A stretch of DNA of 64,000 nt from NCBI GenBank assembly GCA_951406725.2, contig OX597815.1, positions 37,758,001 to 37,822,000 on the forward strand, given 5' to 3'. Of this stretch, positions 1 to 64,000 are shown piece by piece. The notes beneath the pieces are model-generated. The model saw only the letters and a list, made by a program, of their open reading frames with translations. It did no database searches and was not told the origin of the DNA. This stretch comes from Octopus vulgaris. Lineage: Eukaryota. The first letter of the stretch is position 1. Every line of letters starts with the position of its first letter. Both the position numbers and the translations under genes were made by a program.

Positions 1-399
1 ACACGATTTGTTACGTCATAACTTTCCGAGAAATGGATACTGCTTAATGAAATTTTCCACAAATACGCTCCAGACGGTGTAGGTTTTGATTAGATCTGAA
101 TTTGTCGTGAGAAAATGTTTTCAGTGGAATGGGTAAAGGAGTACCCAAAATTCACAAGTCGGATTTGCTTCCTCTTAACTTTCGGAAAAATAGTTAATTT
201 CGAATGATAATTTCGACAAATGCCATTCAGAGACTGTACATTACAATTATATTGGAATTTACCATGAAAATAGATATTGGTGGGAAAGGACACATTCATA
301 TTGACATATATCACATTTTTTTCTAAAACTTTCTTTCTCAACAAGATCCGATATCATCACAAAATCATCACAAAATCATCTTGACTCAAATGCAGATAC

Positions 400-1080
400 A
401 ACAGATTTCAGGTCTATTTCAGTGTGGCTGACTAGATTGCAATCGTCAGCGTATAAGAGTTCTGTAATGAGTAAAGTAAAAGGATTTTGATTTGAATTTC
501 AGTCTGGTCAGATAAGAAACATTCCCTGTTGTTCGATACTTGATGTAAATACCCACCTTGGAGTTTTGAAAATCGTGTGACTGCACAGCAGCAAAGTATA
601 TTGCAAAGAGGGTGGGTGCATCTATTTCTCCTTGCTTTACTCCATTTTCCACGGCAAAAGATTCTGAAAGCCTACCACGAAAATTAACTCTAGCCTTCAA
701 ACCATAATCATGTTTACAAATTTTTCTGGGTAACATATTTTCCTTAGAATTAGCTACAGAGCATTTCGATTAACAGTATCGAGTGCCTTGCTTAAATCAA
801 CAAAGCAGTGTTATAGGGCAAGATTCTGTTTGATGAATTTTTCCAGGAATTGCCTGATAGTAAAGATACAATCAAATGTGCCCCTAGAGGAACGAAAACC
901 ACACTGAGATTCAGACACTATATTTAGAACAATGAAGGTATTTAAACGTTCGAACAGAACGTGGGCAAGTACCTTTCCAACTAAAGACAAACGCGAAATC
1001 TCACGAAAATTACCACACAGGTCCTTTGGCTCCGACTTATACAAGGATACTAAAATTGCATCAATCTATCCTTGAGGCAC
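400..1080 (-). mobile_element. RTE-clade LINE reverse transcriptase remnant
   Basis: Minus-strand frames give SESQCGFRSSRGTFDCIFTIRQFLEK, ESFAVENGVKQG...APTLFAIY and LITELLYADD (~441-470), with frameshifts. Confidence 0.9.
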
Positions 1081-1212
1081 TTCCCCAATTCTCCAACAGT
1101 AACAAATTAATATATTTAAAAGTTCAAACATTTTATCACTCCCATATTTCAAGACCTCTGCACAGATTTCATCAAGCCCTAGAGACTTATTGGTATTTAC
1201 AGCTAATAAATG

Positions 1213-1214
<2 letters not shown>

Positions 1215-1284
<70 letters not shown>

Positions 1285-1310
1285 ATGTATGTATATATAT
1301 ATATGCGTAT
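1215..1310. repeat. (TA)n/(TG)n microsatellite
   Basis: Direct reading. Confidence 0.95.
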
Positions 1311-1339
1311 GTGTGCATGCATGTACCTATAAATACATG

Positions 1340-2030
1340 TCCACACACATATATCTTAGGTGAGTGCGATTCATGGCTTGATAAAGCCCTCATGAATTTT
1401 TTTATTACAGTATGTATACACTGGATTATATTTGTCGCATGTAATATATACATGAATACATACACTAATAAAGGTTTCGTTCATTTTGTATCTAGTTCTA
1501 GTTTAGCAATATTGAGTGTGCTAGAATGAAATTTATAAATGGATTTATTTTAAGATTTTTGAATTGCGATTTTTAATGGCATGTGATGTGTATATGGACA
1601 TATAGTTCTTGTTATGTTTCTTTTCTTAAATGATGTACTTGTAGAAATTTTAGCAATGCGAATATATGGTTTGAAGAAGCTATTAACTTTCTGACTTTAA
1701 TAAACATGCTTAGTTCTTCGTTCCAAATCCCAAACGCAAGTTACTTATATTTTAGGGCCATCTTCCTTGAGCCATATATTTTATTTCAAGTAAGACACAT
1801 TAATACGCCAGTTCAAAGAGAGTAATACGAATATTCCTTGGATGCATGTACTAACTCTATTTTCTAATTATGATCCGATTAAAGTGAATTACTGAGGAAA
1901 TAAGGCGATGGGAGGCATAAAATATTATATGTGATGACAAAGATGGAGTGTTTTAAAATTTAACAGCCCCATGGGTGGAGTAAGTAGCTGTGAGGAAGCA
2001 GAAGAGAGTTTGAGAGACTAGTTATCAAAA
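1340..2030 (-). mobile_element. Possible highly decayed Penelope-like remnant
   Basis: Minus frame FKPYIRIAKISTSTSFKKKKHNK weakly resembles the PLE linker between RT and GIY-YIG (LPYI..S..I...LKKHNI). No diagnostic motif is intact. Confidence 0.25.
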
Positions 2031-3899
2031 TAGAGGACATTCAGAATGCTCTCTTTCACCAAGCCAAGTATATCTTAATCCGTAATGTTGTAATTTTCGA
2101 GATCTTTAGTAAATACTTATGACACTCTGGCATTTGCATAGCGTAATTATTAAAATTCAGAATAAATATCTTAAACAATCGTAAATTATAATGTAGCAAA
2201 AAATAATATTATGTGGTTAATTAAAATCTCTTCATTTAATAAACAATGACTACGTCAAATTAGGTGTTAAACGTAATGGCTTTAAAGATGAAATATATTA
2301 CAAATTATAAAAATAATAATATTCCTCAGACAGGAAAATAGAAAACAATCTTATTTGGTTTAATAACCTATTCACGTGGTTAAATATCTCTAGTTTATTA
2401 AGTAAATAATTACCGAGGAATCTTAAATCTTATATAAAATACTTTATAAAACGTAATGTCAAATTACGTTTCACTTGCACATAAATAATTCCATCGAAGG
2501 ACCTTACACATATAAACAGATCCAGCTCTTCACTAATATGCAATTGTCTTACTCCCTTAATCCTGAAAACTATAACTTTGAAAACTGACTGCCCTTTTTC
2601 CGAAAGTATGCACTTCTGATAATCCTGTCTCAAAAGACATTATCAGTCTGACTGCAACACCACAAACCATCACTCAGAAAATCTGAATTATGACCTACAA
2701 AATTATTTAAAAGATATTGGTATCAGACATTACATACTGAGAGAGAATCACAGCTGCAATAGTGAAAATATTAGCAGTTTGTTTCATAAAAAATTTTACT
2801 TTGAACGCTGTACATATGTAGTGCCATTAATCAAAATATTAGTTAGGTTATTTTTTAAACACTCTAACAAACAGCGAAAATAACAAAAAAAATTTTGCTA
2901 GCGAATCTTAAATTGAAAAATGTTTAACATTAGAAATGGTATTTCTCTTTGGAAATAACCCAAATCGGCAAGCTGTGAACTTTGAGGTGGTTGTCCATCT
3001 TAATAATACTAAAACTCTAGGGATGTTTGTGTGTACCCGAAATATCTCAGAAACAGTATATTTTATCTTAATTTTTTGTTACACATTTATTTCCATTCTT
3101 ACGTTCGACAGTGCAGTACAAATTTTTGTGACATGTGTATCTCTATTTATCAATGAAAACGAGTAAACAAAATTCTTGTGTTTACTCGTGACGTCAACAC
3201 ACATTCACACATACAGAACACACACATATGATGAATGTCATGGCGTGTCAATCAACACAAACACACGTCTGCTATTTGTGAGGTATACACACACAGTCTT
3301 CGGGCTCTCGAAGAAAAAAAAATGGCTTTTTGACGTACACATTTTAAAATATTTTTAACTGAATATGATTTCAAAAAAGTTGTTTGTACAGTAAGTATCT
3401 ATATTTTAGCTTTCTTTAAACAGACAATATTTTAATGTTTTTTAAAAATTAGTTTCAAGTCGTTAATTTCCGTAAAAAATGTCACTTTCATTTTCTCCTC
3501 TCTTTCACTTTAAAGCAAAAGTAAATAATAAAAAAAAATGCAAAATTCAACGATCAACACCAGCTGGCTGACAGTTTTGAGAGTCAAAGCGAAAGATCGC
3601 CCCAAAGAAATACCATTACAAAAAATTTTTCGTGTGCATTCAACGTATCGCAACTCCAAAGTTTTAGCTGCTATTTCTAGCACGGTCTGCTACCACGTAA
3701 CAGCTATTTGTGATAAAGGACCCAAAATACCTGTTACGTGGTAGTAGGGCGTCCAAGAAATAGCAGCCACACCTTTTTTTTTCCACATATACATATACAT
3801 ATACATACATCCACACATACATATATCATCATCCCATCAATTTATCCGCTTTCTTTTTCCTCGCTGCATCTCTTGCCTGTCCTTGTACTGTTCTCCTCT

Positions 3900-4410
3900 G
3901 TGTCGGGCCTCTAGTGGCAAAATTAAAGAAATAGAGCATTTCGGTACTTTTCCGTGCTAAAACACTTGTGATTCAGTTGCTTTTTTGCTTGTTTGATGTT
4001 TTGTTGAGGGTTTTCTCGGGCGAGACTGCCCATTGTTGAAACTACTGTTGAAATGTTTATATATAGACTGTCTGGCAGTTTTGTTTCTTGTGTCCCCACC
4101 CCATTTTGGGGCGAAAATTGGTTTCCATCTCATGTTCATTTTGTGTGGGTGTTCCCTCCTCCTCATTAGATGGGGCTCCCATTCTCTCCCTCCTCCCTCC
4201 CATAGGCTTGACGATGTAGTCACCTTCGTCACTACTTCCAGCCCCTAGCTCCTGCACCCTTTTCGTTGCATCTTCAGCAACGCTCTGCGATCCGTCGTAA
4301 TACCCTCTCTCCGGGGTCCCGTCGCAGTCGAGGCAGCGGATCCCTATGTGTCCTCCGCGTGCACATATGTAGCAGTTGGGTCTCCTTCTCTCCACTACTA
4401 CCATTACCGT
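3900..4410 (-). mobile_element. LINE ORF1-like (CCHC zinc knuckle) fragment
   Basis: ORF 4057-4404: VVVERRRPN-CYICARGGHIGIRC (CX2CX4HX4C); GC-rich island in an AT-rich context. Confidence 0.75.
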
Positions 4411-5120
4411 ACTACCGCCGGTTATTCAACAAGGAAGACATTGGAAACAGGGTCATCAAGTTCGAAGGGGTGATACTCATGGTCAGAGTAGAAGGTAGGA
4501 CCCCGCGATGCTCTAATGTGGTCTGAAAGGCTACATTAGATCGGACTGTCCTCCAACACCCATAAAGACTAAAGAGAAACGCAAAGAGCAGGAAGGAAAC
4601 CGCGACTCCACCACCGACGAAAACCAGTACCAGCGCCGAGGAAGCGGAGGTAAACGAGGAAAAGGACGGATGGGAAACGGTTGGAAAAAAGAAGAAAAAG
4701 AAGGAAAGAAGCACACTTTGTAAGTGATGACCCCCATCCCACACCCATCCGACTCCCATCTATACCCACTCTAACCCAACATCTCCCTACAGACACCATG
4801 ACCCACCTCACACAAAGACAAGCACGAGCACAAAGGAGCCCCAAACTTCCCCAGTTTTCCCCGTTAAGGAGAAATACGTTATACTGTACAACAGACAAAA
4901 TGAAAAACTTCATAGTGAGATAAATTCGTGGGACAGAGCGATAATAGTCAATATAACATAATTTAGGGGATTGCCCGAGCACCTTCAATCGACTTATTTT
5001 AGAACATGGTTGAGTCCATAAAATAGGATTTGACTACACCTCCATTTAGAGCACAGTTTAAACTATCTTTTCGTGGAAGAAGGTTTACGTACCTATAAGT
5101 TGAGTTAATTTTGTAACCCC
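4411..5120 (+). mobile_element. Second LINE ORF1-like zinc-knuckle fragment, opposite orientation
   Basis: LMVRVEGRTPR-CS(frameshift)CGLKGYIRSDC at 4509-4549, then a low-complexity K/E-rich tail (EEKDGWETVGKKKKK). No ORF2 follows. Confidence 0.65.
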
Positions 5121-5511
5121 TTAAAATGGAAGATAAGAAAGTTCATTTTCGGCACTTGATGCTTTGGCAACCTGACAAAAATTGCTGCAGCTCGGCTGGG
5201 ATGTGTTACCCAACCCTCCATATTCGCCAGATATTGCTCCTTCGGATTTCCACTTATTCAGTTCTCTGCAGAATAGTCTTAATGGTAAAAATTTCAATTC
5301 CTTGGATGACGTAAAAAGATACGTTGATGAATTCTTTGACATGAAACCACCCCAATTCTGGGAAGATGATATTTTCAAGTTAAAGGAAAGATGGAGATGT
5401 ATTGTGCAACAAAATGGTTTGCATTTGTTTGTTTAAAAATGTAATGGCAAGTTTTTATTGACCTTTTTCTTTCCTTTAAAAATCGGCACGAACTTTCCGG
5501 ACAACCCAATA
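5121..5511 (+). mobile_element. Internally deleted mariner (DD34D)
   Basis: N-terminus MEDKKVHFRHLML is joined to C-terminus PPYSPDIAPSDFHLF...ERWRCIVQQNG; right TIR ends GGACAACCCAA followed by TA. Confidence 0.92.
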
Positions 5512-5859
5512 TATATATATATATATATATTTGACGCAAAGTTTTCATCAGCAGAAATTACAATTATCCGGTCACCGACTATTTGAAACGACATGGGAGT
5601 GATCATTTAATTGTCCTGTTTATTAATGTTGTATAGAACTCTATTGTTGATACAAATATTATGTACCTATTAAATAAATGGATATCCATACATACCCATG
5701 GGTATGTATAGTTATGAAGCACAAAGATGAGTTTAATAAAGGAAACAGATAACAAGCTATTAGGTGCTAAAGGTCGGCGCGCATTAACAGATAACAATAA
5801 GTCATATATTACATAACAAAACGCTTGATGGAGCAATAAAAGTAGCAAAAATCAACAAA

Positions 5860-6215
5860 TGCACACGGAGTTGCGTATATATGCGTGCGTGTTTGTGTGT
5901 TTATGTGCGTATGTGTATGTGAGTTTGTGCGCGGGTGTGTGCGTGTGTATGTGCGCACTTGCATATAATGAATACAAAATCGAAAGCGAAACCAATAGAC
6001 GCGAAAGATGCCACACCACACACGTATATAGTCACATCGTACTCCAAACAACACTTAGTGTTATCACTACATTTACAATTACAAACGCACAGGCACACAC
6101 AAAGCAACACATACACACAAACACACACACAGACACAAACACTCGCTCTCTTATACACACACACACTTACATACACACACTCAAATAAACACTCACATGT
6201 ACATATACGCACATT
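5860..6215. repeat. Degenerate (TG)n/(CA)n simple repeats
   Basis: Direct reading. Confidence 0.85.
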
Positions 6216-7539
6216 TTATAAATTATAAATACCAAAACACGGATGTAAACTCTTACATTTGGAGAAATTAGGACAGATTATGGAGTATGCGTACACTAGC
6301 ACTTGATTGCACGAATGTCATGCAATCAATAAGATGACAGGGTGTAGCGATGAAACCATAACAGACCATTTAATTAATAGCTTAAGTAATTAGTAAATTG
6401 ATGAGCAAACAGAAGTGAACTACGACCAGTGTGTGTCCGACTGACTGGATGATTCGCCTAAACTACAAGCCTTATCTGTTTCGAGACATAATTTAAATCA
6501 TATATGTATGTACATTCGTGTACCTGTGCCCGCGCGCGTGTTTTTGCGAGCGTGCGTACATATGCAAACAACCTGCGTAGGCATATACATGAAGCCGAAA
6601 TTTCAATCTTTTGCTAATCCAGAGCTTGTTGATCATTCAGGCGACTGATGAGTTTTTACAATTTGTAACAGATCTGCTGTACAAATCATCTATCTTGCAG
6701 ATCTCTTGATCAATATCGACATCAATTTATCGTACTTAGTTTTCACGCTAGAATTATATTTCTTCTTCTGATATTGCTATTAACTGGGATTGGTATCCGT
6801 TGCAGAATACCAATTGCCATGACAGTCTACAGTAGCAGCAGAAGTGGTCGAAATGCCAGATGATTCATAGAGACACAGATAATGTTTATTTACACGCCTA
6901 GATTTCACTAACGGTTATAGACTTTTCAATTTGATTGTTCTTCTCTGTTCATATTGCATTTAGTTTGTTGATATTTTAAACATTTGGAAATTATTCCTTT
7001 CTCATTTTGATTTATCGTTTCCCATATATTTCAGTTAAGTATCTAATTTTCTGACGTTATTGTTAATAAGATTATTATTTTTAAAAGTTATTGACCTTAA
7101 CATTAAACATGGCTATCTAATAATATATACATCTGAGCTGCAGTTCTAATGTTTTTTTTCTGGTATCATTATCAGGTATTTTAGTCTTCGAAGTATACAC
7201 GACACAAGTCCGGTATCACATATTTCGCCAATGTTGTTTACGTTACGCCTTTGTTGGATATTACTGCCGCCGTTTATGATCCTTTGATATTACTTCTGTC
7301 CCATATATAGCACCTCCTGTGATGTTTGTCGTTTAGTTAGCGTTTGTTCCTATTTTAAAAAAAGTTTGCTCTATGTTAAGTGTGCAGATTAAAGAGACCA
7401 TGGGTCATTGCTGGTACCTATTAATTTATATAGAAGCTGGAGGTTTCGAAGCAGTTGTCCATAGATATCTTCTTTTTCTATTATTTTCAAAGCGATGTTT
7501 ATATTTATATCTGCAGTGTAGCTGATCTCTATGATGGTA

Positions 7540-8260
7540 CAGGGTGTCCCCAAAGTCCCTGTTGGGTTCAATTTTTAATAACTTCCTTAACTTTACATAT
7601 AAATGCATGAATGTTTGATGCAAAATAAAGAACATAATGGAAATTAATATGCACAATCCAATTTTGCAATACCACTACATCCCATCTGAAAAATGACATC
7701 GCTTAATTGGCAGCCATTTTCGGCTTCAAACGCCATTGCTCTTTCCAAAACTTGCACCATAACCCCCTCAAGAGTTTCAGACCCCACTTCTCTGATTTGT
7801 CTATTGATGTTATCCAGCTGCACCAGAGTTTCCGGTTTGTTGACGTAAACCCTCACTTTCAGGTATCTCCACAAGAAAAATATCCGAGCTAGTCAAGTCT
7901 AAGGAACGTGAAGGCCATTCAAAATAGACCTCACACATGGTTCCAGCAAAATGGAGCAACTGCTCATATTACAAGAGAAACAATGCAGTTGCTATGGCAG
8001 TGCTTTGGAGAGTGAATAATCTTCCACTACGGCAATGTCAACTGTCCCCTAGTTTCCTTCGCATACTTTCACTATTCCTGCTCTGTTTCAAGCTTGTATT
8101 ATCTACTTTCTCGAAGTAGTCAAGTCCATAATGAGCACACGATGTGCCGCCTTTGACACAAGAACCAGTTTAGGCATCAGTGTCGTGTCACTTCTGTAAC
8201 TAATTCCGTCGGCTTCACTTCCACATTCATACCCATTTAGAATTTTTACATGCGATTACC
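7540..8260 (-). mobile_element. Tc1/mariner superfamily element (rosa/DD41D-like), 3' part, with internal inversion
   Basis: Terminus TA-CAGGGTGTCCC at 7538; minus WPSRSLDLTSSDIF/LWRYLKVRVYVNKP; the WFQQNGATAH block lies on the plus strand (~7935-8044). Confidence 0.85.
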
Positions 8261-8264
8261 TTTT

Positions 8265-8268
<4 letters not shown>

Positions 8269-8316
<48 letters not shown>

Positions 8317-8438
8317 GGAATGGTCATATTGCCAGTTTAGCCAATAAAAACACACGCACTATATATTTGGTGTTATTTTGCTTCAGTGATATTTATTTTT
8401 TACATTAATCTTAATCTTATTTCGGCCAGAGTTCTTGC

Positions 8439-8500
<62 letters not shown>
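8269..8500. repeat. Two (TA)n tracts flanking a short repeat fragment
   Basis: Insert begins TTCGGAATGGTCATATT, similar to TTCGGGATGGCCATTTT at ~34306. Confidence 0.75.
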
Positions 8501-8502
<2 letters not shown>

Positions 8503-9297
8503 TGTATTTACCGCACTAAAATTAATAAATTTAATAGAGATTCATAGACCCCAACACACAATTTGGACCTGTATGAATTCTAATCTGTAATATGTATACT
8601 GAGAATTTAATGGAAAATTTAAGTAAAACAAATAAAAGTTAAGAGATTACATAAAACAGTGCAATGCATATTATAGCCGTAGCATTGTACATGAGAGAAC
8701 ATGTTCGAGCCGATTTTTGATGTAAATATGTGTAGCATCAAAACACATTGTATAATGAAAAAAAAATCACTAGCTGGAAGCACATCATTCGTAACACATA
8801 TATTTTATATATTTTATTCTACCTTGATCAAAAGATTACTCATAGAAACTATTTCAATATTAGGATACAACACACATATAGCACAATCTAGGACCAAACT
8901 ACATTTAATCCTAGCTGCTTATAGAATTCTAACATCAACGATGAATAATTGCAAAAGTTGTGATAAAATCATCAATGCGACATGATTCTTGAGAACTATT
9001 TATTCGATGCATATTTTATATATGTTTTGTAGTAGGTACCCTGCTATTACACATCAATAACAAAAGTGTCGAGAAAACGCTTCATGAAAAATACAAAACC
9101 GGAAGCCACAAAATGTTGATGGATTTCTATACATCATTGCTTCATAAAATAATGGAAGCTAAAATAAATCCTTAATAAAACGGTAAACTAGAGTAGAGTA
9201 ATACCTTAATAATACCTTTTAAATCAAAAGATACGTGTAGATGTATACGGGCAAACATGGGTGTGTATATATCTACTTGCGTTTGGTTACACACACA

Positions 9298-9330
<33 letters not shown>

Positions 9331-9509
9331 TCATCTTATTGAATATCAATCTGACACTGCCCCATGCATCTTTTATAACTCCAGGCTCGCCAAGTGAAAT
9401 GTTTCGTCGAGTCTGACAAGATAGGTTCAGTTCACGAGCCAGCGTCATTTTAGGTTACATGGAGTCGAGTCAATCTCTTAAGAAGTAGCATATGTAGCTT
9501 TTACGAAAT

Positions 9510-10780
9510 ACGAGGGGATAGCCAAGACCGTTGTAGTTTACACTTCTGCTACCAGAACCACTTGATGCGACCCTCAGGCATCAGTCTACCAACAGGCGTT
9601 GTTGAGTGAAGTCCTACTGCTACACGGTGCGTCTTTGTTTTGTAGTGCTTCTCCTCAGTACGTAGATTTTTGCAATGTCTGAAACTATGGAACAACGTGC
9701 TTCCGTGATATTCTGCTTTCTGGTGGGGAAAACCGCAGTCAAAACAGCTGTATTGCTTCAAACAGCTTAGAATGATGCTGCCATGAACAAAACACAAGTT
9801 TACCAGTAGTTTTAATGCTTTAGACCAACCTCGTTCAGTGCCACCGATGACCTCTCGAACGAATAAAAACATCATGAAATTCATTCATGAACTGAGATTG
9901 GAGGACAATCGCCGAACAACTGACGAACTTGCTTATATGACTGGTATGTCCTGGAGCTCCTGCCAACGAATTCTGAGTGAGGAATTGCGGATGAAAAGAG
10001 TTGTAGCAAAATTTGTGCATCGCCTGCTTACGGAAGATCATAAAATGAATGCGCGTCATTATCTGAAAACAAAACAAAAGAATAATAGTTGGAATTTGAT
10101 CCGAATCTTTTTCCGAAAGTCAACACTGGTAACGAAATCTGGTGCTACAAACTACGACCCGGAAACGAAACAGCAATCAAATCAATGGAAGCATTCAATG
10201 TCATCACTCCCCACCCTCAACAAAAAAAGCGCGTCAAGTGAAGTCCAATGATAAGACGACGCTGATTTGCTTTATCGATGCGAAAGGAATTGTCCACACA
10301 GGATTTGTTCCTCTTGGTCAAACTGTGAACCAGACATTTTATTTGGCAGTTCTCAACCGTTTGCGAGACGCGGTGAGACGAAAACGCCCCGACCGGTTGC
10401 AAAATGAAGAGTGGTCGTTTCATCACGACAGGGAGCTTACACACACTACCTTGAGTGTGAAAGAGTTTTTACCAAAAATGGCATGGCCTCGCTTACCCAC
10501 CCACCCTATTCCCCCAATCTTGCTCCCTGCGACTTTTCTCTGTTCCACCGAACGAAAAAAATTCATGGAAGAGGTGAAACGAAAGAGAGAAAAACGACAG
10601 AGGCGTGAAAAGCCTCACTCCACAAGAATTTCAGGACAGCTTCGAACAGTGGAAAACGCACGTGGACCAATGTATTGCTTAAAATGGAGAATACTTTGAA
10701 GTTGATAAATGCGCAAACATGTAAACCTATGTGAATAAAATAATATTGCAAAATTACGGTTTCTTTTGCATACCATAGTA
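9510..10780 (+). mobile_element. Near full-length decayed mariner (irritans-like)
   Basis: MEQRASVIFCF, CQRILSEELRMKRVVAKFV, YDPETKQQS, ICFIDAKGIVH, WSFHHD and HPPYSPNLAPCDF across frameshifts; degenerate TIRs (TACGAGGGG / CATACCATAGTA). Confidence 0.92.
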
Positions 10781-10814
10781 TTTTGGGCGCCATTTTCTTT
10801 CATTTTCTGCCCAC

Positions 10815-10844
10815 TCATATGCATACATATACATATACACACAC

Positions 10845-10896
<52 letters not shown>

Positions 10897-10911
10897 GCAT
10901 GTATGTATGTA

Positions 10912-10943
<32 letters not shown>

Positions 10944-10948
10944 CAAAA

Positions 10949-10991
<43 letters not shown>

Positions 10992-11105
10992 GCACACATA
11001 TATGTATACACATTTTCGCACGCGCATGCACACACAGATGCGCAGGCGCGCACACGCCCGCGCACACACACATTCACACATACACACACGCACACACACA
11101 CACAC
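10815..11105. repeat. Compound (TA)n/(TATG)n/(CA)n microsatellite
   Basis: Direct reading. Confidence 0.95.
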
Positions 11106-11524
11106 AAGAATTTTAATGGGAGCAGATGGAATGAAAAGACTTGTAGTCTTCGTAATAAATTTACGAGCACCACAAGTGCTTTGGAGCATAGTTTTCAGTT
11201 GGAAACTGCTGAATGTTACATATATTATACGCATTATTGCCTTAATAAGATCCAATAATAATTGTACACATGCACATCTTTAGATGAGTAGGGTCCGAAG
11301 CACTGCTAGATTATATTTAGTTTCTCTTCGTTTTATACCCACACTATTATGTTATATTTAGCATTCCATTGACAAAGAATAACGCGGAAATGTAAAGGGA
11401 TACAGATGAGAGAAAATATTAAAAAATTACTGACAATGAAAAAAAAAAAAACCACAAACGCCCACACTTTCTTTGAAGTGGAACGATACTAGATACGAAG
11501 GATAAGTAATACAGTTCTATAGTT

Positions 11525-11765
11525 AAGAGATGAGGAATTATGTACATTATTTACATTATTTACATTTGACGGATATTTGTCCTCATCTTGTTTGTTGTTA
11601 ACACAACGTTTCGGCTGATATACCCTTCGGCCTTCATCTGACCTCACCAGGAAGATGTCCAAGTGCTGTTAGATCATGTGAACTCAATGAAGTCATCTAT
11701 ACAGTTCACAATGAGAAAGGAAAAGACAATCGGCTAGCATTCGTGGACGTATTAATAACATGCAA
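11525..11765. mobile_element. Penelope-like fragment: inverted terminal segment with hammerhead motif (-) fused to RT piece (+)
   Basis: Plus 11645-11762 HQEDVQVLLDHVNSMKSSIQFTM..(fs)NRLAFVDVLI matches the PLE RT motif; minus 11604-11640 caGATGAAGGC...GCCGAAACGTT. Confidence 0.85.
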
Positions 11766-11769
11766 AAAT

Positions 11770-12209
<440 letters not shown>

Positions 12210-13500
12210 GGGGAAAGTAAGAAGTAAAGAAGCGAAAATGCACATTTGATATAAAAAAAATAAAGGCTTTTTTTTATGAAAAGTAACGATAAATATATAC
12301 TGAGGTAACATTAAGAGGAACCAACATAAAGTTGACCATGAGAAAAGCAAGCCAGTATATTTCAAAGTCTGACCTTAAGCTTTATTAATAGACATTTCGA
12401 AGAAAGTTGACGGAATTGTATTCCTTTGAATTCCAATGGATTGTTTGTTGGTTTGATTGGAATTCTAGAATGAAAACCTCTTCCCCCGAGGCAGATCTAA
12501 TGATAATGGTAGCTTCTATCATATTAGGTGATAATGTCTTCACAATCAACCATGTCCCACTGCATAATTTAGGTGGACCTATATTCATTATTAAGACTCC
12601 TACCTTCAGAAAAAAGTTTATGTGGAGGAGTTCCAGGTGGCTCAAGAGAATTAAGGAACTCTGTTGGGTAATGGACAGCTTGATTTTGATGAAGGACTCA
12701 ATCAGCTGTACTCCTTGATAACTTTTGGAATATTATTCATTAATTCATGGTTAATCCTTGCTACTGCCTCATATCTTGGAGCAAGAACTGCCCTTTCACA
12801 TAACCATTTATGTGAATTATAATTATTACTTAAGTCTGGAAGTACCCTGTTCTTCACTTCAGCTGGGGAATTCAATATGATAGAATTGTGAGCCAAATTG
12901 TTATCACCAAACCCATCAAATGGTACTTTCCCATTTCCTAATTGGAGAATCCAGGTTGAAAATTGCTCTGCACATTGGTCCTCATGTAATAAAGCTAGCA
13001 TGTTAGTATTGAAGGAGAATTTCTGTACTTTATTCTAAGGGTGTGAACACTTAGTGCATGCTTTTATCTCATCAGATCTTGTTCGTCTCTTAATGACTGG
13101 TAATATCTGTCTGAAGTCTCCTGTTAAAACTAATGTAACTCGTCCCATAGATTTATTGTTGTCTCTCATGTCATGTAAGGTCTTATCAAGAGCTTTTATT
13201 GCACCTCTATGTGACATGGTGCATTCATCCGAAATGATCAGGTGGTATTGGCGCAACACTTCTGCTGAACCTGAAGGTTAGCTTATGCTACAAATTGGAC
13301 TGTCATTTGTGACCAGGTTTAGCGGTAAACGAAAGCAGAATGAGCTGTTCATCCTCTTGGGAGAATGGTGGCAGCAAAGCCAAACTGCAATTGTTTTCGT
13401 TGCTTTACCTTAGAGAGAAGCGATGCTGTTACAAATATTTTACCTGTGATACCAGGAGCATCAAAAAAGAAAATTCCTCCGCACTTTTCTGATTGCCAGT
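12210..13500 (-). mobile_element. Helitron RepHel remnant, PIF1-family helicase domain (pseudogenised)
   Basis: FFFDAPGITGK (Walker A), LIISDECTMSH, LVLTGDFRQILPV, WILQLGNG, WLCERAVLAP, PPKLCSGT and MSINKA*GQTL, with stops and frameshifts. Confidence 0.93.
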
Positions 13501-13686
13501 CTGCATAAGAGTGTATGTTGCATCATTTAAAACTTTTTTATATATAAGCAAAAATATTTAATAGAGTTAACAGAGTTGCAGAATTTTCAGCATTGACTCT
13601 GGCTACCTGTACTCGTATTTGCTTCAGTGTAGAATACTGATCATCTACATCTACTCCGTCTCCTCTCGTAGAAAGTGAGAACATCG

Positions 13687-14251
13687 TTCTCGGAAACTTT
13701 CTGGAAAATTAAAATGGGGATTAAACGAACAAATGAGTTACGTAAATATCTGATACCATTTATTTCACATCTCACACAAATATTATGTAATACATTTATA
13801 TATTTCCATGTATATTTATATGGAAATATGTAATAATCTCCCTACACTCCTTCAATTCTTCGGAGGTCATGAAAGCACTATCGACGCAATGAATATTTTA
13901 GAGTGTGTTCTCGGAAACTTTCTGGAAAATTAAAATGGGCAAGATTAAACGAATTAATCAAATAAAAGAATAGCAGCAAAGAAAAATAAAGTCAAAAAAA
14001 AGTTTGTTGTAATTTATCATATACACCAAAGCATTTACTGTAGAACGACGATCAACCAAGTGTGTTCATTTGGGCGTGTTTACAATATGTAAACAGACCG
14101 AAGAGTTAAAGCTTTCTCATGATATTTCATGCAAGATCTAAAACAATTAATCATAATAAAAGAATAGCAGCAAAGAAAATAAAGTCAAAAAAAAGTTTGT
14201 TGTAATTTATCATATACACCAAAGCATTTACTGTAGAACGACGATCAACCA
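13687..14251. repeat. Two overlapping direct duplications
   Basis: TTCTCGGAAACTTTCTGGAAAATTAAAATGGG at ~13687 and ~13908; ~97-nt block AATAAAAGAATAGCAGC...GATCAACCA at ~13961 and ~14155. Confidence 0.9.
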
Positions 14252-14532
14252 TTTAATGACTTTTATGGTGACATTTGCACTTGGATCAAAGAAAGTAGAA
14301 ACAAATTGTCTGCATAATGAATTCACTTAACCCTTTCTTATACAATCACGTCGAAACCACGTACTCGCCTGCATCCATAAATCCACAGACCATCAGGAAT
14401 TGAATTTCACATACACACACACCACACTCACACACATTGGCGCATACGCAGAGACACCCAAAGCACATATTCGCACATTTATACATACATACATATATAC
14501 ATACATACATACATACATACATACATACATCC

Positions 14533-14587
<55 letters not shown>

Positions 14588-14590
<3 letters not shown>

Positions 14591-14725
14591 AAAATTCACA
14601 AAAGAAAAGACGAAGGCAGGTGGTGTATAAAACAAACAGATGTATTAGTATAATGCTGGGGAATTGAAAAAGTCTTTAACGTTTCGAGCCGACGCTCTTC
14701 CACAGAAAGGAACACAAAGAAACAA

Positions 14726-14726
<1 letters not shown>
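14588..14726 (-). mobile_element. Short Penelope-type terminal fragment with variant hammerhead motif, inside (TA)n
   Basis: Minus CTTT-CTGTGGAA-GAGC-GTCG-GCTC-GAAA-CGTT-AAAG (14674-14709); homologous to 45540-45663. Confidence 0.7.
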
Positions 14727-14793
<67 letters not shown>

Positions 14794-15189
14794 TTGTTTC
14801 TTTCTGTGTTTCTTAATAATTATATGTATGTATGCATGTGTATATGTCTGTATTGCCCTATATATATATATACATATGTGTGTGTGTGTGTGTGTGTGTA
14901 CGTATGTATTGCCTTATATATATATACATACATGCATACATACATACATACATACATACATACATACATACATACATACATACAGGTATGGGGATTATCT
15001 GACAGGTGATCTAAACGATTAGGTATGCTAGGTAAGTGTTGTAACGGATTACAGATTCTTCTATCGATTGGCTTACCAAACCACCAATTTACAGAGAAGT
15101 AAAAAGAAAGCCCGTAATCGGTGGTCAATTGGGGCTGGGCCACAAACATGAATAGATAGGCACACATGCATACATATGTATATGCAATG

Positions 15190-15300
15190 GGTTTCTTCCA
15201 GGTTCTGACAACCAAATCCACTCAGGGACTGTCGTAGAATACACTCACGTTTCCATGCACTGGCACTGAATCCACAACAGACTTCTTACCATACAGTCAC
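15190..15300 (-). mobile_element. Degraded tRNA-derived SINE (family A)
   Basis: Weak similarity to the 40550 copy. Confidence 0.55.
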
Positions 15301-15707
15301 GTTTATACACGGGTGTGTATTTAAATTTAAAAGAAGCTATGTCGTATGCATGTATCTATATCTATAATACGCACACACACAGGCACACACACACAAACAT
15401 GCAAACAGAGACACACATACACACACACATAGGCACACACACATATAAATGTATAAAGTCATATGCAGGTAGACAGACAGATAAATAAATAAATAAATAG
15501 ATAGATAGATAGATAGATAGGTAGGTAGGTAGGTATGTAGGTAGGTAGGTAGGTAGGTAAACAGTTAAACTGAGAGACATAGACAGATGTATTGACATAC
15601 CTACTTCATGAACGATAAAAATGTTTGCAGTTTGGAGAAAATACAAAATGGAAAAGTATCGAATATGTATAACAGGAGAGCTCGATTTGCATTTTACTCA
15701 TTTCTAC

Positions 15708-15911
15708 TTTAGGCACAAGGCCCGAAATATTTGGGGAGCGGGTCAGTTGATCAGATCGACCCCAGAACACAACCAGTACTTAATTTATCGACCTCGAAAT
15801 GATCAAAGGCAAAATCGACCTCCGCGGAATTTGAACTCAGATCGTGAAGACAGATGATATATCGCTAAGCATTTCGCCCGGCGTGATAACGTTTCTGCCA
15901 ACTCACCGCCT
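15708..15911 (-). mobile_element. tRNA-derived SINE (family B, Nin-domain-like)
   Basis: Reverse complement of the 55956 copy (GGCAGAAACGTTA...CTGAGTTCAAATTCCGC...GGTCGATAAATTAAGTAC). Confidence 0.85.
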
Positions 15912-16399
15912 CAGTTTGTATTTTATTAAATCGTTTAAGTTCGTTCAGGCGTTGACACATTCCTTTACATACAGTGGCATAAATGATAGCAAAATTTACA
16001 TGTCTATCCAAAACCGAACACGTGATTTTTGCATGCGTTTGTTTCTGATTTATTATATGTATTTTCAAGAATGTGACATTTATTGCAGTATCAAATTTTC
16101 TATGAAATACATAAAAAACAGCATAGATATGTACAATACTCATGTGAAAAGAAACTTTACAATTCTAAAAACTGTAATTCGCACAAGTAAAGGAATACAT
16201 TTTTCACTTATTCAAGCATGTTTCATGCTTATAAAATGGGAATTTCATAGCGATGAAATTCAAAGAATTTCACGATTTAACAAAATACAAATGAAATAGT
16301 AAGTGTAGAATATGTATGTAATAGTTCTCCATGCTTCCTCATCAATTTTCTCTATTGTTGAATCACGAACACTTTAGTCTGTCATGAAGTAATTATATC

Positions 16400-16586
16400 T
16401 ATGCATGTACATATGTGCGTACATATCTATGTACATTTTTACGTATGTATATATGTATGTATGTACACATGTATGCATATTGCGCTTTGTATATATATAT
16501 ATATATATATATACACATACTTACACACACATATATGTATGTTTGTATGGATACATACATACATAGAAACATACATACCCATACAC

Positions 16587-16643
<57 letters not shown>

Positions 16644-16714
16644 TATATACAAACATACATACATACATACATGCATACATATATCTATGTATAATCTGGA
16701 TCTCATCTGGGAAC

Positions 16715-16768
<54 letters not shown>

Positions 16769-16865
16769 ATGCATGTATCTATCTATCTATTTATCCATCT
16801 ATATATGAGTGTATGTGTGTGTGTCTACATGTGCACCTATGTGTGTGTATGTGTGTATATACTCA
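16400..16865. repeat. Compound (TA)n/(TACA)n/(TG)n microsatellites
   Basis: Direct reading. Confidence 0.9.
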
Positions 16866-17212
16866 TATCTCCCGAAGATATTTATTTTGCAGTGGCATGA
16901 ACGTTTCTGCTTTTTCAAAATGATTATCCATCTTTTACCATTTTCAAATAGCATTCATGAGTAGAACGCATGAACTTACCATATTAGTGAAGTTCTTTAT
17001 TGATTGAAATTAATGAATCATGATTTCCAGACAAAATATTCGGCAATAATTTCAAATAAGTAATACTGAAGAAGGAAAGAACGTTGCGTTAATCACATAG
17101 CACACATATACACGGATACACGCACGCACATGTACATACATAACCAAGTATAAAATCTTTATAAGATTTTATCAAGTAGCCAGCATGTAATAAAACCATA
17201 TAGGTAAAAATT

Positions 17213-17595
17213 AATACAAAATATATAATTATATAATTATAATAAGGACACGAATGAGAAGTACCACATGTTAGAAATAGACGCCAAATGGCTTTAAAAA
17301 CTACACGCTTGTGGAAACGTGATATTCATATGGGTATATATAAATGTTTATAGTTATGTACATTGAGTTGTACCATACTGATGACGGTAAAGGGAGTTAC
17401 ATACTTGAAGTAGAAATTGATTTATGGTTAAGCACTCTTTTAAAAAAATCTTTTTTTTGTTCACTGCCCTCGCTTTCAGCCCGTGGCAATGTAGTAAATA
17501 ATATGGTTCTCGGAGCTATTTGGTTTCTATTTCTAGCATGTGGCGCTACTCATTAGGGCTCTTATTATATTTATATAATTATATATTTTGTATTC
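17213..17595. mobile_element. Inverted-repeat insert (Penelope-type) with decayed hammerhead in the spacer
   Basis: ~80-nt arms at 17213-17295 and 17513-17595; plus ACCATA-CTGATGA-CGGTA...TACTT-GAAG...TATGGT at 17372-17428. Confidence 0.7.
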
Positions 17596-17617
17596 ATGTA
17601 TAGATACATATATATAT

Positions 17618-17680
<63 letters not shown>

Positions 17681-17825
17681 AACTTGACAGTCTTGTAGAG
17701 GGAATTACACCACCGCTATATTGCCCTAAGAAAAAAATCGACGCTTCCTTTCGGCTTTGACACATTTCCTGTGTCCTTATATATGCAAAGGAGAGGCAAG
17801 CGCCCCCACCAGCTAGGACTAGCAA

Positions 17826-17872
17826 CCTGAATACATTCATGTTTCTGGGTATTGCCCGTCATCAGTTCAAGG
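17826..17872 (-). ncRNA. Type I hammerhead ribozyme (copy 1, stems slightly mutated)
   Basis: Minus: TTGAA-CTGATGA-CGGGCAATACCCA-GAAA-CATGAATG-TA-TTCAGG. Confidence 0.75.
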
Positions 17873-18180
17873 TAGCGTGTCCCCGCTAGCGGTGATACTT
17901 ACCAAGCCTTTGCAAATATATCTATTTACAGTGAAATTTATTCACTGGTCGCCGTAATTAGAAATATTGAATTTCTAAATGTCTCAACGAGACATGAGCG
18001 GTGGCGGAGCGATAGAATGGTTGTATAAAGTCAACATAACGTGACAGTCCCGTAGAGGGAATTACACCATCGCCATGTAGCCCTAGGAAGCAACGACGCT
18101 TCCTGTTGGCTTTGACACAATTCCTGTGTCTTTATATTTGCAAAGGGGAGGGAAGCACATCCATCAGCTAGGACTAGCAA

Positions 18181-18227
18181 CCTGAATACATGCATGTTTC
18201 TGGGTATTGCCCGTCATCAGTTCAGGG
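18181..18227 (-). ncRNA. Type I hammerhead ribozyme (copy 2)
   Basis: Minus: CCTGAA-CTGATGA-CGGGCAATACCCA-GAAA-CATGCATG-TA-TTCAGG. Perfect 6-bp stem I, palindromic stem III, GUA triplet; C.A mismatch closes stem II. Confidence 0.85.
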
Positions 18228-18349
18228 AAGCGTGTCCCCGCTAGCGGTGATACTTACCAAGCCTTTGCAAATATTGTATGTAAATATTTGGTAGGATGGT
18301 GTGTGTATATGTGTGCACAGACACACAAACACACACACGCATATATATA

Positions 18350-18521
18350 CATATATACGACGGGCTTCTTTCAGTTTCCGTCTACTAAATCCACTCACAA
18401 GGCTTTGGTCGGCCCGAGGCTATAGTAGAAAACACTTGCCCAAGGTGCCACGCAGTGGGACTGAACCCGGGACCGTGTGGTTGGTAAACAAGCTACTTAC
18501 CACACAGCCACTCCTGCGCCT
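18350..18521 (-). mobile_element. tRNA-derived CORE-like SINE (family A, resembles octopus OR-type)
   Basis: Minus GGCGCAGGAGTGGCTGTGTGGTAAG (A box), GGTTCAGTCCC (B box), CCTTGGGCAAGT. Confidence 0.9.
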
Positions 18522-18544
18522 ATGTGGGCATGGTTTATGTAGTT

Positions 18545-18812
18545 TCCGGTTGTGTGTGTGTGTGCGCATGTGTGTGCTGCATTTGTGAGTGATTTGTTTT
18601 GTTTGTATTGTTAGTGCACCGTGTGAGTATACGTGTGGGTGTGTTTTTGTGAGTGTGTCTATGTGTCTTGTATTTGTCAGGGTGGCGTGTGTACATGCTT
18701 GTGTGTATGTATGTTTGTGAGTGTTTGTTATGGTTGTTAGGATTGTATTGTGAGTGTGTGTGTTTTTTCTTTTGAGTGTGTGTGTGTGATTTTATTACTG
18801 GGGTATGGGCGT

Positions 18813-18843
<31 letters not shown>

Positions 18844-19130
18844 ACAGGTGTACATAAATGCGTGTGTGTTTGTGTGAGTGTTGTTGTAGTTGCGTGTATG
18901 TTTTGTAGGTGTGTGCATGTGTGTTTACATATGTGTATATGTGTGTGTGAGTGTTGGTTATGGTTGCTAGAATCCTATTGCAAGTGTATATATGCATGTG
19001 TTTTTTTCTTGAAATGTGTGTGAGGATATTGTGTTTGTGAATGTGTGTATTTGCGTCGGAGGTTAGCATTGTTGTTGTGTGTGTGTGATTTTGTATATCT
19101 GTATGTGTTTGTTTTGGATGTGTACCTGGA
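18545..19130. repeat. Degenerate TG-rich low-complexity tract
   Basis: Direct reading. Confidence 0.85.
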
Positions 19131-19529
19131 AGGTATGTTAGAGCATGCTGAATTGTGGTCTGTATTTTTGAATAAGATTATTTTCCCTATTTATTCGAGT
19201 TTGGTCATTGGTGTTGTCAGGGCATTGGTATAGTGGGAAAACTGGGAATTTGGGGGACTTGTTGTGTGCACAGAGGTCTAAATGCCCACAAAGTGGTATC
19301 TCTCTTGTGGTGGGATCCCTCCGTTGTTGGCGGTCATATAAAGTACACAAATGGTACTTAGTTTTTCGCCCCCGAATAGACGAAAGAAAAAATCGATCTC
19401 GGCAGAATTTGAACTCAAAATGTATAGACAGACGGTCATAGTTTAGAAACATTTCTCATGGCACCAGTATACTGTTTAGAGATGCTTACATTTTTTATGT
19501 TTTCTGTGAATTTTTCACGGGTTCAGCTA

Positions 19530-19551
19530 GTTATTATTGTTGTTGTTATTA

Positions 19552-19642
<91 letters not shown>

Positions 19643-19656
19643 TATTATTATTATTA

Positions 19657-19712
<56 letters not shown>
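19530..19712. repeat. (TTA)n microsatellite
   Basis: Direct reading; source of the poly-I and poly-L ORFs. Confidence 0.97.
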
Positions 19713-19713
<1 letters not shown>

Positions 19714-19723
19714 GTTTATTATT

Positions 19724-19855
19724 GCGTTCTGAGTTCATATTCCGCAGAGGCCGACTTTATTTTTCATCCCTTCGGGTCGATAAGGTAAGTATCAGTTAAA
19801 CATTGGGATCGATGTAATCGACTTGCCCCATCCCCCACAAATGCTGACCCTGTAT
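19724..19855 (+). mobile_element. SINE family B, 5'-truncated
   Basis: GTTCTGAGTTCA...TTTCATCCCTTCGGGTCGATAA...GATGTAATCGACT. Confidence 0.8.
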
Positions 19856-22070
19856 CAACAGCTTGTTTAAGCATTTAATATGTAAACTACAGTACGAGAA
19901 TGTAGATCTTTATCAGTTAACGCTTTACCGTCGTGTATATATTTAGTTGTTGACATTTTTTACATGGCTATGTATTTACATATTCAGGTATGCATTCAAT
20001 AAAAAAATACTTCAGGATGGCCGAAGATATGTTACCCATATCATCTCATTTAAAAATAAAGACATTTACAATAATTTCAGAGTATATCTAGCGACCGACA
20101 TAGAGCAAAATGGCTAAGTGGAGCACAGATGGCTAAGTGGAGCACAGCGAGAAAAATACAGACTGTGTCTTAATGAAACAAAATATAAAAAATCCTTCAT
20201 ACATCGCGATCCAAGCTATTGTTTGCAATTTACAAAACTCTGAAGCGATTAATGGAGCTCCTGCTTTTTGAAATTGCCAACATTACTACCATTTTTTTTT
20301 TTGGATATGTGGCAGGTCACCAGTTTACTTGAATAATCATTTATTCTCTATTTCAAGAGCTATGTTACTTATTTTCGAATTACCACAGACCATTATATAT
20401 TACGTTATTCTATTTTATCATTTTATAAATTAGATCTGATTTTTCTCTTTATATGTTTTATGTTCTTTAATCTTTTTTGATATTGTCAAGCAATTTCAAT
20501 CATGTAGCTTTTCTACTTCAGTTCTATGTTTTACAAATTCAATTATTATATTGAATATCGAATTTTTTAATAAAATGTACACAAGTTTCTACTTCATAAA
20601 AATCCAGAAGTTATCTCTCATGCTGCTTCCTGTGCATATGACGCAAATTCAGCGATGTTAATGTTAAAATGATGACAAGAATAGCAATTGTCTAACGGTA
20701 AAAATGCTCAGTAATTGTAGTTAAATTAACCGATTATAATTTTTGATATACGCTCACATACAAAAATTTCAGTAAATAAATATAAATATACATAGGCGCG
20801 AGTGTGTGTGTATTTATGGATGTGTTGTGTATTTGTGTGCGTAATTCTTATCGTGACTAGCTTTGACAGTCTTCTTTCTGAAAATATGTGGCCTAATGTT
20901 AGAAATCATTTTCCTTTGAAATGATAAAATATTGGAGATAGGATTCGCGTAATTACCAGAAGTACTTGGGAACCAGTCAGCGGACACAAATGAATTGCAA
21001 AGACTTGATTGATAAAACTTTAAATCCTTTAAATCATGTTGCTATTGTTGATGTCGCTGTTCCTTAGCCCAAGGTAAATAATGCGATCAAACATTTTCCA
21101 ATCTTTAATCACCTGACCAAAATCTGGTACGCTTTTGATCACAGAGCTGATAAAATATATTCATATCGCAAAAAATGATCAATGGTCTCCCATCTATGAC
21201 TGTTTCGGTATTTAGCTCAAACATATATCGAAAATATATTTTAGGTTCGATTTAAAAGGCCTTAAAGTATAGTTCATTTAGAGTATAGTTCATTTCTCCA
21301 TTTCGTAGAACATATCCATATTACAGCAAATTTTGTAAAAAAAATTGCAACCATTAATTTTATATCAAGTGCAAAAAAATAAATTTACTGCAAGTGTAAC
21401 TACTCTTGAAAAATAATGCATTTATCATATGACATTCCAGAAACATATATAGACGTATATTGCATCTATACATTCATAAGATACCGTAATTCTTCGAGCA
21501 TGGTTGTTGTATAGTTATAAATGATGGGTGGCTTAATAAAAGATGTGTGATTACATCTGTCTAACCCACCTCGGGATATAAAAGTGAAAGAGAATGCGCA
21601 ATCAAAGTCAATAGCATATTAGTTCTCTTGACCACCTTGTTAAACATTTCAAAATAGTGGACTTAAAAGAAGCGGATCAGTTGTCCCCGCTTCAGGATTT
21701 TGAAATATAATTACATTCATAAACAATATAAATTATAAAATTATAGCTCTCACATGTGGATTATGATGGGTAACATTAATATTTACTTGACACAATATTT
21801 ATTAGTTTTATTTTACAATGTATTACACAAATATCAAGCCATCTTGCACTATCATCTGCTAAATACTGTTTGGAGTTCTATATAGAATTACATTCACCTC
21901 TTGAATCACTTTGAATGTGAACTATATAGCTTGTGAATAAGGAAGATTTCCATCTGCTGATGGGTGTCCTGTCCGTGATAAATTCAATATGGTAAGGCAG
22001 ATGCACACTGGCCGTCTCTGCAGCCAAATGAATTAGTGACCCCTTTCGTGCACGTTCACACATACATGCT

Positions 22071-22111
<41 letters not shown>

Positions 22112-22344
22112 CACAAGATCGAGCGGAAAATTTGCGAGTTATTGGTCATATTTAAGCAAATGCGGTTTTGTTGATTGAATAACAACCGTCAACCTCACAA
22201 ATGGTTTCCAACATTTTCTCTTGCTCGAAATTATTTTATTCTGAAGTTAAGAGAAATCCTTAAGTTTGTGGTGTCTAGTTAAAATAATATATTCATACAT
22301 ACAAATATACTTATACATATGTATGTATGTATATATTCTATTCT

Positions 22345-22505
22345 TTAATTCTTTTACTTGTTTCAGTCATTTCACTTATTCTATCGGTCTCTTTTGCCGA
22401 AACGCTAACTCACGGGGTTGTAAACACACCAGCATCGTTTGTCAAGCGATGATGGAGGGACAAACACAGACACACACATGCAAATAAATACACACACATA
22501 CACAA

Positions 22506-22536
<31 letters not shown>

Positions 22537-22690
22537 ACAGGCTTGTTTCAGTTTCTGTTTACCAAATCTACACACATGGCTTTGGTCCGCCAGAGGCTAT
22601 GGTAGAAGAAACTTGCCGAATGTGCTACGCAGTGGGACCGAAGCCGGAATCATGAGGTTGGAAAGAAAGCTTCTTCTGCCACCCCTGCAC
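22345..22690 (-). mobile_element. SINE family A with internal microsatellite
   Basis: Both halves match the 40550-40943 copy in reverse complement. Confidence 0.8.
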
Positions 22691-22701
22691 CTATATATAG
22701 G

Positions 22702-23024
22702 AGCATTCCGTCGGTTGCGACGACGAGGGTCCCAGCTGATACGATCAGTGGAACAACTTGCTCGTGAAATTAACATGCAAGTGACTGAGCACTCCACAAA
22801 CACTTGTACCCTTAACGTAGTTCTCGGGGAGATTCAGCGTGACTCAGAGTGTGACAATGCTAACCCTTTGAAATGTAGGTGCTACTCATTTTTGCCACCT
22901 GAGTAACTGGAGCAACGTGAAATAAAGTGTCTTGCTCAAGGACAAAACGCGCCGCCGGGAATTGAACTCAAGTCCTTACAATCATGAGCCGAATGCCCCT
23001 AACCACTAAGCCACGCGCCTTCAC
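22702..23024 (-). mobile_element. tRNA-derived SINE (family C)
   Basis: Minus GTGAAGGCGCGTGGCTTAGTGGTTAGGG...GAGTTCAATTCCC...GTCCTTGAGCAAGACAC; matches 38028 and 60222. Confidence 0.9.
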
Positions 23025-23034
23025 ACTCTCTCTC

Positions 23035-24058
23035 TAGTAATTGTTGGGATTACAATGGCAGGAATTATTACGCTAATAACTGGGGATGGTGAAGTCGTAG
23101 AATTCTTCTACAACTACTTCTGACTGTCTTCAGGTGTACGACAAGAAATTGGATTCTGTTGCTATACACATGGTCTTCCAGCAGCAACCTTTGCCAGTCA
23201 GAGTTTGACTGCAGTCACCAGAAGCTTCACGTAGCCGTCTGAATTGAGCGAAGTCCCTGTTCAGAGATGTGGGCGGAATGACGTCACTTTCGCAAGAGAC
23301 ATACAAAGATCCTCACAGTTTCACAGTTTGGGGTAACTTGGCTCTCATGATACATGGAACATTAAAAGGATTGTAGGTAAGCTACCTATTTTTCTGAATG
23401 TTGTGCAACTGTTCCTGGCAAGTCTTTTCATCTGTGAAGAACCAGATCATCTCTGGTTCAAAAGGATAACTTAACTCAGGTTGTTCAGGAGCTTTCTTTG
23501 CCTTCATCAAGCAGTTCTCATTGACCATGAGTGTCAGAATTTCTCTCTTACGTCTCTTGCACGAGTGTTAGGGAATATCCTCATTCAAGATCAGTTTCAT
23601 GGTGGCAAATCCAATACCCATCTCTCTGGCCAAATCCGGATTCCCTCGGTCAAAACTTACATCACCTTGTCCTGCTTTTGTTTGATGTATTCCGGTGTGC
23701 CGAGGAAGTCAGAACGTCTGCTGTGCCCTTTCCCGCTGTCCACAGCTCTATAACTTCCATTGCGGCTGTCCATGTCACGTCTTACAGCATTTAAATTGTT
23801 CCCTGAGCATTGTTCCCTGAGCACTAAGCAGCAGTTATGATATCAGCATTTTGATAACCAGCATGAATCATCATTATACATATGACACTTTACCAATATT
23901 CAGATGATTTCCTTTCTTCCATATCAGCTCTCTTTTTCTCAACTACTAATAATTTCTATACTCTCCAGCGCCATTGACAGCTGTTCAGCAATACATCAGG
24001 CTGTTCCTGAAAAAAAATCGAGACATAAAACATCGTCAAATTTAGCCCGAACACACTG
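23035..24058 (-). mobile_element. maT/DD37D-like transposon, decayed
   Basis: Terminus TACAGTGTTCGGGCTAAATTT (minus); WFFTDEK motif (~23430-23450) and ENFYDF-like motif (~23100); homologous to 31036-31912. Confidence 0.8.
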
Positions 24059-24659
24059 TATATATATATGCCTACATGCATACATACATACATACATATA
24101 TGTACATACGTATGTACACACATACGCACACATTCACACTCACATACACATACATACACACACACATATATACAAACACACACACACACACACGCGTGTA
24201 TGCGGATATTAGATATTAACTATGCTGGAGAGTAATACAAGACTTAGGCATTAGGTTTAAATATATCAATACCATCCATAGTTATTATCAGTTGACATGT
24301 TGGCATGACTAGAGCAGGCCTGTATATTTTATACGCCGCATTTAGTCATTCATTTTATAGGCTTCTGTAAAAAAGAAACACATTTCTAATTCGTAGACGT
24401 GTAATATTTCGTGTAATCACATTTACCGAATAAATGTCAGCCTGCAGTTTTCGTGCTTAATGCATATTAGACATAGGATATTTCCATTTATATTTACAAT
24501 TATGAAACAGAAACTTCCCGATTGAAAATTATATCGTCGAAAATAAGTGACTATCTTTTGAATTTTCCTATTTTCTACTCCTTTATTTACAACATAAAGT
24601 TAACCATTGCGAATGTGTCTATTACTGCACTTGGATTGTATTGCCAATATATAAATAGA

Positions 24660-25759
24660 CTAGCTTAAGGTGACCCGCTCTACGCGCGGGTGAGGGTGTG
24701 GCTGTTACTTTCTGTTGCTTCCTTTCTGTTTCTTATCGCCACATTCTCCCTCTTTGTTTCTCCTTTCCCTCTCACTTTCCCACTCTCTTACTCTTCCTTT
24801 CTATCGGACTTTCCCTTACTCTCTATCTTTATCTATCTCTCTCCCATTTATAAAAAACAAAAGATCTTGAGTAATTTGAGAAAGAAATATTTTGAAAGGC
24901 CAATCATAAATATCCAGGCAGTGACAACGGAAAGCACACTTGCATTTCGTACGAGCCACTATTTGAGCGATTAAAATTAAGGAAAAAAAGAATTTCTTTG
25001 TGAAATTTAGTACTTAATTTGGGAATTTTTCGATGATTGACCAAGCAAATGAAAGCTCTAAACACGGGCTACATGCGGCTGTAAAAATAAAAAGCAAAAA
25101 ATACGTAAAAGTGAGAAATATTTTTCAATTTCAAAAATCTTGCCTTAATTTTCAAAATTTCGAACCCATTTTCCACGTTTAAATTACAAATCCACTTCCA
25201 CTTTACCATGTTGAAACTTTGATTGAAATTGGGCAAAAGGTGTCCAGTCTAGACCCCCAAGTGTCCCCAAAAATCAATAAAATCCCCGTCTTCACAGCAA
25301 AGCAACCACTGTAGCGCCCCGAAACATCTCTCAATCAATTTCCCACCTCAAGTTACCACCTCCTGTAAATTTTAATCCTCTTCCAGCCCCATTTAGACCC
25401 CCTTTTACATAAAAATCCAATTTGTATAAACGTTCGCCTTATTCATTTTATAGATAAGATTAAAACTAACCGCCTCTAGCCCCTGCAGCAACGCGAAAAG
25501 CCACCTTTATTCAAAAAGCGCAACCTGTCTATCTCATAACACTCAATATTTCCCATACTCCTCCCCATGGCAACCAAACGGTTGCCCCTACCGACTTGCA
25601 ACCATCCTCACACCATTGCTCACCCAATTTTACCCCCAGTGTAAATTTTGGCGCCAATCCGACCCCCATCTATCGCCCTTAAACCGTTCCCATCCTAAAA
25701 TGAGATAAATAACCAAGAAATCAAACAACTTTTTCGCATTTCAGCTTTATAGATAATGA
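24660..25759 (-). mobile_element. Non-autonomous Helitron
   Basis: Minus 3' end: hairpin ACCCGC-n7-GCGGGT, then CTAG|T; 5' end A|TCATTATCTATAAAGC; second internal 5'-like end at ~25459. Confidence 0.82.
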
Positions 25760-25902
25760 TGATTATATATACATTCCACATAAGTCATATTACTTTAGGT
25801 TACTATACATAGAAAGAGAACCCTAAAGCAATAAAATTCCATTTTTTATCTTTCACAGCCTTGATACGAGACACTTGATAATAGTGCTTGTTATCTTTGA
25901 CA

Positions 25903-27201
25903 TTAGGTCGTCAAGTATGAAATTTGTAGAAAAGAAAAAAGTTTGCTAATGTCTTATAAATAAATACAAGGGATAGTTTTATTCATCAAAGTATGCACCC
26001 ATATTGTCAATATAATATTTCCATTTCAGCGGTAGCTTGTCCAGCCCGGAACAGTAAAAGCCTGGCTATCTAGAGTCAATAAAATCTTGGAAGGCCTGTT
26101 TTCAGCATCGTCGGAATTAAAATTTTTTTCCTATCAAAAGGTTATCCAAATTCTGGAAGAAGTGGTAATCAGTGAGGACAAGATCAGGTGAATATGGTGT
26201 ATGATGGAGAACTTCCAGCTCCAACTCCAACTCTCGTAGTTTCGCCAATGTCATTTTTTGACTTGTGGCCTGGCGTTGTCTTGCAATAAAATAGGAGTGG
26301 AGTGGATCTGTTACTTAATCTAGGCTGTTGTTTTGTAAATTTCTGCATCATTTGGTCCAGTTGGCTGCAGTATAGTCAGGCCGTGATTGATGAGCCAGGT
26401 TTAATGAAATCATAATGGATCACACCTGCGCGAGACCACCAAACACGCACCATCAGTTTCTTTTGAGGAATTTTGCTTTTTGGACTGCGTTTTGGTGGCT
26501 CGTCTTTGTTCGAACATTGTGCTGAACGTTTACGGTTGTTGTATGGGATCCATTTCTCATCACATGTTATAATTTGATTAAAAAATGATTCATTTTTGTA
26601 GCGAGAAATTAGCATTATGCAGGCTTCCTAACTTTGCAGTTTCCGATTTTCATTGAGTTCATGTGGAAACCACTTACCCAAATTTTCACTTTACCGATTT
26701 GAACTAGATGAGTCAATATTGTCTTCTTGCTAACTCCAAACAACAACAATTATTCACGGGCACTTTGAGATGGATCTCACTCGACGGTGGCTTTCAGTTC
26801 GTCATTATCCACATTTGTTTCTTGTCAACTGCGTCGCTCATTTGCGAAGTAAAAGTTACTAGAACGAAATTTTGAAAACCAAATCTGATATTGTCTGCTG
26901 TGTAATAGCATTAGAATAAAATACTCCATTAATATTCCGAGCTGTCTGTGATGCTGTATTTCCAAGAAAGAACTCATACTTCAAAACTGTACGAATCTCC
27001 GACTTATTCATCTCTAAACAAAAATAGCAAAAAACGATTTATGAATACTTTATAAAGTTCAAAATTAGTTAGAATAAAGAAATAGTTGTGTCAGCTTTCT
27101 AACAAAAAATAAAGGTTGTCAAAACATAACAACGGCGCAAAATGACCAGCTGTCAAAGTTTACCATATATCTTACTACAAATTTCATACTTGACGACCTA
27201 A
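25903..27201 (-). mobile_element. Full-length decayed mariner (~1.3 kb)
   Basis: Matching TIRs TTAGGTCGTCAAGTATGAAATTTGTAG at both ends; MNKSEIRTVLKYEF, IITCDEKWIPYNN, LQDNARP, PYSPDL..TDYHFF. Confidence 0.95.
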
Positions 27202-27509
27202 TACAAAGCTGTAAAATTTCATTCAAGTATTTGTTACATCTATGTTACTGATGAGCTGAATTTATTGATCCAAATTTCGTTTATGTCTTTGTTACATTCA
27301 TAACAGCTGAATCGTGGCCTTTGAACTGTTTTAAATAATTATGATCATCCTTTACAGAATATATTTCTATTATTGTACTATTGTTCTGATCCTAATTTTA
27401 TTGGTCATCTGTTATAAAGATAAAGTCGACACAGGACGACTCTCAAATCAGAATCACTTTAAAATTAAATAATTTCTAACATTGGCTCAAGTCTACATGT
27501 CTGTGCGCA

Positions 27510-27538
27510 AGAGAGAGAGGGGGGGAGAGGGAGAGAGA

Positions 27539-27576
<38 letters not shown>
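27510..27576. repeat. (GA)n microsatellite
   Basis: Direct reading. Confidence 0.95.
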
Positions 27577-27579
<3 letters not shown>

Positions 27580-28759
27580 AAACAGATCAAATACAGGAGT
27601 GATACTTATATCGAATCACTGAAATAACAAAGCAAAGCATGCTTAACAGATTTTAATTGCCGTGTAGAGATGGCCCTAAATATTGTAAGATACTTATTTC
27701 CGTTCTTTGCTATTCTATATAATTAACCTTCTCTAAATGCTACTATTATTGTAGCAACAATGAAATTTTAGTTTTAATTTTTCTTAAATTTGAAAGTTCT
27801 TCATATTTAAACATATTAAATGAAATTATAAAGAAATAAACCAAAATTATGCACGAACTCAACTCAAACTTTACATAAATGTCTGACTTTCAAAGATTTT
27901 GCAAAAGAAAGATATCCAGAAAAACAGGGACGAAGAAATTATGTTCTATATTTACTTAGATACTATGAAACGTTTCGAAAGTGAGATGGATGAGATTTAA
28001 GAACCATGCCAAACTTTGCTTCCGTATTCCCATATTTATCAGATTGTCATGACGATTTCTCACCTTATGTAAAAAGTAGTCTTTTGTGAAACATTTCTTG
28101 CATAATATAAATTGTCTAACATTAATTTAACGTTACTGTCCCTAAATTCAACAATAACGTGAGAAATGTAGGCATAGCAGTAAGAATAACGACTGGTAAG
28201 ATTTTTTTAGTCTAAATGAGATTTCCCTACTCGAATTCCTAAGTTTACAATTTTGATCATGAAATGTATTTTCAGTTGGAAATTTCCTCAGTTTAAGAAT
28301 TATGCTGCTGAAGAAAAACATGTTTACTATTCAGAGAGTGCATACATTTGTAAATCAAAGGAAATTGTACTGAAATAACTTTCAGAAAACATATATAGAA
28401 ATATTCTTCGCAACTATAAGAGATTGAAAATGCACAGGAGTAAATTATATAGAAGTTAGTAAAAGGTAATAAAATCCAGAATAACACAAATATGTATAAC
28501 GTGCGCAAGTCAACAGTTATTTAAATTATGCGTGTATGTGTGAGTGTGCGTGCGTGGGCGTGCATGTGTGTGTATGTCTATAAACGCATATACTTACATA
28601 AGACATGCGTTTATGTATATTTACATAACCATTTTTGATTATATATAAGCATGTAAGCATTTATGTATGTATATATATATCTATATATAAATTTCTGTAT
28701 GTTCTTCTGAATTTCGTCAAAATTACAAATATACAAATCGGGCTAAAACAGTGCCAGCT

Positions 28760-28813
<54 letters not shown>

Positions 28814-28849
28814 ATATATACAAGAGAACAAAGTGTACGTACGCCGCTA

Positions 28850-29164
28850 TATATATAAAATACAAAATGGGACAAGAACGCAAAACACCCGGACAACTAG
28901 GCGATACAAAAAGGAGAACAAAACATCTAGATAGACCATACAAAAAAACCAGGACGGGTCATTCGATGTTTTCTATCTTCAGTCAACAACCTCAGCCGAA
29001 ATTGCAAGGATACTTTTTTTTTTTTTGACTGAAGATAGAAAACTTCGAATGACCCGTACTTGTTTTCTTTGTATCGTCAATCTGGATGTTTTGTTGTCCC
29101 TTTTGACATCGCCTAGTTGTCCGGATGTTTTGCGTTCTTGTCCCATTTTGTATTATATATATAT
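28850..29164. mobile_element. Palindromic insert (Penelope-type inverted terminal repeats)
   Basis: Arms ~28850-28986 and ~29024-29164 are reverse complements; ~37-nt spacer; TA-rich flanks. Confidence 0.8.
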
Positions 29165-29171
29165 AGGTGTA

Positions 29172-30128
29172 CCGTAACTCCTCGAGTATAATCCGCATTT
29201 TCCCCCAAAGTTTAAAGGTCAAATTGCCTAGTACGTACTATATATGAGGTAAAAAATGAAAAAGTGTTTTCTAAGCAATATCCGAGTTTCTATTTGCTGT
29301 CCGGTAATGTTTATTCAGATGCATTTTGTGATGTCGGGCGCGAAAATACCTTAAGCTAAGCCTGAAAGCAATGAAGTCATAAAAGAATCATCCATAACTT
29401 GCAGTAAGCAACATTTATTAAAATAAGTGTTCAGAACACAGAATAACATGCAACAAAAACAATTTGCAAACATATTTACATTCCCATAATAACAGTTAAG
29501 AACATCACCATTATTGTATCACGCATGCGTGGAAGTGTTTGTTCGACTAGGTACTGCTGGATTAATTACGCACGAATTGTGCTTAATAGCTTAGCGCTAA
29601 ATAGTTCATCCTGCAGTTTGTATTGGCAGTCTGCATCATTACCGTGGCAAACAATGCATAATTAAATACCCGTATTAAATGTTTGAACTACTGTGGGTCT
29701 TTACTAGGGTTTTTTTTAATAAGCGGGACTTAAACCTGTACATTAATCGCCAATAAAACATTTTATACAATACATGCCCATAAAATGCCTCGTAGATCTT
29801 ATTCAGCTATGTTTAAACTTTACGTTATATCATATGCTGAAGAGCATAGTAATAGGGCCGCCGGAAGAACATTTGATGTTGACAAAAGAAATGTTAGGTT
29901 ACGATGAAAAAATAAAGATGAAATTAAACAGATACCAAAAATAAAGAAGGCAATAAAGGACGTTGCCGTATACATTTTTACAAACCAAGGACCTTATATA
30001 GACCTCCTTGACTCAAGTTAGAGAAGAGGTGCGTATTATACACAAGGTTTAGGTTTTTCAGAGGTACAGCCCCCTAAAAATCCCCTGCGTATTAAACTCA
30101 ACGGCGGATTATACTCGAGGATTTACGG
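29172..30128 (+). mobile_element. pogo/Tigger-like non-autonomous transposon
   Basis: TIRs CCGTAACTCCTCGAGTATAATCCGC / GCGGATTATACTCGAGGATTTACGG, TA duplication; residual N-terminus MPRRSYSAMFKL..YAEEHSNRAAGRTFDVD (Brinker-type DNA-binding domain). Confidence 0.9.
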
Positions 30129-30249
30129 TATATGAACTTATACGCACACCTGCACACACACAAACACACACACACACACACGCGCGCATACACACACCAC
30201 ACACACTCACGCACACACACACATTCAAGCATATGCATATATATAACAT

Positions 30250-30653
30250 CAATTTCTTACACGAATCCAGACGCCCATGAATATTGGCAAAAGGGGTCTT
30301 GTTTCTTAAGGACAATGCCCCAGCACACAAGTCGTTACTTCCAATGGTTACTGAGCATGACCGTAGCTTTCCACTGGTTGATCCTCCTCCCTATTACCCT
30401 GATTTGGCTCCATCTCACTATCATCTGTTCTTTCAACATGAAAAAACGCTTGGATCCGAACCAGTATCGCAGTGATGATGTTGATGATGTCATATCTGCA
30501 TTTGATGAATTTTTTGACCAAAAGGATGAAAGCTTCTTCGCCAATGGGGCCCAAGTCCTGCAAGACTGATGGAAGAAACGTGATAAACCTCATTTGGTCA
30601 CACTCCATTAGAGTATCTTGCTCAGCCTCTGAACTTTTCAGCCTATTGTCGTA
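30250..30653 (+). mobile_element. Mariner 3' fragment
   Basis: GVLFLKDNAPAHKS, PPYYPDLAPSHYHLF; TIR-like GAACTTTTCAGCC...CGTA. Confidence 0.88.
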
Positions 30654-30701
30654 TGTCTATACACATACCTACATGCACACTCTCACACACACACACACAC
30701 T

Positions 30702-30741
<40 letters not shown>

Positions 30742-30785
30742 CATACACACACATCACCGTCTTCCCTTCTATGGAATTTTTCCAT

Positions 30786-30820
30786 ATTTCTGATGAAGAG
30801 CTCCGCTCGAAACGTGAAAT
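30786..30820 (+). ncRNA. Minimal hammerhead motif (PLE type), probably inactive
   Basis: ATTT-CTGATGAA-GAGC-TCC-GCTC-GAAA-CGTG-AAAT; the cleavage-site base is G. Confidence 0.65.
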
Positions 30821-31035
30821 CCTCTTTCTTTTCTTTCTTTTACAATAACAATGTACTTATTCCTATAATACAAATATGTACAACGTGCGCAAGTCTAGAG
30901 TTATTTAAGTTATGCGTGTGTATGTGTGAGTGTCCAATAACACTGTACTTATTCCACATCCTCGCGTTGTTGTCTTTTCTTGCTTGTTCATGATTGGATA
31001 GACTTATATTTATACATTCATATGTATACATATAT

Positions 31036-31912
31036 ACAGCGTATTTGGACGAAAATTGACCCTGTCTATGAAAAAAAAAATAAAGCATCACATTGAAATA
31101 AATAAATCAATCAATAATATTTTTTTAAAAATCAAACGATAACTAGATTACCGCTAAGAGATAACAGCTTTCTCAAATTAGCCACCTTCAGCTTTCACCA
31201 CGACCTCAAAGCGACTCCGGAACCTGACACATGCGTCTGATGACTGTGTCCCTGGGAAGATCATCAACCATCTCCTAGATCTCGGCCACCAGCTCGGCCT
31301 TGGTGTTGCAGGCAAGGCAGTTGGTATCTATCTCAACCACGCCTCACACAGTAATCCTTGGGATTACAATTGTGAGAGGTAGGTCAGAAATTTTGGCTGG
31401 CGAAGTCGTAGAAATTCTTCTAAAAACACTTCTGATTTTCCGAAGGTATGTCAAGGTGCCGAATACAGCTACTTTGTATGTGGCATTCCAGCTGCAACCC
31501 TTTCCAGCCAGGGATTGATGTCAGTCTCCAGCAACTTTGCATAGCCGCCTGATTTGAACCGAAGGCTCTGTTCTAAGTTGTGAGATTGGACTCTGACCTT
31601 GCGTCACTTCCTGCGGGCCATGACATTGTTGACTCCGTTGTAGCTGTCCATGTTACATATTACAAACTTTACAGGGTTCACTGAGCATTGAACAGCAGCC
31701 ATGATGTCGACAATATGGTAACCTGCGCGAATCCTCATGATACAGGTAAATAGCATCATATATTCAGATGGCTTCCAGTCCTACATGGCGGCTTACTTTT
31801 TCTCAACTACAAGTTTTATGCTCTTCAACGTCGTTCACTTTTCACAAATACATCTAATTTGTTCCCTTAAAAACATGACTTAACATATCGACAAATTTAG
31901 TCCAAGCACTTT
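31036..31912 (-). mobile_element. Internally deleted maT/DD37D-like transposon
   Basis: Degenerate TIRs (TACAGCGTATTTGGACGAAAATTGAC / GACAAATTTAGTCCAAGCACTTTGTA); minus NFYDFASQNF...NCNPKDYC.*GVVE; homologous to 23035-24058. Confidence 0.8.
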
Positions 31913-32227
31913 GTATGTATGTATGTATGTATGTATGTATGTATGTATGTATGTATGTATGTATGTATGTAGTATGTACGTACGTATGTATGTTTGTATG
32001 TATGTATATATATGTACGTACGCATGTATGTATGTTTGTATGTATGATGTATGTATATATATATGTATATATATTAGAAGGTTTGGAGATGATGTACAGG
32101 TATTATATATTAGAAGAAATAAGGTACTCAGAAATATGGATGGTTTTATATTCACAGATATTTATTAATGTCACATGTTTTTATAGATCATAAAATTAGT
32201 GCTTGCGTCCACTCTAGTGAAGTCTTC

Positions 32228-32292
<65 letters not shown>

Positions 32293-32316
32293 ACATATAG
32301 ATAGATAGATAAATAG

Positions 32317-32350
<34 letters not shown>
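31911..32350. repeat. (TATG)n, (TA)n, (GATA)n, (GA)n microsatellites
   Basis: Direct reading. Confidence 0.9.
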
Positions 32351-32353
<3 letters not shown>

Positions 32354-32634
32354 AATATATAAGAGAGAGACGGAAAGTGAAAGAGGAAGAGAGAGCGAAA
32401 AATAGAAAGAGATATATAATGGGATGACGTTTCGTGTAACTCTTGACAGATACTTTATTTGTCTTATTGCATTCAAGGCAGCCTTTTCATCTGTTGAAAT
32501 TACATCTTAAATACAGTTTGAACAATACTTTATATATAGAGCCTACACGTAGTATTCTTATTTTTTTTTATTTTTTTTTTTTGTTTTTCCAGTTTCAGCT
32601 CTTGAGCTGTGGCCATGCTGGGGCACCGCCATTG

Positions 32635-32794
32635 TGGTGAAAGAGTACAGCAGGGATCACCACCCCCTGCCGGAGCCTCGTAGAGCTTTTAGGTGTTTTC
32701 GCTCAATAAACACACACAACGCCCGGTCTGAGAATCGAAACCGCGATCCTGCGACCGCGAGTCCGCTGCCCTAACCACTAGGCCATTGCGCCTC
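32635..32794 (-). mobile_element. tRNA-derived SINE (family D)
   Basis: Minus GAGGCGCAATGGCCTAGTGGTTAGGGCAGCGGACTCGCGGTC...GGTTTCGATTC: tRNA-like head followed by a non-tRNA body. Confidence 0.85.
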
Positions 32795-33449
32795 TTATGT
32801 AAACATAATCTTCCTATTAAGATTATCATAATTTAAAATACAAAATTGATGAGAGAAAGTGGTCAGGAAAGCGGAGCTTCTGACATATTCTGCATACTGA
32901 ATGTGTTAGTTTGAAAAATGTCAACAGAAATTAATTACAGCGTGTTCTCATATTACAGACAGCATGAGATCGTATATGTATTTCAGCTTACTCAATTTTG
33001 TTATGAAGATTATTTACTGCTAACATCCACGTTAATGGTGTTAAAATGTTCACATTATATAACATGAATAACAATGAGATTTAATATCATTTGTGTATAT
33101 AGCTTAAGGACAGTTTTCAAATACTTCTTAACACAATTCTGAAAGAGCATCTACTCTATTTCTGTTTAGTTTACAGACTTAATTTTCTCATGAAGAATCT
33201 CCAGTTTCTCTAATTCAGCTTATGTCTATTTCGAGCATCAATGTATAGCAGTTAGAAAATATATTTAAGAAGGCAGTTACAGAGCTTCAATCCTAGATAA
33301 TAAAGACTATAAGTTGATTCGACAGGAAGCTGCTATATAAAGCAGTAATTAATGGTGAGTGACATGAATATGAGAGAAAACAGCTACAAGCTAACATCAA
33401 ACATGAATTTTGGTCTATAAAGAATTACTTCATTAGTATTAGATGCAGT

Positions 33450-33660
33450 TAAGGCTTAGAATTGACAGAATCGTTACCACGCCTGGAAAAATGTTTGGTG
33501 GCATTGTATCCATATTTATCCAAATCCCGCCCGGGGTTCACTTTGCCTTTCATCCTTTCGGGGTCGATAAAATAAGTATCAGTTGACCACTGGGGTCGTT
33601 GTAATCGACTTATACCCACTCATGAAATAGCTGGACTTGTGTCAAAATTTAAAATCTGTA
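33450..33660 (+). mobile_element. SINE family B
   Basis: CTTTGCCTTTCATCCTTTCGGGGTCGATAAAATAAGTA; flanking direct repeat TAGATGCAG (33440 and 33662). Confidence 0.85.
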
Positions 33661-33879
33661 CTAGATGCAGGTTATATTGTCTTTGTATGAAATATACTAA
33701 TAGTTGTTACTATTTAGTCATCAGTCAATCTTATTTGTAGAGACCAACGATCAAAGCTGTTCTAGTCGTTTTCTCAGAAATAGCATATTCGACGCTGTAT
33801 TCATTTTTAAAGACAGAAGGGTATGAGTTCAGGGAGATTTGCAGACAGTTTACTAGTTTCAGCGATCTCTTCGTGATTT

Positions 33880-34355
33880 CGTACTTGATCCATGGAATCT
33901 TTTCACTTTCATCGACAGATCGAGAAATTAATTTTTTGTAACTAATCACTTTCAAACTTCGGACCACTGGTAGAATGTGTCATATAAAACATCTTTTACT
34001 CTTAGCGTTTTTAAGAAAACCTTATATTTCGGAAGCTATTTCATGCTAGAGATGTCGTATTTCGGTAATTTCAACCAATAAATTACGTGTATTCAGCTGA
34101 ATAAGATTACTGCTGTTGTTTGTCAACAACAACTATCGGCGATGTATGTTTCGTTTGTCACTGTTATTTATGACCTTGTTCGTGCGTTTGCACTGGTTTT
34201 AGCTTTAGGGTTTTAGGGTTAGCGTTAGGGTTTTAGGGTTAGGGTTAGAATTTTAGGGTTAGATTCCTGATGTGAAATCGTGTGTTGAAACAGATATTGT
34301 TGTATTTCGGGATGGCCATTTTATTTATTTATTTTTTTGTCCAAATAATCATCCG

Positions 34356-34360
<5 letters not shown>
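33880..34360. mobile_element. Non-coding DNA-transposon-like element with internal telomere-like repeats
   Basis: TTAGGG/TTTTAGGG array at ~34204-34262; ends CCGGAC then (TA)n; related pieces at 36655-36795 and ~8315. Left boundary uncertain. Confidence 0.6.
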
Positions 34361-34402
<42 letters not shown>

Positions 34403-34405
<3 letters not shown>

Positions 34406-35950
34406 CTTGTCTGAAGATATTATGCAAATCGGTTTTTCGTAATAAAATGAATGTACATGTACATAGGAAGCTGAAATTTTAGGATGCTTGTACAAATGCT
34501 CTTTCTTACTTGACATACTTCTGATCTGTTTCTCGTGATTAATTGGGAATTTACTGAAATTGGCTGCGTGTAGTTATTATGCAAATGCTGGAATTTATAT
34601 TTTTGCAGTGTTAATAATACGTTTTTATTATTTTGCATAATACAATCATAAGTAAAAAAAATAAAGGTATTACAGCGTCTGAAAAGCAGAAAATTACTAA
34701 GCTTTTAAGTGATGGCAACTCCTCTTTAAACATTTCGAAGCAGCTTGGCCGAATTCATCGAAAAATCAAGAAAGCAATTGAAGATATAACAAACAATAGG
34801 AAACCAAGGTCTGGAGAGGAGTTCAAGAACTTGTCTACGAGAGATAAACGTCAGCCTAAACGCATTGTCACTAAAAACCCACTACTCAGTAGTGATAAGG
34901 TATTTAATATGGCTGGCATTGTTGGAGTAATGAGAGACAAAAGGTGTAGAGTCCTTCCCGACATTGGCTCTGTGAAAGAAATCTCCTCGCCAGTCACCTA
35001 TATCTCCAACTAATATTGATAAATATCTAAATTGGCTAAGAACTTACTTAAAAACAGGTTTCAGAAACGTCATATTCACTGACGAATCGCGAGTCACATT
35101 GGATGGTCCAGATAGATGGGCAAAAGGATATGTTCTGTCAGGCCAAGACGCTCCAATGATGAGAGAACGGTAATAAGGAGGTGGTGGTGTAATGATATGG
35201 GCTGGTATTGTTAATAGAACCATCACTGGACCATTTAAAGTTGACGAAGGTGTAAAACTCAACAGTACTAATTATTGTGAATTCTTGGATCAAACTTTCC
35301 TTGAATGGTACAAACGTCAGCCTCACAGTTTCAAGATAAAGTGTATGTTTATGCATGACAATGCTCCATCACATACTTTTCGCTTAAATCATGCGTTTCT
35401 TGAGCGCATTTGCTAAAGAGAAACTAATGGAGTGGTCACCGCCAAGCCCTGATTTGGACTCAATAGAAAACCTCTGGTCAGTCGTGAAACAAAAACTCTA
35501 TGAAGGCAAATAGCACAACAGTGAGGTAGAACTGTAGGATGCTATAAAAAGTATTACAGCTGCAGTTTCGCAAGATCAAATTGGAAAACTAACAAATTCG
35601 ATGGACAACAGATTAGTAACGTTGATTGAAAAGAAAGGTCGTTATATCAACAGGTAAATTGTTTTAACCATATATTAGAGTATTGTTTTTTGAATTAGTA
35701 AAAAGTTCATAATGTGTTCATATATATTGTCCTGATACGCAGAGTAAATAACAATTCCAACATTTGCATAACAACTTCAGACAGCCAATTGCAGTAAATT
35801 CATAATTACTCACGAAAAACTGATCAGATGTATGTCAAATTTTAGCCACAAATAAGAAAGAACATTTGTACCAACATCCTATAATTTCAGCTTCCTATGT
35901 ATATTCATTTTATTTAAAGAAAAACGATTTGCATAATATCTTCCGACAAG

Positions 35951-35953
<3 letters not shown>
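34403..35953 (+). mobile_element. Full-length decayed Tc1 (DD34E), IR/DR type
   Basis: TIR ends CACCTTGTCTGAAGATATTATGCAAATCG / CGATTTGCATAATATCTTCCGACAAGGTG; motifs VIFTDESR, GGGVMIWAGI, FMHDNAPSH, WSPPSPDLDSIENLW; inner TTATGCAAAT repeat at ~34577, inverted copy at ~35762. Confidence 0.95.
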
Positions 35954-35988
<35 letters not shown>

Positions 35989-36654
35989 CTTCACTCGTCT
36001 ATTATTTGTCTGATTTATTTTACATCAATTGTCAGGAAATCTTTCGTCACCCACCAGTGACCTCTTCAGTGACACTTCGTTTCCGTGTTTGTTGTTGCTC
36101 CACTTACTCCATTCTGTTCTTCTAAGGTGTGTAATCTTATGTACCCATGCATTTGCGTCCTTGCTTGTGTGTGTACGTGTATATCTGTGTGTATGTGTGT
36201 GTGTGTATGTTTGTGTGTGTGTCATAATGTTTAGCAGCAGTGAGCCTTCTCCTCAACCCCATCCTCACTCCCCATTGTGCTGCTGCTGTCCTAAGACCCG
36301 AGAAAAAAGGTACAGTTCCTGGATTCCTCTGTGTATGTGTGTTCGCCCACTGTGTTGCCATCGTGGTAGTTGTTGTTATTGCCATCGCCGCTACTGCTGA
36401 ATGAGTTAGGTGTGTTGTTGACATCCTTATGGCCGTCCATGAAATAGCATGTGCGTGTGTGTATGGGTTCGCTTCGTATGTATTCATGCCCTTTATATAG
36501 TTTTATTTATTTATTTTATCTATAGTTGTCCTACATTTATCATAGGTATGTGGCAGATATATTTATATATTTATTAATTTATCTCTATATATTTACTTTT
36601 GTTATACTCCTATCTCTATTTCTCATATGCACATCTATCTCTATTTACATCTAT

Positions 36655-36795
36655 TCTCATATTTGGCCAAAAATATAAAAATAAAAAAATAAATAAATAG
36701 AAAATAAATAGATAAAATGACCATCCCGAAATGCAACAATATATATGTATATATTTCATTGTGTTCCGAATTTCAATATGTATTGGCCGGACTAT
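36655..36795. mobile_element. Short relative of the 33880-34360 element, opposite orientation
   Basis: AAAATGACCATCCCGAAATGCAACAATAT is near the reverse complement of 34294-34322; also ends CCGGAC then (TA)n. Confidence 0.65.
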
Positions 36796-37199
36796 ATATA
36801 TATATATATATATGTGTGTGTATGTATTGATATATGAATTAGCCAATTTGTTACATTTTCATATGTTAATGTTCATTATATCTTAATGCTAATACTTTAG
36901 TTATCGATGTAGAGTTCGCAAGTGTCTTACGTTATCTAAGTATCAAGAAATAACCTTCGTCGTCACTTTCTTTGCTAGAAAAAGTAATTCATTCTCAGAT
37001 AAATAATGTACTTACTACTGTGAAGCTGCCAATATGGGACAATAGACGGGGCCGCCATATCGTCAGTGCATTTGATCTTATGCCTCTCTATCCAGCTTGA
37101 TCTACAGCTAAATAGCGAGACCAACATAAATAAAAATAAGTACAAATTGAAGCAGCACAAGAATTCTCCGAAAGCCATGCTTTTACGCCTTTTTAGAAG

Positions 37200-37950
37200 C
37201 ATGAACTAAATTAGAGTGCACCCAGCTTCCTGTTTTTCTGTTATGTAAAAAAAAACCCCAAAAAACCGAAGTAATATTTCATTGACAAAAGCTTTAAGAT
37301 ATACACTATTGGCATTTTCAAGAACCCTCTTGATAGTAAAGTTGCTTGCATTACAGACGGGTTCAACACTCCCTTTTCATCAGCCCTGTTAGCATCATCC
37401 GTAGCCTGTTGAATTACTAAAAGATTTCCTTCACAAATATACTTCTGTATTTACTGAATTTTTCAACTCCTTAGTGTGCGACAAAGATATACTCTCACCT
37501 TATTTTATCAATCATAGACGAGTTCAACCCTGTGTAATTCATAAAACTAGCCTTCCAGAGAACTTTACTTATTTTTAGCAATGCTCTTTGTAGTAAATTA
37601 TGGATATGTATCATATCTGTAGCTAATGGATAAAATTCAAATCTTTAATCGCACAGGAATTGTCTGATAGCAAGGAATGGGGATCCGTCTTATGAGTAAT
37701 TTCAGAACAATCTCAGACACATGAGCAAATATAAGAAACATTGTTATGATATAAGACTGTCTTATCTTTTTAATTCTTGAACTCGAATCAGGGAAGATAA
37801 TATTAAGAATGCAGAACCCAATTTTTTTCTGCAAACTCCTATCAAATATATAATTACAGAAAAAATAAAGAGCGATATGATGAAATATGTAATGGTTGTG
37901 AAATTGCGGGAACGGTAAAATAAATTGCCTAATTTCCAAAAGTAAAGTCG
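37200..37950 (-). mobile_element. Possible decayed hAT-related (hATm-like) transposase
   Basis: Minus fragments AIKDLNFI, RALLKISKVLW and ANRADEKGV occur in the order expected for AP..DL.F / AL.K...HLWY / VND.AERGV; very degenerate. Confidence 0.35.
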
Positions 37951-38027
37951 CCCACAACATTCATTATAAATTTCACTAAATCCATTACAATATTTAGCTC
38001 ATTTCAGTGGACACTTACTTTTGATGG

Positions 38028-38351
38028 TGTGAAGGCGCATGGATAAGTGGTTAGGGAATTATGCTCATCATCATAAGGTCGTGAGTTCAAAACTCGTCAG
38101 CGCGTTGTGTCCTTGAGCAAAACACCTTATTTAACGTTGCTCCAGTCTACTCCGCTGGAAAAATTGCGTAGTACCTGTATTTCAAAGAGCCAGCCTTGTC
38201 CCACACTGTCTCGTTGGTTCTCCCCGAGAACTATGCTAAGGGTATGTGTGTCTGTGGAGTGCCCAGTCTCTTGCTCATCAATTTAACGGACAGACTGCTC
38301 CAGTGATCAGTTCAGCTGGAACACTCGTCGTTGTAACCGACGGAATGCCAG
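38028..38351 (+). mobile_element. SINE family C
   Basis: GTGAAGGCGCATGGATAAGTGGTTAGGG...GTGTCCTTGAGCAA...GTAACCGACGGAATGCC. Confidence 0.88.
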
Positions 38352-38558
38352 TTTTAGACAAAATGGACGATTATGGTAATTCATCGGTCTGATATTGTCA
38401 ACCCGAATCCTAATTGTCGACTATGGTACAAAAGAATCGTGATAAAATGTACTGGAGAGCGTAGCTCATAGTAAGAAACTCACAGATATTGAACAAAATA
38501 TCGAGTTATTGAATTCTTGTCAAGTTTTGAAATTATTTAACTATTTGGATAACTGTGA

Positions 38559-38840
38559 CGGCCTAGTGGTTAGGGCATTCGGCTCACGATTGTAAGTTCG
38601 ATTTCTAGTTCAATTCTCGGTGGCTTGTTGTGCCCAGGAACAAGTTTATTTCACGTTGCTGCAGTTCATTTAGCTGGCAAAAATGAATTATACCTGTATT
38701 TCAAAGGGCCAACCTTAACACATTCTGTATCAAGCTGAATCTCCCTGAAAACTACGTTATGTGTACACGTGTATACAAAGTGTTTCATTAATTGAATCAA
38801 CTAGAACTCTCGTTGTAGTCGCAACCGACAGAGTGGCAGT
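38559..38840 (+). mobile_element. SINE family C
   Basis: GGCCTAGTGGTTAGGGCATTCGGCTCACGAT...GCAACCGACAGAGTG. Confidence 0.85.
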
Positions 38841-40549
38841 TGTTTTGATATTACTTAAGAGTTCTTGACCGCTGTTCTAGGCACGCATGAGCTCACATAT
38901 CTTGGATCGTCATTTGTATTTTTATTGAGCACGAAATGGAAAAAACTAAAAAGGAAAGCCAGGTGTTGAGAGGTTTAAACTCAGCACGTGAAGAGATGAG
39001 CGAAATGCTACAAAACATTTAGTCCACTGCCGTACCAGTTATATTAATCTATTAACCTTTATAAGTAGGCAACGAAATGATATCCTAGAATATTCAAAAT
39101 AAATCTGAACTCATATTATATTTATAACTAACAAATCCAGAAATAATATTCATTAATAATAACTGTTTTAGTTTAGTTGGATTGCCATAAAGGCGATTAC
39201 CAAGGCAGCAGATGTTGTTTTAAAGGTAGCTATGGACCAAGAAATATGAGACATGAAAAAGGTAGCGCTGTTTGTACAGAAACTGGGTTGTGATAATTCC
39301 TAATGCTTTGCCTGAACCAGAGTTTCTAAATGTCGAAAGGCTCGAACTACTTAATGACTCTACATATCACTAATGATGATGTATTTATGCGCATGTTATA
39401 TAGTATATGAGAATATGCGAAGTAACAATTATTTACTTACTTTATATATATGTGTATATATATATCCGAAATTTAGATTCTTTAATTACTGCATTGGATT
39501 ATATAATTAAGTAAACTTGATAAGATTTCGCTGATCATTGTCTTTCTTTTAGAGGTATAGATATGCTGTTTTTCTTTTGTCCATACAATCAAAAATGTTT
39601 CGAGTCGTAGACTCCTTCTTTATCCATAGAGACATTACCTCTTGAAGCAACATGTTATATTCTTCAGTGAATTACAAAATAATCAGTTTTCAGATTCTCG
39701 TCATTATTGAACATATTACATTTCTTTCTCCATCTAAACATTTTAATTACTTGCTCTCTTATAAACTACACAACTTTAGCGGCCTCTAGCTGTGCAACTG
39801 AATCGTCGTCATAATCAAATCTTTCTTTTCGCTGATCAATATTTAAGAATAGTAACAAAAGACACTTCACTTAAGTAATTCCAAATGGGTTTGAATGAGA
39901 ACGTAACATTTGGCAATGCGATTTACATAATACAAAGTGTCTCAGAATCTGTGCTGGGAAGATAAATGCACCCAAGCCTGTTGATGATGTTTCCTGAACG
40001 CATCACTGATATAGTACAAATTGCTTCGGAATGCTAATTCCAGCATTCAGTAAAATCTGTACCCGAGATAATTTTGAAGGCTCAAGTGAACAAGAGGATG
40101 ATTCCCTTTACGCATTGTTTTCTTTGATTACATTTATCTTGGAATTGAACAAAAGAAAACGTACGAAATCAGCCAAGTAATTTATTGTCTAAGAAGCTAA
40201 TTTAACGATTACATTTTGGAAAACGGAAACTGTTATATAATGGAGATTTTTACTGAATGCGATAAATATGATCAGCATTCAATAAAAAGACATTGAATAA
40301 CAAATAGATCAATCGCCGTTTGTTAGTATGAAAGATGAAAGACATCAAATGTAATTTCTGTTTTATTTGAAATAACTTGGTGGAATTTAAATAAGTGATG
40401 GTAACTAATTACATCAATCAACTAATCGGATTAATGGTTTTATAAGATGCTGCTTCATAATAGATTGTTCCTCTCGGGCCTCATAGCTTCGTCGAGATTT
40501 AAAAGTTGCCTGAAAGAACACAACAATAACTATGCAATGTGAGTGTTCA

Positions 40550-40943
40550 GCGTGGCTGTGTGGTAAGTAGCTTGCTAACCAACCACATGGTTCCGGGTTC
40601 AGTCCCACTGCGTGGCATCTTGGGCTAGTGTCTTCTGCTATAGCCCCGGGCCGACCAATGCCTTGTGAGTGGATTTGGTAGACGGAAACTGAAAGAAGCC
40701 TGTCGTATATATGTATATATATATATAAGTGTGTGTGTATATGTTTGTGTGTCTGTGTTTGTCCCCCTAGCATTACTTGACAACCGATGCTGGTGTGTTT
40801 ACGTCCCCGTCACTTAGCGGTTCGGCAAAAGAGACCGATAGAATAAGTACTGGGCTTACAAAGAATAAGTCCCGGGGTCGATTTGCTCGACTAAAGGCGG
40901 TGCTCCAGCATGGCTGCAGTCAAATGACTGAAACAAGTAAACA
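40550..40943 (+). mobile_element. SINE family A, near full length, with internal (TA)/(TG) tract
   Basis: GTGGCTGTGTGGTAAGTAGC...GGTTCAGTCCC...GAAAGAAGCC-(TA)n-...GGGGTCGATTTGCTCGACTAAAGGCGGTGCTCCAGCATGG...GAAACAAGTAAA. Confidence 0.92.
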
Positions 40944-41036
40944 ATATATATATATATATATATGTGCACATACTTATACATACATATACAAGTATGTGCT
41001 AGTGTGTACGGTGCGTGTTTGTGTGTGTATGAGTGT

Positions 41037-41075
<39 letters not shown>

Positions 41076-41695
41076 GGGGAGGAGAATGATTAAGTGACTG
41101 TGGGTAAGAAGACACTCATGTTTATTAGCACTTCGGCTAATAAACATTTAAATACTCTTGTTCATGGATTGAGTTCTAATTCATCTGCCTAGAAGGCGAA
41201 CATATCCGTACATTATCTTATTAACATAGAACTGGTGGCAGCGGTGATACATTAACATTTTTTCTATTTAAGACGCCAGAATGTAGTAATAGAGAGGACG
41301 ATTATTAAATGTATGTTGTATATGAAAATATTATATAAGTGTCTGGTTGTAAACATATGTATTTTTCGTAAATATGTACTTGCATATTACATACATACAC
41401 ACACACACAGAGACAGACAGACACACACACACATATATATACGTGCATATTTGTCAACAAAGTGCCAAAGGACTTGAACCTGAATCCTTTGGATACCGGC
41501 TGAGTACTCTGCCAGCAAGCTAAACTGTCACATGGCTGTTCGTGGATAACTTTTTTCTGTTTTATTAGGGTATTAATACCCAGTCTTTTTACTGTTGATA
41601 CTGCGTTCGAAATACTAACTTGTCTGTACAATACAATTCGACGCTTCTGAATACAAAATAAAGAGATTGTTTACACATGGTGTTGTTGTGTTGTA

Positions 41696-42037
41696 TATAT
41701 ATAAAATATAAATTAGCGATAAAACCACTATTATGCAACTCAAACTGTGATAGACATAAACCAAAATATAAATAACAAATAAAATATATTTTTATAAAAC
41801 ATATAACTTATAACTAGATCTCAAAAAGTATAAAAATGAATGATCAATATATAATAAGTTTTTTCACTTATTACTTATTTCTTATATATTGATCAATCAT
41901 TTTTATACTTTTTAAGATCTAGTTATAAGTTATATGTTTTATAAAAATATGTTATTTGTTATTTATGTTTTGGTTTATGTCTATCACTGTTTGAGTTGCA
42001 TAATAGTGGTTTTATCTCTAATTTATATTTTATATAT
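41696..42037. repeat. AT-rich long palindrome (~160-nt arms, ~20-nt spacer)
   Basis: 41696-41858 and 41881-42037 are near reverse complements. Confidence 0.9.
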
Positions 42038-42103
42038 TTATACTGGGAAATTTGATTTAATACTAAATTGAAATTCTCCTTATAAGTTTGGAGTTATACA
42101 CCC

Positions 42104-42181
<78 letters not shown>
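42104..42181. repeat. (TAA)n tract, 5' flank of the R4/Dong insertion
   Basis: Direct reading. Confidence 0.97.
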
Positions 42182-42244
42182 GGCTGAATATAATATAATA
42201 ACAAAGGCTGAATATAATAATAATAACAAAGGCTGAATATAATA

Positions 42245-44410
42245 ATAATAACAAAGGCTGAACAAGCACCTGGACGAAAACAAACTGTTCCCAGAAGAGC
42301 AGAAAGGATGCCGCAAAGGCTCATATGGCTGTAAAGATCAACTAATGATTAATAAAGCCATAACTGAAGACAACCACAGAAAGAAGAAAGGCCTCAGTAT
42401 GGCCTGGATTGACTACAAAAAGGCGTTTGATAGCATCCCCCACACATGGATCCTCGAAACACTAGCCATTAACAAAGTAGCACCAACAATCATAAAATTC
42501 ATAGAGCACTCTATGAATAAATGGCAAACAGTCCTACACCTCCAAACAAAAGAGGGACTCATGAAAACCAAAGACATCCCCATTAGAAGAGGAATATTCC
42601 AGGGAGATACGCTCTCGCCACTCCTTTTCTGCTTAGCACTGTCACCTCTATCTGATATGCTAAATAGAACTGGATGCGGATATAAATGTTACGGCAAAAC
42701 GATCAGCCACCTTTTATATATGGATGACCTAAAACTATACGCTGCAAATGACAAACAGCTGGAAACACTATTAAAGACAGTTCATGGATTTACCAAAGAA
42801 ATAGATATGAAATTTGGATTAGAAAAATGCGCCAAAGTAACCATGAAAAGAGGAAAACTAGTTAAGAGTAACAACATCACACTAGATAAAACCAATGAAA
42901 TAAAAGAATTAGACCAAAGCCAAACTTACAAATACTTAGGAATCCATGAACTAGATAAGACACAACACACACAAATGAAAGAGAAAATAAAAAAAGAATA
43001 TTATAGACGAGTTAGATCAATACTAAAAACAGAGCTCAATGCTAAAAACAAGATAATAGGTATCAACACTTTAGCTGTCCCAGTTATAAGTTACAGCTAC
43101 AATATCCTTAACTGGACACGAAATGAACTGACCAAAATAGACAGGAAAACAAGAAAAATAATGACAGGATCTAGGATGCATCACCCAAAATCTGACATAG
43201 AAAGACTATATATACAACGTATAGAAGGTGGTAGAGGCCTTATACAGCTGGAAAACTACTATAAAATAACCACCATAGGACTGCAAAAATATCTACTTCA
43301 GAAGGAAGGAAAACTGATCCAGATAGCGGCAAAACACGAGCAAAACAAAAAAACTGTTCTCAGTATTTAAGGAAGCTGACAAATACAAACAAGAAATCAT
43401 ACCACCTAATAAACATGAAGAAGATGAAGAAGATGAAGAAGATGAAGAAACAACAAAAGCTATAAAAAAAATGAAATCCAAACTAAAAATAGAACAGCAA
43501 CGAACCATGATAAAACGATGGCAAGAAAAGCCCCTTCATGGTAAATACTGGACTAAACTAAACGCAAAAGAAATAGACAAAGAAAAATCCCAGCAATGGT
43601 TGAGAAGCTCAGGACTCAAAGCAGAAACAGAGGGATTTTTAATTGCAGCACAAGACCAAAGCCTCCCCACCAGAAATTACCAAAAACATGTAATGAAAAG
43701 AAATATTACAAGTAACTGCAGAATATGTGGAGATGGACAAGAAACAATAAATCATATTATCTCTAGCTGCCCAGTCCTGGCTAAGAAGGAATATATTCAC
43801 AGACATGACAGAGTTGGAACTTACATACATTGGAAGCTATGCCAACATTATGGAATAACAACAGAAAAAAGATGGTATAGGCACACACCAGAAAAGGTCA
43901 CAGAAAACGAGAAAGCAACCATACTCTGGGATATGCCGATACACACAGATAGAGAAATTAAGGCCAACAGACCAGATATAGTTGTCAGAGACCATGAAGA
44001 AAAAAATGCTTTCTAATTGATGTATCAGTACCGGCAGATGACAACGTGTCTCTAAAAGAAATGGAGAAACTCTCAAAATACAAAGACCTGGAAATAGAGG
44101 TAACTAGAATGTGGAATCTGAAAACAGAAAGAATTCCTATCATAGTAGGTGCATTAGGCATGATAAAAAAATATTCAGACAAATACATAACAAAAACACC
44201 AGGACTTACAAACACATATAACATACAGAAAATTGCACTACTAGGCACTGCACACATCCTACGCAGAACACTTTCCATACAATAACCATCAGAGCATCAA
44301 AACAAATCACAGCACATACCCAAGGCACACAGAGCTGCGCTCGGTAGTGAAGTGAAAGCACGCTATAAAAATAAAAATAAAACTACTGAATAATAATAAT
44401 AATAATAATA
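42245..44410 (+). mobile_element. 5'-truncated R4/Dong-clade LINE (RT + CCHC + restriction-like endonuclease) inserted in (TAA)n
   Basis: EEQKGC, WIDYKKAFDSIPH, GIFQGDTLSP, LLYMDDLKL, CRICGDGQETINHIISSC, RHD, RPDIV, KLSKYKDL; only two frameshifts, both in A runs; 3' tail (TAA)n. Confidence 0.96.
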
Positions 44411-44422
44411 TATATTTATATA

Positions 44423-44461
<39 letters not shown>

Positions 44462-44468
<7 letters not shown>

Positions 44469-45150
44469 TGAGGGTACTACTATTCGTAGATACCAAACGC
44501 TAAGAGGGACCAATGCGGTAAAAACTACTAAAATAAACAAAACTTTACCGAATGCAAAACTTCAAAGCAAATCATTTAAAAAAAGAATTTAGTTACATAT
44601 CACCTGTGATTTCGCAATTAATGCAGAATATGCATTCTATGTTCATCAGTGCAACACACTCAAGATATATAAGAAAAAACATAACGTTACAAGCTCGATA
44701 GCCAACCGTAGAATTCGTCGTAGCATGTACGAATATTTATCTTTACATATCTATGAAAATGGCGGGCTTATTCGCAATGCATTTTGGTTTTAAATTGCTT
44801 ACTCGGAATAAAAATTCAGTATTGAACTATTCCGGTGAAAAATATAAATTAACAATTGAGGATTCTTTAAAAAAAATTATCAGTAGTTAGCGTGAAAAAC
44901 CTCGTAAGAGAAAAAATCCGTAAATTTTTCCACTTTGAAAATATTTATTTATATTATATTGAGGGTACTACTATTCGTTTTGACCTTATTGGTCCTTCTT
45001 AGCGTTTGGTATCTACGAATAGTAGTACCCTCAATATAATATAAATAAATATTTTCAAATTGGAAAAATTTACGGATTTTTCTCTTACGAGGTTTTTCAC
45101 GCTAAGTACTGATAATTTCTTTTAAATATTTTATCCTCAATTGTTAATTT
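44462..45150. mobile_element. Penelope-type tandem-plus-inverted terminal repeat insert with hammerhead
   Basis: 44840-44978 is inverted at ~45015-45150; 44462-44525 is inverted at ~44978-45040; flanked by (TA)n. Confidence 0.8.
44592..44655 (-). ncRNA. Type I hammerhead ribozyme motif
   Basis: Minus GTTGCA-CTGATGA-[stem II, weak base]-GAAA-TCACAGGTGA-TA-TGTAAC; 6-bp stem I with one GU pair, AUA triplet. Confidence 0.7.
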
Positions 45151-45155
45151 ATATA

Positions 45156-45262
<107 letters not shown>

Positions 45263-45269
45263 GCAACAC

Positions 45270-45660
45270 ATGACCACGCACACATTAGCATTGACCACTT
45301 CCCAGACCCACATTTTCCCACCTACACATACACACATACATACGCACACGTCAAGATCACCAGCTCTCTTCCACACGCACATAAAACTCTCTTATACACA
45401 TGCACGTGCACCTTCCTTTTTGGATCACCACCACTTTATTATCTCCCCTTCTCCCTAGCTCTCTTGTGTGACATTTCTCTCCGGCCTTTGCCATGGTAGT
45501 TCTCTAGCCACTACACATGCTTTACTTTTTTCTCTTTATTTCTGTGTTCCTTTCTGTGGAAGAGCGCAGGCTCGAAACATTAAAGACTTTTTCACTTCTC
45601 GACACATCTGTTTGTTGTCTATACCACCTGTTATCGACTTTTGTTTTTTTTGTGAATTCT

Positions 45661-45663
<3 letters not shown>
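45270..45663 (+). mobile_element. Penelope-type 3' terminal fragment with variant hammerhead, between (TA)n tracts
   Basis: CTTT-CTGTGGAA-GAGC-GCAG-GCTC-GAAA-CATT-AAAG at 45550-45585; homologous to 14588-14726. Confidence 0.7.
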
Positions 45664-45712
<49 letters not shown>

Positions 45713-46039
45713 CTGAGTATACTTACATGTATACAAACAAAAGCATGCATACACGTGTATTACATGACGGAAGACGGAGTAACAGATTTTTCACAATTGT
45801 CACAACCTATTCTCCTGTCGTGTAGTTTATCCAAAATCTATGACCATTATAATTTACATACCTGTAACAGAGGTTAATATGTGTAGTAACACTAATTTTC
45901 TTCCTAGATATCTATTTTGGAGTTTTGCTGAACATGTGTAATGCTCACTCATTGGCTGCGCTAAACTCTTTACTATGCGCTTTAAAACGTGTATATAAAT
46001 ACATACATACATACATACATACATACATACATACATACA

Positions 46040-46071
<32 letters not shown>

Positions 46072-46366
46072 CGCACTTGCGTGTGTGGACGCGTTTGTGT
46101 AAAGAACACATTCCAAACTGATATAATAAATTGTAAAATTGCTTTTAAGCTGAAATTATTACTTTCAGAAATATGTTTTTCATATATACAAGCATTTCTT
46201 TCTATGTTTCCAGTGATAGCATTGAAACCTACTTGTCTAATTGGTGAGATAATTAATATTGAAGTTCAATATAATGTGGTTCAAACTATATGACACATCA
46301 TGAAGCAATAGAGAAGTATGAGAAATATGTTACCAAAAAAAATAGAATCTACACGTGGAAATGTAA

Positions 46367-46460
46367 GGGGAAAGTAGGAAGAAAAATAAACGAAAATGCA
46401 CAATGGAAATGAAAAGAAGTAAAGGATTTTTATGAAAAGTAACGATAGATATATATATAA
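46367..46460 (-). mobile_element. Fragment homologous to the 3' flank of the Helitron helicase remnant
   Basis: GGGAAAGTA...CGAAAATGCACA...TTTTTATGAAAAGTAACGATA matches 12210-12298. Confidence 0.7.
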
Positions 46461-49452
46461 TTAGATGAGCGGAGGTAGGAATAAAAGTAATAAAAGTCAT
46501 TATTGTGAATTGTTAACTTCTGGTGTGTTATGCGAATTATGTCAATTAAGCAATATTAAAATTTCTGATTCAAAGACATATATATATATATATATATGTA
46601 ATTACTCATACATGATATGAGTACAAGAGGTAGTCAGCACAGATTAAACAGATATTAAGTAACTTAAGATGTGGCAAAAGAGATAGTAAATATAATTTAT
46701 CGGAACCAGTTGATTCGTACAGCTAAGCACACCTTGTGATGACTTGATGAATGAAGAATTCTGTTCGAAGCCACATCTATGTTATTGCAATAAACGAAGT
46801 AAAAAGAAAGAATGCTTAACAGCATAAGCTGCAATTGATTTTCAAACTATAATAGCTACAGACGGTTACAAAAAGTTTTGCACAAGAAACTGCAAAATGT
46901 CAGCGCAAACTTATTGGTGTCAAAACGATAATACTTCGCTAAAGTTATGTTCAGTGCTGAACATAAGATCGAAGGTGTTTGGAGTAAATGTGTGGTGTCC
47001 TGATCAATAGTACGAATAAGTAGTGAAACTGTTTATAAAAGATTTTATAACAGAAAACCATTCTTCTTTTGCACCAGCAGCATCTGTATAGTGTGAGTGC
47101 GAAAGCCAAGGAAGGTGTGACTATTGATGTCAATGACTGCATTGAATTCAGAAAAATAGTTTGAAATTCACTGTGGAATAGTTTCCAGTGACTGGAGTAA
47201 AAATATATGGAATATTTACTACATAGCACAAACATTTGGATTTTAGTATTCAATATAAAATAATATACTATGAGGTAAAATGAATATGAAATAAAATAAT
47301 ATGAGGTAAAATGTTTCCTATATGTTCTAAAAGGATTACTCAATACACAGTTGCAGCTGATTATACAGTGCTTTAGACGGTGAATCTTTAATGAAATAAG
47401 ATTAGTCAGTTCGGTTGCATTGAAAGACCCGATTCATTGTTGTTAACCGCCCGGCCTAGTTTCAGTATATATATTTATTCATAATTTTCGCTTTATAGGG
47501 CTTGGCTCTTAAACTTCTAAGAGTACATAAATCTTATGATGCCGAACCGAATCGTGTTTGTATTTGTTATAAAGTAGTACGACAGCACTTAATTTGGATA
47601 GTTTGAAACTAGGACGCTCTGTCCTTATTCCAAGCAGTTGATACCTATCTAATCTATACTATTAATTCAGTACTGAATTTGTTAATTCCCTATATTTGCA
47701 TATTTACTATTGATTATACTACAAGTGTGTATGCATTTCCCAAATTGAATATGAAAGCGTTTTGATTTTAAAGTAGATGTTTTTAACTAACATTGACACT
47801 GATTCATTACACTGTCTACCTATAGTTCTTTGACAAAATTAGTGAAAATTATTCTAAATTAAATTTGACTGCGTTTTATAGAGTTGGAATATTTTGCTTT
47901 ATAGGAGCTATTTATAAATTAGTGAAAGCACAGAATTTTAGGTAAAACATTAAATGTATAAAATAAAAATATTTGCTCTGCAATTATATTTAACCCGTAC
48001 AGAGTCCTCTGTGACACTCTTTGGAATTGTCATTTTCTTGATCATTCAATCAGGAATTTTCTTCCTCTCCCTTTCTCTCTCTCTCTCTCTCTCACTTAAA
48101 AACGCACTTGTAGAAATATAGATATAACTCCTAGCACACAACTGACGGATGGATTTGAGGTCCTATTTAGAATATATAATTTAAGACGTGAGGATAGGAG
48201 CTTGAACTAAGTACACAAAGAGGACTTTTAAATTAGGAAATTAGTGGTAGTCTACGTGGACAAAATCTATTCAGTGCATATTTCTTTTTTGTTCAAGTGA
48301 AAAATCACTCCCAAAATTTTAAAGACATCTTTTCCGCACAGCATAGGAATTTAGACCCCCCCCACCAAGTTACTATGTCATTTTTACTCTCGGTGACATC
48401 TACTATCTCTCGGTGGGCTCTTGCTGATATATAAATTCCATAAAGTGCATCTACATTGCATATCTTATAAGCAACTCTTTGAAGAATAGCTTCAACCACT
48501 TCTCGATAATCATATCTACCAACAACTACCTGAGACTTGTTGGTTGAAATAAATTGCTTTTCTTTATCAGATTAGGTGACACTTTCGAAAAATCAGATTG
48601 TTTTCATCCCCATGCTTACGAACTTATTTAAAGTAACGAACTTTAAATGACAAGCTTTTACTTGACATTGTAAAATAGTTTGATAGTTTGATAGTTTTTG
48701 ACATTTAAAAATTTCGTTATATTACTTTTCCTTGAGTTGGCATTTCTGGTATCCGCTTAAATACTTTCTTGAGGACATTGCTATTCTTCTTTGGGCCTAG
48801 ACCTCCGTGAATTAGGGTAATATTTTCATTAGCCACAAGATAGGAATCAATCAAAATAAGGGAAAGAGGCAGCGAACGCGCTGTTTTCTGATTGGCTGAC
48901 AATTCTGAAAATGATCAAACTTTGAACAACTGTAATATTTTTTCAAAATTTTTCTAGAATCAATGAATCACAAATTCGGATTCAGCGTTAAAAAATACAT
49001 TTATATGATACATTGAAGAATATTTTAAAGATAATTGCAAACAGTGACGAAAACCACAAAGATCAACACAAATTCACAAACTTATTCTGAAAATATCAAA
49101 AAATAAGAAAATTCTTGACTAATTAAATGTTGAAGTATTTTTCTTGGACGGAATAGCTGTCCCACCCTTCGTTATTTTATTGTATTCCCCGTTCTGAAAC
49201 ACATTCAAGACACATTAAAAAGATAAAAATTTCTCCCTTATATCGTACCTCTCACAAAAATTTGTTTTTGTTTTATTTTCGTTTATGAGAAATTATAAAA
49301 AATTCAAGAGATTTCGCTGTTATTTCTAGCATGTGAAGAGACCTTCTAGGCTTAACTTCATGCGGTGGTTGAAAATCAACTAACAAAAATTCTGGGGTCG
49401 ATACTTTCGACTAATAATTCTTCAAGCGGTGCCCTATCATTACCGCAGTCTA

Positions 49453-49596
49453 GTGGCTGTGTGGTAAGTAGCTTGCTTACCAACCACATGGTTCCGGGTT
49501 CAGTCCCACTGCGTGACACGTTGGGCAAGTGTCTTCTACTATAGCCTCGGGTCTACCAAAGCCTTGTGAGTAGACGGAAACTGAAAGAAGCCCGTC

Positions 49597-49661
<65 letters not shown>

Positions 49662-49925
49662 CATGTATATGTATATGTGTGTATATATGTGTGTATATAT
49701 GTGTATATATATATGTGTGGGTGTGTATATGTTTGTATCTCTGTTTGTTCCCCCAGCATCGCTTGACAACCGATGCTGGTTTGTTTACGTCCCTGTAACT
49801 TAGCGGTTCGGCAAAAGAGACCGATAGAATAAGTACTATGCTTACAAAGAATAAGTCCTGGGGTCGATTTGCTCGACTAAAGGCGGTGCCCCAGCATGGC
49901 CGCAGTGAAATGACTGAAACAAGTA
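49453..49925 (+). mobile_element. SINE family A with expanded internal microsatellite
   Basis: Both halves match the 40550 copy. Confidence 0.92.
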
Positions 49926-50569
49926 GATGAGTAAAGTAGAAAAGAGAAAGATAACACACACATATAAACGAAATATACCAGAGATAGTTTTGACTCGACT
50001 TTAAAAAATCCTGGGTTTCATACAGTCAGGTAAAAATACTACAAGTTGGTACCCAAGCTTGGTCACAGTGTAATAACTGCAAGAAGTAAAAAGGAAAGAA
50101 CATTTCTGGGATCAACTAAAAATCTTCAAGGCAGTACTCCAGTATAGCCACCGACTAATGACTGAAATTAGTAAAACGGGGGAAAAAAATAATAATAATC
50201 AAAAATTATAACCGGGCGGGGTTTTGTCCAATTTCACACTTTAACTATGTGGGTTTTGTCCGAGAAGGTTTTGTCGTAGGTTTGTCCTACGCACGTGCGG
50301 AGGACTTACTCCATGAAACAGTTAAGATTGGAGATGTTTGTTTTTTAGAAACATTCAATTTGTAATGTGCTATTTTGTTTTTGGATAAATCTTAACTTTT
50401 CACTATAAGTTTCTTATTTTGAGAAATATTTAATTTGTAATGTGCTGGTTATAGCATTAAATGCATATTGACTGCTTAAAACTATAAAAAAGTGTTGTTT
50501 ACTCCCATTTTTTCCTTGAGGTGGTTGCGAGATGTGCTAAAACATTCAGTCTTTCTTCCTGTTTCTGTT

Positions 50570-50722
50570 GTACTTGTACTTAAAAGTTCCAGTCTTGTCA
50601 CACCCTGTGTCACGCTGAATCTCGTTAAGGTTACATGTGTCTGTGGAGTGCTCAGCAACTTGCACGTTAATTTCACGAGAAAGCTGTTCCGTTGATTGGA
50701 TCAACTGGAACCCTTGTCGTCA
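50570..50722 (+). mobile_element. SINE family C 3' fragment
   Basis: CTTGTCACAC...GTGTCTGTGGAGTGCTCAGC...GATCAACTGGAACC. Confidence 0.8.
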
Positions 50723-50724
50723 TA

Positions 50725-50985
50725 TCTCTCTCTATATAAAGCTAAAGTTGTCTGTGTATGGCAGGTTTGGTAGCCTTCAACTAACACTATCTCCTCAAAA
50801 ACCCTGCGGTGCAAGTTGACCAAAATCGAAAGTATGATAGATGAAGGCTTGTTCTTCCTTCCGTAGAAGACAAAATTCAAATCGGACCATGTTAACACCA
50901 AAAATTATTTACATTAAAAAGGTGCTTTTTTTTCTATGAAAATCCCTATTTTTTATGATTTTTTGACTGCTGTGTCGCCATTTTT
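50725..50985 (+). mobile_element. Probable non-autonomous Helitron 5' fragment
   Basis: Begins A|TCTCTCTCTATATAAAGCT, similar to the 5' end at 25759 (-); no 3' CTAG seen. Confidence 0.5.
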
Positions 50986-51076
50986 CGGCAGAATTTGAAC
51001 TCAAAACGTAACGGTAGACGAAATATGACTAAGCATTTCACCAGGCGTGTTAACGATTCTGTGAGAACGCTGCCTT
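50985..51076 (-). mobile_element. SINE family B 5' fragment
   Basis: Minus GAATCGTTAACACGCCTGGTGAAATGCTTAG...TGAGTTCAAATTC. Confidence 0.75.
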
Positions 51077-51088
51077 CTTTCGTTTTAT

Positions 51089-51428
51089 CTGAGACCCCCT
51101 TCGGTCACGACACAGCCCATGGGATTGCACCTAGAAAGTTACCCTCCCATGCACAAGTCCCGGCAAGGTTGTTTATGGCAGACCAGCAGTGGCCCATTAC
51201 ATACCGGTCTCCCCTCTCCACGCCACCAGTGTTATCCAAGGGAAAAGCAACAGCAAATACAGCTTGGCACCTGTGACCTCGCAACTCATTTCTACAGCTG
51301 AGTGAACTGGAGCAACGTGAAATAAAGTGTCTTGCTCAAGAACACAATACGCAGCCCGGCCTGGGATTCGATCTCACAAACTCACGATCGTAAGCTCGAC
51401 GCACTAACCACTGAGCCATACTCCTTCG
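51089..51428 (-). mobile_element. SINE with family C head and a different 3' tail
   Basis: Head/CORE-like part matches family C; tail ends GTGACCGAAGGGGGTCTC; flanking direct repeat TTCGTTTTAT (51079 and 51425). Confidence 0.85.
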
Positions 51429-54400
51429 TTTTATATTACATAAAATATGTTCTACTATCATAGTGGAAATCATCTGAAAATTTGAATAACTTTACTATAT
51501 CTTATGCTTATCATTATTCGATATTTTGCTTTTTGTTTTAGAAATATTTGATTTATAACTTTTAGTACAAAACGAAAATATTTTAGGGGAAGTGTATAGG
51601 AAAAGAGAGATCAGTAGATTACTTTCACTTGTTCTAACTAGCAAGGGAGTCTTTAAGCAAACAAATATCTTTTAAAGATCACTGTACCGTCTACGTTGTC
51701 AACTGTGGTTACATTAAATCCAGGAGAATTTGTGTCATTAAGTTTGGACCGAAAAACGTTTCTGCTTAGAACATTAATCCACCAGTAAGCTACAGCTGGA
51801 ATTGTTAGCTCTTGTCACACGTCGGGGCGCTCAAATTTCGTGAGAACAAACAAATTCTCTAGGACTTAATATTGCACAATAGATGTGCAATAGAAAAAGA
51901 AAAAGAACACGGCTGGAAAGATTTGATTTTAGATGGTCTCAATGAATGTATGCATGATAAAATTAGAAGCTATTAACACGTTTTATTGATTCCAGACGAA
52001 TAAAGCGAGAAAACAACAAACAAAATCCTGATTCAATCGCATAATATATCAACATAATCATTGATTTAACATTTTATCTTAATTCATATGTAATAAAAAG
52101 TAAATTCAATGTTTTGCTAGAGCCAAACTATAGTGCCCTCATGCATAAGCTTTAGCAAATCCCATCCCGGTGAAACTTATGCATAGAATACAATTAATTC
52201 ACCACCGCCAGACAGTGAAACGATCTCAGTTTTCATATTACAACAAGCAGATCAACTTTGTACTTTTTAGTGGAAGATAAATGCACTTGACCACCATATA
52301 TTTAAATATTTTCACTCTAGCCCCAATGTTAACAATTATTGAAGTATTATATTTCAGTAAGCCCTTGGTTACTAATCTCATAAACTACTCACCCAGCTCT
52401 CTGCTACTATCGTAAACAATCGTACATTAATTTTATTGTTTTTAATTAGAATGAACTTTATGTAGTTGTTATAAATTCTAATGCTTTAAATGTCACGATT
52501 TTGTTTTCGAAGTAAATCATTACATTACATTATTCTTTCAAAATAATTCTTGGAAAATGTTGTAGGGGGCAGTAAAGAATCTTTTTGACACAAATAATAC
52601 GAAAATGATGGCCATTGTATTTATAATGAAATACCATTAATTGGCAGGTAGTTTGTTTTTGTTTTTGATAACACAAGAAAAGATGTTGACATTGTTGTTC
52701 ATGTTTTGTCTCATGTTAACACTGATTGAACAGATCTATCATCAATGACGTCGTTTTGTATATGTTGTGTTGCATTACCTAAAACCCCTTTTTTAAAGAC
52801 AATAGTAGTTAACTTTTCTCAGCACACAATCCCGTTAGAATATAATATTATTGTCCATTCATGACTTTAATATCAATATATTTCTGCTACTAATTATCCA
52901 CATCTGGTCTAGTGAGATATAATCCCGGAGCAAGGGCGATTTGCAACAGAAATTCATATAGAATTCAGATTACGTAAATATTTTGTCGCATTATAAAATA
53001 TGTTAATTTTAATATCACTTTTAAGTTCGTAAATTATAAACGAAATTGAATTTTTACATGTGAACAGGATTCAGGTGTACAATATATAAATACGGAATAA
53101 ATTTTTAGTATCAATATACGCACTCGCACAATTTAGAAATAGCTAGAACTATGTAAATGAGAGACTGGAAATGAAAATAAAATCAACAATATTTATGAAA
53201 AATACCAAAAAGGGAATTAAAGAAGCCTAGACAAGATTTTAAAATGATATAAAAACTAAATATTTTAGAACGAAATAAAACCTAAATATTTTAATAAGAG
53301 CGAGAAAGAATTATGATGGCAAGATGTTGATATATTAAAATAGCTAAAGCGCCTGAAAAGGAAAGGAAAATAGACGTTGCGGAAAACGAGTTAATGAGAA
53401 GAAATTAGCATTTGAACTGTAAGGGTGAAAACGGAAATTATGTTTTAGATTGAAGGGTAAACAAGGGATTGAAAACAACCATTGCGTAATTTGTAAAGAT
53501 TTGGTAAAAGTTTTAATTTGTTTTATTCTTTAACTAGTTTTAGTCGATGGACCGTTGCAGTGCAATACAATGGCTTCGCCTTGGAAGACTTTTGTCAATT
53601 GTATCGTAGACAGTACTTTTTCTGGTGTTTATTGTATTGATTTTTTATGATCCAAATGGATAAATTAAGATTATCTTAAAGAGACGTAATAGAATAAATA
53701 CCAAACGGTGATTTTGTGTTCAATGTTGTTCAACTATTGGTACCCGTTACGTAAACACACACACACAGCGCGCGTACACACACGTAGAGAGAGAGGAAGA
53801 GACACACACACAAACACGCACACGCACACTCTCTCTCACACAAATATACACACAAGGATGCAAGCACACACACATACACTTGTATATAAGGGTTTTGTAT
53901 ACATTTTGTCTATAATATCCATTGGGAACGATACTCTGAGTTACTGTTTCATACCATAGCAATTCTAACCAAAACGTTTTCTGTGTGATTCCAAATCTAA
54001 ATCCGTAACAAAGTTGCTATCGCTGAATTTATTATGATAAAGACAATAGTTTGATATTGGACCAATACATGCATCATGTGTCACCCAAAGTTTATATTAG
54101 GTGCAGGCTGAACAGTTATTTCAAAAGCATAGATATCTTCAAGAAAGCACTTATATGCAGCAGTGAAGAAATCAAATGCAAAAATGGTCATTTTAAGCTT
54201 TGCAAATCAGTTAACCAATACAGTGAGCTATACTGTGCTTCCTTTTCTTACTGACGATATGTCATATACTACACTATTAAGAAAGAATATAGGACTCTTC
54301 CGGCTGGCAGAACGTTTGAACAAATATGTCAGCAACAGGACAAGGATAACGTATACACTTAGGAGTTTTGACAGACCATAACTGAATTTGTGCAATGATT

Positions 54401-54628
54401 TAGCGTCATTCCTTTTTAGGAATCTGCATACTATTGCAACAGCAAACTGTCAGGCGGAATGTGTGTTCACTAAAATTTTCGATTTAATTAATTACAGATA
54501 ATTAGAGATACAGGTTGTTATTAAAATGATGTGAACGACATTGAAGGATTAAAAACTGATTATTTTACCGTTTAGTTAGATAGAAGAGTTAATGACCATG
54601 ATCTTCACAGAATACTGATTTTCCAGAA

Positions 54629-54754
<126 letters not shown>

Positions 54755-55379
54755 ACACAAAATGGCTAGTTCGAGCGTCAGGGGGAAAACAGCATTAGAA
54801 ATAGCGAAGAGGAAAAATGGACGTCACAAGTAGCCCTGCACTAAACGTGGATTCAATAACCTGCGTTTTGTATGTAATTAACAACGTTTAATGGAATTGA
54901 AAATTCGGATGCGACCATTTTGTGCTTGACAGTTTGCAATCTCAATAGTATAATAGTTGTCACAAGTGAGATAGAATTCAACTACCTATTTCAGACGACC
55001 AACAAACGCATAACAGTGAAAGACAGTGTATATGTCAGCCAGAGGCTGCAGCATTTCGATGATACAATTTTGGCAATCCACTGAATGACCTTCCTTGTTA
55101 GATATGGTCGAGGATGTAACAGAATTACCGTCAGCACGTGATAGTAGTAGTATTTTGTGAGTAATACTGACATTTGTCGAGAATCATTAGCATAAAAGAA
55201 CTGAAGTGTACTCTTATTCTGAAGATGAAGGCTAGCTAAACATTGTAATATAGTTTTAGTTGTTTTATTCACTTTCTTATTTGCTTCGATGTGTGGAAAG
55301 GCTGTAACCACGGTTTTTGCGAACCGCTCAAGACTTCTATGACAGATATTATTAACTTATTACTTAAAATACTGTAAAG

Positions 55380-57740
55380 CACTCACTGCAGGAAAGGCTG
55401 TAGAAAGTGAAAATGAGAGTGGCGTGCTGGAAAGAAAGAACTGGAGGTAGTGATTTGTGCAAGGCGTGGGATTTTGTATACAATATAAGAAATGTAAGCA
55501 AGAGATGTGTTTTGAGTGACTTCATGCCAGTTGAGCACATATTTTCTAGGTGTGGTCTCGAGTATTTGAATGTGTAGTGGTAATACTGACCCAGATATCG
55601 AAACAGTCCTTGCAGAAAACTAGTGAGTAATTAGTACAAGATTAATTAGAGAGTACAGACTGAGCCGTTCATCTTGCGACAGTAACGCTATTGTGAGATC
55701 CCTATTCAACGATATTTTTGAGGTCTCTGATCATGAGCCCAATGCAGGATTTATGTGAAGTGTCTTGATCGCTTGTGTATGGCACCAGTGTAGAAAATTT
55801 CTTCAAGTGCCGAATGTTGTAGCACCATTTACCCTGCTGTAGCGCAGCAGCATGTCGTTCACTTGGCGGACTTACATAAGTGGTTTTCGCTTTATAAATT
55901 ATGCGTATGAACATTATTTATATAGGGATTTCAGTCCATGGTATATTCTTTGATTGGCGGCGAGCTGGCAGAAACGTTAGCCCGCCGGGCGAAATGCTTA
56001 GCAGTATTTCGTCTGCCGCTACGTTCTGAGTTCAAATACCGCCGAGGTCGACTTTGCCATTTATCCTTTCGGGGTCGATTAAATAAGTTCCAATTACGCA
56101 CTGGGGTCGATATAATCAACTTAATCCGTTTTTCTGTCCTTGTTTGTCCTCTCTGTGTTTAGCCCCTTGTGGGTAGTAAAGAAATAGGTATATTCTTTGA
56201 TTGTTCAGGAGTGACGCATAATTGTATCCAGGTATATAAAAGCACATTTGCTTCCACGGTTAGCTCAGAGAAAAGGGTTCACTTGTAGCATCATAGGATT
56301 CAAAGGTAACTGTAGTATATGTAAATGTGTGGTGGGTGGGGGTTGTTTACGACTATAAGGTGTTTGCATGATCCAATAATAACATACTGTAATAACCTTT
56401 AGAAGTCTGGCTTTTGTGGGAAGTGGGTAAGAGATCTGTGATGTTCGGAGTGAGAGTATATCAATTAAGGATACGAGTAAGTGGTGATAATAGCTGTTAC
56501 AGAGAGATCGGAATCACATCTGATTCCGTTTCTTTATATAAATCATTGGTGTGGGATGATTGTGAAATCTAAGAGTAGTAGTGAGACTGTGAGATAAAGC
56601 TTCAGAGAAGAGTGATGTAAAATAGATTCATTCGGTGTAGGACAAGGATGAAGGAAGACATTAAAGACATCAAATCAATTTAAACACTTTGCGTTTGGAC
56701 AACTAAATGTATTTTGCAGAAGTCTTAGTGAAAGAAGTGAGTGTTGGAGAACTTTTATTCTATGTAAATGCAAGCAACACTTCAATTTCAATGTGAATTT
56801 GAAATAATGATTGTAGCGTGGCGAACAGAGAACAGAGTAGAGTTATAGTGAGGGTATGACGGATTTGCATCCCAGAGAAGATATTAGTAATAAGTGGTGG
56901 CTGATATCCAGCTTAAACTGGACAGGCTGAATGTTGTAGACCCCCAAATATTGTTTCCTGAACCGAGCCTGTGTCAAGTATTGTGACACATCTTCTCAAG
57001 GATGTATTTTCACTTGCTTACTCTAAGAAACAGTGATAACACACAACAGAAAGCTTTGTAAGAAGCTTTGCGTCAAGATATGTTGCACATTCACGGAAGA
57101 TGCTTGCAAATTAATGTGGGTTTACTAAGTATAAGAGATTGTCTGGTGAGGGTGTTAATGTGGGAGACATATTAGGCCACAACATTCAAAATCTTCAAAT
57201 GAAAGTGAGTTACAATGCTTTGTCAAGTGTCTCCTTTGCTTTACAAGTCATTTATGGTTTGGAGTGAGTGATCAAAACTTTAAAACGCATTGCATTTGCT
57301 GTGGCTGTAAAAGTCATATTAAACCTGAGGGAGTTGTATTATAGACGGACGTCAAAATTTCCCGAATGTTAGGAATTCAGAGATAAAAAGAAGGACAGAG
57401 CGAGGATGAATGCGAACAGGAAAGTAGAAGAAAAGAAGTGTGGGAGAGGAGTAATAGTAAAATTTGGCAAATAAAATCAATGAACTTCTAGATGTGAATT
57501 ACTCAGGAGTATATAGTTGGAGAAGAAGAATCGCTATAGGAGTGTGTAATGGGAAGAAAGGTACTTATGATATAAAAAAGATAGGGCTAAGGGGAAAGTC
57601 TCGGGTTGAAAACAATGCTGAAAGTGCACAGATTTGAGATGTGAGTGGCGGGTAAGAGGCGGTAATCACTAAGGGATCCGTGTTATTGGAGTATAAAATA
57701 GTGTAATAAGAGTAGTTTGATTTGGGAAAAGGCTAATTTT
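55380..57740 (-). mobile_element. Heavily decayed CR1/Jockey-group LINE sequence, interrupted by a SINE
   Basis: Strand composition bias typical of antisense LINE ORF2; residual NIWGS (~56950) and SFTKTS (~56730) motifs; no intact YADD. Confidence 0.45.
55956..56190 (+). mobile_element. SINE family B, full length, young
   Basis: GGCGGCGAGCTGGCAGAA (A box), GAGTTCAAAT (B box), CCTTTCGGGGTCGAT (Nin-like); target duplication GGTATATTCTTTGATTG at 55940 and 56187. Confidence 0.95.
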
Positions 57741-59055
57741 TCACATGGTACATGAAATAGATGATATCATTTGCAAAGTTAATTATTTTGCTCTATCCTT
57801 TCTAATTCAATAAACGAACTTAGATTATTGACAGGGTTTGTTGCAATTACTCTTTGTCAACCAGATGATATTTATAATCGACAATATTATGATTGATTAG
57901 GGCGATGTCAAATCAATTTCATACAAAGTCATAGCTCTTAAGGCAAAACTTTTCTATGTTTTATTTTAAGAAAATATCACAGACTGGGAAATAGCTGATT
58001 TCAATAACAACACCAAAATCCTTTTTTATTAGCAGTATTAACATGAATCATGATTATAACTTTGCCTTCGCAAATGCTAGCGGTCATTGATTTAAATGTT
58101 TAACTGATGAGACAGTGTGAGAAACAATTTATCAGATCTCATATTCCTTCTTTTAACTATGTTTCTGAATAACTTCCCGAATGCTTCTGTGAGAATCATC
58201 AAAAAATTCCTTTTGGTATTAGAGAAACAATTATATGATTTTATATTTTGATTTATTTTACCATTATTCCATATTTCTGAATATCTAAACTTATTAAATT
58301 TCATTATTAAATTTTAACGTCTAAATAAATGTAGCCAAAAGTGTTTTTCAAACGTCTTGTTTGAAGTTAATTGAACTTAGAAGCAGGAGCTATATTCAAT
58401 TACAAATAATTACATATCATTGCATTCATAAACGCAATATCTTTCATTTATATATTTGACTGTATTTAAGAATCGTTTTCTTTACAAAATAACATCTTAG
58501 AAATATATTTAATATTTTATTTACTTTTCCCATTTCTAGAATATCTTCGTATTTAATGGCTTTATAATTGGTAAAAAAAAAAACGCCTCAATTATACTGA
58601 ACTAATAAAAAAATATAGAACTCCAAATTCAACGTCAATTAGTTTGACAAAAACCCTAAGGAATCTCTAAATTATGAATGGAAAATGTTTTTAGATATCT
58701 CAGTTAAAACAACATTTATGAAATAAAAACAGAAAAATGTTTTTGAAATTTAGAGAGAAATTATTCAAATATCAACTGAGGTTTAATAATTTCGTGTCAA
58801 AAGTGAATGTATTTTGGAGTGAAATTAATAGTTGATTATATTGGCATATGGTTATAACATTTGAATGGAAGTAGACATGGTATTTATTTTATAGAATATT
58901 GAAGGAAGAAATGTAATATCGGAATTCATTCAATTTGAAGAAGGCGAGATAGGAAGCAAAATGTCATCGCCACTACTCCTCACATTCTCTTGTCTTTATT
59001 ATTGGAAGGCGTTAGTAAAATATGTGACCTCATCCCGTGGCGAATTAGTAAACAG

Positions 59056-59104
<49 letters not shown>

Positions 59105-59109
<5 letters not shown>

Positions 59110-59400
59110 TAATCCTTCGAACAGTCGGTCAGCAGCGACGCCTCCTGGATCCGGCTACTCCACATTGATAAGAGGCAAACACCTCGAAACTAGTCTGTGG
59201 ATGCCAGAGCAGCAAGGGGAAGCTGCTGACCTCTTCTTTACGAAGGTTATAATGGACACAGGTTTGTGTGTCACCTAGCTAGCTAGAGGCGATGGCCTCT
59301 TGGAGCTAATCAACGGCAGCATTCGTCCTATTTATCTGGACTGCCATGTTAGCTTGGCAATAACTATTAATCTCCAGTACCGCTGCCGTAGTCTCCTTTA
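59105..59400 (+). mobile_element. Structured, hammerhead-containing non-coding element (retrozyme-like monomer)
   Basis: GC-rich island next to (TA)n with nested stems; architecture parallels the 17681-18274 repeat. Confidence 0.75.
59159..59201 (+). ncRNA. Minimal type I hammerhead with two core substitutions
   Basis: TCCACA-tTGATaA-GAGG-CAAACA-CCTC-GAAA-CTAG-TC-TGTGGA; perfect stems I and II, palindromic CTAG, GUC triplet. Confidence 0.8.
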
Positions 59401-59733
59401 GAGAGAATTAGAAATAATGATATTTCTATTTTTTTTTAAATATATTATTTTACATGTATCATTTTATTGGGATTAACAGTAGGATAAATTGTAACTCCAA
59501 AGATTTTACGCAATTTGCAAAATTGTTAGGGTGATAAAAATTAGCATGATATCTATCTGAAAGAGAATTCGGTTCCCTGAGCGCTTGAACACTGCCCATG
59601 ATGTGTAATGGTTAATACACACGATAGAAGTTTTAAAATGGGTGATATTTTCCTCTCGCATGAACTGTATCTGTAACCAGTAACTTTAGTATTGCTGATT
59701 CCTTGTTGGTTTCTGTTAATTATAATTTCGTGA

Positions 59734-59930
59734 AATCGTTAGCACGACGAGTAAAATGCTTAGCGGAATTTAGTCCGTCTGCATGTTCTGAGTTCAAATT
59801 CCGCCGAGATCGACTTTGCCTTTCATCCTTTCGGGGTCGATAATTTAAGTACCAGTCAAAGACTTGTTGTCGATGTAATCGACTATTCCCCGCCCCAGAA
59901 TTTCAGGCCTTGTGCCTTCAGTAGAAAGGA
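59734..59930 (+). mobile_element. SINE family B
   Basis: Typical body; direct repeat ATTATAATTTCGTGA at 59719 and 59930. Confidence 0.9.
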
Positions 59931-60221
59931 TTATAATTTCGTGAGGTTAAAGTTAACTTAAACATCTCCAACATTGGATAATCTATGAATCATCTGCTGT
60001 TATTGGGAACCAATTTTATTATGATTGATATCTAAAACCTTATGGTCGCCGTACAACTAAATGTATAGGAAGTTCAATTCGAGGTCTTGCTTTCGATTCC
60101 GCTGCATGTGATTTACTCAAACGTCTTTTACTGTAGCCTCGGATTGACATCTAACTTCTGAGGGAAATTGAGTAGGAGGAAAGTGTACAAAAGCTTGTCA
60201 GTTGGATTGTACCTTTAATTC

Positions 60222-60542
60222 TGGCGCGTTGCTTAGTGGTTAGGGCATTCAGCTTACAATTGTATGGTCGTGAGTTCAATTCCCGGCGACGCGTTGTGTA
60301 CTTGAGGAAGACACTTTATTTCACGTTGCTCCGGTCAACTCAAGTGGCAAAAATGAGTTGTACCTGTATTTTAAAGGGCCGGCCTTGTCACACTCTGTCT
60401 CACGCTGACTCTCATAGAAAACTACGTTAGGGGTACACGTGTCTGTGGAGTGCTCAGCTACTTGCATGTTAATTTCACGAGCAAACTGTTTCGCTGATCG
60501 TATCAGTTGGGACCCTCGTCGTCGTAACCGTCGGAGTGTTCC
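60222..60542 (+). mobile_element. SINE family C, full length
   Basis: Typical body; direct repeat ACCTTTAATTC at 60211 and 60543. Confidence 0.92.
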
Positions 60543-61190
60543 ACCTTTAATTCAAGAAGTACAGCTATGTCCGTAAACTAAGCACTCTGACTTTGCTTGA
60601 GAATCATGTTAAGGGTACCCATGTTTGGGTAATTGTCAGTCATTCACATGCTAAATCAGTAGTAGGCAATTCAGTTGATCTATCAACTGAATTCTCATCA
60701 TGTTTATGTGTGATATTTGAAGAACACATTTTTGTGTATCCATAATCTCCATGAAATCATCTTTGTATGAAAATGTTTAGTTGTATCTTTCTTTGGAATG
60801 TCACGCTTATACATTGCTACGTCAAATATTAGTCTATCTAACACATCTTTCTAAACGAGCTAAGAATTTTCAAAGCTCATCTGCGGATTATAAGGGTAAA
60901 TTTTTGTTGACATTGCCTGCCGACGATTTGGTTAGAAAATATACAATCAAGAAACTAACATCTGAGAGTATACCAACCATATTACTCAGATTATGAAGAG
61001 AAGAAAATAGGTTGCCAATTAGGAAATCTATAAATTCTGTCTATATTTACCGAGAAAATGGGTGAATTTCAAACGAGAACGTTAAAGAATACTAAGATGG
61101 ACTTCGAGAAAAAATTCACCATTTTCTCTGTCACGTATCATAAGATATAGAGTGACAGCTTAATTATATGTCACAGCTGAATGACAAGAA

Positions 61191-61238
<48 letters not shown>

Positions 61239-61687
61239 TTGTGACGACTATTTCTAGAACAAATATCCTGTAGAAACTCAATATATTTAGAAAATAAATA
61301 ACATGATAAAAATTTAGAAATTAAAATAATTTCTAAATTTTTTTTACTTGTTAATATTACTGTTTGAAACGATTGTATGCATAGATTATTATTTTTTTAA
61401 AACATGTAACACCTTCTCTTCGCCAGCTTTTATTTTTTGTTGAGTTTCTATAGCATATTTCTTCTAAAAATTCTCATAACAAACCTTATACTGGTAGCAT
61501 TTTCATATTTGCCGGTAAGCTTCTTATGGCGTGGTGTTAAAACAAAGCGCCGGGTGTTGAAACACTCGAAACTCATGGAGACGCAAGACGACTCACCTCT
61601 ATATATACATACATACATACATGCATACATATATACAGACATACATATTTACATATATACACAGGCACACAGGTTCGTATATATGCT

Positions 61688-61885
61688 TTTACTTGTTTCA
61701 GTCTCTTGACTGCAACCTTGAAGGATTTTTAGTCGTACAACTCGACCCCAGGACTTATTTTTAAAGTCTAATACTTAGCCTTTCGTTCTCCTTTGTCAAA
61801 CCGCAAAGCTACAGGGACGTAAACTCACCAACACCTGTTGTCAAGCGGTGACGGGGACGCACAGGCAGATGCAAAGACATACACA

Positions 61886-61933
<48 letters not shown>

Positions 61934-62095
61934 TATACGACGGGTTTCTTTTAGTTTCCGTCTACGAAATCCACTCAAAAAGATTTGGTCGGCGCGATGC
62001 TATAGTGGCAAGCACTTACCCAAGGCGTCAAGCAGTGGGACTGAACGCGGAACGTTGTGGTTGGGTAGGAAGCTTCTTAGCACACAACCACGCCT
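61688..62095 (-). mobile_element. SINE family A with internal microsatellite
   Basis: Reverse-complement similarity to the 40550 copy. Confidence 0.85.
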
Positions 62096-62820
62096 GTACT
62101 TTATTTATAGAGTTACAATATTGTCAATTGTATAATGTGGGGACAATTTGCACAAATTTCAAGCGAGTAGGAGATATATATATATATACCAAATAGGATG
62201 TAGAGCACTCATTCTCACTGACCGATACAATCTTGTATACATAAATATACATACATACATACATACATACATACATACATACATACATACATACATACAT
62301 ACATTCATATATACACATACATACATACGTACATACATACATATAGCTTATTGATTAGAGACAAGTATTCTTTGTATAGAATACAGTTCGTAGTGCTCAA
62401 GAGATTTAAACTTGAGCAGGTAGAGGAGTAAATGCAAGGATAAGCGAGTTAGGCAAGTCGATACACAAAAAATATTAAATACATTTAATACAAAATATGT
62501 ACGTATGTTTACATATAAAAAGGTCCGACTTATACAGAATAGAAATGATATTAAAGGGGTTGAATAAGTGTTTTACGAATCCAGTAGCTGTTTCTGGGGG
62601 CTTGATGGTCCAAAATAATTTTATAATTTTAAGTGTTGACAGAACGGATTTTAAAGGTTCCATCTTTAAACTCCATTCTATCAACACCTCAAATGTAAAA
62701 TTTTTCTCGAAAGACGGAGATGATGGAATCAATTTACAAATATCATTTTGGACCACTGAGTCCCCCCAAAAAGGGCTTTTTCTCTTATAATCTTTACCTC
62801 TCATTAGATCATATTACCTA

Positions 62821-63310
62821 CCGTAAATCCTTGAGTATAATCCGCATTTCTTCCCAAACATTTAAAGGTCAAAATCCCTAGTGCGTACTATATACGAGGT
62901 TAAAATAAAAATTATTTTCTAAGCAATGTCCGGGTCTCTATTTGCTGTACGGCAATGTTTATTCAGACGCATTTTGTGATTTCGGGTGCGAAAACACCTT
63001 AAGCTAAGCCTGAAAGCAATGAAGTCATAAAAGAATCATCCATAACTTGCAGTAAGCAACATTTATTAAACGTTATTACTGTTATTACTGATATTTCTTT
63101 ATTTTTTGCAAACAAAATGCACAAAAAAGCTACACGTTCGCATTATGTTATATATACAATAATAATAAAGGACGGTACCGTATACATTTTTACAAACCAA
63201 GGACCTCCTCGACTCAAGTAGAGAACGGGTGCGTGTTGTACACAAGGTTTATGCTTTTCATATGTACAACCCCCTATACTTAAGGGCGGACTATACTCTA
63301 GAATTTACGG
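62821..63310 (+). mobile_element. Shorter deletion derivative of the pogo/Tigger-like element at 29172
   Basis: TIRs CCGTAAATCCTTGAGTATAATCCGC / GCGGACTATACTCTAGAATTTACGG, TA duplication; first ~250 nt match 29172-29420. Confidence 0.92.
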
Positions 63311-64000
63311 TATTTTCCGTACACTCATTCCTTGTCTTCCCTCTTACTTTCCATGTGCATGTCTTTAAACTGTATAAGCCCTCTTATCAGTTGTTATGCT
63401 CATCTTCTTTTGTCCCACTTTACTTAATTCACCTGAATTAACCCTCATCTGTCTCTCCTTTCAGCTGACTTGGTCCTTGCTTTTATCAGGCTTTCACTGC
63501 ACCTACACTATAACCTGTAAGTTCAATCGCTCTCCCCGACATGCTTCAGTATTCCCCCCAAATTGCTTACACTTGCGTTTTGCCCGTTCTTTCCGTACAA
63601 TTCCTTCTACATTGTAATCCGTCACCTCTTCTATTTCATATTTTTTCTATGGTCGTAGTTTTAACTCTCAATTTTTTCTCTCCTAATAACGATATCTCTT
63701 TGCAGTATATGTTTCTACACAAATTTACATCAATGTCTACAAATGACAAATCACATCAGTGGATATGTCTACGAATGACAAATACATAAATAACAGTGGA
63801 TAATAATAAAGTGGAAACACATGGTAAAAGATTTGAGGTTTCAGCACCTAGTGTGAATAAAATGTACTATATGTCGGGTGGGGGCAGGGTGCCGAAGAGT
63901 TCTTGGGTTTAAGGGCGTTGCGAAATTCTTGGTTGGAGACCCAACCTTCCGAGTAGGGCTTAGACAAACTGAAGGACCGATACTTGATTTGTTCATTATT

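Follow-up and report, generated by a model that had tools for sequence, protein, structure and literature searches.

Animal non-LTR retrozymes are non-coding tandem repeats of ~350-nt monomers (350-390 bp in mussels), each bearing one type I hammerhead ribozyme; their GC content lies below or near 45-50%, they are dispersed as monomers to multimers, and they co-occur with Penelope elements (Cervera and de la Pena, 2020, PMC7229834; Li, Clavereau and Pollet, 2026, bioRxiv 10.64898/2026.07.22.740005). They have been proposed to be non-autonomous Penelope derivatives (Li, Clavereau and Pollet, 2026), and Penelope mobilisation of animal retrozymes is a standing hypothesis that, in the portions of these two texts available to us, has so far been argued from co-occurrence and from similarity to pLTRs, with which Xenopus retrozymes are homologous. 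A circular or multimeric template has been proposed for retrozymes (Cervera and de la Pena, 2020), and cleavage was seen in only one of nine retrozyme dimers tested (Li, Clavereau and Pollet, 2026). Penelope-like elements and derivatives such as MRC1 form partial tandems with an inverted 5'-truncated copy, carry a tail of 30-40 nt at one end, favour (TA)n targets and include head-to-tail, multi-copy non-autonomous forms (Craig et al., 2021, 10.1101/2021.04.23.441226; Cervera and de la Pena, 2014, PMC4209133). Their minimal hammerheads have a short palindromic stem III that has been linked to dimeric activity, and in schistosome Penelope hammerheads a U3-A8 pair has been reported in place of C3-G8 (Cervera and de la Pena, 2014).

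The window analysed here, a 64,000-nt stretch of octopus DNA, contains two related elements, a family A copy at 59.1 kb and a family B dimer at 17.7-18.3 kb (Table 1). An initial annotation made from the sequence had described the former as a divergent element with the RNA architecture of the latter and had not recognised it as described, which is correct for the specific family and incorrect for the class, that of animal non-LTR retrozymes (Cervera and de la Pena, 2020). The words 'Octopus' and 'cephalopod' do not occur in that paper, and our literature search found no description of this retrozyme family or of octopus non-autonomous Penelope hammerheads; supplements, Repbase or Dfam may already include these families. 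At 59.1 kb, the annotated hammerhead (59159-59201) is indeed nested in two long-range helices, GGTCAGCAGC at 59127 with GCTGCTGACC at 59222 and, outside it, CCTTCG at 59114 with CGAAGG at 59241. Also where they had been placed are the core TTGATAA at 59165, TATAA at 59248, the GACACA hairpin (59255-59272; counterpart in B at 18114-18130), a 6-bp hairpin (AGAGGC at 59285, GCCTCT at 59295) followed by GAGCTA at 59303, and GGACTGCCATGTTA at 59338, to be compared with GGACTGTCACGTTA at 18050 on the minus strand. The shared order of these downstream modules was borne out when the two domains were folded separately and gave an identical order of helices (z -3.2 and -3.0), and in each case none of 100 dinucleotide shuffles folded as well as the 59.1-kb element (z -3.65) or the 18-kb unit (z -5.34). 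The match reaches past the limits first drawn for it, through the closing stem of a multibranch domain (59313-59389) and two terminal hairpins to 59428, and it includes an upstream hairpin that the truncated window A copy lacks. No Rfam family reached gathering score anywhere in the window; between 58900 and 59600 there were nine weak matches, no hammerhead model among them, which we read as AT-repeat artefacts, and a repeat search over the whole window gave output dominated by microsatellites.

Table 1. Features of the two retrozyme loci in the window (positions count from the first nucleotide of the 64,000-nt stretch).
Feature	Position	Strand	Basis
Family B monomer, canonical CUGAUGA core at 18220-18214	17959..18290	-	
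Linker, first hairpin (17929-17947) and second head-to-tail B monomer (core 17865), terminating in (TA)n	17681..17958	-	
Family A retrozyme monomer, 5'-truncated (without first hairpin and linker), stopping at the 'long' fixed end	59108..59428	+	
Long interrupted rod with hammerhead at its tip	59114..59246	+	fold, cross-family alignment, covariation
Type I hammerhead motif: stem I, U3-A8 variant core 59165-59171	59159..59201	+	sequence; PMC4209133 (seen in part)
Hammerhead stem II of 4 bp; stem III minimal and palindromic; predicted cut after C59195	59159..59201	+	
GACACA hairpin, near-invariant between lineages	59255..59272	+	
Two-part stem-loop (outer 4-5 bp, inner 6 bp) with compensatory changes	59276..59308	+	
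Multibranch domain with two inner hairpins	59313..59389	+	
'Short' fixed insertion end, in the unpaired linker of the multibranch domain	near 59369	+	
Two terminal hairpins, within the ~55-nt tail separating short and long ends	59390..59428	+	
(TA)n microsatellite at the 5' junction of the A copy, the family's usual target	59058..59111	.	

In searches of the 2.8-Gb genome (227 contigs), A and B each retrieved dispersed copies at 87-95% identity (best 40 of 2138 and of 2318 candidates), with candidates on many contigs (best 40 per search scored); first-look candidates numbered 836-3345 per search, and these figures are not copy numbers. Alignments of 30 loci each for A and B show the unit repeating head to tail, the last hairpin leading through a short linker to the first hairpin and the unit again. 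The units are short and non-coding, with tandem periods of 343-362 nt, inside the span of about 150-400 nt that characterises non-LTR retrozymes, and occur as dimers to multimers, the longest array consisting of 11 head-to-tail family H units with a period of 355 nt (L423; G000:C4:13.62 Mb). There are at least eight subfamilies, A, A2, B, C, D, E, G and H, of which C, E, G and H were reached via divergent pieces and A2 and D were taken from junction loci; they form three lineages (A/A2/C, B/D/E and G/H), with identities of 44-57% between and 73-93% within them, and the copies of C and E are young, being 97.8% identical within each family. The same module order recurs in all eight majority sequences. 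Fragments of additional divergent subfamilies were also seen (L217:6092-6233; L171:2343-2510).

Stems I-III and a core keeping the 3-8 pair are present in the majority sequence of all eight families, as read from sequence with no Rfam match. The initial annotation took the UUGAUAA core to mean that the window copy may be dead and proposed checking whether the consensus is CUGAUGA. In family A it is not: UUGAUAA is the majority, found in 29 of 32 pieces, and young family C has UUGAAAA in 39 of 43 and UUGACAA in 3 more, with U3/A8 in 42 of the 43, such that the A lineage keeps U3 with A8 and varies at position 7. Because UUGAUAA is the family norm and U3-A8 covariation has been reported (Cervera and de la Pena, 2014), the description 'dead' is unsupported; the window copy is probably not a source copy, the reason being its 5' truncation and its single monomer rather than the core sequence. 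CUGAUGA occurs in 23 and CUGACGA in 9 of 38 family B cores, and CUGAUGA in 20 of 23 from family G. Families E (CCGAUGA, 28 of 28) and H (CCGAAGA, 13 of 18) have a U4C core. With a 6-bp stem I and a 4-bp stem II, the octopus hammerhead differs from the minimal pLTR form (Cervera and de la Pena, 2014).

Each of the six families examined has its 3' ends gathered at two fixed points ~50-60 nt apart and its 5' ends scattered, and the Penelope-like combination of a partial tandem with an inverted 5'-truncated copy is present, an inverted piece being found in 13 of 30 loci for A, 10 of 30 for B, 20 of 25 for C, 10 of 20 for E, 7 of 25 for G and 5 of 15 for H. One long and one short end bound 20 of the 21 two-sided C loci (25 loci, 4 one-sided) and 10 of the 10 two-sided E loci (20 loci), an arrangement also described for Penelope elements (Craig et al., 2021). 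Of the C ends, 43 of 46 enter a microsatellite; such flanks are rarer in the older families (18 of 47 for A, 3 of 20 for H). This anatomy identifies the element as a non-LTR retrozyme, and we regard it as a well-supported variant of that known class, that is, of non-autonomous Penelope-type elements. It shares with Penelope-like elements the tail at one end, the (TA)n bias, the palindromic stem III, the U3-A8 core variant and the head-to-tail non-autonomous form, and differs from them in having no ORF and a tail of about 55 nt rather than 30-40 (Craig et al., 2021; Cervera and de la Pena, 2014).

Insertions do not stop at the predicted ribozyme cut; the two ends lie about 175 and 230 nt downstream of it (in family C, cut at 118 and ends at 292 and 351), and reverse transcription therefore begins within the unit and continues across the cut. 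As they run back through the cut over up to 11 units, the template is likely a circle or an uncut multimer. Our favoured account, which we consider very probable, is of a ~350-nt head-to-tail non-LTR retrozyme whose predicted fold is kept monomer-wide and which is likely copied in trans into TA microsatellites by a Penelope-like RT/endonuclease. Tandem copies would be transcribed, and the hammerhead, probably as a dimer formed through the palindromic stem III, would cut out unit-length RNA that may then be circularised. The covarying 3' domain, which holds both insertion ends, is likely recognised by the enzyme or stabilises the RNA, and the product, as seen in DNA, is a truncated tandem with an inverted piece and one long and one short end. 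Contigs resembling C occur in four sequencing runs (four organism labels; none on record as RNA), and a 392-nt C-like contig closes on itself in two of the four, but a tandem array yields the same closure as a circle and this contig is therefore no evidence on expression or circularity.

The predicted monomer fold comprises a first hairpin, a long interrupted rod with the hammerhead at its tip, a GACACA-type hairpin, a two-part stem-loop, a multibranch domain and terminal hairpins; the last of these is missing from the majority-sequence folds of G and H, and for C and D the minimum-energy structures depart from this plan towards the end. Published retrozyme folds, in the portions available, are per-family energy predictions without cross-family covariation (Cervera and de la Pena, 2020; Li, Clavereau and Pollet, 2026), and our literature search found no whole-monomer covarying retrozyme fold. 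In the octopus families compensatory changes outside the ribozyme are enriched. In a test of our own, not R-scape, pairs predicted in one family were read in the next through sequence-only alignments (7 comparisons of 8 family majority sequences under four structure-blind alignment settings). The 3' domain has 27-29 both-side changes against 7-9 expected if the sides were independent, and 19-23 doubly changed pairs still pair against 13-14 expected (P 0.0003-0.023); for the first hairpin and rod there are 40-43 both-side changes against 18-19 expected, 26-29 of them still paired (P 0.002-0.008). Within the hammerhead itself double changes were not significant in this test (P 0.09-0.28). RNAalifold on 24 natural copies predicted 39 pairs, 26 with compensatory change. 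Among the 39 non-ribozyme pairs in 24 natural copies, 21 change on both sides, a number reached by 12 of 500 shuffles, 91% of cells pair against 30-47% for slid partners, and the covariation score is 0.49 against 0.25 for the control; further pair types (50 against 53 shuffled) were the one of five measures not above control. The structure in this 39-pair test derives partly from the same alignment, and the test left out the GACACA and terminal hairpins, both of which the aligner misregisters. Taken together, the tests outside the ribozyme are suggestive to good, and no replacement for R-scape. The initial annotation had held that stems differ in sequence with pairing kept, which agrees with the enrichment of compensatory changes on structure-blind alignments, and had staked its proposal on covariation outside the hammerhead, which our own test finds (P 0.0003-0.02). 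Its broader suggestion of a family of small structured mobile elements, with a fold kept beyond the ribozyme, is supported by covariation and insertion anatomy alike.

It could be asked whether this fold is kept for the sake of the RNA itself, the monomer leading its own life as an abundant circle, possibly with RNA-to-RNA copying or a host role. Covariation does extend over the entire monomer, even to the rod, which is distant from the insertion ends, and coral, mussel and axolotl all contain abundant retrozyme circles (Cervera and de la Pena, 2020). Moreover, the active Penelope pLTRs of the genome share no fold with the monomer, and a Penelope enzyme may therefore not need the monomer's structure. 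Selection for circle stability and hammerhead folding would, however, account for the rod without RNA replication; we think an RNA-level life unlikely as the reason for the fold, and it is in any case compatible with, and not exclusive of, a retrozyme copied by Penelope enzymes.

The octopus retrozyme is also a target for other elements. A young, intact LINE with a 515-aa CCHC ORF1 and a 1140-aa endonuclease-RT ORF2 lies in a C monomer (L137:1773-7165, minus), with a 16-17-nt target duplication ending 16 nt before the hammerhead core. A search with the 3' end of this LINE gave 30 loci. The 20 nearest to it (96-100%) all occupy the C site, where 17 continue into the remainder of C and 3 into the site and a further LINE; 5 of the 20 are members of a single array. 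Another 8, next in rank, are inserted elsewhere, most of them in front of ATAC-like sequence and one exactly at the 5' end of a U1 gene, and 2 of the 30 are short of the 3' end. Thirteen dispersed loci fetched whole include 11 full-length copies with both site halves, one truncated copy with the duplication and one truncated copy with target loss. In a midpoint-rooted tree from which 8 short rows were left out, the 19 retrozyme-site rows form one branch (100/99) apart from 3 U1/ATAC rows, and the LINE apparently reached its retrozyme target from a U1-type site. A second element, an ORF1-only LINE derivative of 1.65 kb (L093:861-2520; L091; L092; L353-L382) with an ORF1 27% identical to that of the first LINE, uses the equivalent arm of B, D, G and H monomers, immediately before the hammerhead; of its 30 loci, 22 continue into a B/D/G/H monomer, 3 have the site alone and then other sequence, and 5 are elsewhere. 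In both lineages the insertion point is about 15-35 nt upstream of the core, so that the hammerhead comes to lie immediately after the 3' end of the LINE, whose RNA it may trim.

We call the inserted LINEs Tx1-like, a provisional name given for their features; the CCHC ORF1, endonuclease-RT ORF2 and site-specific insertion with duplication that mark Tx1 were all found, and an atlas comparison of their RT gave generic RT clusters only. Tx1-clade LINEs that target other transposons are known, and Tx1 in Tx1D, Tx1-Mar in Mariner-N4 and Keno in U2 (Kojima, 2015, PMC4494074) have the same two ORFs and share with the octopus LINEs a fixed site in another repeat, a 16-17-nt duplication, tandem arrays and snRNA-targeting relatives; in octopus, unlike the cases given in the part of that paper available, the target is a hammerhead retrozyme, just upstream of its core. 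Our literature search found no Tx1-type LINE with a retrozyme target, though repeat libraries or supplements may list one, and the accessible portions of Cervera and de la Pena (2020) and Li, Clavereau and Pollet (2026) make no mention of LINE targeting for animal retrozymes. As further observations, loci with the LINE at the C site (L143-L162, L223-L237, L242) include tandem arrays near G000:C2:73.04-73.07 Mb, and older relatives occupy sites resembling the 5' end of U1, L170 being a U1 gene. Another full-length older copy is flanked by two U2 snRNA genes in opposite orientation (L240:401-594, 6985-7178) and carries the first bases of U1 at its 5' junction.

The association might instead stem from one or two chance insertions that were multiplied as composites by Penelope machinery. 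At L147 a truncated LINE is fused to inverted C copies, which suggests that this composite was once moved by Penelope enzymes, and the identical junctions of the 11 full-length dispersed copies and the single array among the youngest matches would be expected on the same grounds. Against a general explanation of this kind stand a 5'-truncated LINE with both site halves and the duplication (L228), LINE-LINE tandems separated by just the 16-17-nt site, near-identical LINEs in different C haplotypes, and the presence of the second element in B, D, G and H monomers only 51-78% alike. We therefore consider it improbable and already weakened, and retain target-specific insertion.

If Penelope enzymes copy the retrozyme, a partner should be sought among the intact Penelope-like ORFs of the genome, from which four intact families were sampled; from their motifs, we take those with 778- and 899-aa ORFs to be Hydra-like and those with 781- and 775-aa ORFs to be Neptune-like. 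Pfam gave no match on the 778- and 899-aa ORFs. All four have hammerhead-like motifs and ends of their own, and no similarity of these 3' ends to the monomer was detected. The 775-aa family (L302; L383-L422), in which 150 of the 150 matches listed are 100% identical over 220 aa, suggests a current burst and is a candidate partner for families C and E; among 8 two-ended loci of this intact Neptune-like element, 6 combine a long end with a short one, and the autonomous Neptune-like element shows, by eye, the same U3-A8 core as the A lineage. Separately, the intact ORFs of 778, 899-908 and 781 aa are 97-99% alike within families (L203-L222; L293-L301), and these families have a hammerhead-like motif near the 3' end, U3-A8 in one and U4C in the others, and TA targets.

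The repeats could, then, simply be solo pLTRs left by 5'-truncated autonomous Penelope elements, the fold being that of the pLTR. Hammerheads and long and short ends are pLTR features (Craig et al., 2021), the Xenopus homology (Li, Clavereau and Pollet, 2026) would fit, and our sampling covered only some Penelope clades of the genome. Yet what comes straight after the long end is the beginning of the same unit and not an ORF, none of the 30 junction loci read leads to a Penelope ORF (two lead into a LINE ORF1), and arrays reach 11 units. The eight-family profile found no pLTR homologue, and no autonomous element with the monomer as terminal repeat, in 110 Penelope-like loci (the four intact families and relatives); its matches there were read in sequence at L302, L200 and L217, where they are separate insertions, and judged by coordinates only at L173, L177, L281 and L307. 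The match at L302, considered as the pLTR of an autonomous partner, is a separate family-G insertion, and two wide-spaced C pairs examined as pLTRs proved to be a duplication (L136) and the LINE insertion at L137. Of 197 retrozyme loci, 11 have a Penelope ORF fragment nearby and none, by coordinates, has an intact ORF followed by the repeat; the RT and GIY-YIG ORF between repeats that defines an autonomous Penelope element was not found. An origin as solo pLTRs is accordingly quite improbable.

For a retrozyme copied in trans by Penelope enzymes, then, the octopus genome offers young families (about 98% identical) whose junctions themselves bear the Penelope signature, in the presence of intact, very young Penelope ORFs. 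Three things go beyond the portions of the published texts available: a fold that covaries along the monomer, signs of Penelope mobilisation in the junctions with no pLTR homologue found, and the two LINE lineages that insert into the element. The fold and the two fixed internal ends point to RNA positions for mutation, and a substrate of 360 nt allows direct tests of Penelope template recognition, of priming and of the role of the hammerhead. The LINEs, which insert into a retroelement bearing a ribozyme and apparently came to it from U1, provide a tractable case of endonuclease retargeting, and of a LINE possibly borrowing its neighbour's ribozyme. It is tempting to speculate further, and only tentatively, on a three-layer parasitism in which the retrozyme copied by Penelope enzymes offers them, in its whole 350-nt fold, a platform for recognition and priming that has persisted through deep divergence, and two Tx1-like LINEs, one of them from U1 snRNA genes, have independently joined it just upstream of the hammerhead, their RNA being produced and trimmed by retrozyme transcription and ribozyme cleavage and sometimes travelling as Penelope cargo.

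Lastly, that the likeness of A and B reflects chance or convergence of unrelated hairpin-rich repeats, as the weak pieces given by blastn (best E 0.004) might suggest, has virtually no chance of being true and is refuted by a global identity of 57%, which makes them sequence homologues and not only fold analogues, by colinear modules, intermediates and a third lineage, and by a shared monomer-junction pattern with 233 genome matches against 0 for the reversed control. The surroundings of the B dimer contain a decayed GIY-YIG C-terminal fragment upstream (19141-19332, minus) and a possible decayed minimal hammerhead downstream (about 17520-17560, minus), so that the 3' region of an old Penelope copy seems to enclose both the dimer and a SINE. 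Copies of an abundant repeat that we presume to be SINE-like lie at 18316-18511, 40552-40747, 22490-22675, 49452-49574 and 61914-62093, and a short TTAGGG-like interstitial repeat lies at 34195-34262.
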